64,000 nt of DNA from Guillardia theta CCMP2712 (GCF_000315625.1 NW_005434643.1:190212-254211); one strand, 5' to 3'. Positions 1-64,000 are shown, numbered from the stretch's first letter. Notes: generated by a model from the sequence alone, not told the origin. Made by a program: numbers and translations.

Positions 1-1
1 C

Positions 2-1096
2 TTGCGCTTCTCCTTCACTGACATCGTCATCCTCCTCTCCTACCTCGAGATGGCCTGGGTCTTCGACCCCATCGTCACCGCCTTCTACGGAGCAGCAGGC
101 AACGACACCTCCTCTCCCTGGTGGCTCGCGCAGCAGCGCTGGTACCTCCTTGCCATGCTTCTCTGCCGCTTCGCCGTCGTCGTCTTCCGCGGCCTCCACG
201 TCCCCCCCCTCCTGCAGCTGCTCGTCGTGAGCATGGCGCTCTTTATCTCCCCGCCCAACATTGTCTGCGTCTCTCAGGCTTGCGCCAGTGACGTCATCCC
301 CGCCTGGATGAGCTGGGAAAGTGCCCCTCAGCCCGTGGAAGGCTTTTTCCACTTCTTCATCCGCGGCATTGAGCCTCAGGCCTCCTCCTACGCCTATGCA
401 GCCTTCCGGTACGTGATCACGCGCAAGTACCTCCTCACCGTCTTCTTCTACATCCTCAGCTTCAACTACGGGCGATGGTTCGTTCGCGTCATCACCGAGA
501 GGATGAAAGAGGTCGCAGGGAGCATGAGCAGGAGGATAAGAAGCTTCCGCGTGCTGATGCGAGTGATCCTCGGCATCCTCTCGTCGTCGCTCCTCGTGCT
601 GATTAGCTTGACCGAAAGCGACAGATTCAACGCGCAGGAGGACAACTGGGTGCAGGAGGACGGGACCTTCTACGACCAGCCTCACCTTACTCGCCTGGGC
701 CTCCTCGTCGTCGTCCTCTTCTTCTCCGTCCTCTGCGAGTGCGTTCTCACCTGGTCTCTTCCTCTTGAGCTACAGACCGCGGGCTCGACGACTCTGGGAT
801 CGTTCGCAGCTCACAGCTACGTCAACCTTGCCTTCTCCTCCCTCTTCCTGCAGAACATGCGAGGAAACATGATCGGCTACATCTTGCTGGTCCTGACGAT
901 CCCGATTATGACCATGTTGGTGTTTGGCCCTCTTCTGCAGTACTTCATGGTATGGCACATCAAGATGATCGCAAGTGCCCTGCAACGTCTGTGTACAAGT
1001 GTCTTCCCTTCTTGGAGGAAGGACGACACGCAACATTTGGAGAGAACGGAGAGCGCTGGATCGCTCGTCATGGTCCAGCAAGTGTCTTGCAACTGA
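2..1096 (+). CDS. 3' part of a multi-pass membrane protein (possibly acyltransferase-3-like region), 5' truncated
   Basis: 364-codon open frame from the window edge, C/G-rich third positions, about 8 hydrophobic segments; family assignment is weak. Confidence 0.6.
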   Translation: MRFSFTDIVILLSYLEMAWVFDPIVTAFYGAAGNDTSSPWWLAQQRWYLLAMLLCRFAVVVFRGLHVPPLLQLLVVSMALFISPPNIVCVSQACASDVIPAWMSWESAPQPVEGFFHFFIRGIEPQASSYAYAAFRYVITRKYLLTVFFYILSFNYGRWFVRVITERMKEVAGSMSRRIRSFRVLMRVILGILSSSLLVLISLTESDRFNAQEDNWVQEDGTFYDQPHLTRLGLLVVVLFFSVLCECVLTWSLPLELQTAGSTTLGSFAAHSYVNLAFSSLFLQNMRGNMIGYILLVLTIPIMTMLVFGPLLQYFMVWHIKMIASALQRLCTSVFPSWRKDDTQHLERTESAGSLVMVQQVSCN

Positions 1097-2111
1097 CCTC
1101 GTCGTTTTAAACTTGATTATCAATGAACGAATCGAACTACATCCTACAGCATTGCCTATATTGTCATTTCAAAGATCAAAGATGCGTTCAAAACCACCTT
1201 ATTTATTCATTGAGAAGAACATCCCAACTTTCTCCACTTCCCCACGAGATGCTCCCATCCTGCTCACTTCTCGCCAACATTGACAGATGTCGATCTTGTC
1301 ACTCAGACGAGATAGGTCTCCATCTCTTCCTGTTTACTTCAACGCTTCTGCTATGCATCTCCGTATTCAGCGTGCAAACACTATTAGCTTCTATCAGTAT
1401 TTGTACCATCAAGTGAGCAGATCAGAACATGCTCCAGTAGTTCTAGTCACTACTCCTTCCTGGGTTGTTAGCTGCAGCACCTCTCAACGATCCGCAAATA
1501 GTTTCCTTCCTTATTCTTATGATTGATGGCAAAACTCCAGAACTAGAAGGGAGAAGAGAAGAATCAAGTCAAGTGAGGAAGGGAGAGGGGGGCAACAGAT
1601 CCAGGAGAACGATGTCAACGAGATTGTGTTGAACAATACTGAAAGGGAAGTAGTGTTTCAGTGTAGACAAGGACGTAAGGATATAGAGGTTGGTACTGCT
1701 ACTTTCTCCTGTGAGATTGTTCCAAGATATCATGATCCGAGCAAACAAGAATAGGTCAGGATGCAGATGAGTTGGGCAATTTCTGCATTCGTGCAGTACT
1801 AAATACCAACAAGAGGGGTTATAGAACTCGACTCGCAGGGTGAACTTTGAAGATAGAGCGCCATGTGTGAAACGTTTATCAGCAGAAGACAGGCTCAGAG
1901 GAAACGCTGGTGAGCAACACTGATTTTACACAGAGCAGCAAGTTACTTTCAACTCTTCTCACTCAATGATGACCTTCAGCGTTCATTCTCACCGAAACCC
2001 GCAACCAGCCAACATATTACATCATCTGCGATCCCAGGCCAAAACGAGAAGGCGCATTGGCATCCCCTTTAGCAGCTGCGAATCGATGGTAATCTTATAT
2101 TTCCCTGCTCT

Positions 2112-2328
2112 TGCCCCTGCCCCTGCCCTTGCCCCTGCCTCTGCCCCTGCCCCTGCCCCTGCCCCTGCCCCTGCCCCTGCCCCTGCCCCTGCCCCTGCCC
2201 CTGCCCCTGCCCCTGCCCCTGCTCCTCCTCCTCCTCTTGCCCCTGCCCCTGCCCCTGCCCCTGCCCCTGCCCCTGCCCCTGCCCCTGCCCCTGCCCCTGC
2301 CCCTGCCCCTGCCCCTGCCCCTGCCCCT
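2112..2328. repeat. (GCCCCT)n microsatellite, two blocks
   Basis: Direct tandem repeat; source of the AP/GQ/GR/LP low-complexity ORFs. Confidence 0.95.
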
Positions 2329-3574
2329 TCTCCCACTTCTTCTCCCACTCCTGCTTCTGCTGGGTTTGCTCGACTCTCCTGCTCCTGTGCCTGTTCTCCC
2401 TGCTGTTTCCGTCCCGAGACAGTTCCCTTGTAAGGGATCCATAAATTTGCAATACATTTTATTGAAGCCAAAGGCATATTAATCGAAAATTTTATTGTCA
2501 ATTGATATGAACAAGAATAAAATATCAGTTTACTGTAGAATTCCATTCTTAAAGCAATAGACAGGGATCCACTAGTCGTAGTGGGGGGCCGCCATGGAGA
2601 GGGAGTGAAGCGGGGCAAGGAGGACGGGAGAGGAAGAGAGCATCTATCGTAGCAGGGGAGAGGACAATAGGAGAGCAGAACTGAGCAGAGGAAGGGGTGA
2701 GATGAAGGCGGGAGGAGAAAGGATGGTTGTGTGCACGAAAAGTCACTGAGGACCTGCATCGCTAAGTTTGGATCGCGACATGTACCTGACAGAAGTGACA
2801 AACAAACACAGAAGGTCTCAGTGGTGTCTGTCAAGATATTGCGCTGCAAAGATATCCTCATATGTCTGGAGAAGGAGAGTGATAGGGGAGGGCATGCTGG
2901 TCGCAATGTATTCCTCCAGCTGAAGCTGGAGCTTGGTGCGAGGGGGGGGGATGACTGACTGCTTGCTTCATTCAAGATGAAGAACAGCTACGTGCCGTAA
3001 GAGATGTTCCGCTTGTTTCTCGTCCTGCTGTTGCTGGGGCCTTCGAGTTGTTTCCTACCATCGCCAAGCTTGCCTCTCAAGGTACGCTGACATAAACCCC
3101 ATCGCCGTGATGGTGTTGGTGATGAAGAATGGGGATGATATGATGACCAAGATAATGACGACGACGAGAATGAAGAGCAATCGAAGGGAAAGGGGAGAGA
3201 GCAGGGGATGATGGAGGAGGAGGATAATATTGATAATGCCAAATATTTCGTTGTGACCAAGACCTAACAGCAAACATCCCAGGCGCCACAGGGTAGGAGC
3301 CTTCAACATCGTGTAAGATGCAGCAATTCTGTGATGATGAAGTCATCATTGGCACTACAGGTTGTGCGACATGGCTTGTGGCTGCTTCTCTGACAATCAT
3401 TGCAGAAGAGCGTCAAAGTTTATCCATCCTCTGTCACGCAGAAAGATCAAGACTGTGCGGTATGAGTGCGGCATGATCGTAGCTGTCCTGTAACATGCTT
3501 TTATCATCACAGAGAGCTAGGATCAACAGGCTTTCAGAGAGTGAGGGTGTTTCTGATCTGTTTGACCTCATGAC

Positions 3575-5971
3575 ATGGATGTGATAGAACGCGAGGCTCT
3601 CGCCAAACTCTTTCGTGCCATAGCGCTTGCTGTCCTCGTTGTCAGCACTTGCGACCTCTCCTTGGCAAACATTGGTCAGTCCTGTACCTGTTCTCTCTGC
3701 TGCAATCCTGACATGTGGACTCTGTTGTCGCTCGACAATCAGCCACTCCTATCAATGTAAGAGTTGCACCCCTGCAACCTGCCAGCCTGTAACACATCCT
3801 CCAGGTTCTACCTGCCCTTTCTAGCGAGACAGGATCATTGCTTACAAGACAACTATGGCTCAAGTTCAAGGTCCGTTGTATCTTCTTGCTTGTATCCACT
3901 GATCGTGATGCCCGCAGTCAAACTTTTTGCTGTACTGCTCGATCCCAATCATCGCAGGTCTTCTCAACTGGGCGACAAACAGGTCCAACGCAACTTGAAG
4001 GTTGTGGGGAGTGAGAGGGTTTGCGCAGCCTAGCAGTGAAGATGATTTTCTATCCTCTAACGTTCATCGGCATTCCGATCAAGGTCTTTGAGCTCCTTGC
4101 TGCTGGTGCAATGACGTTGACAACTGTTCTTGTTCAGGTGTTCAAGGAGCAGGTAAGACGGAGGGAAGGGATGTTCCCTGTTGTGATCGGCTCACTCGGT
4201 CTGTCAGCCGTTGGGGCTGATAGGATGGACTGGGATAGTTCCCGCAAAGGTGAGAGCATGACTTTGTATGCCCGAAGATGTCAGAACAGCTGAGGATTGC
4301 TGAATGCCTTGCTGTTCTGCTTTTCATCCCTGCGATTGTTCTTGTTTCTTTGCTCTGTCGTTGCTCTCGTGTCAGAGCTGTTCTTGGATCGCAAGCTCAC
4401 GCGCGTTGCAGGCTCGCACGATGGCGCAGAGGATGATGAAGATGGTGACGTCGCAGGTGAACAACAACCTCCCTCGTCCTCTCCTCCGCCCTGACACGTT
4501 TAAAGCTCATCAACGTCAAAGATGTCGCATGCAGAGTCGAGTCGAAGAAGGTGGAGCAAGGAGAGGCAGACAGGCAGTGGAGCAGAGGGAGAGAGCCAGG
4601 GAGGAAGAGGGCAGATAGGACGTGTCGAGGGAAGGAGGGAGGACTGGGGAGGAGGGGGGGGAGGAGGGAGCGAAGGGAGTTGGAGGGGTGGAGAGGATTT
4701 GAAAGGGGGAGAGAGAGGAGGTAGGAAGGGAGCTGGTCATTGGGGGTTGTAACGTGCTGCCTGCGGGGATACAGGTGGTTGAGATTCTGAGCCCGGTAGT
4801 ACCGTCAGCGCTCAACAAGGTGCCTCCTGTCCTGCCGCTGGTTCTCCTCGCTGACACCTCAGGAACAGATCTCAAAGGATCTCAAAGTTGGATGGACTGT
4901 GAGCCCCTTGCTCCCCTCCTCTCTCCCTTCTCTGCCCTCCTCCTCCTCCTTCTCGTTCTCTTGTTCTGTTGTTCCTCTCCCTCCTCCTCCTCTCCTCCTC
5001 TCCTCACCTCCTTCTCATTTTCGGTTGTCCCTTCTTTCTGTTCTCCTTCTCTCCTTCTCTCCTCCTCTCCTTCTCTCCCCTCTCTCGCTCCATTCCGATG
5101 CCCCTTTCTTCTCTCCAGACATCGCCTGCTCTCTATCTCCCTGCTTCTTCTTTCTTTTCTAATCTTCCCCCGTGTCCGGTCCCATTCTCTCTCTGTCCCA
5201 GACTCTTACAAGCACTCAGATGAATATCCCTGCTGTCTTCGGTCCAGCAGTCTCCACCGCTGACAGATTCATCGAAACTTTCACCGTCAAGATGCAGGTG
5301 GGAATGTCTAGTGACGCCGTTGACGCTCTTTCCACTTTGAGATGTCTTGCTGTTGTCTTGAATTTGAGGTCTGGATACGCTATCATTGCTGACATTACAT
5401 GTGACATGTGCAGAACAACATCACTGACATCCTTGACCTGGAGGAGATGGTGGTGCGGGCGATGGTACAGAACAAGAAGGTGAGGCTGAAGATGTTCATC
5501 TCTCTTCTCAACTCATTCTTGCCGTCAAAGTTGCTTGTGGAGCTGTTCCAAGAATGCGGAAGGAAAGAGCTGAGCTTCATCGTCAGAACAGGTCAGAAGT
5601 TTGTGTGTGAGAGGAGGAGCAGGAAGAGGAGGGTTGAGAAGGGGCAGGGAGGTTGAGGGAAACAGAGGAGGAGGAGAAGGAGAAGGAGAAGGAGAAGGAG
5701 AAGCAACAGTAGGATCAGGACTATCCCCTTACTGAGGGACATCATGCGGACGCCTAAAGGCAGAAGAGGAGAAGAAGAACGAGGAAGTGGATTAGTGGAT
5801 GAGGATGAGGAGAAGGAGGACGTCGCTGACAAACTCTCAGGCTTGTACTTTGGGTTCCTTCTCGGGATCTTTCAAATGGGAGGCACGTGAACTTTGTCAT
5901 GACGACGACGATGATGACAATGATGATGATGATGATAATGATGATGGTGGTGGTGGTGGTGGTGGTGGTGG

Positions 5972-6014
<43 letters not shown>

Positions 6015-6377
6015 CATGGTGATGCTGACGCTGGTAATAGTGGTGACTTCGTTACTTGGCAGTTTGGCTTGTTTGGGATCCCTGGTGGTCACTAGCAGTG
6101 GGAGGAGCGTTAGTGGGCTACATCACGAACTTAATTGCAATCAAGGTCAAAGAGGAGGAGGAGCAGCAGCAACGGCAGCAGCAGCAGCAAGATATCTGAT
6201 CTTATGTCTGCAGAGCATCTTTGAGCCTGTGGAGCCAATAATGATTGGTCCTTGGAAGATTCAAGGATTGTTTCTAACACGTCAGAATGAGGTCGGTGAA
6301 TGCTACATGTGTTGTGATACGACGGTGACAAACAATGGTGAAGACGATGATGCCGGTAGTGGTGGTGGTGGTGGTGG

Positions 6378-6417
<40 letters not shown>

Positions 6418-7810
6418 CATGATAGCGATCGTGGTGATAGAGAATATCATGGCATGATGATGACGATGACACGCCAGGTCTCAAAACTGTTCGCGGCATT
6501 CTTAAGGAGTCGCGTGTTAACTGCTGATGCGATATGGAACGAGATCTTGTTTGGCAGCAGGAGGTAAGAAAACTTCAAGCAAGCACTTTGCCGTGTTGTG
6601 ATAGCGTCTGCTCATCGCGCAGGGAGGTTTTGATAGGATGTTGATGGACCACATCGGTATGAAAGATTGAATGTCTTGTTATCCCCTGCAGTGATGGAGA
6701 TCATCACAACAGATAGTTACATCGGGAGGTTTGTCTCTCAAAGAGCGCTGGGCATGAAGAAGGAAGAGGTCGGAACTATAACGACACACTGACTCCCTTT
6801 CCCTCCTCATCATTCTTGTCTTTCCTTGTCTTCTCTTCATCATCTCCTCGGTCTGATGCCCCATCTTCGAATTTCCTCCACTTCGTTTCCTTTCTCATCT
6901 TTCTGCTCGTGCCATTGTTGTTTTCCATCTCGTCTCGTCTCGTCTCGTCTCGTCTCATCTCATCTCATCTCATCTCGTCTCGTCTCGTCTTCTCTGGTCT
7001 CATCTCATCTCTTCTAATCTCATCTTCTCTCTTCTCTTTCACTTCCTCGACATGTTCCCGCCTTGGTTCTATCTCAAGACTTGCACATGACAAGAACAGC
7101 AGATGTATCAGCTGATTGCGGAGAGGCTGCGAGAAACACTTGTTAACGACAGAAGAGCTCTTTGCGATTACATGGATGCTGTGCTGCAGCTTGAGACGGT
7201 ATGACTTTCAGACAACAAACGTGACCCAGCTGTTCTTGCTAGTGGAGATGTCAATGGTGGTGCTGATGATGCTGATGTTGATGCTGAGGATTGTGGTGGT
7301 GATGATGAAGATTGTGACGATAATGGCGATGATGATGGCAATGGTGATGGAGATGATGATCATGGAGATGGTGATGGTGATAATGGTTGTGGAGGTGGGG
7401 ATAAATGATGAACGGGATGTCCACAAAGATTTGTGATGGATGCAACATCATTAGCTGACAGACGATTACAGGAAATGACGGAGAAGATGAAGAAGATGTC
7501 ATCAAAACAGTTCGAACATGTTTTACACCCAATCTTTCAGGTGCTCACCTTCCCCTTCCATTCTACCTCCCTCCATCCTCTCATTACCCTCTCCTCCCTC
7601 CTCCCTCCTCCCTCCTCCCTCCTCCCTCCTCCCTCCTCCCTCCTCCTTCCTCCCTCCTCCCTCCTCCTTTCTCACTACTTCATCTCGCTCTCCCTTGTCC
7701 CCCTCTGCGACTGGCTCACTCTCTGGTAGGAGGATGAGCTCACTCTCATCCTAGTGGGTGCTGTTCTCGGGTTTGCCGTTGGCTTCCTGCAATCCCTCGC
7801 CCCGTACTGA
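3575..7810 (+). CDS. DUF445-family membrane protein, multi-exon
   Basis: Spliced exons give SIPIIAGLLNWATN-LAVKMIFYP, IGWTGIVPAK, ITDILDLEEMVVRAMVQNKK, GLYFGFLLGIFQM, VGGALVGYITNLIAIK-SIFEPVEP..QGLFLTRQNEV, FEHVLHPIFQ-EDELTLILVGAVLGFAVGFLQSLAPY*; start codon uncertain. Confidence 0.85.
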
Positions 7811-7995
7811 CGTGACGGAAGAGAAGAGGGTCGATGAAGGAAATGTTTTTATTCTTTTTATTGAAATTTCTTGTGAAAGTGACTCGCTGCAACACAATCT
7901 CAATCTCCTTTCATCTCCTTCATTGATTTCTTCCATCATCTTCATCCCCGTCATCATCACCACCAGCATCTCTTATCGTTACATGTCCGTTCCCC

Positions 7996-10900
7996 TCAAA
8001 CTTTCCCTCTTATCAACCGCACAGGAAACTTGACCTGAAGAACGGGTGGCTCAGAGCAATACACGGGAAAACAGGAAAAGAGTGAGGAGAAAGAGATGGA
8101 GGGGCGAAAGGAAGGTGACAGGAGGAGGTGAGAGACGAGGAAAGCAGCCGCATCACCTTCTTGCCTCCAACTACTCGTTGGAACAACAAGTGAATCTGAT
8201 AACGGAATTGTCAACACCCCCATTCCCCTCATAGCCGCCCTGCACCACCCTCCTCTCCTCTCCTCTCCTCTCCACTTGCTCCCCACTCCTCCCCTTCCTT
8301 CATGCAGACTCCCTTCTCTCTCCCCTCCACCCTTTCTCCTCGCTTCCTCCATCGCTATTCCTCCACTTTGCTCCTTCTCGCTCCTCCTCCTCTCGCTTAC
8401 CTCCGATCCTTTATCCCCTAAAATGCATTCGGCCGCCTCCTCTGCTGTGCTGACAGCCTTGCCATCAACCTGCGAGAGCGTCGGAGAGGATGAAGATATC
8501 ATGTCGAGCGGGAGCTTGTATGGAGAGGCAAGAGGAGGAGGAGGAGGAGGAGGAGGAGGAGGAGGAGGAGGAGGAGGAGGAGGAAGTATTCTTACCTTTC
8601 AAGAGAATGTCTTCCAGCTCGATCTGATTGGAGGCTGCGGGAGGATGGAGATCAGAAGCAAACATAACGCGACGATCAAGGAGCACGAAACAACAAGAAA
8701 AGACGGAGAGCAGGTTGAGATCGAAGACAACGAGCACAAGACTATCTCATCGCACACCTGCTGCGGGAGCTCCAGGCGCCAACTTGATCACAATGAGCCC
8801 ATCCTGCAGCGAGTGAGGAGCAGTCGAGAAGGAGACCGACGTAGATGAAAGGAATGGAGAGGAGGGAGGAGGGAGGAGGGAGAAGCAGAGGAGAGGAGAG
8901 GAGAGGAGAGGAGAGGAGAGGAGAGGAGAGGAGAGGAGAGGAGAGGAGAGGAGAGGAGAGGAGAGGAGAGGAGAGGAGAGGAGAGGAGAGGAGAGGAGAG
9001 GAGAGGAGAGGAGAGGAGAGGTCTTTTCCTAACACCCCATATTTATATCTCCTATTTTTTGGGTGGGTTGTTGTTTCGTATTTTGTTTAAAAAAAAAAAA
9101 AAAAANNNNNNNNNNNNNNNNNNNNNNNNNNNNNNNNNNNNNNNNNNNNNNNNNNNNNNNNNNNNNNNNNNNNNNNNNNNNNNNNNNNNNNNNNNNNNNN
9201 NNNNNCCGAGTTGGTCCAAGGGGCAAGATTACCTTGAGATCTAGGCTATTAGATGGAGATGGAGGCCTTATTGACAGAGAAAATGACGTTACCAGCCTCT
9301 GATAAAGGAAGCTCTCCCGAGGTTATTCTTATACCCCATGTCTCCTTGGATTTCCTAGTCACTCGGGATCTAGGCTCCCAAAGGCAAGGAGATTGAGGGA
9401 TTATTAAGCTCTTCTCCAGAAAGGACCCGAGAGGAGAGGAGAGGAGAGGAGAGGAGAGGAGAGGAGAGGAGAGGAGAAACAATAAAGATTTTAAGTAGAG
9501 ATGGGGAAGAGAAATGCAAGGAGAGAAAGGAAGAGATCAGAAAGAACCTTAGTCTGCCGGAGGACCATACCGATTCCACATTGTTCGCCCTTTTTCGTCT
9601 GCTGAGAAGGAATGAGGGAGGAGCAGGAGCAAGGAAGGGTTGGCGTACAGGTCTTGACTGCTCCTCTTGTTGCTCATGCGCAGCATTGACCTGCCTGATG
9701 CTGGAAAGATGTGGTTTATCAGAAATTTGCACAACCTTCTCAGCACCGCCACCATAAACGCAATCATCATCATCATCATCATCACCACCACCACCACCAC
9801 CACCACCACCACCACCACCACCACCATCGTCATCTCCATCATCATCATCTCCATCATCATCATCTCCATCATCATCATCTCCATCATCTCCATCATCATC
9901 TCCATCATCATCTCAATCTTTTGCTTCATGTCTTTCTCCTCCATCCACGTCTCTTCTCACCATTCCCCGAACCATCGTGCTGTCTCCGTCAGCTTCTCGA
10001 TCCATGCCTGGCACGCGTCAGCAGGCAGATGCGAGGAGCAAGAGGCTGTGCCAAGTCACCTCTCCTTCCATCCTATTCTCCGCCTTGAGGGTGATCTAGC
10101 GCACCGTCAGGAGCCATCCCGTCCTCTCGTCCTCTCTCCCTCTCTCCCTCTCGTTCCTCTCCTCTCCTCTCCTCTCCTCTCCTTCCTCCTCCTTCCTCCC
10201 CTCCTCGGCTGCTCCCATCCTTTCGTCAGCCTCACTTGAGTTGGTTCGGACGACGAGCCGCTGCTGCGGATGAGGGAGAAGCGATCCTTCTTGTCGTCGC
10301 GAATGATGAGCTTCCATCCGTCCCCTGCCATTCCATCACGACTGGGCCGGAGATGCAGAAAGGTGGAGAGGAAAGAAACACAGCAGGAAGAGGCAGAGAG
10401 AGAGAGAGGGAGGGAGAAATGGAGAGGGAGAGCGAGAGCGAGAGCGAGAGCGAGGGGAAGAAGGAGACGGGCAGGGGCAGGAACAAGGACAGGGGCAAAA
10501 TGGAAACAAGCAGAGGGAGTAGTCGGAAACGGATAGAAGGGGGGAAGAGAACGGGAAGGAAGCAAGAGCGAAGGGAGCGAGAGCGGGCGGGCGAGGGCTC
10601 GTCATTCAGTGTTGTTCTCACCGAGGTTGTACATCTCCTGACTGTCTGTGACTTCACCGTTGACAATCATCTTCAGGGTCAAGATCCCATCATCGAGCGT
10701 CGCCATGCACATCTGGCAAGTGTGAGAGAGATATAAGTGAGCTCCAGCACTGACCGTCTTGTACGGGTCCTCGAACATCCCATGGTCTTCCTTTTTCTTC
10801 CTCAGCATTCCTGAGTACCGGATGGCCTGCAGACTTTCGTCGTCTCCCCCTCCATCCTCCTGCTCCTCCTGCTCAGAGTCAGACAACAAGTTCCTCGTCC

Positions 10901-13900
10901 TCATACAACAACATCGTCTGCTTCATCGCTGCGAGAAGTTTTCTGTCGCATGCTTGTCACGTCCTCATCGTCCCCCCCCTCCTCCCGCCTCACCTTGGCG
11001 TTCGCCTCCTGCTGCAGGCAGCAAACGTCAGTTCACGTTATCGCACGCGCCAGCTTTACCTCCAGCAGCTCCGTCTGCGCTTGCAGCACTGCCATCCTGT
11101 ACTGCTCCTTCCTGCTGAGCTTCCCCGCAAACCCCCTCCCTTCCCCAGCTGCGCCCCCTTCTGTATCGCCTGCTGCGCCCAGCTCCTCTTCTTCGGTCTG
11201 GAACTTGACAGCCTTCTTGGGGGGGTCGCGATCCTCCTCTCTGGTCTTGTGCTTGAGCTTCGAGGTGACCTGTAGCTGCTTCTGCCGCAGCGCGTCGTCC
11301 ATGCCCCCCGCCTGCTCCTCGCGTCACTCATAGCGAGAGGGAAAGAAAGGGAGAGGAAGATGCAGGTGGAGAAAGGAGGAATGAGGGAAGATAGAGAAGG
11401 AGGATGGAGCAAGAAAGAAGGAAACAGGCAGGAGGAAGGAGGAAGGAAAGGATGCTTCAGACAAGTCGTCATGAGAAGGAGGAGCAAGAGCAGCAGGGGG
11501 AGCAGGAGGAAAGGATTTCACCGAGTTCTTCGGAACGAGCCTCATCGTTGTCTTATCTAGCACCATGTTTGCCAAATCGATCTCCTTGTCATCGTCGTCA
11601 TCGGGTTGCGATCCTGTGACAAGTCAGCCACATTGCGGCGGCTGCATCAGCAGCAGCAGCACAACAGCACATAGAAGCAGCAGTTGCTGCTGCTTCTGCT
11701 TCAGGCGTCCTCACCTTGTTCGTCCTCTTCCTCGGGGATAGTCTTCCGTATCTGGATCACACACTTGCCCACTGCACGCAACATTAGACCCTCAGGTCAG
11801 AACAGCAACGGCAGCTACCGGCGTGATGAGTCTCGAGATGCTCGTGTGCATCGATGATGTCATACATGCTGTACATCTGTTGAGATAGACAGCAACATGT
11901 TACTTGGTTGTCTTCAAGAACAAAGATCTCAGTTGCACCATCATAGGGCAGCAAGTACATCAAAACAGACCCCAGACAGACTGCAAGCATTCCAATCCTT
12001 CGGCACGACACCCTCACTAAGGTTTCTGACATCAACTACATTCAACTTCTGATTCAATAAGGAATCAACTGCGTCCACCTCCGCTTTCACATCTTCATCG
12101 GCAGCACAAGAACAGAGACTAGCAGCAGTGATAACAACGGCTGCAAACTGCATACCTTTGAGACAACAGGCACCATCTTGCCCTCGCGCATCAGGGAAGC
12201 AAGGATTGAGAGGTCCTCGTTATTAGTCATGGATGGCGTGAAGACGGTGTATCGCTTGCTGGCCCCTATCAGTCCAAGACCTCTCCTGATCCCCGATTGC
12301 ATCTGTTCAATGTTGCATGTAAGAAGTACAAGATCACAATCCACATCATCATCGTCTGTACCATCATCATTTATCTTCATATTCATTACTTCTCATCATT
12401 CATCGTCTCAACATCACCATCACCATCATCATCATCATCACCATCATCTCCACCATTATCGTTATCCCCATCCCCATCCCCATCCCCATCCCCATCCCCA
12501 TCCCCATCCCCATCCCCATCCCCATCCCCATCCCCATCCCCATCCCCATCCCCATCCACATCATCCCCATCATCATAATCATCATCACCACCACCAACAC
12601 CACCATCTGACCTGCGCAGTTATTGCAGATCCGACACTGTACTCTCTGCAAAACAAGGGCAGTGAGCGAAGAAAAGTTCTTCACACAGGCTCTGACTTCT
12701 CTTCGCCTCCATATCTCTCCGCTCCCACTAGGGTTACATCTGACTTGCACGTCAGGATCAGCACGAAGCCCTCTAGGCGTTCACATGATCCATCTTCGAC
12801 CAGCAGCGGCTGGCACGCTTGCCAGTAATCGTCTCCTCCGACACAGTCGAGGACGACGTTGTAGCCGACCTTGCCCTGCACAGGAAGAAGGGTTGAGAAC
12901 ATACAAGGAGGCTGTCTGCGGCCCTCAATCTTTACCTGCCCTAAGATCGGCTTGCTGATCTTGTCCCAGAAGTTAACGTCGTTGTAGTTGACGATCTGGC
13001 AGACCTTAGACGAGACTTCGGTACAACCTCTCAATCTACCTCGTCAGCGCCAATCTTCTCCATCATCTCAGCGTTCGACGAGCTGCATGTCACTGTAGTG
13101 TGGCATCGAAGATAATGCTTCGCTATCTGCACGGCAAACGTCCCGACGCCTCCGCTTCCCCCAAGTATAAGAACAGCTCTCCTCCCTCCTGTCGAGTTCT
13201 TGTAGGAGATCCCCCCCACCCGCACCAGTGCCGCGTAAGCTGTAAGGCCTGCCCAAGGCACAGCCGCTGCCTGCAGCAAGAGTTAACACTTCCTCCTCTC
13301 TCCCTCCATCCTCTCACTTCTCTCCCTCCTTCATCTCCCTCCTTCCTTCCCTCCCTGCCTGACTCTCTCGCCACCAACCTGTTCGAAGCTCGCTTCCTCC
13401 GGCATCTCAGCGATCTCATGGTAGTCTGCCACACAGTACTCCGCATACGTCCCATGAACTTCACGGATCCTGTCCAGCGTCTGGAGGAAGCAATCGTGTC
13501 AGCAGCACTAGAGGAAGCAGACAGCGACAAGCCAAGACAGGAGCAGGGAGAAGGACGCTGTGCAAGGACCGACCTGACGCCCGAAGATCTTCTGCCCGAC
13601 CTTGAACGGAACCGCCGATCCTGCCTTGACAATGATGCCGCTGAAGTCGCAGCCAAGGAGAACAGGAAGAGAGAGCGGGTAGAGCTGGGACAGGCTCCCG
13701 CTCCTCAGCTTGCAGTCTGTCGGGTTGACGGAGACCGTCTGGACTTGCACGAGGACCTCGAAGTCTCGAATCTCTCGGGGGAGGTTGCAGAGTTGGACCT
13801 TGAACTGATACGGCGATCCGTACTCGTGCAGGGCGATCCCGAGCATCTTTGCTGGAGCATTGTTGAAATTCACCGTGTTGGCTGGCGCCAGCGTCTCGAG

Positions 13901-14026
13901 GCTGTTGAACCCTGTGGGCCCACAGGCTGTGAAGCAACCTTGGGCCCATGGCAGGAAGTTCAAGGTGTTGTTGATGACTTCCTTCCTCTTCGCTCGCAAG
14001 TTGTGACCGAAGCTGAGCTCGGCCAT
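7996..14026 (-). CDS. MDR/zeta-crystallin-like NADPH:quinone oxidoreductase (RTN4IP1-like) fused to PH and PDZ domains, multi-exon
   Basis: VSVNPTDCK, LGCDFSG, AAAVPWAGLTAY, LILGGSGGVGTFAVQIAK, AHEHLETHHAVGKCVIQI; reading continues to PH (YSGMLRKK...LKAENRMEGEAWIEKL) and PDZ (CGIGMVL..GAPAA..ILLK/VDGKAV). Confidence 0.8.
8890..9020. repeat. (GAGAG)n microsatellite; a second tract lies at about 9430-9477
   Basis: Direct tandem repeats on either side of an assembly gap within an intron. Confidence 0.95.
12466..12557. repeat. (CCCCAT)n microsatellite, intronic
   Basis: Direct tandem repeat. Confidence 0.95.
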
Positions 14027-14426
14027 GCTAGAGGGCGACTTGAAGTAGAAGCCTCAGCGTCTCTCCTTTGCTGCTCCTGTGAGTGAATCAGACCGAACAA
14101 CATTCAGAAAAGGCGTGATGACAAAACTGCAATAGCACCTCCCCCATCTCCTCCTCTTCCACTGTCTGTCTGTCTCTCCTTTCTTTTCTCTTCCTCGTCC
14201 TCCTCCCCATCCCTTTCTCTTCCTCGCCCCCGTCCCTCGCCCCCGACTCTCTCCTCCTCTATCCATTGCTACTGCACCTCGTCCCTTGCCCACCGATGGG
14301 TCAGCATCAAGGTTTACTCAAGTATTCAAATTACGGGGGCAGCAGTGTGATATAGGGCAAGAGGTACCGGTTCACTGTATTTTCTTGAGGCGGGTTGGCT
14401 ATCGCGCGCCGAGCAGTGGGCGGATC

Positions 14427-17400
14427 ATGAAGGTGGCAGTGCTGATGGCAGTGGTGCTGGCCGAGATAGTGGGAGGGGTCGGAACTATGAGAGGAGAAGA
14501 TGGCGGGAAACGAGTCGACATGGCGAGGGTGGATGCTCTAGTCGCCTTCGCACGTGGGTTAGCGGGAGTAAGGGCGCGAGGCATGCAGCGAGAGGACGGG
14601 GCCTGTCCCTGCCGCAATCGACTTTCATGCCGAGGACTTGGAGGAGAAGACATGGCAAGGGAGGAGGAGGGGGGGGATACTGCAGGAGGACATGCAAGAG
14701 GAGGAGATGCGTACTTGCTCTCCTCCTGTCTGCGGGTGGAAACTTGTAGGCCCGCCCGTCTCATGCGACTGTCAGGGGGGAGAGCGAAGAGGCCAGCGAA
14801 ACAACCCACACAGGAGAAAGTGGGGCATTCGGATACAGACGATGGCGAGAATGAGGATGAGGAGGAGGAGGAAGATGAGGAGTCCGGGTCGAACGACAAC
14901 AGGCAGGACGCTGAAGACATTCTAGGGCAGTTCGAGGATGAAGAGGACGATTTGGAACCGAACGCGTACTTGCTCATGCTGGTCAGTTTCATTCCACTGA
15001 GCTTTCACAGGCTCGGCACGGCAACATCAGCCATGGCAGATCCTCTTTCACCTGCGGCTGCGAACAGCATGCTTGCCTGGGCGACCTCGAAGAAGCGAAG
15101 GCAGACGAAGCAGCTAGAGCCTGAAGGTTGTTCTTCCTCCTGTTCCACTGCCACATTCTGATCGCCTCTCAAGAGAGACTGTCGGACATGGATGACGATG
15201 AGCTGGACGAGTACATTACCAAGGGAGTGGGAGATGACGACGATGGGAAGAACAAGAAAAATAAGAGGCTGGGTGCACCAGATGTTGCTGGTATTGACAG
15301 GTGAGCGAGGGATGGTTGCTCGGTTCCTTTGACCTCTTACACTGTTTATCTGTTGTGAAGAGTTGTGCACGAGCTAGGGGAGGATACAGGACAAGAAGAC
15401 GACAACAGCCAGACCTCACAAGTATCGCAGACAACACAGACATCCACATTGATCCCAGACTGTACTTGCTCTGCCTCTTGCCGTGCAGGATCAAGCTCAT
15501 GGTCTTTTCAGCGAATGCTTATGGAGTCGGAGGAAGAAACATGGAGTTTGGAGGGCAGAGAGAGGTAAGAGAGCTTATCCACCCCCCCTCGCTGCTTCTG
15601 CTGCTCCTTTTCCTTCCTGCTTGACGCTCCGCTAGCCTTCAGCACAAAGGATCTCTATGGACCCGAACGCGGCGCAACAGAACAGAGCAGGAGGCATCGG
15701 AGGAAGCCAGCAGGAGTTTTCTCTTCCTGTCTATGCTGCTCCATCCGAAGCGTCGCTGCCTGGGGGCCCGACAGGGCAGCTGCCTCCCTATCAGCCTGCT
15801 CCTATCCCTCCCCACATGCGTGTCACTGTGTTCAACCCTCCTCCAGGCCCTGGGTGACTGGGAGGAGACATGGGGAAGCAGGTGGCAGAGGGGACTGACG
15901 TCTCGAGCAGAAACGTGGTGCCGCCAGAAGACTTGGAGGAGGATCTATCGATGGAGGAGCTTGAAGAGGTAGATGGATTGTTCTTTGGACAGTGGAAGGA
16001 TGCTGCAGTCTGCGTTGACAGGTGATGGTTTGTTCCAACTCCTCTTTCACTCACGCGCTGCCCCTCAGGTTCGAGGTCGAGACGGCTGGACGGCACCTGG
16101 TGATGCTCCTCCTCTCTTTGTCCTCCCGTGCATTCCAACGGTTGCGCCTTTGAGTTGACCTTGTCATTCTCAGAAAATCGAGGAGGCGGGGAAGGTGCTT
16201 CAGTGTAGAGGAGGAGAGCAATACCATGGCTGGAGCAATTTCGTCCGGTTCAGCAGCTTTGCTCGGACTACCCGGCCCATGACAACCAGCGGAGAGCAAA
16301 CGGTGAAGATCAACTACATTGAGTATGAGGTAAGGGAATGCTGCGATGTAGAGGTTCCGAGAACGCTGACAGCAGAAAAGATCAAAGGGTGGGGCTCCCC
16401 TATTTTCCTCATGATAGGTGTAACTAGCGATGACGATCTGGACTTCGATTATGTCACCTTCCCGCTCAATGCTGTGAGTTGCGGAAAGGCTGTAGCGTTT
16501 CAGTCGCGATCACCTCCTCCTTTCATCCAAAATATCTAACTCCCCTTCCAACTCAGCTCCGTATGGCCTTCGTCACTCCATTTTTCCTCTCAGCGCCTGT
16601 GTTCCATCTCCTCCTCCTCCTCTTCCTCCTCTATGCCCTCTTGTGTCCGTTTTGCCCCACAACCCACTGGCTGCTCAACCTTAGCTTACAATGCACCTCA
16701 GGTTGTCTGGTGTCAGAACGGAAAACTCAAGTGGGGCTGGGACCCGACTGCTGTTTCCATGCGCATGCCAAACCCAGAGGTGATGTTTCCCAACAAGACC
16801 CGCAACTTCTGTAAGATGTCAAGTCGATGCGATCCAGCTTGACGGTTGAGACAGTCTACGGCGATAAGATAGGAGTGCTGCTTGACCTGCAGCAAAGGAA
16901 GGTGAGGGGCAGGAGCAGGAGGGGCAGGGACAGGAGGAGGGGGAAGAGGATGAGATGATGCGGGGATGAGGAGCACATGTGAACAACATGAAGGAGTGAT
17001 CAGCTTGATCAAGAGCAGACTGCACTGATGGGATGGTTCCCTGCAGGTCGGATTCGTCAAGAACGGAGTCCTCTTGAACGAGTTGACTGTGTACGACATG
17101 CCCGTCGAACAAGACCTTCGATTCATTGCTAGCCTCTACGTAACACCATCTGCTGGGGGGCTTTCTCCATCCTCATTTGTCTTGATGCTTCCCGTCTTCT
17201 GCCTCATTCTGTCATTTCGTTGCTGCCCCTCGTTCCCTCCGTACCGTTTCTTTTTCATCATGAATAACCAACTCCCCTCTCCCCCCTCTGCCTCGTTGCC
17301 TCTCTCCCCTTTCTCCCACACACACACCTCCACCCCTTCTTCACCATCCCTCTTGCTCCCCCTGAAACTCGACATTTGCCCACGTTGTCTCTTCATCCCC

Positions 17401-18047
17401 ATCTCGTTCTCTGATTCGTTATCCTGCAGGATGCTGGGAGCGAGCTGGCCATCGTCGAGCCATCGCAAGCTCTAGAGACGTTGGTGGCTTCCTCCTTTTC
17501 TTTCATCTCTCCTCAAAGCCCTTCCCATGTCATGTGCTGAACTTTTCAGAACAGCCTGAGAAACCTGGACTGGAGCAAGTGGAACTCTCCTCCTCCCCCT
17601 GGCGCCTTCTGGGATGGAGTGATGAGGAAAATCGAAGACAACCCGGATGACAGCTTCAGCTTCACAGAGAGCTCCTCCTCCTCCGAAGATGACAAGAGGA
17701 TGCTCCGCAGCTATATGGGCAAAGATGCCCCGCCCGATCTCGCGACGTCCACGGAGGAGTCCACTGAAGAGACGGAGGATGAACAGGACAAGGACAAGGA
17801 GGCAGAGGAGCAAGTGATCATCGGACACAACCTGACGGCGGCAGAGGCTCCCCGGATGAGCGTCCGCGGGCAGGACGACTCGCAGCTCGTTACTTCTTCC
17901 CTCTCTGCCTCAGACATCGACGACGAGCTTGACTTTGCGGGCAGGCTGTACGACAGTCACGAGCAAATCAGCCAGGCCTCTCCTCCATCTTCTACCGAGA
18001 AGGCTGTCACTCCTCCAGAGCGTTCCTCTCCGTCGGAGTCATCTTGA
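14427..18047 (+). CDS. SPRY-domain protein with N-terminal signal peptide and acidic low-complexity regions, multi-exon
   Basis: Hydrophobic start MKVAVLMAVVLAEIVGG; SPRY-like motifs NYIEYE, IGVT, YGDKIGVLLDLQQRK-VGFVKNG, LRFIASLY. Confidence 0.7.
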
Positions 18048-18149
18048 AGGCCTCATGAAGCCTGGCGGCCCGAACCTCCGACTCCGAGTCCGGTCTCCGA
18101 CGTACCATCATCACTGACCCCATGTGAGCGCAGCGACAGCTGAGCTGCT

Positions 18150-19400
18150 AATCGTCAATTCCGCCGGTCGGACATTCAGACTTGCATGGCTGGGGCTGAA
18201 TATATTTTAGTCTATGTTTCCAAGTTACCAACGAGTCGGAGCATTTGCCGTGACGGCGAGCGATGACACGGTGGCCGGGCAGTGGCGGCCGTCCGCGCTG
18301 GCTGAGCGGTTCCAAGGGGGCCGACTTCACCCGACTCCCGTGACTCACCGGCGGCAACACCGTTTCACCGTGGCTTGCCAGCGCGGCCCGTCGCGCCAGC
18401 CGCTGAACACCGGGGGGCGGCAATTTGATCACCGGGTACGGTGGCAGTGGGCCCGTGGCCGCATCCGCCGAATCCGAGCCGGATCACCGCCGTGTAGCCG
18501 CTAGTAGCCTTGGCAGGCCTCCCAGCCGGCATGCCCTGATCACCGGACTGGGAGCATGATCGACGCCGCGACCGTGGCTGTCGGCCAGATCATCCGACCC
18601 CCCGGCCCAGCCCCGGTGAGACGGTCTCTGCCTCTCGGGCGCCCGCCAGTGGATCAGACTCAGACTGGCGGGCCCCCGGCCCCCCGCGGGGTGCCGCCGC
18701 ACGAGTCGGCCCCGGAGGGCCCCCGGGGCATGAGATAACCGGCGTAAGTTACTGCCGGAGTTAGACTTCAAGTTAGTCCGGCCCCGCCCCCGCCGACCGG
18801 CGGTGCGGCGGCGGGACACGGCGCCCCAGCCGGGGGCGGGCGGCGGGCCCCCGGGGGCCGGCCGCCGCGTGTGAGTGTCCCCGCGAGTGCGGCCGCCAAC
18901 GGGGGTCGTGAACGGCGTCAGCAGCCGGGGGGCGCTGCACGGCCCGCGCCGGTGCCACCGTCGGCCGACAGGCTCAGGCTCAGCGGCTTCAGTTCCGAAC
19001 ACACTGACGGTGAGTCGTAGTCGGACTCCGGGACTCCCCGACGGACCGATCGGACCGCCGGGGAACCGAACTCGGAAACCGTCGGCGTGCACACCGGTTT
19101 TCCTTCAAGGCTTGTCAACTGGCGTTGAAGTTCCGAAGTTCGCCGAGCGATCCGCCAGCCACCGTCCGAGCCCACTGACGGTCACCGGGTCGGACAGCTC
19201 GGATCATCAGTGCCGCAACGCCGTCGGACGGTCCGTCGACGGTCGGCGGCCGGGCCGTACTGTACTAGGCTCAGTCCGACTCGATACGGTCAACCGTGAC
19301 TATCTACCGCTCCGCCGCCGTGAACTCGGAACGTTGCGGCGGCTCAGTGAGTCTGACTGGCCGCGCACTCCGGGTCTTCTAGCTAGCTCTAAGGTATATC
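18150..19400. other. GC-rich intergenic island followed by a TACCC-rich tract (19430-19935)
   Basis: Abrupt rise in GC/CpG, no credible protein, upstream of GST. Confidence 0.7.
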
Positions 19401-20107
19401 ATTTTAAACATGCCGTGACCACTGCGAGGATGACGTGTCTCATTACCCCACCCTCCTATCCACCTACCCGAACCCACCCGAACCCCCTCTGTTCGAGAAC
19501 TTCCAGGGTTCCCCGCTTTTACTTCCCCGGAAAGGATACCCTACCCCCCATTTCCCAAAATCTCATCGTCTTGAACCCCCATATTCTCCCATCCTGACTA
19601 CCCTTACCTATCAACCCCACCCCCCTCCCGGCCAGGATACTTGGATACTGCTCCGAAGGTTGCACATCCAAGCAATGGGACTTGACTACGCCTACCAGCA
19701 CTCCCTACCCCCCCAACCCACGCCTACTACTTCTACCTACCCCACCACCCCACGCCTACCTACCCCACCAACCCACGCCTACTACTTCTACCTACCCCAC
19801 CACCCCACGCCTACTACTTCTACCTACATGCCTACATTTACTCCCTACCCGCCAACCTACCCCTACCTCCCTACACTCCACATCCTACCCTACCCTGCTA
19901 GCGTGAGCGAGCGCACCCCCTACCCCACCCCGTTGCTGTTCGTTGGTCATGAATTCCGTGATCGCTGGGGTGGTTAACATTGATATAACTAGTCTGTAGA
20001 GGAGGGTAGTAGGGGTCTCTAAAAGGGCTGAGGGAGAAGGAGGGGGTAGGGGTGAATGGAGGCATTGTATTAAAACCCGGCGGGTCACCGCAAGGATCAG
20101 CTCACCC

Positions 20108-20761
20108 ATGGCACCCATCAAGATCTATGGTCTTACCATCTCCGGGAATGTGATTCCCATCGAGTTCCTCTGCAAGAACAATGGCATCGAGATGGAGATT
20201 GTCAACACCGACCTCATGGCTGGTGCTCACAAGACCCCCGAGTTCCTCAAGATGAACCCCATGCACTGCATTCCTACAATGGACGACGAGGGGTTCACTT
20301 TGTGGGAGAGCAAGGCAATCATGAGATACATCTGCAACAAGCACGGGTTGGAAGCTTGGTATCCAAAGGATGTTCAGAAGCGTGCCCTCTGCGATCTTGC
20401 TCTTGACTTCCATGCCAACACCTTCGTGAAGCTTGCGGGTTACAAGATCCTGTACCCAGCGGTTGGCTTTGCCGGGCCGGTTACCGATGAAGAGAAGGCT
20501 GCTGCTGAGAAGCAGTGGACCGAGGATGTGTGGCCTGCTTTTGAGCACATCTTGAAGAGGAGTGGTGGGCCATTCTTGGGTGGAGAGCAACCCAACATTG
20601 CGGATCTTGCTTTCATCGGGTACACTGGCCCCCTCTTTAACAAGTGCGGGGATTGCGTTCTATGCAAGACTGAAGGCTTCAAAGCATATTTTGAGGCTCT
20701 CAAGGCCAAGCTGGGTCACTACAGTGAGATCATGGCACCCGCTGAGGGATTTTACAAGTAA
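20108..20761 (+). CDS. glutathione S-transferase, intronless
   Basis: HKTPEFLKMNPMHCIPTMDDEGFTLWESKAIMRYI and FLGGEQPNIADL motifs; 217 aa. Confidence 0.95.
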   Translation: MAPIKIYGLTISGNVIPIEFLCKNNGIEMEIVNTDLMAGAHKTPEFLKMNPMHCIPTMDDEGFTLWESKAIMRYICNKHGLEAWYPKDVQKRALCDLALDFHANTFVKLAGYKILYPAVGFAGPVTDEEKAAAEKQWTEDVWPAFEHILKRSGGPFLGGEQPNIADLAFIGYTGPLFNKCGDCVLCKTEGFKAYFEALKAKLGHYSEIMAPAEGFYK

Positions 20762-22031
20762 AATAATCATACAAATAGAGTTCTGTGGATTATAAAGCTG
20801 TCCTTGCTGTACAGGATCGTGCTGTTATATGTATCTTTTAGAGGAAGTTGATGTTCTTGTGTATGGATGTGCAAGCATAGGGAGAGCCTTAGCATGGCAA
20901 GCTGCTCAAACAAAAGTTGTGGTTGGTCATGTTAGAAGACCACTTGATGATTTTGTGAGCGGAGTATACGTTGGCATGACTCGGAGGAAAGAAACGAAAT
21001 TTCAACTCGAGAAAGCTCGTGTCTGACCTGCTTGAAGGATACTGCTGTGTAAGAAGCGAACACACAGGACACGAGGGAGGCAACTGAGTGAACATAAGAA
21101 CATCGGAGATGTAATGTACAGGCAGGCACGCACACACAGATTCAAGGAGACAAAAACAGCGAAAGAGGGGAGGAGCATAGACAAAGACAGTTTCCAAAGA
21201 GGAGATTCAAAGAGAACCCAAACAGAGACGGTGGAGCGAGAGAAGGAAAAGGAAAAAAGATGGAATTGTAGAGGCAGTCAGGACAAAACAGAAAAGTAGA
21301 CAGCGCACAGCCAGAGACACAGTGAAAACAAGAGTGCGAACAAAACAAACAGCAACAGGGACAGACTCAGACAACAGTGAGAAATACACTTTACCGTACA
21401 CTGTTTCCGGTATACCCGACCCTCCTACTGGAGATTTGACTGAGCTCCCCTGTCGCTCACCCACTCACACGCAATAAAGCAAGAGAGGTAGGGAAGCTTA
21501 GGGATGAGGCAGGATGCAGCTACAGTTGTAGAGTGGCAGAGGGTTGTAAGGTCAGTAAAGGAACACAAAGAAGTAGTTTCAACGTGCAAACAGTAACATC
21601 TTGAGACATTGAGCAAGCCCGACAGCTAGGAGGCAGCCCAGAGCAAGCATGCTGGCAGACAAAACAGTCTGTGAAGGGCGAGAAGAGGCTGCAAAATATC
21701 ACGTACCGATGCGGACATGGAGCATTTCCTCATATGTTACTCATCATCCAACATTATACAGACTCCAAAATACATACACAGCACTTGGATCAAGTCAGCT
21801 TTTCCTGAACAAAGATGTGTGATCCCGACTACTTCAATGGAATGCGCTACAACCTCGACATAGAGTGTTCTTGATAATTACTTTTTGCATGTGATTATCA
21901 GTCACGGCCGACAGGTACTTCGCTAGGGATGTGCTCATCATGAAAAATATGCTTTTAATAAAGTTTAGAGATACATGTTTAATATAGAAGCAACGCTTTC
22001 ACGAATGCGAAAAGTTCTACATCTCCAAAGC

Positions 22032-22314
22032 TTACTCCTGGCGGTAGTCACAGTAGGTGTGGGAGCGGCCACCGTCGCAGTTGTTGACGTAGCCGGTGGG
22101 GGGCATGTAGAGCTGTGAAAATGTGAGAAAATTCAAGCGCTTAACGCAGACTTACAGTTCCGTAGAAGTCATGGCCGGAACCCTGTCCGTCGAACTGGCC
22201 AGAGCCGAAGTAGATGTAGGAGGTTCCGTTGCCGTTCTCCCAGGACTGGGGCTGGATACCGCTGGAACCAGCGTAGCCGGTGTCGAAGGCAACAGACTCG
22301 AGGATGGAGAACAT
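22032..22314 (-). CDS. 79-aa Gly/Tyr/Ser/Asn-rich small protein, two exons (22314-22156, 22112-22032)
   Basis: ATG, 43-nt GTAAG..CAG phase-0 intron, TAA; strong C-ending codon bias; not in ORF track. Confidence 0.8.
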
Positions 22315-22879
22315 CTAAACCATTTGTAAGAGCCCATTTTTCAAATCTCCGACGAAGACAACACATATAATCAACATCCATGCACAGAAAATGACTTGAG
22401 GCGTGCAGTCACAACAAGAAGTGTGTTTTACAAGCAGTGCAACAGTTTGAGCACGTCACGTTTACCAACACCAGCCTTGTTTCCTAATGAATCAATGAAT
22501 CGAATCCGAACATAACACGAAGACAACACCACGTGTATCATATCCACGATATCTCATATCAACTTCTCGCATCTGCGTACCTCGCGGGGATGCCTTTCCA
22601 AACTCCCTCTGCCACTTTTTATACCCCCCTGCTCTATTTCCGGCGCCTCCACCTCACCCCCAGTCAGAGAGTGACGTCGGGCCTCTTCCCTGCACCGGTA
22701 GTATCATCGGATTTTAGGATAACCGTGAGGCTATTGAGGGGTGGGTGGGTAGTCTAATTGAACTCGGAACGGGCTCACGCGCGGGCGGGGGTCCTCAGCC
22801 TAGGAGATGGGGGGCATGGCTAGTCGGATGCCTTCGAAGTCCACCACTGACGTGTGACTGCTGGCCCTAGTATACTGAC

Positions 22880-23135
22880 CTCACCTTCCTGACCCGGTGC
22901 TCGGACTCGAGGTGTGGGTGGGGTACGGTACGGTCATTGATCGGATGTTATTTCGGGGGTCCTCCGCCGTCAGGCTCTCCGAACTATTTTGGGACTCAAC
23001 CCGGTGCCACCCGGCCGGGACCGCACTACTACTACTCTCTGATTTTTTACTTAACTTTGAGTAAAGACTCTGGCATCGTCGGACTGCCCGGCCTGGGCCG
23101 GGGCCCGGGGCAGCGCCTATCAGCCGAGTAGTACT
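22880..23135. other. GC-rich intergenic island between divergent genes
   Basis: GC/CpG rise with a CTTTGAGTAAAG motif at 23055. Confidence 0.6.
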
Positions 23136-23168
23136 CAGTGGCCTCATCCCCCACGTGCCCTCAAGAAA

Positions 23169-23679
23169 ATGGCTGGGGAAGGAAGCAGCGGGACAGATGG
23201 AGGAGCGGGTTCATGGCTTGTGGAATGGTTGATGAAGCCTGGGAGCAGCATGTCAGCGGGGATGCAGAAAGTTCTCAAGTGAGTGCAAGTGCATTGCATG
23301 TGTTTGTACCTCATTGCACATCCTTGTTCGCACCTCATACCATCTACCTCTGACTCCCTGAATGTGTTGCAGCAACGTTTTCATCGCTCTCTTTCTCTGT
23401 ATCATCTTCTTGATGTGGTTGACAAACTTCGGGAACATCCACACCTACATCTTCTTTCTGCTCGCCCTAGGACTTTTCTTCTCTGTCCGTTTCTTCATCA
23501 CCGAGTTGACCAAAGCACAAGCTGCTGGGCTCATCGATATCAATGCGCCGCATGATCAAGGCAAGAAGAATGATGATGATGATGAACAAGAGCGTGTTAG
23601 GATGCAGGAACAGGTTGAAATGACTCGGAGACTGGAACAAGAGGCAGAAATCCGCAGGAGGCAGAATAAATCAGACTAG
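23169..23679 (+). CDS. PKR1-like ER V-ATPase assembly factor, two exons (23169-23278, 23373-23679)
   Basis: WLVEWLMKPG..NNVFIALF..NIHTYIFFLLALGLFFSVRFFITEL: two TM helices and a charged tail, as in the Pkr1 family. Confidence 0.7.
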
Positions 23680-23820
23680 AAACTCTGAATGAACTTGTGA
23701 CACCAGAAGAGAACAAGTATGAGGAATATCACAGAGAGAGATTCGAATTGGAGCAGTTGATGAAACCTCGAGTGTCTTTACTAGTAGGCTAGAAACGAGC
23801 AACGAACTCTCAGACTGAAA

Positions 23821-26101
23821 TCAGCTCAGCGCCGCCTGATACTCAACGAGTGACTGAAAGGACAACAGAACAACGACTAACCTGGAGCCTGTGAAGGAGC
23901 TCTTTCTTGTCATGCTCTGATAGCATATCCACCTGTTGCGGCCGATAGCATCAGCATGCGACTGTACTTGTCACGATATCTCCCACCTGGGAGAGGATTC
24001 GAGCGACTGAGAGTTGCTTCGGCGAGTGAATGAACGTCGCTCGGTAAACAGTAACAAACACCGACATGATGATCTGCCCTCACAACATTTAGCGACAATG
24101 GACACAGAGATCACTTGAACATCCTTCTCTTGCCTACCCTTCCTCCTAATCCCAGCCCTCCTCTCTACTGACTCGTTTCCCATTCTTAAACCAACCTGAC
24201 AGTCCATTCTATCAGTGATGCCACCATGACCGGGAATAAGATCGCCAAAATCTTTGATCCTGAATGCCCTCTTGAATCCTATTTGCTGATTAGAATCAAA
24301 ATTTCAGGAAGGGGATACTGTACCGGATGCAAAGAATCCGCCGAAGGGGGCAATTAATGAAGCGAACATTGCCATGTTGATGGCGTGCCAAACAAACGGC
24401 ATTATCATCATCGCATTGCCTATTGCAAGATCGTTACAAGGAGATGATAACTTATAACAAAAAGAAAAAATACCCAATTGATATCTTTCAGGCAAGAATG
24501 CAGTTAGGGAACTCAACCATGTGGGTCTGTTACAGCCGCACTCAGAAACCTCGAAAGAAACCAAGACAACACCCAGAAAGTCTGCTTACATCTTAACAGG
24601 CACTGATGCGATGAATACCGGATCATACTTGCAATGCAGGTCAGGAAACGGTTGAACGGTCAGTTCCTCTTGGGAGCAGATCATGTAGTCAAAGGTTGAC
24701 ATGAGCATGCACGCCCTAACCAACGTGTCAGCAAATCCTGTAAAATCTGGGAAGGAGGTAAGACCAAAGTGCAAAGATTACTGTTGTTATGAATGCACCT
24801 GTACAGAGGATAAGCCAAATCAATGCAACATCAAAGATCATACCAATGAAACCCTCCCAGGTCTTCTTGGGTGAAAGTTTAATCAGAGGCGTTTTGCCCC
24901 AAAATCGCCCAAACACATCTGCAAGAGAGGAAAGGCGTCAGGGTTCTATATTTGTCTGAAACGAGAATATTACATGCATACACGTCATTCCAAATGACGA
25001 GGCACACTGGAACGAAGAACCAAATCATGCCGTCATACATGTTCTGCAGAACTTGAGCGGTGTTGTGCAAGAGAGTTCCGAAAACCTTGATCATGCATGA
25101 TGCCGTCGCAACCACCATTAGTAACGTAATGTGAGTCCAGCCGAACTTGACACCATTGTTCAGTTTTCCAACATTACGAATAACAATGCAAGCACCTGTG
25201 TGAATTGATATTTATATGTCCCTTTCTCTAGACTGCAGAGTATCCTCAGAGACAATGGAAACAGCCGATCCAGACCTTAAGATGAATGTACAGAATCCAA
25301 TGCACCATAAAGCAAAGGACTTGAAGGCATGATGATCGCTCAACCATCCCACCAGAAACGACAGACGAGTTTCAAGATGCACAACCTATGGCGCATCGAG
25401 ATATTGTTCATCTCCTGTACAGAACATTTTGCATGCATTGAGATCACCCGTATGTGACCTTGGAGAATCCTCCCGTATATAAAGTAGATTGTAACCGCGA
25501 AAAAGTACCAATTGAGCGTTCTGTCAACTTCATGTTTAGCGAAGACGCGCGGATGATTTCGAGTGGCGGAAATGATTACCTGAACCAAGGGATTCGCTTG
25601 TCTTTCTCTTTGTTTCTTTTCAACGCGAGGATCTCCTTGAACATACCAGCTTTGATGCAAATAATGAGAGCCATCACGTAGATCTGGCCGCTGGCTATCA
25701 CGATCAGGAATCCTGCGCAGGGGAGGTAGAGAATGTAAGTCAGAAAGCAGCTAGACATCCGCAGAGAATGTCGACAATGATAACCATACCAATGAACATG
25801 GCGAAAGTCCATCGTGTCCGAGTCCAGAACTCCTGTCGCTTTCGGGCTGCGATGACCTCTGGAGACTCTTCTTGTTGTGGGGCCTTGTACGCATTTGGAA
25901 ACCACTTTGACAAGGCTTGAAGGTTCTCAAAGTTTGCATGAGGATCTATCTTGGGGGTCTTTGGGCTCAACAAGCCAGCCCCCTTCTCACTCAGATTTGC
26001 CTGTCACTTGCGTGAGGCTATCGCAATCGAGGCAACATAAGGACAATACTTCTGATTTCGATCTTGGCGGATGATCATCTGCCATATACCCATCAGCGAT
26101 A

Positions 26102-26133
<32 letters not shown>

Positions 26134-26286
26134 TGATGCTAAGCTCGAGGGCCGTTTCCCTTCCCTTTCCTGTAAGTAAAAACTTCAAGGGCATGCTGGG
26201 ATATCTCAATCGAAAAACAACGTCGCAAGCAGATATTTTCAATCACACACCTTCAATGCTGTCGCCGCAGTTTTGCGCTGCTTCAT
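23821..26286 (-). CDS. CDS: phosphatidate cytidylyltransferase (CDP-diacylglycerol synthase, eukaryotic type), multi-exon
   Basis: [74 protein letters not shown]; start MKQRK at 26286. Confidence 0.93.
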
Positions 26287-26819
26287 CTGTTTCAGTGAGC
26301 TGGATATATGTCTTTACCGCATCGCCACTAGACCAGGAAAACCTGGCGGAGCGATCAGATCGTGATATCGTAGTGCTTCATGCGAAGCTACAGCCTTTTT
26401 TTTCAAGATCTGAAGCTCACTGGGGATCGCTGGAAGTGAGGACAGACTGCAACTACTGGACCACTTTGCTACTTCGACATGTTTGTCGCTTGACAATCAT
26501 CTACCAGCATCATATCGCTCCACCCCTCGTATCTGATTGCGGCATGAGAACGGCGCTCAAACCAGCATGTCACTACCCCACCCTACCTCCTCCGTATTGC
26601 TGCTACCCCTTCAAACCCTCTACTACCCCTCAGGTCCCTTCGTCCACCCCCTCAGGTCACCGTATCAGCTTGGAGACACAAGGGGTACCTTCCATGACCA
26701 CCGGCCATCATGGAGTGAAATGGTGGGGTCGTATCACCTCTCACACAAGTACCCCTTAAATCATTAGTAAAATCACCCCTCCACATCCACCCTGGCACTA
26801 GTAATAGAACTTCGAGGCT

Positions 26820-27330
26820 GCAGTGCGGCGGCCGGGGCCGGCCGCCACCGGTGGCCGGGCCCCCCGTGACGGACGGTGGTCCCGGGCCGTTCCGATCAGT
26901 TCCGGCATCGTCATGTACCGTAGTACACACTTTTGAGTAAAGGCACGACCCGGGGGGGGGGGGGGGGGGGGCGCGGCCGCCGGCCCCTACGGGTACGGTG
27001 CCGCCCGGTTTTTCGCGCCGTACCCGCCGCCCGGCGCAACAGGCCGGGCTCCGAGGCTCCGGCGGCCGGCCTGGCAGTCACGGGCAGTCACAGTCACCGC
27101 CGGCCCGGTCACCGGCCGCCGGGCCGGGCTGCTCGACTCCCGTCGCCGGGGCCGCTCGGAGCCTCGGTTTCCGGGAGCCCGGCCGCCTGCCCGGCGCGGC
27201 GCCGCGCGGCCGCCGCCAGCCGGCCCAGCCGGCACTGCGGGCTGACTCAGTGAGTCTGTCCGACTCGGAGGCTGAGTCCGCCTCTGCAGTGCCGGGCGCC
27301 TTTCTGGGCGCCTTCAGGGGCGCCTTTCAA
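26820..27330. other. GC-rich intergenic island with a TACCC-rich flank (26570-26800)
   Basis: GC/CpG rise, poly-G run, TTTGAGTAAAG at 26932. Confidence 0.65.
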
Positions 27331-28154
27331 TCGGTGGAATATGAGCGGGGATGAGGGATACGTGAGCAGCAGCGGCGGGAGCGGCTGTATGGGCATGGAG
27401 GCAGAGTGAGGAGAAGGGCATGGCCTGGTGGACACGTTAGCAGAAGCAAAGAAGAGAGGGAGAGGTTGTGTGAACTAAGGAATGGAAAAGAGCGGTCCAT
27501 CTCAAACATCGTAGCTTCAGTACTAACAGCCCCTTGAACAGTGAGGCTTATCGCAATGAGCGGTTTAGTGCTCAAGTAGGTGCGAGGTCATCACATCGCG
27601 TGAGAGGACGGGAGAAGAAGCAACCTATACCATATTGATGAAGTTAAAAAGTCAAAGACGAGGGTAGCAAAGGCGTACAAGACTACCTGTATCATCTCCT
27701 CGCTTGTGCGCTCTTGAGTGAGGAACGGATGAATGACGACCGGGACTATGTCGATGATTTGATTTTTGATTGGAGAACGATTCTGTGAAGGCTCTTCATT
27801 CTGTGAAATATCACTGTAGCTGATCCATGAATGTTATTGTGTGGATGCTTATGGTTCAATCTTACTCTAATGATGCAAGTTTGGATGTGAACATAAGTTG
27901 TAGTTGTTGTTTCTGAAATATGTGGTATCCAGAAATTTGGAGCAGATGTTTCCTGGTTATCACGACTTGAGGCTTGTCTGAAGACGTTGTCTGGAAAGAT
28001 CAGGTTGTGCAGAAACAGCTGAGTGTTGAAATCTTTCAATCCCTGCTCTCTGAGGCTCAACGGTTAGCTTAACGGTAAGCTTGTGCCAAGCCGGTTCGAT
28101 CTTCAAGGCAAGAATTGCATCTGAGCTATCATTTCATAAAAGAAACCGAACAGA

Positions 28155-29814
28155 ATGGGTGAGGCGTCGAAAAAGAAGGAGATTTTTACGTATGAAGCTC
28201 CATGGGAGATCTACGGAATGAGCTGGAGTGTTCGTCCTGATAAGCGATTTAGAATAGCAGTTGGCAGCTTCATCGAAGAATATAGCAACAAAGTTCAGGT
28301 GAAGATTATTCGCGCCGTGAAAGCTTTTCCTCTGATGGTCATTTCATCCAGATTATTCAATTGAACGAGAACAAAGGTCAATTTCAGGAGACGGCAATTT
28401 TTGATCATCCATACCCAACAACCAAGGTTCTACATGAGAGGATCAAAATGAATGTAATGTTTGTTTAGATCATGTGGATCCCAGACAAAGTTGGAACCCA
28501 AAAGGATCTGCTTGCAACTACTGGGGATTACCTGAGATTGTAAGGATTGAGGAGGTTCTTGGGCAGGAGATCTGTTGACCTTTTGATAGATGGGAAGTTC
28601 AATCCGGCGCGTCTTCTAGCAATTCTTCTGTGGCCATGAAGAAGCTCCTGAATAATGTAAGAGCGATGACTTCGGATGATGTCAATTGCTTGCCGGAAAT
28701 TGTCGCCTAATGTCTTGGCAACTTCCTTCGCTACGTTTGACTGTGGGATGTTGCCAGAATAAGAACAGTGAATTTTGTGCTCCATTGACTTCGTTCGACT
28801 GGAACGATACGGATCCGTCCATCATCGGCACCTCTTCTATCGACACGACATGCACGAGTATGCCGAATTCGCTTGTTTCAAGCATTGGTGTTCACAGCGT
28901 GTGTTCAGTTTGGAACATCGAGACCGGACAAGCTAAGACACAGTTGATAGGTATCTTCTTCTTCATTGCATAGCGATGATGGATAACGATGACCTCTTGA
29001 AAGCTCACGACAAAGAAGTCTATGACATCGCATTTGCATGCGGCACAGAAGTGTTCGCGTCTGTTGGTGCTGACGGCTCTGTCCGTCTGTTTGATCTCAG
29101 GTGTTGGATGTACTAAATCTCCTCACTTCGATCTCACGGTGTGGCTTGCAGGAGCTTGGAACACTCTACAATCATTTACGAAAGCTCAACTCCACCAGAT
29201 GCGCCCCCTCTGCTCCGTCTGGCTTGGAACAAACAAGTACTTTCATTCTGACTCTACTTCATGGTATTATCTTGACAAATGTCTCAGGATACGAATTATC
29301 TTGCCACTTTCATGATGGACAATACATCAGTGGTCATTTTGGACATCCGGTCGGCCTAGGTGTGTAGATTCGGTGGTTGTACTGATGTTTTTGCATCAGA
29401 GTTCCTTCGCTCCCTGTCGCGGAGCTCCAAGGACATGAGCAGAGTGTCAACGCTATCGCGTGGGCACCGCATTCCCACTGCCACATCTGCTCGGGTACCT
29501 CGTCTGTTCGTCTGAGGGTGTATTAGTGACTCCAATGTAGCCGGCGATGATGCACATGCCTTGATCTGGGACCTGCAAGCGCTTCCTCGAGCCATTGAAG
29601 GTGGCAATAGCCTTGGACGCTATCGGCCGTGTGGCTGACATTTCTCACAGATCCTATCCTTGCTTACAAGGCCATGGGTGAGATCAATCAACTTCAGGTC
29701 TTGCCGGCTCTTCTCTCCTTCTCCTTACTGAGCTTGCTGTTGCAGTGGTCTGCCTCTCAGCCGGATTGGGTTGCCATCGGTTTCGGACAACAGATGCAGA
29801 TCCTCAGAGTCTGA
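28155..29814 (+). CDS. DCAF7: DDB1- and CUL4-associated factor 7 (WDR68/AN11/TTG1 family WD40 protein), multi-exon
   Basis: [87 protein letters not shown]. Confidence 0.95.
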
Positions 29815-29928
29815 CGGAGAGTCACTGAACTCCTGTGCACATGCTCGGACACCCGGAAAGATGACATAGACATCGAGAGTGAGAGTGTCCAGAACGATGA
29901 AGCTAATGCCCTATCTCTCCGTATTGGT

Positions 29929-30699
29929 TCATGTCTCCCTGGTAGCATGAAGCACTAGGACTCCTCGCCTCTCACCGCAGGTCTTGTCGACTGTGTCCAT
30001 GGCATTGTAGAGTCTCTTGATCTCTATCCAGAAAGGATGCGTGAACATCCATACGTCAAGTATGAGCACGCGATCTGTCTCAGGGTCCATCGCTGCTGCA
30101 GGGGAGAAGTGACCTCCCCACCAGTGACCTTGACCCGCCACCGCCATGCTGTAGTTGCAGATGACAGCGCTGGTGGCTGACGCCCTTGGGCATGCCAGGT
30201 GTTGGGTGAGTAGAGATCGGAGAGAATCTTCATCTGTCAAGCGGACGACCTCCGACGCGATGGGTGCGGCCATGGTGCTCTTCTTCACCTCCATGGTCAC
30301 CTCGGAGAGCTCCGCCAACGTCATCCCACGGCTGTGGATCTCACTCACACGAGAGCAAGAGCTCTGGTTGATCACCGCCTCGATGTCGCCTTCAGTGATC
30401 GACACCGACTTGTGCCCCAGCAGGTAGTCGAGCGAGATGCTGAGAGACGCCAGGCCGCAGGTCCTCAAGTGAACTTGCTTCCTGAACAAGGGGAACATTC
30501 GAGTAGCTAGTGACATCCCGCTTGCCGCGGCATGCTCTAGCATGGCGGTGCTCTCCGAAGTATTACCGTGTAAAATCAATTCCTGCTCTGTTTCCGCAAG
30601 CATCTTATCCCCCTCTTGTGCTGAGCATCCTACTTTCTTACAGATCTCCTGCACAACAAGCGATCGCCGCGGGGGCTCCCAAGGATCGCGGGATGGCAT
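29929..30699 (-). CDS. phytochelatin synthase-like catalytic domain; 5' exons probably further upstream
   Basis: FRKQVHLRTCGLASL (Gln/Cys), GMTLAEL, GGHFSP (His), DRVLILDV (Asp), FWIEIKRLYNAMDTVD..RRG. Confidence 0.85.
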   Translation of the reverse strand: MPSRDPWEPPRRSLVVQEICKKVGCSAQEGDKMLAETEQELILHGNTSESTAMLEHAAASGMSLATRMFPLFRKQVHLRTCGLASLSISLDYLLGHKSVSITEGDIEAVINQSSCSRVSEIHSRGMTLAELSEVTMEVKKSTMAAPIASEVVRLTDEDSLRSLLTQHLACPRASATSAVICNYSMAVAGQGHWWGGHFSPAAAMDPETDRVLILDVWMFTHPFWIEIKRLYNAMDTVDKTCGERRGVLVLHATRET

Positions 30700-31795
30700 C
30701 AAGATCCAGGATCAAACAGCACAAGGTCTCTGTCCCCTTGTCCCCTTGTCTCTCTGTCTCTCTGGTTCCCTTCCGCCCCTCCCCATCCCTTCCCTCCTTC
30801 TCTTCTTCCCTCTCTCCCTCTGTCCTTGTAAAAGTTTTTCTGCTTGTACCCCCCATAAATGTTGACAAGCCCACCTCAGAGGGTCGAAGCGACAGCAATG
30901 CATCAGGCGAAGGGAGGATGGAGAGACGAGGGGAGAGAAGAATGAGAGAGACGAGGGGAGGTGGAGAGGAGTAAGACAGCAGGAACGGAACTTGTAGCTG
31001 GCAGGGAGTGATTTGAGAGACGGTTTGGTGAGAAGATATTCATCTGGCACTTGAGAAAACTAGATGAAACCTAGCCGAGAGTATTCGAAGTTTGCCTCTT
31101 TGCTGCAACATCGCAGTCATGTAAATGATGACCAGTTCGAATCTCCTCAAGGAACATTGTATCAATGCGCTCAACACCGACTCTCCCTCTTCGCTGTGAC
31201 TCGCTCTGACTCGTTGGAACTACTCAGGCAGGATGTTTGGCTCCCTGATGATCACTTGCAACCCTGCTGTCAAGGTTGCTGGGGTTGTCTGCGAGGACAA
31301 GACCAAGTTCGATCGCAGTGACGACAGGACCGGATAGGTTGCCATGTCAGAGGGCGAGCATGGGAGGTAGCAGCAGACATTATACCTGCAGTGAGAGCTG
31401 TGTGTACTGATCTGTGTTGATGTACAAAAGCTGGTTTATACGCCTCCACCTGCTGCATCAGTTCGACTTGTCCGCCATCCTTGCTCTTTCGACTTTCATC
31501 TCTCTCACACAAACAACTTGTACTACCAGCATATGAGGGAGTGAGACGTGAATGGTCGATGCCCAACCCTCGACAAGGATCTCGACACGTTGGGCTAGGA
31601 TTGGTAGAGTTGAGTGGAAATGAGACAAGCATTTGAGATTAGTAGGGCCATAAATGGGTGAGAGGAGAAGAGGCGATTCAAGCAGAAGCAAGGAGTGCAG
31701 AAGAAGAGAAGAGTGCAGAGGAGATCGGAAGTGTGATGTGACGTAAAGTGTGATGTGACGTAATGTGATGGGATGTGTGATGTGACGTGACTTAA

Positions 31796-31892
31796 TGGGA
31801 TGGGATGGGATGGGATGGGATGGGATGGGATGGGATGGGATGGGATGGGATGGGATGGGATGGGATGGGATGGGATGGGATGGGATGGGATG
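31796..31892. repeat. (TGGGA)n microsatellite
   Basis: Direct tandem repeat. Confidence 0.95.
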
Positions 31893-32257
31893 AAACATGA
31901 TGTGATCTCATGTGTGTTGAGGCGACAAGACGACAAGCATCATCTGCTCGACTTCTCTCGCTCACCCAGCAAGGTCAAGACGATAAAGCTGGGGTACATG
32001 GAAGGGTGGGGTCTGACCATGGGTAGTATTCATGCCTGGGGTTCTATCAGTACCCTACTGAACCTCAAGGAAAATATCCGGTGGTCCGGATGAATGGCCT
32101 TTTGCTGTGGGGTGGGTTCTCCTGAAATGAGAATGGGGTGTTCGGCGGGTGGGGTAGTGTACCATGGGTGGATCTCAGAGAGATGGAGAGGAGAGAGAGA
32201 GTGAGTGAGAGAGAGAGAGAGGAGAGCGAGAGAGGAGGGGAGAGAGAGAGAGAGGAG

Positions 32258-32308
<51 letters not shown>

Positions 32309-32744
32309 NNNNNNNNNNNNNNNNNNNNNNNNNNNNNNNNNNNNNNNNNNNNNNNNNNNNNNNNNNNNNNNNNNNNNNNNNNNNNNNNNNNNNNNNNNNN
32401 NNNNNNNNGAGAGAGAGGAGGGGGAAGAGAAGGCGTGAGGGGGGGGGATGAGAAGAGATTTCACACAAGTAAGGGAGAGGAGGGAAGGAAGGGGGGTGAG
32501 AAGGGAAGGAGAGGCACGAAAAAAAATGTGCAGGAGTGACGAGAAGAAGAGAGTGGAGCGTTTGAGGGATAGAGGTAAAGATGATGAGCTTTTTCAAGAG
32601 ACTGCGTTAAAAGCAAACACAACGAGGGCAAAACTATTTCATCACTCGCTGATGGATCGATTGACGTTTTCTATGGCAGTCAGGTGCATGTAGACGAGGG
32701 CGCGGGAGGATCATTGAAGCTCTCCTTATTAGCTGAGACTTGAG

Positions 32745-35700
32745 ATGCCTCAAGAAGAAGGTCAGCAGGCGGATGGCAGCTACAGGCTGCGAAGACTCTT
32801 CTACGACATCAGCAACGTGATTGAAAAGTACGAGTATCGCAACGCCAACACGTTCTTGTCTTGGATTCTCAACTGCTCTACTGGAAACATTCTGCAACTT
32901 TTTTGTGCCTTGTTCCTGAGCCTATCAGGGCCTGTCTTCAAGCACGAGGGAGTAGGTGTCTTCTTCGATGGCCTGACGCTCCTGATCTCCCTCATCCTCC
33001 TGCTCTGGCTGCATCATGCCTCGGTGCTGCGGCACGAGATGTTCTTGAGCTGGCGAGTCAAGGTCTTTCTGAATCGCGTCTCGAAGCTCATGTCGTATCC
33101 TTCCTTGGGATCCATCTTTCACATGCTCGACAACTCGGTCTGGCTGCAGACCTCTCGCACCATCTCGACTGTGCTGGTCTACAACGAGGACGGAAGCACC
33201 AAGATCATACCCAGCCAGCTGCTGCTGAGTGGCGATCGGATCGAAACGCCTCCGGACATGACGCTGCTGAGCGATCACTGCGAGAAGCATGATGGCAACG
33301 ACAGTATCGTCAAGGATACTCCGACAGCGTCTAAACTGGATGACATTCTGAGTAAGAACAGAAGGCCTGACACGTTGTTCGAGAGGCAGACCAGGACCGT
33401 CAAGACGGTCGTTGGTTACACACTCATCGGGTCACTCCTCGCTTCCTTCTTGTCCTCTATCCTCCTATTTGCCATCGACCCCCGTGCTTCGGAGGATCTG
33501 TTTGATATCTTCGTCGTGAGGCATGTGAATGTCTGCCTGCCGCTGCTCCCGCTCTCCATCTTCTTGACTTCCCTTGTTCTCAAAGTGGCATGCAACGCCT
33601 TCATCTCTGCTAAGATCGAGCTCCTGCAGAAGAACACAGAAGACATGAACCGGGAGAAGTTCTCGTCCCGAGAACGTCGTCTCAGCGTGGAGGAAGAGCC
33701 TCCAGTTTCGTCGGGGAGGAAGAGTTGGCTCGGGCGGCTCAAGGGCATGGTCGGGTTGAAGAAGCAAGGGAACAACAACGACGACATCCCAATGATGGGA
33801 GGAGGCAGCCGGCAGTGGCAGAAGTTCGATGCGGGCAGCATTGACAGTCAGCTATCATGGAGGATGGTCTTCAACTACTTCCTTCAGAGGATCCGCAAAC
33901 CTTCGACCCACATTGAGAACCAGAGCATCATTCCCATCGTCAACCCTTGTGCCGATGTTGTCGAGACTCTAGGGAGCGCGACTGTGCTGGCGTTTCCGGA
34001 TGTGGATGGGATTCTGTCGGAGCCACTACTGTCCCCGAAGCAGATCTTCCTACTGACCTCCGAGGCCAAGACGAGTGGGACTGAGACGAAGACCAACGTC
34101 AAGATTATCGAGCTGCTCGCCTCAGACGATCGCTCGGCGTTGGGGGCCAGCAGCTTCGAGGACGCGGCGGCTGTTCGAAACTTTCTCTCCCAGCTGAAGC
34201 CCTTGGGCCTGAACTGTCTGCTCAACACAAACGCGCACGACGATGACTACTCCATGTTTGTTGAGCGAGTGCTGCGAGAGCGAGCGCAGGCGAGGACGAG
34301 GACGAGCTTGAGAGAGCATGTGCGGAGCGAAGCTTACGGTGACTTTGTCTCCTGTGACACAGCAGACGCGTCGTACCTGCTGGCCGGCGTGATCGGCTTC
34401 TCGGAAGCAGTGGCCTCGTCGTTCTCACGTCTCATGGAGCTTCAGGTGCTCATTCAGCCTCCTCCGACCAACATCAGCGAGTCAGAGAAGAAGATCTCTA
34501 GACTGGCAAGCTACGAGTCCACGGAAAAGGTCAAGACGGAGCGGCACGTCATGTCAGTGGTGGTGGAGGATTCACAGCAGAAGCTGCAGCTGTTCAGCAA
34601 GGGCGACGTTGACTTCATCATGAAGCGGTGCAACCAGATATGGGACGGGCAGGAGCTTCGAGCCATGACGGACCGAGACGTCTCCCTAATCTCCCATCAC
34701 TGCTCTGAGTGTTACCAGAAGCACTACCGATGCATCGCTCTGTCCTACGTCTCTCTGGATGAGGACAAACGTTCTCTCCTCCTCGAGTCCTCGCAGTCCG
34801 GCCGCTGTGTCTTCTTGGAGTCGGATGGAGACAGTCAGCTGACCCTCATAGGAGCGACTGACTGGCAGCTGGACCGTCAGCTGACCCCGCGCGAGGCGTT
34901 CAACCTCTCGCGTCCCAAGTCTCAGCCGTCGCAGGCGCTCAAGGGGATGGAGGAGCTGATAGACCATCAGATCTTCATCGGCATGCTCATCCTCCGCTTC
35001 CGGCCCCTTCCCGAGATCACCGACGCCATCGACATCCTCTCTGACGCCGGCATCCGCTTCGTGCTCTTCTCCGACATGCCCGAGTCAGCGACCGTCGCCT
35101 TCGGGAACCAGCTGGGCTTGTGGTCGGACTGGAACTGCTGCATCAGCCTGCGAGACCTTCCTCCTCCTATGCTCAGCAGGCCCCCCTCACCTCCTGGCAG
35201 CGGCATCAGCGCCAAGTCAGCGGGGCGGACAAACTACTCGCACCCTGACTCGCAGCAGGGGCCTCGCCTTCCGCACGGGATCAAGGCCATTCGCAAGCAC
35301 ATCCTCGAGGCCGACGACGTTCCTCTCCGCGTCTCGATGTTCTGCGACTCCTCGCCTGACACCATGGCGTCTATGATAGAGATCCTGCAGGAGAACGGAG
35401 AGCTGGTCATGTGCTGCGGGAGCACCAAGAACATTCACAACATGCACCTCTTCGCCTCAGCAGACGTCTCGATGGCTGTCGACCCGCTTCCTGCAACCCG
35501 AGGCAGAGACGTCGTCTCCTTCTACGACTCCGACGCGGACGACCGGGTGCTCATCGACGCTCAGCTGGCGTCAGAGATCACGTCTGTGCCATGTGCGCTT
35601 CACTTCGGGCGCTACTGGAACATCATGAACATCCTTGAGATCGTAAGCACTTCCCGCATGCTCCTCGACGCCATGAGGCAAGCGTCACTCTTTGCCGTGC

Positions 35701-36494
35701 ACGTTTCTCTCCTCCTCATGTCAATCTCGCTCATCGGGAACTGCCTGCTGCTCCCCGAGGTCATTCATCCTGCGCAAGTGATCTGCATCCTCGTCACCAT
35801 CAGCCCTTGTCTTCTCGTCGCCATCGTCTTCTCCGGCTACAAGATCTCTCGAAACATCAAGGCCGCCAACCCGATGAGGCTCAAGCTCGACACCAAGAAG
35901 GGAAAGCCGGCGATCCATCGCTTCATCTTCTATGCGATCATCCGCTTCCTCCCTACTGCCTGCGTGTGCGTCGGGGCGTTCGTGTCGATGCTCTCCGCCA
36001 GCCTGTCATCCGAGGCGACAGGGGCCCAGGAGTCGCCGCTGCAGAGCATCTGGTCCATCGTTGACTACAAGCTGAGGCCGATGGACGAGCTGGGGGAGCT
36101 CAAGTTCAACACGGCTATTTTCGAGGCCCAGCAGGTTGTCAACATCCTCCTCGTCGTCTTCATGTCGTTCATGGCCATCGGCAGCCTTCACCGCACAGCT
36201 TCTCTCCTCGACCTCTGGCGCCACTGCAAGTTCATCTGGCTGGCGGCATGCGCGGCTGCGGGCCTCATCCAGGCGACGGTGACCAGCATCGCGCTCAGCA
36301 GCTCACACGATGGGGTGAGGCCGACGCTGAGGAGCACTCCTCCTTCCGTCTTCATCCTCGCAACCACGTGGCCCCTCGTCATCATCGCCATCGACGAGGC
36401 CCTGCGGCATCACGATCGCAAGAAGTTTCGCAAGCTGCAGCAGAGGCTGACGCTGCAATTCGAGACCCTCCTGGGGCAGACGAGCCCCAAGTGA
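32745..36494 (+). CDS. TMEM94: TMEM94/KIAA0195-like P-type-ATPase-related membrane protein, single ORF of 1249 aa
   Basis: LGSATVLAFPDVDGILSEP, LKPLGLNCLL, QIFIGM, AGIRFVLFS, DWNCCISL, RLPHGIKAIRKHI..DDVPLRV, LQFETLLGQTSP C-terminus. Confidence 0.88.
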   Translation: MPQEEGQQADGSYRLRRLFYDISNVIEKYEYRNANTFLSWILNCSTGNILQLFCALFLSLSGPVFKHEGVGVFFDGLTLLISLILLLWLHHASVLRHEMFLSWRVKVFLNRVSKLMSYPSLGSIFHMLDNSVWLQTSRTISTVLVYNEDGSTKIIPSQLLLSGDRIETPPDMTLLSDHCEKHDGNDSIVKDTPTASKLDDILSKNRRPDTLFERQTRTVKTVVGYTLIGSLLASFLSSILLFAIDPRASEDLFDIFVVRHVNVCLPLLPLSIFLTSLVLKVACNAFISAKIELLQKNTEDMNREKFSSRERRLSVEEEPPVSSGRKSWLGRLKGMVGLKKQGNNNDDIPMMGGGSRQWQKFDAGSIDSQLSWRMVFNYFLQRIRKPSTHIENQSIIPIVNPCADVVETLGSATVLAFPDVDGILSEPLLSPKQIFLLTSEAKTSGTETKTNVKIIELLASDDRSALGASSFEDAAAVRNFLSQLKPLGLNCLLNTNAHDDDYSMFVERVLRERAQARTRTSLREHVRSEAYGDFVSCDTADASYLLAGVIGFSEAVASSFSRLMELQVLIQPPPTNISESEKKISRLASYESTEKVKTERHVMSVVVEDSQQKLQLFSKGDVDFIMKRCNQIWDGQELRAMTDRDVSLISHHCSECYQKHYRCIALSYVSLDEDKRSLLLESSQSGRCVFLESDGDSQLTLIGATDWQLDRQLTPREAFNLSRPKSQPSQALKGMEELIDHQIFIGMLILRFRPLPEITDAIDILSDAGIRFVLFSDMPESATVAFGNQLGLWSDWNCCISLRDLPPPMLSRPPSPPGSGISAKSAGRTNYSHPDSQQGPRLPHGIKAIRKHILEADDVPLRVSMFCDSSPDTMASMIEILQENGELVMCCGSTKNIHNMHLFASADVSMAVDPLPATRGRDVVSFYDSDADDRVLIDAQLASEITSVPCALHFGRYWNIMNILEIVSTSRMLLDAMRQASLFAVHVSLLLMSISLIGNCLLLPEVIHPAQVICILVTISPCLLVAIVFSGYKISRNIKAANPMRLKLDTKKGKPAIHRFIFYAIIRFLPTACVCVGAFVSMLSASLSSEATGAQESPLQSIWSIVDYKLRPMDELGELKFNTAIFEAQQVVNILLVVFMSFMAIGSLHRTASLLDLWRHCKFIWLAACAAAGLIQATVTSIALSSSHDGVRPTLRSTPPSVFILATTWPLVIIAIDEALRHHDRKKFRKLQQRLTLQFETLLGQTSPK

Positions 36495-36549
36495 GGGAGA
36501 GAGAGGGGGGAGGCGAGGCAGCAGCGTTTACTCTTATCGGACGTGTGAG

Positions 36550-39500
36550 TCACTTCAACAAGATGTTCTTGAGCGACCATGCCGCAAACCTCTTGGCCTT
36601 GTCTGTCGCGCTCTCGTCCTCCATGAGCTCCTGCAGCGCCTTCCGCGCGGGCTCCTTCCATCCTCCTCCTTCCTCCCTCGCGCTGCTGCAGGTGTTGACG
36701 ATGGCGAGAGCCGCGTACTCTCTGACCTTGGGTCCCAACTGCCTGTTGAGCAAGGCAGTGAGGACAAGCATCCCCTCGTTCGCGTGCACGTCCTGGCAGT
36801 TGCCGACGTGCGAGCAGCAGGCGTTGTTAATGGCAGCGAGCGCGTGCTCGGTAGCTGCCGAGTCCTGAGGCTCATCCGACTGTTCTCTGCGGAGAAAGTC
36901 GAGAAGATGTTTGATCCCCTGCGCCTCATGCAGATCCTGCCGGCTCTCCGGGCAATTCATGCAAGCAGCTCGGATGCAGGCGGCGGCGAACAACCTGATG
37001 TTGACCTCCCGTCGAGCGAGCAGGAGAATCAAAGGCTGCGAGCCCTGCTCGGCAGCAAAGTCAACTCTGCACTCCTCCTCCTGATCCAGCGCTGCCCACA
37101 TCATCTCACACAGGCATGCGAGGGAGGAGGAGTCCTCGACCCGAGCGAGCAGGTCGAGCAGGCGAGGCATCCACTTGTTGCTGTGCACGTCTGACCCGAA
37201 AGTCTTGACGGTCGAGGAGGCAGCATAGAGAAGCTGCGCGATGCTGTCAGGGAAGGTCTGAGCATTTTCCTCGACGAACGTCCTGAAGGCGGGGTGAGGA
37301 TAGAGAGAAGAGACCTCGCTCGAGCTGCGACCAAGTCTCAGGAAGGAGTGAAGGGTGAGATCCTGGTGGCTCTTGTCCATCTTGTAGAAGGTATGCTCAA
37401 GACAGATGAGCATGTTCTCTCTGATTTCAGCATGCCATGGCTTCACTTTCTCTTGAGGGCACAGAGAGGCGGCAAAGACAAGGACGGTAGGGATAAGACT
37501 GCAAGCGTTCTTCTTCTTGAGACGGAGCAGGGAGCTCAGCCCATCATCGCTCTCAGCGAAATCCTGAGCAGACGGAGGATGCTGCAGCGCTGAAATCAAT
37601 AGCTTCCAGTTATCCTCCATGCCTGGATGCTCCAGGTTGCAATGCAGCATGAATCTTGACAGTCGGAGGTGCAGACTAGAGGAGACCACACTTGCCTGAT
37701 GAAAGATGTGCCCGAGAACCAGCTGACCCAACGAGAGGAGCAACCCGTGATTGAGAGTGTCTTGCAACAAGACCGACATGGGAATATGGTCCATCACTTG
37801 AGTCAACTCGGTTCCTCCTTCCCTCAGGAGCATTTCTAGCAAGATCCTAGCCTGCATCCTCACTGTCTGCGAGGGATGAAGAAGATAGCTGAATAGAAGC
37901 GACAGCCACGAGCGTCTGCTGCTTTCTTCCAACAGAAACCCTTCTTTGTGCATGTTGTTCAACAGGCAGAGGAGCGACTCGCACATCTCAGTCTCCGAGA
38001 CATCTCTGCTCTGATCCCCTCTGGGTCTTCCTGACCAGGTCGCTGGTGAGCGTGAATTAGCCAACTCATTCGCTTCGTCTTCTTCTTGGAGGCCGGGAAT
38101 GTGCTCGGGAAGTGAGCCCCAGGTCGTCAAGGTTGGGTGACGCTGGAACCATTCCTCAAGGTCTGTCTGCTGATCGAACATGGGGCGGTGCTTCTCAAGA
38201 CTATCGGCAGCTATCTCGAAGATGTTGCAGCTGTACAGCACCTGGCAGTTCTCATGGTCCTCCTGAGAGATCACTTTGAGGGTCTTGACGACATGTCGAA
38301 AAGTTGCTTGAGATTGCGATTGCTGAGCCAGTCGGAGCAGAGCCTCTGGAATCCTACAGGCTCTTGCTTCAGCCTTGCAGGTCTCGTTGGAATGGCACGC
38401 GTTGCATATCAAGTCGCAGGCTGAGATCGCAAAGGCATGAGACTGCTGTGAATCGTTGCCCTCGCGATCGAAGCTGAGAGTCTCCAGCAGCTCTGAGACG
38501 CAGCGCACGCCTTTAGCAAGGTGAAACGCCTCTTGAACTTCCCCAACATTATACAGATCTTGCCCATAATCCATCATGTCTCTGAGCTTGTGTAGCGCTT
38601 CTTCTTTTTCGAAGAGAAACTTGGAAGACAAGTAAGAAACTAGCTTACTCACTGTAGATAGAAGCGAGTTGGCTACGAGCTTTGCCTTGTGAGTCTCATC
38701 GATCATGCCCTTGAGATCGCTCACGATGTGTGGGAACGTCGGCCTGTCGCTCGCTCGTTTCTTCCAACAGTCTTGGATCATCTTGGTCATGCTTGGCGTG
38801 CATGACCCCATGGTCGGTCGCTTATCTAGAGACAAGACCGCGTGAACTACTGCATCGACTTCGTTCCCGTCATACGGGCGTTCCGACGCGATCATTTCAT
38901 TCAGCAGAATCGCGAAGGCGTAGACATCGACCGGAAAGCTGTAGGGTTGACGGGCAAGGATCTCTGGTGCCATGTAAGGAACCGTTCCCGTCAGCCCCTC
39001 CTCTGACACCCCAGTCTTCACTAAAGTCTTGGCGAGACCGAAGTCGGCTATTCTTGCTCCTAGCCCTTTATCGATCAAGATGTTCTGCGGCTTCAAGTCC
39101 CGGTGAAGAATGTCTCTATGATGCAAGAATCGCATTCCCAGCGCGACGTCTTGAGCTATACTGAGCACTTGCCCGTATGTGATGGCAGCTTTTTGAACGT
39201 GTAAGACATTATCCAACGAGCCATGAGAGTAGAAATCGAGGACTATGCAGGGGGGAGAAGCACAAACCCCCAAGAACCTCACGATCTTGCTGTGCGAAAG
39301 GTCTGCCAGCAACCGCAACTCCTTGAGGAATTCTTTGGTTGAAGAGCCAGAAAGGTCAGCAGAACCATTCTGTTCGTTGAGGGTTTTGAGCGCCACTGGT
39401 GATCCCAGCCACTCTCCGAGTGTCACCTTGAACATAGATATGAGAGGGAAATCATTACGCGCTCAGACTTACCTCACCAAAGCTCCCTGCGCCTAATCTT

Positions 39501-39598
39501 TTGACTTTGATGATCTCACCGGATGGGATGATATGACACTTTCTCACACAATCATGAATGTCACTCTCTTGTACTCGATGCTGATTCAAGTTGCTCAT
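36550..39598 (-). CDS. TKL-type protein kinase with C-terminal armadillo-like repeats
   Basis: Exon 1 LGAGSFGE; VALK, HRDLKPQN, DFG, GTVPYMAPE, DVYAF; helical ARM-like tail. Confidence 0.9.
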
Positions 39599-39959
39599 CT
39601 TACTTCAATGGTTTGAAGCCTTTGATCCAAGCATTTTGAGAACCCGCTGCAAACGAACATCAAAAACGATATCATCGGGGACATGTCAACTTTGATTTTG
39701 ATACAAATCTAACTTGCGTACTAAGCTTCACACTGAGAGGCTCAAAAAGTGCCTGGTGATTGAGCTCCATGCTCTACTATGATCTCCCATGCCGCTGAGT
39801 CCACTAGTCCTCGCTCTCATCAACGCGGGCAGCCGCACTGCACTACACTCTACCACTGGCGGCTCTAAATGGCCCAGTGGATCGCAAGCGGTATCATCGC
39901 GGTAGTAACGGTACAGCAGGGGGTGTACCGTAGCCTCTAGCAGCGCCGTCCGATCCTCA

Positions 39960-40860
39960 CTCCGCTGCCTTGTCGCTCTTCCTACTTCCATAATGAGGCG
40001 GGCCGAGTCCGTCCCAGCCCGGGCCCGTTCAACACCAGCCTGCAGTGCGGCCGGGCACACTGTGACAGCCGGGCCCGGCTCGGGCCGCGGGACTGCGAGT
40101 CGGACGGATCGGACTCCACTGGGGCCGCGCGCGCCGGCGACCGTATCGGACGGCCGGGGCCGCCCGGTACGGTCCGATCCTCAGCGGCCGCGGCCTGCGA
40201 TGATCCGATCAGGACGCGGCCGCCGCGCGAGTCAGCGGCTCGGCTACTAGCACTGCGCATGCGGCAGTCCCGATCCGTGACCGGACCGTCACGGCCGCGC
40301 CGGCGTTACTCAGTTATTTTGAAGCGGCTCATAAACAGTCACTCTCACGGCCGCAGTGCCAGTGACTGGCTCGGAGCTGAGCCGGAGTGATGACCCGGCG
40401 TCCGGAGGGATCTGACTGTTGGCCCGGCCGGGCAGACTCAGAGTCAGCGGCGGCCCTGCCGGGGCGGTGGCACCGGGCAGGCCCGGCCCGGCTCAGCGGC
40501 CACTGAGTCGCCCGGCCCAGCCGCCGGGGCGGCCTTCCCGCGGGCCCCGGGCCCGGGCCGGCCCGCGCTATGCGGGAGCCGCAGTACTGCGGCTCGCAAA
40601 CACTGACTTTTAAGCGGTCACTGATCAACCGTGTGATGTCCGATCACCCCCGGGCCCGGCCCCCGGGCACCGTGGCCCGGCCGGGCCGGGACCGTACTCC
40701 GACTCGCCGGGCTTTCAAGTTTCAGTTCGCACTCCGTCACTGCCCGCCGGCTGACCAGCGGCCTGCAGGGCGGCCGCGCCGGGCAATCATCAAGTTGAAA
40801 ATCGTTGGCAAAGTACGGTCACGAGGCACCGTGACACCGTCTGACCGTCACTGTGAACTT
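39960..40860. other. GC-rich intergenic island upstream of the kinase
   Basis: GC/CpG rise, no credible ORF. Confidence 0.65.
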
Positions 40861-42166
40861 CGGAAAGAGCTATTTCAAAGGCCTTAGAACCATCTCAGGG
40901 GAATCTCACAAGCTCGCCTCAGTGCTAGTGGGGTATGAGATCGAGAGGCATCAAACTATGAATAAGATCTTCAGGGCCTCGCAAGGGGTTTCAAGTATGA
41001 CTCTCCTCCTCGTCAGGGGCCGCTGTAAGGGGTCTGGCGATGACCTTGGATGTGAAATAAAGAGATTTCAGTCGATTAATCTTGTCACACCGTTGTAAAT
41101 GAAGTCCTAACTCTGAAAGGCTGCAAGATGAGATGTCAAGCGATGGTGTTATGAGGCACAACCACATGGCCTCCGATTCCTCAGATACCAAGAAGGCGGC
41201 GATTGAGATCACAGAAAGGGCTAATGGAGATTGTTTTTAAGGGATAGCCTCTCTGCCTCTTCTACCGGCTTCCAGTGCAATCGGGATGGTCTGGAAATAT
41301 TTCGATTTGTGCCGAGTGAGGAACCCATGGTCAGATGAAAAGGTAGGGTCCCGAGGCTGAATAGTGGGGGTAGGGGGTGTGAATCAATGGTCGTTGAGTC
41401 AACGTCTGGTGGCAGTGGATAAGAACATCGGTTAATAATCGGGCAGGTACCCTCAAAGGGCTTCTACAAGATGGCACCCCCTCTTCGCATTTCTATCAAC
41501 GGGGTGGGGGTGATCGACAGTTGAGATTCCTTGGTTAGATTTTAGTTTTCTTCTGGAGGGGGTGGGGTAGTCATCGGGCGTTGGCAGGGTAGTGTGAGGC
41601 AGCATGAGCCTTTTGGAGCAAATAAAATGCTGACTGACGTGAGGAGATGACCCCACCCCCCACTCATACAAAGAATCTCTTTACGAGTTACCGGTACCGT
41701 AAAGGGAACCTTACACGATGGGTCTTACAGCCAAACATTCCCACCCACCTTCCCTATTTGTAGCCAGTGACCGGTACCTAAGTTGTACCTGACAAAAGGA
41801 GTCCGAAACTCCATATGACAGCCTCAGCTATTCATATTGTGAGCTCTATTTAATTTCGACTATCCCCGTACCCACATGACTGTTGAGTACCCAGACACAA
41901 GTGCTTCGGTCACAAGGTCACCCACCCCCAAAGCTACAACTTTCGTATACAAGATCAGCTGACACAAATCTGCATCAATCGATGCAAAATCTCAACGTTA
42001 GGCACAATTATTTGTTAGGGTTCCCGTCCCCCGTTCCTTTTATTTCGACATCTCCTTCCAGTCTGTCATCGTATCCGAACAACAGGGAGATCTCGGCAGC
42101 GCTCCTGTACAGCAGGCCAGACTGTGAGACTCAAGCAGGCTGTCTCTCAAGACTTGAAAGATCCGT

Positions 42167-42733
42167 TTGGCTGTTCAAATATCTTCATACAAGATACCTA
42201 CTTCCAGAGCAAAGAGCGTTTTTGATTTCAGACCTTCAAACTCGGAGATGTGCGCTTCTACTCAAAACATGTATTCGCGCAGATACTCATCTCCTGAAGC
42301 GTTGGCAAAGCTCAGCACACGAGAGACGATGATAATGAAGGATGTTGATCTAAGCTCGTCTCCTACGTGCACTTATGATGGATGTCAAGAGTGGGTTTTA
42401 CAAAGGATGTCAAACAGATCCTCATCCGATGTCAAAGTCCGAAGCAGATACTACGATTCTGACCTGGCAAAGATCCCAGTACAACTCTTTGATCCCATCC
42501 CGGAAAACCCTTATCAAGAACAAGCAAGCAATACACACCGCGAGAAAAAAGGGCAACTAGCGAGTGAGAAGTCTATTGGGCGCCTTGGAGAAATTCTATC
42601 AGAAGGAAGCTATGCACCGGTGGAATTGCTCGAACGAAGTCCATTTGGAAGTGCAATTGATGAAATGGGAAATTTTATATCCTCGAGCAGAAATCGAGCT
42701 ACTAGATCTTTTTCCTTCGGGGGCTTTTGCTAG
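42167..42733 (+). CDS. hypothetical protein
   Basis: 188-codon non-repetitive ORF followed by an AT-rich 3' region; no recognised motif and start unclear. Confidence 0.35.
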   Translation: MAVQISSYKIPTSRAKSVFDFRPSNSEMCASTQNMYSRRYSSPEALAKLSTRETMIMKDVDLSSSPTCTYDGCQEWVLQRMSNRSSSDVKVRSRYYDSDLAKIPVQLFDPIPENPYQEQASNTHREKKGQLASEKSIGRLGEILSEGSYAPVELLERSPFGSAIDEMGNFISSSRNRATRSFSFGGFC

Positions 42734-43084
42734 AATTTCATTTTTTTCGGAAGGGGTTGAGCTGGATTTGTACAATAGACACTATTTTCATATCTGTATT
42801 CATTGAATCACATTAAAACATTCTAAATTTTCTCTTATGCTCAGATCCTTTAATGCACGCTCATTATCTTGAGCAAGTAAACCTCGATCTGAATTAAGAC
42901 GACTTAGTCAATGATGTACACCAATTGCAATGCTATGTTCCAAGAAGATCATCGGACTGGAGTATCAGTTTTTCAGGATCTGGTGAAACCTCAGTGATTC
43001 AAGCTTTTGTCCGTGTGTAGAAAAGGCTTCGGGTAACCCAGTTAAGTTCAGTGATTTGGGAATCATTCAATCACCGGAAACCAA

Positions 43085-43810
43085 GGCTTGCCTGAGTTGT
43101 CTAAGTTTGCACGCCGCCAGAGCCGCGCGGCGCGTCAAGCCTCGGAGAGTCCGGGCAGGCCTGTCGACGAACTTAGTGCCGGGCGTCGGAACCGTCTGCT
43201 GACTGAGTTGTCCGGCCGCGGCGCGGCGCTCCACAGAAACTGGGCCCGGCGAAAGCGGCGCCGCCGCGGCTGGCACAGCCTCCGGGACCGTCGTCACGGC
43301 GTAGTCCGGCAGCCGGAGGCCGGGCGGGGAGTCCGAGGCTCATTCTGGCATGATTGATCGGACTAGGCTCGGCCGCCGGACTCCGGGAACTTGCAGTCGG
43401 CGACGGTCAACCGTTCGGTGGCAACCGTCACGCCGGCCGTCACGGCGTTGAACTCGGAACCCGGCGCGTCCCGGCCCCACGGTACCGTACCGTACTAGCC
43501 TAGTACGGTTTTTCACTTCACTTTGAGTAAAGAAGTACGGTACGGTACGCCGCCGGGGTACCGTACCGCCCGGTACGGTACTATCCGATGACTCGATCAC
43601 CGGCGCGGCCGCCCGGCAGCCTGGCACACCGCCGGGCGGCCTCGGAGTCTGCCGCGACTGGCTGAGTGCGCGTTCGCCGGGCCCACCGTCACCGCCGGAC
43701 CGTACGGTAGGCTGAGCCTGAGGCTGCCGCCCGGCCAGGCCCTCTGAGTGGCGCCGCGCGGCCGGGCGGCCCATACAAGTCGTAGGCCCGCACCATGACC
43801 GGGCGTTCAA
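43085..43810. other. GC-rich intergenic island upstream of the Kelch gene
   Basis: GC/CpG rise, CGGTA repeats, CTTTGAGTAAAG at 43521. Confidence 0.65.
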
Positions 43811-44304
43811 GCCAAGTTGATTTGATAGATGGAGAAAAAAGACAGTAACTTCTAGCTAGCAATGACGCTCTGCTTTCAGATCGCTGACTCTGCTGACATA
43901 ACGTGGGAGGAAAAAGCTCTCATCCAATTACGGGAGCAGAGTGACAGCCATTGACTACCCCCCACCCACCCACGCTCAAGAGGGGTAGGTAGTTGCGCCT
44001 CTGCATTTACTCATCCTCATAATGAAGCTCACCCCTCCTTTTCCCATTCCCTGAGGGGTACTGCTCTAATAAAAGTACCCCACCCCTGCTAAACCTCCCT
44101 GGGCCTTGATGGTTGCTTCAGAATGACCACAAGGAGGAGAGCTGTTTGGCAGTGAGAAGCCGGTATGGCAGGAGCATGGCTGCCTATCCTCATGGCTCGG
44201 ACGAGCGATCTTCATACGTCGCTGCCTTCCGCTCCCTTCAAGCGTCAACAAAGTTGATCCATGACCTTGCCGTCAAGTTTCACCTGCTAAGCGGGAGCAG
44301 ACAA

Positions 44305-47300
44305 ATGTCGTCTGCTCGCAAAGGCAGCGGGTTCACGAGGGGCATTGTTTATGCTTTAATGGCCTCATCGTTCCTTGCTTGCGATACGACTCGTGAGTAC
44401 AGCTGCTTTATGTCGCCTCACAGATTCTGATGATGTTGACAGCTGTGCAATGGGAAAACATTCCTCCTGTCGGACAAAGTCCGGCTGCAAGGTATGGTCA
44501 TAGCATGGCTGTGCTGCATAGTGCAGAGGGAACGCCGATCCTGTACGGAGGGTGAGTCTTGATTTCTCTCTCGTTCTATCCTTAAGCGCGTTGTTTGTTT
44601 CAACTTGAACTTTCAATTCGGGGAGCAGCTCCCGAAAGAAGAATGGGGCGGAGGAGATCCTGTGCGATGTGTGGAGGCTGGATTCAGTCGGGAGATTCTG
44701 GAGTGAAGTCAAGCCTAACAGACACAACTCAAGTGTCTGTGCTCTAGACGGAACCGCTCACAAGGATCCTGGCTGCCGAAGTGGACACACGATGATCTCG
44801 GTTGGCCAGGCAGCTCTGATGTGTGGGGGGTACGTGTCGAGAAGCAATGAGAGCTTCTCTTTCTATGATCCTCTGCGCCTTGACTGCTGGCTTCTACATT
44901 TCATTCCGTATCCTTCATGGGAGCAAGTATCGTTCGAGGGCTCGACTCCTGCCGCACGGTGGGGTCACAGCATGTCTTTCGACGAGCGCACGGGGCACGC
45001 ACTATTGTTCGGAGGAGTAGACAGCACAGGCATACATCCCATGGACGACTGCTGGTTTGTTCCCATCACAAGTGCCGCTGCCTCGACCCTCCAGTGGCAA
45101 AGATGTCAGGATGTGACCGGCACTTATCACCCCTCAGCGAGGTTTGGTCACGGGACAGTGTTTCACAGTGACACCCAGTCGTTCTTTGTGTTCGGTGGTT
45201 TTGCTCATCGAGACTCTGCTGTCTTGATGGACAACTCTCTGTGGGCTCTCATTGACTTCGCTGACAAGGCTGACGTGCGTTGGGAAGAAATCTTCCCCAA
45301 CTCAAAGAAGCCCACAGGCAGAGGTTTTCATTCCATGTGGCTTCTGAACTCGCAGTTGTTCATTCACGGAGGTCAGGGATGGGGAGGGCAGGGAACGTCT
45401 TCAGTAAGTTTGAAGTCAGAGAGTGCAGATGCAGTATCCATGACGTTTGCTCCAGGTGTTCTCCGACACTTGGACTTTCGATGTTCACACTCTGCTATGG
45501 TCGAAATTTGGCTCATCTGAATCCGCTCCAGCAACTTCGCACATGCCTGTCAGTGTTGTCTTCTCGTCTGATGCGTACGGCTTTGGTGGTCTTGGAGCAG
45601 AAGGGCAGGAGACGGGCAGGTTGTCCAAGTTTGAAGCTGGATTTGGTTGGACTACAGGTCTTATCCTCTGCTCCCTTCCTGTCTTGATGAACCCCCGCAG
45701 AGTCTGCGGTTGGAAAAAGTCCCCCGGCGAGAACAGGTCACGTCCTCTTCTACGATTCTTTCAATAGGCTCTTTGCCTCTCTTGGTGTCAGTTACGGGCC
45801 TTCTCGCCTCGACGACCTCTGGAGCTTGGACCTCAACGATGGTCGCTGGACTTGCCAGTATGGCGATGATCCCTCGTGCCAGAAGCCTCTGCCCACCCTC
45901 CGACCTCAAGCACGAGCATTCCCTTCCTATGCCTCATCAGGCCTGGTGAAACTTGTGCATGGCGGGGTGCTTCTGAATGACAAACTCTGTACTGCGTATC
46001 CTCTGAGGATCGCCAACGCCGAGATGGTGGATGACTTGTGGCTGTTCGACTCAGTCGCCATGCTGTGGTCTCCGATAGCGCAAACTGCGCAACGACCACA
46101 GGCGAGAGCGTTTAGCTCGATGGTGTCCGTGTCATCCTTGGACGGATATCGTCAGCCTTTCGCAATTGTCGGGGGAGCATCAGCACTGAAATGTGCAGAC
46201 AACCCAAGCTTCTGCGATGTGTTGCAACCAATGAATGACATCTGGCTTCTTGACGCGTACAGCAAGGTTGCTTGCGAAGAAACTGATAGATGATACTGAT
46301 AGATGCTCAGAGTGCTGATGACACCCGCAAGATGGCGAGCTTTGACGGGAAAGATGACGTCATTCAGATCAGTTTACCATCCTGGTAGACCCATTTGATG
46401 AAGGGTGTGGAGCTGACAAGACTTGAAGGTGTGCATCGGCTGCCAGTCTGTCTCTTCTTCATTTCGACTCTTGGATTTGCTTCCACGTGGTAGACTCGTC
46501 GCCTATGATCGTCTTGGAAGCGTACAGCAATGCCCTGCCAGTTTTTCGGTTGTACATCCAGAGAGCGCAAGGAGGGATTTTCGCCTCGCTGCTTCTCCGT
46601 CCGGGAAAGGTAACGCTGATGAAGCTGTTTCCAAGTAACGTTTAAACCAAGGTCGAGACACTTGTCAAGACGTGGGGCCCAATAGAAGATACAATAGTAG
46701 GACGATGGCATCATTTCTGCCTCACCTTACGCTTTGGTCGAATCTTCTCTGCCTTGCATGCGGAGCCAGACGTGGGGGTAGCTCAAGCCTTCCTCTTCAT
46801 CGACGGGCGAAATGTGGGCGAGGCAGGAAGAATGTTCGAGAAGCTCGACATGAAAGCGACTCTCCGCCTGTCCACCGGCATCTCGTCCATCTACATCGGA
46901 GGGTCACGGACGGCCAAGGAGGCTGAAGGGTACAGGAGCTTGCAGGGAGACGTCGACCAGTTCCGACTGTGGTGGCCCTCCTGTCCTCACTCGACCGACC
47001 CCAGCAGGTGCAACCCTTATGCCTTCCTGTACCCGATCCTGCGAGATGGGACCAGAGTTCCTTCCGCTGTCGACCAGACCAGCGGCAAGAGACTGTCTGT
47101 GAGTGAAACCTCCTCCTCTCTTCGCCTCTCTCCGCTCATCCTGTCAACAGGAGGCTGACGTGGAGATGCGCCATGTCGCGTATCCTGTGCAACAGAACAT
47201 GTTCAACACAGTTGTAGCTAGTCCGCATGACAGCGATGTGCTTGTAGACATCAAGTTCGACGATTACACAGCACAGGACGGGAGACACCTCATCAATTCA

Positions 47301-50300
47301 GCCCATGGAGGTCCCTCACTCTGTTCCGGCAGTGATCTCACTGCCTTCTGCGACGGCTGCCCGTTCCAAGAGCGATGCACCTTCGGCAACTGCGGCGACT
47401 TTGACCTTGACTGTGTGCAGCAGGGCATGAAGGACTTAACGCGGCTTGACAAGTACGCACAGGAGGAGGACTGCCAGTGCCTCGACCTCGTCGACTGTCC
47501 CACGACCATCAGGAACTGCAAGTGCCCTCCCAACCTTCACAGGACGTGCAAGCGATGCTATGAGCACGCGAGGATTTGCGAGCCAGGAGGAGAGCTCTGC
47601 TTCGCTGACGGAGACATGAAGTACAACAACTCCTGCTCCTCCATTTCCTGCGCGACCCCGCAGACGATTCACAACCTGTGGTGTCCGGCAGATCTCTGTG
47701 AGGAGTGGGAGTGCTCCTGCTTCGACCCTCTTGCTCTCTCCGGCCTCCATGCTTCCAGCGTGCGGGTTCAAAATGGTGTGGGGATTTGCGACAGCTCCTG
47801 CCCTGCTGGGCTCTGTATCGCAAATAATTCTCAGCTGGCAGCAGCTTCAGGCTTGTCGAATGTGAACTGCTGCGAGCTGATCGAGTTGGAAGTAGCTGGG
47901 GGAGGAGAAATGTGCCGCAGGTGGGAGACGAAGAATGTGTCGGGCAAGGTGAAGAACTTTTGCAAGGACACCTACTTCCTTTACGGGACCTGTGAGATAG
48001 AGCGATGCTGCGTGGCGTGCGAGGTTGTGGCAGGTGTCGTTCCTTCTTCTCCGTCTAGCCAGCAGGGTCTTGTCTGCAGCTTCTCCACAAGTTCCTCGTC
48101 TCAGCTCTCGATGGACTGTAACTTGTCGCAAGAACCCGCGTCTGCCAGTGCCAACACGATTTTCCTCCCACTATCTCATGCGGAGGAGGAGAACACGTCT
48201 CCGTCTCTTCTGCAGCACCTGCAAGACAGTAAGCAGCTCACTAAGCCTGCAAGTTCTGCCTCGGGACCGCAGGAGCTCTCGGAGATGTTGGTGCGGTCAT
48301 GGCGTCATGGACGATCAGGCGAGTGGGCAGGGAGCGAGCGAGACCCTGAGGTGCGCCGGCTGCCGGAGAAGCTCAAGGGAGGAGCGTCTGGTGTGAGCGT
48401 GAGAGACACGTGCGGACAAGGCTTCGAGTGGTTTCCCCTCCTGGGCTGCGTCTGCAAGAATCGCGTCCCTTTCTCCTTCACGGCGTCAGAGACGAGCAGC
48501 GTCCAAGGCGAGCTCAACACGCTCACCTTCCGAGTCACCTTCCTCGTCGACGTCACCAACTTTGACCTGCCAGCCGTCAAGGTGGAGAGAAACAGCAGCG
48601 GGACGGGGGAGGGCGGCGTCCTCGTCCTCGTGCTGGAGGGGCTCACAGGAACGCTGACAGCGGACACGGAGGAGCTGCCAGTCAGCTGCGCAGCTTCCGG
48701 CCCGACCCTCTGCCGTTGGAACAACCAGGACGCTGACTGCAACTCCCTGCCCTGCAGCGGAGTCCAGGCGAGCTTGTCGGCTTCTGCTGGGGCCGGGCTG
48801 GGCTCGTGGCGAAGAGACGTGGGGACACTCACGGTGGTTGTCACGAAGGACATCTGGAGCTCTAGAGCTGACCCGCGGCCCTTCCTCGAGCTGAGCTTCA
48901 CGGTGCGCAACCCTCCTGTCTCTCGTGCTCCTGTGCTCCCCCTCCTCTCCATCTGCGGAGTCCAGCACGCCATCTCCGACAGCTCCGGCCTTCTCAGCTC
49001 CAGCAAGTGGATCATCCTCGGGTCTGCAGCCGTCGAGCTCATCAAGGAGGATGAGACAGGAAGCAACTGCAGCGTCGCGTCCGTCCGCTCTGTCGGCTCT
49101 CAGAGCAACGCGATCAGCGTCCTCCTCCTCGAGTCTTCCAGCAGCAGCGCCAGCTCCTTCACCTCTCGCCTGCCACAGGGGACGGAGGTGGTGACGCCAA
49201 CCAAGTCGCTGATAGAGACTGTGATGCAACAAGGAGCCGACAGCTCGCTTCTCCTCACCGTCTTCGTCAACTCCACGGCAAGAGATCGGCAGGGCGGCTG
49301 CATCCAAGACTCTCGCAACACTCTCCGCGTCTGCCTCCGCGGCGTCACCTTTCTCGCTCAGTTCTCCTCCTCCTCGGCCCTCTGGCTCAACACAACCGCC
49401 AAAGAGCTTCGGGCAGGGAGCAACGAGAGCTTGCAGTCCCTTGAGAGCTCCTCCTCCCTTCTGACGGCTCTCTCCTCTCCCCCTTGCTGCTTGTTGAACG
49501 GCGTAGCAAAGTCCTGCGGAGACAAAGTGTGTAAGCCAGTGCATGGAGGTACGCTTGTGCTGCTGGGACAGGATACCTTCACGAGGATGCCCGCAGTTCA
49601 GCTCTCCTCGCGTCCTCTGCTGTCTTCGCTCTCTGACCTCTCCAGCTATCTCACTGCTCCTCCTCCCTACCAGCCCAGGAAAGGCTGGCGGCAATTATGC
49701 GCTGATGGCGCTCAATCCTGCACCTCGAGGACTAAGAAATCCAACTGGTTCCCCGTCAGGTTTGGACATGCGGTTGCCATGCTGGACGAGTCGAAGATGC
49801 TCGTGTACGGGGGAGTAGGATGTGGAGCATGGGGGGGCGGGGGAGAGATCTGCTCCTCCCTCTCTCCTCTCAACGACCTATGGGAGTTTGACTTGCGCAA
49901 GTTCTTCTCCGGCCTCCCTCCCATGACTGCCATCGCCATGTCACCACAGCTCAGCGGCCTCTCGTTCTTCACCCTGCTCATCTTCAAGGTGTCAGAGATC
50001 AACGTGGTCGTCTACGGGGGGGAAGAGAGCAGCTTGCTTCCTCTCCAAGTGCTTCTTGGCGTCAACCCCGCAGCCAATAACCGCTCCTTCCTCACCAGAG
50101 AATTCTCGCTGCAATCTAGGGCGGCCAAGCTTCACCTCTCCAACACTTTCCCTACCAGCAGCGGGTCAGCAGCTGCTTGTAACTCTACGCATGTCTTCAT
50201 GTTCGGAGGACTCGTCAAGAATTCTCTCACCAGCTCTGTGCTCATCTCTTCCCTTTCCTCGCTGCTTCCTGAAACTTCAACTTCTATCCTCCCCGTCATC

Positions 50301-53300
50301 GCTGACAGCCCCACCCCGCGAGCCTTCGCTGGCGTCCTCTCAGTGGATGCGGCGGTGCTGGTCATGTACGGGGGCGAGCAGGACAGGAAGGGGCTGCACC
50401 AGCTTTGGCAGCTCGACCTCACCTCGCAAACATGGCGCATGCTTGGGCTGACCTCGTCCAACTCCTCCTTCGGCCCCAGGCTGTTGTCGGCGATGTCCTT
50501 GTTCAAGCTCCAGGCCTCCTCCTCTCACGCCTTCATCGTTCACGGCGGGATCAAGACCTCGTACGAGGATGGCAAGACGTTCATGTCAGGTGAGGGACAG
50601 GAACATCAGCCCACGAGCGACGCGATGCTGTTTGTTGAGACCTCGGAGCAATCCTACAGCGTCACCAGGTTGCGACTTGACATGACCGGACGACAACCTG
50701 CAGCTCGATGCTTGCACTCCATGCTGACCGGCCGATTCGTCTCCTCGAGCAACGACCTGGTGCTGCTCGGAGGAGTGAACAGGGAGGGGAAGGCAATGGC
50801 AGACATGTGGTACATCGAGAGCAGCGAGCAGAGGAGGTTCGCCAAGCTTGTCTTCGTCCTCGACCAGCTGAGCCCAACGACGCTGCTGGGAGCTCAGACC
50901 GACTTGCTGATGCTCATCAACACGTGCGCCACAGTCAGAGCCCCGGCCGTCACCTCGTCAGACCTCAGGGTCCAGCTGAGAGGGAGTACGTCAACTGAAG
51001 TCCAGCTGGAGGTGGAGGAGGGTCAGCTTCTGTGTCTGCTGCAGGCGTGGAGAGACGGAGAGGGGTGGAGGGAGTCTGTCGCAGCTCTCGAGCGATCCCT
51101 CGCAAGACCCTCATGGCTCCGCAACGCCTCTTGGTCCCCCGTCAACGGCAGGGCCTCCGAATTTGACGCGCAGGCTCTCAACGGCTACATCGCGTACGGG
51201 CTGACAGGCCTGGGCGTCAATGCCTACGAGTTTGACGTGAAGGTGTCATGCGAGCGATCGAACATGTCGGCAAGTGAGTGAGAGGCTGACGGCTGCTCGT
51301 TTCAGTCTTGTGCTGCCTGCTCTGACCCCTCACTCTGCTGCCTGCTCTGACCCCTCACTCTGCTGCCTGCTCTGACCCCTCACTCTGCCGCCTGCTCTGA
51401 CCCCTCACTCTGCCGCTTGCTCTGACCCCTCACTCTGCCGCCTGCTCTGACCCCTCACTCTGCTGCCTGCTCTGACCCCTCACTCTGCCGCCTGCTCTGA
51501 CCCCTCACTCTGCCGCCTGCTCTGACCCCTCACTCTGCCGCCTGCTCTGACCCCTCACTCTGCCGCCTGCTCTGACCCCTCACTCTGCTGCCTGCTCTGA
51601 CCCCTCACTCTGCCGCCTGCTCTGACCCCTCACTCTGCTGCCTGCTCTGACCCCTCACTCTGCCGCCTGCTCTGACCCCTCACTCTGCCGCCTGCTCTGA
51701 CCCCTCACTCTGCCGCTTGCTCTGACCCCTCACTCTGCCGCTTGCTCTGACCCCTCACTCTGCCGCCTGCTCTGACCCCTCACTCTGCCGCCTGCTTTCA
51801 CTCCTTCACCCTACAGGATGCCTGCGAGGCGTTTGCCAACAACGCAATCAGAGTGGAGGAGCAAGTCCGACCGTTTACTGCGGCAACGTCTCCTCTCCCT
51901 CTGCCTGCCCTCAAGGGCTCGTCTGCTCTCTGCCGCGACCTCGGCATGGGCATCAGTCGGTTGCTCTGGCGATGGACGACAAGGTTTGAGCCTGGAGAGG
52001 GCGAGGAGCGGAGCTGACGGGCCTGCAGGATGTCTTGCTGACGTTCGGAGGTCAGGAGTCAGACCTCGTCACGAGTCAAGGATGGAAGTTGAGCAACGCG
52101 GTGACCTCAGTCTCCTTCAGCTACAACGATGCCACCTCAGTCAACCTCTTGACGTCCTGCGACCTTGACTTGACCTGCCCGCCGCCAAGGAGAGACGCAA
52201 CCGTTCGCATCATGGACAGCGAGGGGGGAGCGAACGGCAAGCTCCTCGTCTTCGGTGGGATGGGATGTCAGAGCCAAGAGTGCGGGCAGTCAGGGTTCCA
52301 AGACTTTCTTGCTGGTCGTTCCTCCTCTTCTGCCGTCCTCTACGACGATCTATGGTGCTGCTGCTGCCTCTCCCACGAGTTATACCTGACAAGCCCCAAG
52401 GTACCTCGACCTCCAAGACCTCACCATGGAGTGTGTCACCACAGGAGATTGCCGGGCGTTCTTGCCATGGACGAAGGTGAGGAGAGGACGGAGAGGATGC
52501 GGAAGAGAGCGATGCTACTCTAGAGTTTTCACACAAACCTGCCAGGTGGAGGTGGCAGGGAGCAAACCTGCGGCTAGGTTTGCCGGCGGAGGGATCGTCG
52601 ACACATCTGACAACGAGCTGTACTTATTTGTGAGTAAGGGAGGTGCTTATGAGAACAAGGAGAGAAATGCAGGAGGTTGGCGAGTGTCTGAGTAGGAGGC
52701 GAGTGTGAGGATGGGGATGAAGAGGAAGGAGGAGGAGGAGGAGGGGGAGGAGAAGGAACTGATGGGTATCAGGGAGGAGTAACTTACGAGGGCTCTACCT
52801 TCCGCGAGCTCTCGGACCTCAACGAGTTCGCTCTTGCCGATCCCTTCTACAAGTTCTGCAGTGCGACCGGACAAGGACTGACAGGAGCCGTTGCTGGCGT
52901 CACCTCAAAGATTTTCCTTCAGTGCCAGGTTGATCTTCTTTCCTCCTCTCTCTTGTCTTCTCCCTCCTTTTTAAAGCATTTGTTGTCGTCTCATCCTTCC
53001 TCTCCTCTCATAGGACAGCTTCCGACGCCCAGCTGACGGCGCGAGGTTCCGCGTGGAGCTTGTGAGTGCTGGATCTCCCTCCCTTACTATCTCCCCTGTC
53101 GGGCTCGGGCAGGGGATGTACGAGGGGTCCTATACACCAGTGAAGTCGGGGTCGTATTTGCTCAAAATCTACGTGGGGAGAGGAGGCGTGCAGCATCAGA
53201 ACCTGATCGAGGGCTACGACAAGAATCCCTCCAACAGCATCCATGAGTTCGAGCTCCTCGGCAACCGCAGCAACCAGAACCCCTTCTCCCTCCTCGTGGC

Positions 53301-54709
53301 TGCAGGAACAACCGATGCCCTGGTGTCAACCAGCAGCGGCAGCTTCCTGACGCTCACCACAGCAGGGTTGGCGTCAAGTTTCATGCTGACAGCAAAGGAC
53401 AAGCACGAGAACTTGTCGCCGGGAGGAGACTCGGTCAGCGTCATCATGATCCTCTGGGACCCTGCGAGGAACGTGGCGGTGGAGCCGGACCTCAAGCCCG
53501 AGAGCGCAGCTGTCAGCGACAACTCGGACGGGAGCTACCACGTGGCGTACAGGATCACCCGGGCTGGAGCCTACCGGCTGTCCGTGTCCATCAACGGGCA
53601 GGAGGGGATGGGGTCGCCCTTCCTCCTAGAGGTCGCCAGCTCTCCCGCGGATCCTCTCAAGTCTTATGTTTACGGCGACTTCTCAAGCATCCGAGCAGGC
53701 GTCTCCTCCTCCCTCTTCGTGCAGACTCGCGATGGCTTCGGCAACGCCGTCAGAGTCGATCCGGCCGTCGCTCCCGCAGGGTCCGAGAGGATCAGCTTTG
53801 AGTTTTGCACATCGGTGGGGCAACAGGACGAGAGCGTGACGTGTGAGGGAGGCAGTCTGGACCTCAACGTCGGCATCACAGTCGAATACGGGATCAGTCC
53901 GGATGGATACAGCAACAACAGGAGCACAGGCATGCCCAACTACGGCTTGTATCGCATCACTTACTTCCCCTTCAACGACGGCATCGTCTACCCGCAGGTG
54001 CCTCCATGGCTTCATCTCCCTCTCTCCGTCTGTCTCGCTGACCGTCTCGCAGGTCCGTCACGGAGTCGTCTACGTCAAGTGCATGTTCGATACCAGCGGC
54101 CTATCAGTGGACAACATGATCCCAAGCGGGCAGGAAGCTGACAGCTGCATTGCTGCGGTTTGTCTTCCCTCCACATCCCCCTCCCCCCTCCCCCTCCTCC
54201 CCCCTCCCCCCCTCCTCCCCTCTCTCCTCCTCAAATCTTCTCTGCAGCCCCTTCCTCCCTCCTCCTCTCACAGTTGTGCATCAGATCCTTGCCAACGAAA
54301 CAGGAGCAGCAAGGCGACAGTCGCGGGTTTCTCCGCGGAGGATCAGCTCCTACCATCACGACTATTTTAACGTGAAGGTGCAAGCTACCTTCACAGCTCC
54401 AGGTCAGCTCCAGCTGAACTCTAGCAGCAGCAGCTGTTGGTCTCGTTCTGACGATGTCTTCTCTCAGATTCCAGCAAGCTTCGCTTCTGGGTCTCGTGGG
54501 GTCCAGCTCTCTGCGCCATCGTGGGTTGTCTGCTGCAGTGCGTCTACAGTCTGTGCACGTGGAAGGGCAGGAGGAACGTCGCCCCTCTCAAGCCCTCGCA
54601 CATGTCGCGACGCACCAGCACCGCAAGTCAGCCCAACCACGAGAAAGCTGCGGACGAGGAAGGGTTCAGCGTCCTCCGTCACCTCAAGGTGATGCGCTGC
54701 TCGCATTGA
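44305..54709 (+). CDS. very large type I membrane protein: Kelch repeats, LamG-like domain, Cys-rich region, further Kelch repeats, filamin-type Ig repeats, TM helix
   Basis: Signal-like start; repeated R-x-GH..LLFGG..DxW Kelch motifs; IYIGG..LQGDVDQFRLW (LamG-like); DNSDGSYHVAYRITRAGAYRLSVSING..GSPF (filamin); TM FWVSWGPALCAIVGCLLQCVYSL; exact 3' end uncertain. Confidence 0.8.
51312..51797. repeat. 25-bp minisatellite CTGCTCTGACCCCTCACTCTGCYGC, about 19 copies, intronic
   Basis: Head-to-tail copies without spacers. Confidence 0.95.
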
Positions 54710-54820
54710 AGTTGGGTGTGATGCCCCGCACGAGCAGGATGAGGGATACCTTGACGATGCAGAGTTTGTCGCATGCTCAGCCGGACAAGGGAAGGAAGAC
54801 TCGATCTCGATTGTGGTATC

Positions 54821-55005
54821 TCATCAGTGCTTGTTTCTCATCAGTGCTTGTTTCTCATCAGCGCTTGTTTCTCATCAGCGCTTGTTTCTCATCAGTGCTT
54901 GTTTCTCATCAGTGCTTGTTTCTCATCAGTGCTTGTTTCTCATCAGCGCTTGTTTCTCATCAGTGCTTGTTTCTCATCAGTGCTTGTTTCTCATCAGTGC
55001 TTGTT
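54821..55005. repeat. 17-bp minisatellite TCATCAGYGCTTGTTTC, about 11 copies
   Basis: Head-to-tail copies. Confidence 0.95.
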
Positions 55006-55242
55006 GCTTCCTCTTGATGTCTTGGCAGAAACGATTCGAGGCTGCACAACATGAGATGGTTGCGTCGCTCAAACAAATAGCTCGCAGCCATCAACCCCTG
55101 AATTGCTTGCGACATTCCCACGCTCAATCTGTGTTCGTACTCCCTCAGTCGAGAAGATCATCGATTGAAGTGCAGGCAGAAGATGGAAGAGAGATGCTTG
55201 AGGACAAATCCTTCTACTCATAACGTGGAGACAAACACTTGA

Positions 55243-55424
55243 AGCTAACTCGCTATTCTTACATCTTCGACCTGTACATGAGCGCTAGATCGCTATTCTG
55301 ACATCTTCGACCTGTACATAAACGCTAGATCGCTATTCTGCCATCTTCAACTCCTACATGAGCGCTAGATCGCTGTTCTGCCATCTTCAACTCCTACATG
55401 AACGCTAGATCGCTGTTCTGACAT
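55243..55424. repeat. 40-bp tandem repeat (GCTAGATCGCTATTCTGACATCTTCGACCTGTACATGAGC-like), about 4.5 copies
   Basis: Imperfect head-to-tail copies. Confidence 0.9.
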
Positions 55425-55771
55425 GGTTTTATATCACCTACTGGGGAGGTGTAAAATTGAGAGAATGACGGGAGGGGTGGTGTAAAATTGAGGTAGGCAG
55501 AAGGGGTGGGGTCATGCAAATTGGAGTGTTGCAAGGGGAGCAATCAACAACAAGACCCTCGGATGGTGGAAGTGAGGAGGAGGGACAGGGACAAAGAAGA
55601 GATGAAGGACAGGGTCGATAGATCAGACTAGCTCGATGATGCTCGCAGCTGCGCTGAGATTGAACATTGTAGTGACTTTAATATGCAGCATGATGGCCAA
55701 CTTCGAAGCTCAAAGAAAAGAAACATGAAACAACCCGTCGCTGCGATCAGTTGAGCTCAATTCGTTTGTTA

Positions 55772-57275
55772 ATGTCAACTCGAAAGTTGTAATGCACATT
55801 TGACCGGCATCATTCCTCCTAATACGTGCAGCAGGTCGTCTTTACTTCTTGTATGCATATGTACCTTCAACTTCCCTCTTTCCGTCTCGTTCTTGCCCGC
55901 TGGGCCTCCTTCTCCTAGCAAGTTCTTGCAAGCAAGTCAAGCGCGGGCAACTTTACAGCAGAGCATCAGACGGGCGGGATGTGTGCGAATGGTGGGAATG
56001 GACAAGAAGGACAAAGACGGGCGGAGAGGAGCCAACCTCTTGCGGCTCTTCTTCCGACCTGACAAGGACAGAAACGAGGCTCCGCATCCCTCAAACGGCA
56101 TCTTGGTCGGAGACCTCGGAGACCTTCGCGGTCGTTCGACTCAGATCGAGTCGTTCTTCAGTAAGCATCGGGCGAACAAATCTCCCAACGGAGCCTCCGA
56201 TGAATACTTGTCGTCCTTGTACAGGTTCACAGACGATGGCAGACGACTTTCCTCAATCTCCAGGTATGCAGACGACTACTGGAGCACCAACTTGCTCACC
56301 ATCTTTCGCTCTCGCGTCTTCAAGAGGATCTTTCCTCGCCTGGTGGTGAACTTTCTTGTGTGCTCGGGAATTGCTGTCCTCTACGCCTTGTCGCCTCTTA
56401 CGTTCCCAGCCGCTCACGGCCACGCTCACACCATCACGGGATCATTCCTGGGGCTGCTGATTGCGTTCAGGACCAACACAGGGTACGAGAGGTACTGGGA
56501 AGCTCGAAAAGCCTGGGGAGCAGTGCACAAGCGTTGCCGATCCATGGCGGTTCTGCTAGCAACGTCAGTGACAGAGGTCGATCATATCGTCTTGAGGGTT
56601 TTCCAGATTCTCACGGCCTATCCCTACGCGCTTAAGCAGCACCTGCGAGGACAGCACAGCATGGTGGAGCTCTCAAAGATGCTACCTAAGGAGGACATCA
56701 AGCAGCTTGAGAAGGCTCAAAACATGCCCCTGCACCTCTGCATGCTGCTGTCCTCTGCTATCTCCCCTCTGCTTAACTCACCCAAGGTGACGATGAACCT
56801 CGTGTGGGAGAGAGCAGAGCAACACATCCAGGAGCTGAACAAGGTGATCACAATCACGGAGAGGCTGGCGACAACTCCCGTCCCTCTCTCCTACTCTCGT
56901 CACACCTCGAGGTTTCTCTCCATCTGGACTCTCACGGCTCCCATCTACCTCGTGCCTCAGTGCGGCCCCCTGCTGGCGGTGATCTCGCATCCTCTCATTT
57001 GTTGGGCTCTCTTCGGCTCTGAGGAAGTAGGACATATCATCGAGGAACCGTTCGGGACTCCCGGCGACAGCAGGTTTCTCAAAGAGGGACCAGGAGGCAT
57101 TCGGTTCACAGAAAACCTTCCCCTCCTTCGCTACTGCGAGCAGATCAAGCGCGACATCGAAGCCGTCGAGAGACTATGGCAGTCACTGCCATCTACAGCT
57201 CCTCAATGCCTCATACCCATCGGATCATGTGACGTCGACGATCCCGACTGTCAAGCAGGAGTGGTGAGCTTTTAA
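55772..57275 (+). CDS. bestrophin-like anion channel (VCCN/BST, UPF0187 family), probably plastid-targeted
   Basis: LGLLIAFRTNTGYERYWEARKAWG, ERLATTPVPLSYSRHTSRFL, EEVGHIIEEPF; signal peptide ending SVS-F plus transit-like region; probable ATG at 55772 in a mini-exon. Confidence 0.9.
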
Positions 57276-57476
57276 CCCACTTGCGTGGAGTGTCATTGCT
57301 TTCTTTACTAAAACTACCGTCAGGTGGAAGTGCAAAATTGAATTGAACCAAGCAAGAGCGGGTCAACAATGTCTCTTTGACAAGAAGGAACGATTTGGTA
57401 TAATCATGAGGATTTATAGCTTGTTCACGGCGAAATAGATGTATAGATTACACTAGAGTACATACAGAGCATCAGT

Positions 57477-58050
57477 TTACTTGCCATCCACGTGCTCCAA
57501 GGCCTCGAGGAACAAGAGCTCTTGGTAATCCTTGAGGTGCACAAAAGAAAGTGCGTTGTTGTATTTGCTCTGCTGTGCGGGTCCAGTGCTCTCTTGGCTC
57601 TGGGTGTTGATAAAGCTCTTGAGATCTTGGCTCTCCATCTCGTCGTCGGATGTTTCCGAGTCACTCGGAGCAGTCTGCTGGTCGACATTTGCTTTCTTGT
57701 CATCTTTCATCAAGCAAAGATCGCCAACTTGCTTTCGTTTCCTTGAGTATGGCCACCTGGCCAATCCCAACATTCTGCAGGAACTCTTCAAGCTCGTGAG
57801 GGAAATGCCCTGCAAGAACAAAACATGAGTGTGGGTTCGCATGGAAAGAAATGATTCTGATTCTTACCAGGTACTTTGCAGCATCAGATTGTCGCATAAC
57901 AAAGAGTTCGGATATGTCGTCGACAGTCAAATTCACTATCGATTTTCCTTCCGGTTCTCTATCAGAGTATTTTGCTCTCGGCGCAATGCTGATGATCTTC
58001 GATTCTTTTTGTCCGATCCTCATTTCACTTGAAGGTAGCCCAAAGTTCAT
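57477..58050 (-). CDS. RWP-RK domain transcription factor, two exons; start uncertain
   Basis: LTVDDISELFVMRQSDAAKYL/GISLTSLKSSCRMLGLARWPYSRK joined by a GT-AG intron. Confidence 0.85.
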
Positions 58051-58077
58051 ACAAGGAGGCTTGAGAGGTCCGAGAGA

Positions 58078-58225
58078 CGCTGGAGATGCTAGAGACGCTA
58101 GAGGGTGTGGAAGGGAAGACGCTAGCGACGCTAGTGACGCTAGTAACGCTAGTAACGCTAGTAACGCTAGTAACGCTAGAGGGTGTGGAAGGGAAGACGC
58201 TAGTAACGCTAGTGACGCTAGAGGT
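58078..58225. repeat. 9-bp repeat (GCTAGTAAC-like) within a duplicated block
   Basis: Direct repeats; GCTAGAGGGTGTGGAAGGGAAGAC occurs twice. Confidence 0.85.
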
Positions 58226-58919
58226 GCTGCAGGAGGAGTGAGGTGAAAGAAAATCGTGCGATGAGAAAGGCAATTGAGAACCCCAGCATACAAACCCCCA
58301 ATGACCTGTAGTAAAACCTCAAAAAGAGAGCCTTTCAAATAACCGGCGTGTTGTAACCCTGGTGAAGAGGGCAAGAAGTCGATATGAACCCCTCCATATG
58401 AAGGGAAAAGAAGGGGTAGACAGAATGTTGGTCAGAATTGGACATGAAAAGGTTTGATACACTATTATAGGTTTTATACAATAATACATATGTCTTATTA
58501 AAATAGTTTTCTCGAATTAACTGTGTAAGGGGACATTCATGGATGCCAGCAATTGTCTGTAGTAAGAGATCGTTGCGATAAATTGTTTTTAGCCGAACTT
58601 TGTGAGGGTCAGCTGCAGACCAAAATATTTCTTTTCGTCACGATGTCCGAGTTTGGGTGCATGTCACTGTCAGGGGATATGGAGGTCAAATCCAAGAAGT
58701 CGGGTGGATTGCCTGCGTAGCCCTGGAACTTGCCGGAATCGAGGCGGTGGGGGTAGGAATGCATGACGAAATCAAATATGCGTTACAAATAACGGTCATG
58801 ACAAGGAAGCGGACCTCTGTCATCTTCATGTGTAGTAAACCTCATTGAAATGGGTAGTAAATATGATAATAATCTCCAATCCGTGTATTCAAGTTTGGGG
58901 AAGAGGACTGGACGCTACT

Positions 58920-60090
58920 AACCGCCTGCCGGGCGGGCCGGCGGGCCGCCGGCCCTGAATGTCCGACCGTGTCACGGCGACGGTCCGCCGCGGCCGGGGG
59001 CCGCAAGTTGGCCCTCACGGGGGCAGTGTACTCCGCGTGCCGCGGCGCGGCGCGCAGCGGCGCCCGCCACTGCCGTCCGAGCAGTGCCGCAGTCACGCCC
59101 GGCCGCGGGTCGCACTAGCCGCCGCTGAGCCCGGGGCCCGGGCTGGCAGTGGCGCGGCGCCGCCAGGCGCGGCCGGCCGGGCCCGCCCCTCGGATGGCGA
59201 CCCCGTTGGCCCCTGGCTCCGAGCGGCTCCGCCGGGAGTCCGACATCCGATGATCGGACAGTGCCACGGTGAGCCTGGAGTCACTCGCCGCCGGGCCGAG
59301 TCCCGGCGACCGGGAGTCCGGCGGGCCGGGGCCCTGAGTACCGGCCGGGCGGCGTCACAGTACCGTACTACGGTACGGCCGGGCCGCGGCGGTCCGGCGT
59401 CGGACACCGTGCCGCCGCGGCCTCCAGTCCCGGCGCCCGGAGTCGGAGCCCCGGTGAGTCCGAGGCTCAGCAGCCATACTGGCTGTGACAGGCTGGGCCC
59501 GGCGCCCACGGCGGGCCGGCGAGGCACCGCCGGTCCGATCACCCGGTGACCCGGGCCGGGCCGCCGGCGGCCGCTCAGCCGCCGGCCGCCCCGGGCCGCC
59601 GGGGCCCGCCGCCGGGGGGACCCCGGGGGGGGGGGGGGCGCGGGCGGCGGCCGGGCCCGGCCGGCGGGCCCGGCGAGTCCGGGGCCTAAGCCTTTCCGAA
59701 GTTCGGACGGCCGCGGACTTCAAGGCTTGGCACGGGCCGCTGAGTGCGGCCGCGCGCGGCCCGCCGGGCCGCGCCGCCGCGGCCGGGCCCGGCGCTCCGG
59801 CGCCTCGCTGACTCGCCTCCCGGCTCCGTTCTGGCCGCCGGTCGCGACGGCGGGGGCCCCCCGGGCCCGGGCCGGGGTGAACTAACTTTCAACAGTTGCG
59901 GCCCGGGCGGCCCGGCGGCGTCACAGTCACAGGCGGCAGTGGCGGTCCGATCACCGCCCGGCCGCCGCTCACTCACGCGGCGTGGTGCCTCGGGAAGGGG
60001 CCCGGTGCCTCGGGAAGGGGCCCGAGGCTTGGCCGCGGCGAAGTTGAGGAGCCCGGCGGCCCGGCCGGGTCCGACGGGCCGTCAGCCGCT
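58920..60090. other. GC-rich intergenic island between divergent RWP-RK and TrhO-fusion genes
   Basis: Extreme GC/CpG, poly-G run, TACCC-rich flank at 60140-60235. Confidence 0.7.
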
Positions 60091-60305
60091 CTGTTCGTGG
60101 TTGTCAGCTGCTGTGCATGGCTGTGGCCCCCGAAATTCGATCCATCCGTTCCCTACCCCCACCCTCTCTTTGATACCACCCCCACCCCTTAAACTCGACC
60201 TGTACCCATCTCCTTATCCCACCCCTACCCACCTAATTAGTAAGATCACAAGTTCATCAGCACATGCACTTCACGTAATGAGAGAAACCTTGTTGATATA
60301 CCTTG

Positions 60306-60450
60306 CACTCATACACTCATACACTCATACACTCATACACTCATACACTCATACACTCATACACTCATACACTCATACACTCATACACTCATACACTCAT
60401 ACACTCATACACTCATACACTCATACACTCATACACTCATACACTCATAC
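60306..60450. repeat. (CACTCATA)n, about 18 copies
   Basis: Perfect 8-bp tandem repeat. Confidence 0.95.
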
Positions 60451-60668
60451 GCCCATACACTTCGACACATACTGAGTCTGTGACAGAGTTTGTAATTGAA
60501 ACAGGAACAGTTTTTTGTGCAAGATAGCAGCAGCACATGCAGCAGTAGCAGTAGCATAAGGAGCTTTTGCATAATCAGCACAATATTCAGCGGGAATGGG
60601 TGTGAGGGACATTGATGTGTGTGTGCACTGAGATTCAAAGCATAATTACTGACTTTTATGTTTGCAGC

Positions 60669-63600
60669 ATGCTTCACAGGCTAAACAAATGCCATGTGTA
60701 CTTCGGGCTGCTTGCGTTGAGTCTTTTAGGAAGCGTCCTTGCATTTGCTCCCACGCAGCCATGGTCACCACCAAGCATGGCTGAGCCCCAGAGACTCGCA
60801 CGGTTCTCCTCGACGCTTCAGAGAATCCGAGTAGGGCTCTCAAGAAACCCTCGCGTCACCTTGCGATGTGCAGCAGTAGATGTCGATCTTCGTAACAAGG
60901 AGAGAAGAGAGAAGAACCTCGAGATCGCAAGGAGGGTGGCAATCGGAGAGCTTCGCCCCATCGTCGTCTCCTTCTCTCCAGCTTTCAGAAAGGAGCTGAA
61001 GCTTGCCAAGCGGTTCAAACACACGAGGCTCTTTCTAGAGCTAGAAGAGCTCCAGTCACTCCGAGCCTTGAAGCAAGCTCTCATCCGCGAGCTGCCGCAT
61101 CCTCTTGCCTCCTTGCCGGAAGACGCTTATCGACTAGCGGTGCGTCCCACGCAGGCGATGGGGTCAGTAGACAATGTGGAGGAGGAGGAAGAGGAGGTTG
61201 ATGAAGGGCAAGACCGAGGGGACGAGGAGGGGAACCTGCTGTTTGTCGAGACAGACGAGGAGCTCGTGCGATTGTTCGCAGAAGCTCAGCAGGTGAGGAG
61301 CTCTGGCATCGGAAAGCTTCGCCTGCAAGTCGTGGACACCGCCGGCTTCTCAGCGTACCTGGAGGAGAAGCGAGGATACGCCATCGCTGCTGACGGCGCT
61401 CTTCCTAACGGCCTCAGGCCTGAGGAGGCCGAGCAGTGGATCATGGTCTCCTTCTACCGCCTGCATCCCTTACAAGACCCCGAGGACCTCGCACGCAGGC
61501 TGCGAGCAGCTTGGGAACCCCTGGGGGTGCTGGGACGCGTCTACGTAGCAAGAGAAGGAATCAACGCGCAGGTGTCTGTCCCCGACAACATGCTCGAGCT
61601 GTTCAAGCAGACTGTCACCGCCCACAGCGAGCTCGACGGCGTATACTTGAACTGCGACGAGCCTCTCAGCAAGGAGTACGCTCCTTTCAGCAAGCTGCAG
61701 ATCAAACCTCGCAAGCACGTGCTAGCCGATGGCCTTCCAAGGTCTCTCGACTGGAGAGAAAATGGTGCGAAGTTGTCGCCAGCAGAGTGGCACTCCAAGG
61801 TAGAGCAGCTGAACAAGGAGGAGGAGGGCGCGAAGCCGATCCTGATCGACATCCGCAACTTCTACGAGAGCGAGGTCGGACTGTTCAAGGGGGCAAAGGC
61901 GCTGGACACGGTGACGTTCAGAGACACGTGGGATGCGCTGAAGGAGACGCTCAAGGGGGTGAGCAAGGAGAAGGAGATTCTGACCTACTGCACGGGTGGA
62001 ATCCGATGCGAGAAGGCCAACGCCTACATCATCCAGGAGTTGGGCTACAAGAACGTGAGCGCTCTGAGAGGAGGGATAGTCAACTACGCGCAATACGTGA
62101 AAGAGAAACAGTTGAGGTGAGGACGAGGGAGAGAGAGGGAGGAGGAGGCAGAGTGAGGCGAGTAACTCGAGCAGGTCGCAGTTCTTGGGAGTGAATCACG
62201 TATTCGACCAGCGGCTCGGACAGCGAGTGGGAGAAGAAGTTCTCTCAAGGTGAGAGAGGGTTGACGAAAGGATAGGAAAGCCAGAAGAAGGGATACGGGT
62301 GTCGGAGAGGAGTGGGGAGGAGCATCAGACGTGCGCTGATATGGTTCTCTCAGATGCATCAACTGCGGTTGCTCATCGGACGTGCAGACTGACTGTGCCA
62401 ACACTCACTGCCCTCGTCCCTTCGCTCGTCGCCGGTACATCCAGTGTCAGGAGTGTGCGATCCGGCAAGACGGCTGCTGCTGCTCTGAATGTGCGGACGA
62501 GAAGAAAGCGAGGGAACAGCGAGACGAGACTCAACGAAGACTCGAGGAGCTGCAGGTGTCCCTTCGCAGAGAATTGCGATCGCGAAAGAAATCCAAAGAC
62601 ACGGCGGCGGAAGCAGCGGAGGAGGAGGAGCAACGACTCGCGGCCTTGTGAGGAGGACCTGCTGTGTCTGCTGGCTAATAGGAAGCAGGTCGGAGGGCAG
62701 GATAGCTCGGCTTGAAGGTGAGGTGGTGGTGACGAGAAAGAAGCTCGAGGAAGAAGAAAAGGCGCTGGAGGTGAGGAAGAAGCAAACGAGCTGCTTCTTC
62801 TCACCTGCTGCAGGCTTGCCATGCTAAGTCGCTGGTGGCAATTTCACGCTTGGGTTTGCTGCCCAACGGGTAACGATGCTCCTTGTCTACCCTTGTAACT
62901 CAATCACGCAGAGAGTTCTCGGAGTTCGAGGAGGAGGAAGGGAGAAGCAAATCCGAGGAGCCGAGCGATGCAGGTAGCGAGCTTGTGCGTGGGAGGAGAA
63001 GCTGAAGAGATGACAGATAGAGGAGCGAGGACGCTGGACGAGAGGAACCACCTAGGACAAGAGCATGATCTGAACGCTAGTACTGCCTCCCCTCCTTCTC
63101 TCCTCTCCTCCTCACCCATCGATGCCATCAGAGTACGCGGAGGAGCACTCGTCGGCGGAGCATCCTTACCTCCAGCGAGTGCGAGAGGAGACAGCCAGGG
63201 CTCTGCCTCAACGAGCGCACATGATGAGCGGAGTCGTGCAGGCCAAGTTCATTGCAAGCTTGATCGCTATGATGAACGCCAAGCAGGTGAACCAAACTCA
63301 ATGCCTCCTCTTTCACCACCTCCTCCTCCCCCGCCTCCTCCTCTTCCTCCTCCGCAGCCCCATCCCAACCTCTCCTTCCCCTCCACCTCTCGCTTCCCCC
63401 CTCCTCTTTCTCGCAATCCTGCTCCCCCACCGATGTTGGACTCCTTCGAGCGCATCAGCAGGTGCTCGAGCTCGGCTGCTTCACAGGATACACGGCCTTG
63501 TGCATGGCCGCAGCTGTCGGGGAGGAGGGGAAGGTGACAAGCCTGGAGCGAGACTGCGAGGTCGCGGCCATAGCGAAGAACAACATCGAGATGTGCCCTT

Positions 63601-64000
63601 GGTGACCGCACAGCAAGAGGAGGCGAGGGAGGGAGGCGAGTCTGACTGGAGGCAGGGGGAAGCGGGTGGAGCTCATTCAAGGAGACGCGCTGGACGTGCT
63701 GGATGAGCTGACGGGCACGAGGACGAGAGAATTCGACCTCATCTTCCTCGATGCAAACAAGAAGCAGTACAGCACCTACTTCACGCGCATCATGGAGAAA
63801 GAGCTGCTGAGAGTAGGAGGGGTAAGAAGGAGGAGGGAGGAGCTGTAGGGTGACAAGAGAGCAGGTGCTCGTGGTGGACAACACATTATGGAAAGGGAGA
63901 GTCGCGGAGCTCTACAGCCTATCGCAGACGGAGGTGATGATTCTTCTTCTCACGCTGGTCTGACTGGCGAGCAGAGGGTGGAGAGGAACAAGGAGCTGCA
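60669..64000 (+). CDS. plastid-targeted TrhO-type rhodanese (tRNA U34 hydroxylase) fused to a Methyltransf_3 (TrmR/CCoAOMT-like) O-methyltransferase; 3' truncated
   Basis: SFYRL, GRVYVAREGINAQ, DIRNFYESEVGLFKGA, YCTGGIRCEKA, LRGGIVNY, Cys-rich tail; then VLELGCFTGYTA, FDLIFLDANKKQY, VDNTLWKGRV; all junctions are GT-AG and in phase. Confidence 0.85.

What the first reader, a model, noticed from the sequence alone, without database searches (positions are those of the whole stretch)
60669..64000. Candidate single-polypeptide tRNA wobble-modification pathway (U34->ho5U->mo5U) for the plastid: TrhO fused to a TrmR-family O-methyltransferase
Seen: the ORF track suggests two genes, but the apparent stop at 62649-62651 lies inside a GTGAGG donor. 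Canonical introns give one unbroken frame over exons 60669-62116, 62175-62249, 62354-62647, 62689-62770, 62814-62869, 62912-62973, 63017-63079, 63132-63286, 63462-63601, 63656-63821 and 63865 onward. The linker reads ..QRLAAL-SEGRIARLEGEVVVTRKKLEEEEKALE-ACHAKSLVAISRLGLLPNG-EFSEFEEEEGRSKSEEPSDA-DRGARTLDERNHLGQEHDLNA-KYAEEHSSAEHPYLQRVREET, and all five linker junctions match in phase. The N-terminus is a signal peptide ending VLA|FAP followed by an Arg/Ser-rich transit peptide. Established: bacterial TrhO (YceA family, YCTGGIRCE motif) hydroxylates tRNA U34 to ho5U using O2; Bacillus TrmR (YrrM), a CCoAOMT-like SAM O-methyltransferase, converts ho5U to mo5U; A|FAP-type presequences mark import into complex plastids. 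Inference: the fusion couples the two consecutive steps and makes mo5U34 in plastid tRNAs, extending wobble decoding. I know of no description of this in an algal organelle.
Basis: partly seen in the sequence, partly recalled or inferred. Interest (0 to 1): 0.93.

Follow-up and report, generated by a model that had tools for sequence, protein, structure and literature searches.

The report
Plastid TrhO–methyltransferase fusion, cryptophyte copy
One real, spliced gene in the alga Guillardia theta joins a tRNA-hydroxylating enzyme to a methyltransferase and carries a chloroplast address. It probably makes a bacterial-type tRNA wobble modification inside the chloroplast, but the same fusion was already reported in a diatom and in oomycetes in 2019.

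Summary
The gene model is confirmed. The window is Guillardia theta. RNA contigs from two studies each carry every junction, including the one that removes the 62649 'stop'. One begins with the cryptomonad spliced leader 1 nt before the ATG. The protein is about 927 aa; NCBI splits it in two.

The N-terminal half is a TrhO: it passes the NCBIfam cut-off and keeps all essential residues. The fusion is not new: Sakai 2019 reported it in Phytophthora and Phaeodactylum. This scan noted a similar fusion elsewhere in this genome (s1-433742, unchecked).

The methyltransferase is not a TrmR orthologue on trees or by diagnostic arginines. It does keep a basic helix where TrmR binds tRNA (44/46 fusions vs 5/15 nearest bacterial relatives).

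I found no report of the following: the fusions form one eukaryotic clade with two forms. The long form, with a PB1-like domain, occurs mainly in red-plastid algae. The short form, with mitochondrial-type leaders, occurs in plastid-less protists.

Most likely it makes mo5U34 in plastid tRNAs (about 0.55); this is untested. Verdict: new member of a known kind.

The parts
60666..60667 (+). AG acceptor for spliced-leader trans-splicing; 1-nt 5' UTR follows
   Evidence: X1 contig has 16 extra 5' letters equal to the G. theta spliced leader, absent from the window
60669..60743 (+). Signal-peptide-like segment, aa 1-25, ending ..VLA
   Evidence: Hydrophobic core, KD 11-residue max 2.4; no SignalP available
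60744..60875 (+). Transit-peptide-like segment starting F26 (7 R/K, 1 D/E, 8 S/T in 44 aa)
   Evidence: F at +1 also in Hanusia P0002, P0003, P0007; ASAFind rule in PMC4329603
60876..61433 (+).
   Evidence: Pfam PB1 only weak (E 0.015); AF2 pLDDT 85; best VIA Z 8.2/8.1 to PB1 domains; in 73 of 112 fusions
61440..61721 (+). TrhO UPF0176_N domain; includes the K (61704-61706) and R (61710-61712) matching E. coli K112/R114
   Evidence: Pfam PF17773 E 5.5e-20; alignment to E. coli TrhO
61803..62090 (+). TrhO rhodanese domain with active-site loop YCTGGIRC at 61986-62009
   Evidence: PF00581 E 6.9e-12; NCBIfam TrhO NF001133 173.9 bits vs cut-off 170
60669..62116 (+). Exon 1 (coding part)
62175..62249 (+). 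Exon 2 (TrhO ..VFDQR motif)
62354..62647 (+). Exon 3 (Cys-rich Rhodanese_C region and start of coiled linker)
62648..62688 (+). Intron 3, 41 nt, contains the false stop 62649-62651 used by the NCBI 350-aa model
   Evidence: Joint 62647-62689 in X1 and X3; NCBI split models
62689..63079 (+). Linker exons 4-7 (62689-62770, 62814-62869, 62912-62973, 63017-63079), charged and poorly conserved
   Evidence: end of exon 7 matches second cryptophyte fusion P0175
63132..63286 (+). Exon 8, start of O-methyltransferase domain
   Evidence: PF01596 E 1.9e-06; RNA
63462..63601 (+). Exon 9, SAM-binding motif; acidic residue + Arg matching TrmR E85/R86, Val at TrmR R90
63656..63821 (+). Exon 10, D-x-x-K motif (TrmR D133/K136)
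   Evidence: PF01596 E 3.1e-12
63865..63933 (+). Exon 11, DN metal-site motif (TrmR D159/N160)
63934..63974 (+).
   Evidence: Joint in X1, X3 and 19 raw reads of X19
63975..64000 (+). Start of exon 12 (basic helix insert). It runs on to window-equivalent 64075, and a last exon lies at 64347-64419; both extensions are predicted from scaffold locus L095, not RNA-checked

Best explanation
One nuclear gene makes a trans-spliced mRNA for a ~927-aa protein (mRNA shown to the window edge; the last ~60 codons are predicted). A signal peptide plus an F-starting transit peptide take the protein into the plastid stroma (inferred from sequence). There the TrhO domain uses O2 to hydroxylate U34 of the family-box tRNAs to ho5U (inferred from an intact TrhO). 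The tethered class I O-methyltransferase then transfers a methyl group from SAM to the new 5-hydroxyl, giving mo5U34 (the least certain step). The methyltransferase is not descended from Firmicutes TrmR. It comes from a neighbouring PF01596 branch and appears to have its own basic helix at the place where TrmR grips the anticodon loop. The modification would help single UNN tRNAs for Ala, Pro, Thr and Val read whole codon boxes. The family appears to descend from one early eukaryotic fusion: a short form with mitochondrial-type leaders in plastid-less protists, and a long form with an added PB1-like domain spread with red-algal plastids.
For: Single transcript. TrhO: NF001133 above cut-off; C200/T201/G203/R205 and K112/R114 equivalents intact. 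The fusion is kept across red algae, cryptophytes, ochrophytes, oomycetes, Plasmodiophora, Protostelium and a choanoflagellate. TrhO halves form one clade (SH 100) and methyltransferase halves one clade (91/91), so the link is old and has been maintained. Metal/catalytic residues D, K, DN are intact. K/R at TrmR position 178 or 181 is found in 44/46 de-replicated fusions vs 5/15 nearest bacterial homologues; net charge of that helix is +2.8 vs -0.7; G. theta has K at 181. The cryptophyte plastid tRNA table lists only UNN tRNAs for Ala, Pro and Thr, and trnV(GAC) only in Chroomonas (PMC5534331). mo5U is present in Synechocystis RNA (PMC12860351). The cryptophyte clade sits with red algae (SH 87).
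Against: There are no biochemical data, and I found no report of mo5U in organelle tRNA in the papers searched; chloroplasts and mitochondria are described as using unmodified U34 (PMC11571807). The fused domain is closer to small-molecule O-methyltransferases than to TrmR: a red-algal fused domain gives E 1e-38 to 1e-23 to 3tr6/SafC/SynOMT/COMTD1/CCoAOMT vs 3e-12 to TrmR 5zw3; VIA Z 28.7 and 28.2 vs 24.8. TrmR R90 is present in 1% of fusions. No trhO lies within 10 kb of the 80 nearest prokaryotic methyltransferases. The basic-helix statistic is not independent of shared ancestry. Some members of the clade have lost or lack the methyltransferase (P0009; G. theta paralogue P0019). Targeting was judged by eye, without SignalP/ASAFind.
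Confidence: 0.55

Rival explanations
1. The TrhO half makes ho5U34 in plastid tRNA, but the methyltransferase half acts on a small catechol or phenolic substrate, or mainly serves as a dimerisation module. The fusion then does not couple two steps on tRNA.
For: Nearest solved relatives are small-molecule cation-dependent O-methyltransferases. The domain lies outside the TrmR clade. R90 and R178 are absent in G. theta. Ryu 2018 estimate that TrmR orthologues are only about 3% of PF01596.
Against: The fusion is retained across several supergroups with both halves monophyletic. The added basic helix sits at the TrmR RNA-binding site. The AU test does not reject grouping with TrmR (p 0.215).
Confidence: 0.2
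2. The chemistry is the same (mo5U34) but the site differs: the periplastid compartment (nucleomorph tRNAs), the mitochondrion, or both organelles.
For: Short-form fusions in plastid-less lineages have Arg-rich, acid-poor N-termini. Several algal N-termini are ambiguous. Low-confidence ASAFind-type prediction has specificity 0.88 in G. theta.
Against: The spliced leader fixes the AUG directly before the hydrophobic signal. F at +1 is conserved in four cryptophyte sequences, which is the stromal signature. The red-algal affinity fits a plastid protein.
Confidence: 0.12
3. The pair works as a hydroxylase plus methyltransferase on something other than tRNA U34, such as an organellar rRNA base or a small aromatic metabolite.
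For: No eukaryotic TrhO homologue has a shown function; human TSTD2 is uncharacterised (PMC10135228). There is an extra PB1-like domain of unknown role.
Against: The tRNA-binding K112/R114 and the whole catalytic loop are conserved, with 36% identity over 302 aa to E. coli TrhO. The equivalog cut-off is passed.
Confidence: 0.11
4. There are two separate genes, as NCBI annotates (350 aa and 139 aa), and the fusion is a prediction artefact.
For: NCBI models; an in-frame TGA if intron 3 is retained.
Against: Single RNA contigs with all joints from two studies; the colinear 913-aa cryptophyte-like fusion P0175.
Confidence: 0.02

Closest known systems
yceA(trhO)-'trmR' fusion genes of Phytophthora sojae, P. 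ramorum and Phaeodactylum tricornutum (Sakai et al. 2019, PMC6599085, Fig. 3b)
   Same: Same domain order. P. sojae P0364 and P. ramorum P0365 match the G. theta TrhO and methyltransferase exons; other oomycete fusions fall in the same TrhO and methyltransferase clades.
   Different: The paper gives no localisation, activity or phylogeny, and its table scores G. theta as lacking both genes. The G. theta copy has a bipartite plastid presequence and a PB1-like domain absent from the oomycete forms.
Bacterial TrhO (YceA/YbfQ; NCBIfam NF001133)
   Same: UPF0176_N + rhodanese + Cys-rich C-terminus; CTGGIR loop; K112/R114; 36% identical to E. coli TrhO, 41-46% to the nearest bacterial hits.
   Different: Nuclear-encoded, intron-rich, organelle-targeted and fused. 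Alphaproteobacterial TrhO hits are more distant (27-31%).
TrmR (YrrM) of Bacillus subtilis, PDB 5ZW3/5ZW4 (Ryu et al. 2018, PMC6158493)
   Same: PF01596 class I fold (Z 24.8); D133, K136, D159, N160 and R86 equivalents; a basic helix after the DN motif.
   Different: A separate clade; R90 and R178 are not conserved in G. theta; the DN-to-FN segment averages 47 aa vs 27; the nearest bacterial kin of the fused domain are not beside trhO.
CCoAOMT-like / COMTD1-like cation-dependent O-methyltransferases (3TR6, SafC, SynOMT, COMTD1) and uncharacterised Bacteroidota homologues
   Same: Closest by sequence and fold.
   Different: The nearest bacterial homologues mostly lack the long basic helix insert; the characterised members act on small catechols (own knowledge and PMC6158493).

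Membership tests
TrhO (YceA) | Score above the NCBIfam equivalog cut-off | tested here: met
   NF001133 173.9 vs 170 bits with exon 1 alone
TrhO (YceA) | UPF0176_N + Rhodanese + Rhodanese_C order | tested here: met
   (Rhodanese_C weak because split by introns); precomputed on P0005
TrhO (YceA) | Essential C200, T201, G203, R205, K112, R114 | tested here: met
TrhO (YceA) | O2-dependent U34 hydroxylation | not testable with these tools
   Needs an assay
TrmR orthologues | PF01596 fold with D133/K136/D159/N160 | tested here: met
   shared with most class I O-methyltransferases, so not diagnostic
TrmR orthologues | Diagnostic R86, R90, R178 (PMC6158493) | tested here: not met
   G. theta: R86 yes, R90 Val, R178 Ala, K at 181; fusions: 32%, 1%, 67% K/R
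TrmR orthologues | About 40% identity / E about 1e-41 to B. subtilis TrmR | tested here: not met
   Red-algal fused domain vs 5zw3 E 2.6e-12; model of P0175 domain 28% identity
TrmR orthologues | One clade with syntenic TrmR genes | tested here: inconclusive
   ML tree separates them by branches at 99/96, 99/93 and 100/97, but the AU test does not reject a joint clade, p 0.215; P0175 stood in for G. theta
TrmR orthologues | Methylates ho5U in tRNA | not testable with these tools
   Needs an assay
Eukaryotic trhO-'trmR' fusion (Sakai 2019) | TrhO and PF01596 in one ORF, homologous to the Phytophthora genes | tested here: met
Nucleus-encoded stromal proteins of red complex plastids | Signal peptide followed by F/W/Y/L and a basic transit peptide | tested here: met
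   By inspection and composition; SignalP/ASAFind scores not available
Nucleus-encoded stromal proteins of red complex plastids | Import into the stroma | not testable with these tools
   Needs GFP fusion or proteomics

The most novel reading that the evidence does not exclude
Plastids of the red lineage, and mitochondria of several plastid-less protists, carry mo5U34. It is made by one ancient eukaryotic TrhO fusion whose methyltransferase is a non-orthologous replacement for TrmR that gained its own tRNA-binding basic helix. This would overturn the general statement that organelles read four-codon boxes with unmodified U34, and would give the first function for any eukaryotic TrhO homologue.
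Probability: 0.45. Interest if true: 0.72.

Novelty: new member of a known kind. Interest (0 to 1): 0.48.

Why it matters
Sakai 2019 left open whether eukaryotes have xo5U-type wobble modifications, and no eukaryotic TrhO has a shown function in the papers searched. This gene gives a clean test: a verified transcript, a defined compartment, a defined set of four plastid tRNAs and bacterial mutants to complement. It also corrects a split annotation in the G. theta reference genome. If the methyltransferase works on tRNA, ho5U methylation arose in more than one PF01596 branch, which affects how 'TrmR' is annotated outside Firmicutes. The fusion itself, and its link to the mo5U pathway, are published.

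Tried and rejected
P0005 (TrhO half) and P0175 (a 913-aa cryptophyte-like fusion, 37-88% identical exon by exon) stood in for it.

Raw run X19 covers only the 3' end.

Searches that led nowhere: a cis-encoded 5' exon for the 16-nt leader (no match; it is the spliced leader); bacterial TrhO-methyltransferase fusions (none; Sakai's 'three bacterial species' are the three eukaryotes); trhO next to the nearest bacterial methyltransferases (none; one weak rhodanese-like hit in L040); a TrmR model in NCBIfam (none listed); a methyltransferase beside the paralogue GUITHDRAFT_149366 (none in L103); the second fusion reported in s1-433742 (not found in my searches); Rfam on the window (0 hits); ESM Atlas for the N-terminal domain (only leads under 0.9, all ubiquitin-like or unnamed). 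An L-INS-i alignment timed out, and the 100-row careful tree did not finish (quick tree used).

Rejected: two separate genes; strict TrmR orthology; a plastid-only or cryptophyte-only innovation.

Full report
Source and gene model. Exon 1 matches GUITHDRAFT_70716 of Guillardia theta CCMP2712 at 100%, and the window equals scaffold JH992995.1 over 8558 nt without mismatch. NCBI calls two genes here, a 350-aa TrhO ending at the TGA 62649-62651 and a 139-aa methyltransferase. RNA settles the point. Contigs from runs X1 and X3 (different studies and years) each hold all ten named joints in one record, the genomic-type run X12 holds none, and raw reads of X19 confirm the two 3' joints. X1 begins with 16 letters that are not in the window and equal the G. 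theta spliced leader (PMC5619915). They are joined at AG 60666-60667, one base before the ATG. From the scaffold, two further exon stretches beyond the window close the frame at 927 aa; these are predicted, not RNA-checked. The joined model was not sent to any search; exons were searched apart.

Anatomy. Residues 1-25 are signal-peptide-like. Residue 26 is F and the next 44 residues are basic and Ser/Thr-rich; the F is conserved in Hanusia and two other cryptophyte sequences. This is the stromal signature for red complex plastids (PMC4329603). It folds with confidence (pLDDT 85) into a PB1/ubiquitin-like domain (best Z 8.2; that Z shows a common fold, not a function). The TrhO half passes the NCBIfam equivalog cut-off and keeps every residue shown essential in E. 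coli. After a charged linker comes a PF01596 O-methyltransferase with intact SAM motif, D-x-x-K and DN.

Prior art. Sakai et al. 2019 state that yceA and trmR are fused in Phytophthora sojae, P. ramorum and Phaeodactylum tricornutum, and suggest xo5U-type modification in eukaryotes. They never mention plastids, and their table scores G. theta as lacking both genes. Searches of the paper library found nothing further on the fusion or on mo5U in organelles; the library lacks most subscription papers. I had found the Sakai passage before seeing that note and could not locate the second locus.

Distribution. I found 112 fusion sequences and more oomycetes. Named hosts are Rhodosorus, Cyanidiococcus, Epithemia, Chattonella, Phaeothamnion, Ochromonas, many oomycetes, Plasmodiophora, Protostelium and Salpingoeca kvevrii. 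No bacterial fusion appeared. The TrhO halves form one eukaryotic clade (SH 100). In it the cryptophyte sequences group with red algae (SH 87, moderate), together with a G. theta paralogue that has no methyltransferase nearby. There are two forms. The long form has the PB1-like domain (73 of 112) and is seen in red-plastid algae and one choanoflagellate. The short form lacks it and occurs in plastid-less protists, often with Arg-rich, acid-poor N-termini of mitochondrial type. Many sequences are unnamed or 5'-truncated, so the split is a pattern rather than a proof.

Is the second half TrmR? Not by descent, on the evidence here. By sequence and fold it is nearer to 3TR6, SafC, SynOMT, COMTD1 and CCoAOMT than to 5ZW3. 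I collected five TrmR genes by synteny with mltG (three also beside U32 genes) plus a Fusobacterium TrmR-like sequence. The fused domains form a clade (91/91) among Bacteroidota, Acidobacteria and other homologues, separated from TrmR by three strongly supported branches. An AU test on a quick tree does not reject a joint clade (p 0.215). Of the three arginines that Ryu et al. call TrmR-specific, G. theta has only R86. None of the 80 nearest prokaryotic homologues lies beside trhO. But 'works like TrmR' has support. TrmR binds the anticodon loop with R178 and R181 on the helix after the DN motif. The fused domains carry K or R at one of these positions in 44 of 46 sequences below 50% identity, against 5 of 15 nearest bacterial homologues, with net charge +2.8 versus -0.7 over that stretch. 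G. theta has K at 181 and a basic run just upstream. Shared ancestry inflates this count.

Mechanism. Shown: one mRNA to the window edge, one frame, intact motifs in both halves, an old conserved fusion. Inferred: stromal import; O2-dependent ho5U34 formation; SAM-dependent methylation to mo5U34. The need exists. The cryptophyte plastid tRNA table lists only UNN anticodons for Ala, Pro and Thr, and for Val outside Chroomonas (PMC5534331); these are the boxes that xo5U serves in bacteria. Synechocystis RNA contains mo5U (PMC12860351). Against this, organelles are generally described as reading these boxes with unmodified U34 (PMC11571807). I put the full model at 0.55, hydroxylation without tRNA methylation at 0.2, another compartment at 0.12, another substrate at 0.11.

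Verdict. The fusion is a new member of a published kind. The unpublished parts, as far as I could search, are the plastid address, the two-form distribution, the PB1-like domain and the non-TrmR origin of the methyltransferase. They make a stated open question directly testable but are not yet a discovery. Interest 0.48.

Noticed in passing
window 55800-57275 (+): Intronless bestrophin gene (PF25539, E 3e-60); its N-terminus looks like a signal peptide followed by F, so it may be another plastid protein.
   Followed up: partly
window 57477-58023 (-): NCBI-called RWP-RK domain gene, 162 aa.
   Followed up: no
window 58900-60100: CpG-rich island of 77-89% GC with no called gene, just upstream of the fusion gene, in a ~52% GC background.
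   Followed up: no
window 60306-60461, 51311-51796, 54819-55005, 55250-55424: Near-perfect tandem arrays with periods 8 (19.5 copies), 25 (19.4), 17 (11) and 40 (4.4).
   Followed up: no
L103:3083-7608 (P0019, GUITHDRAFT_149366): Second G. theta TrhO from a cryptophyte duplication; no methyltransferase within 5 kb downstream; relatives P0010 and P0013 have signal-like N-termini.
   Followed up: partly
P0182-P0187, P0191, P0194, P0195: Proteins with two tandem O-methyltransferase domains and no TrhO; those placed in trees nest inside the fused-domain clade and keep the basic helix.
   Followed up: partly
P0138: The choanoflagellate Salpingoeca kvevrii has the long algal form; either transfer from an alga or contamination.
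   Followed up: no
P0357 and P0388: Pythium insidiosum has the fusion and a TrhO-only paralogue with consecutive locus tags.
   Followed up: no
P0009: The Tribonema long form has no PF01596 hit at the C-terminus, suggesting decay of the methyltransferase.
   Followed up: no
P0133-P0137, P0145, P0146: Unrelated fusions of a pyruvate-kinase-family domain (PF00224) with a PF01596 methyltransferase.
   Followed up: no
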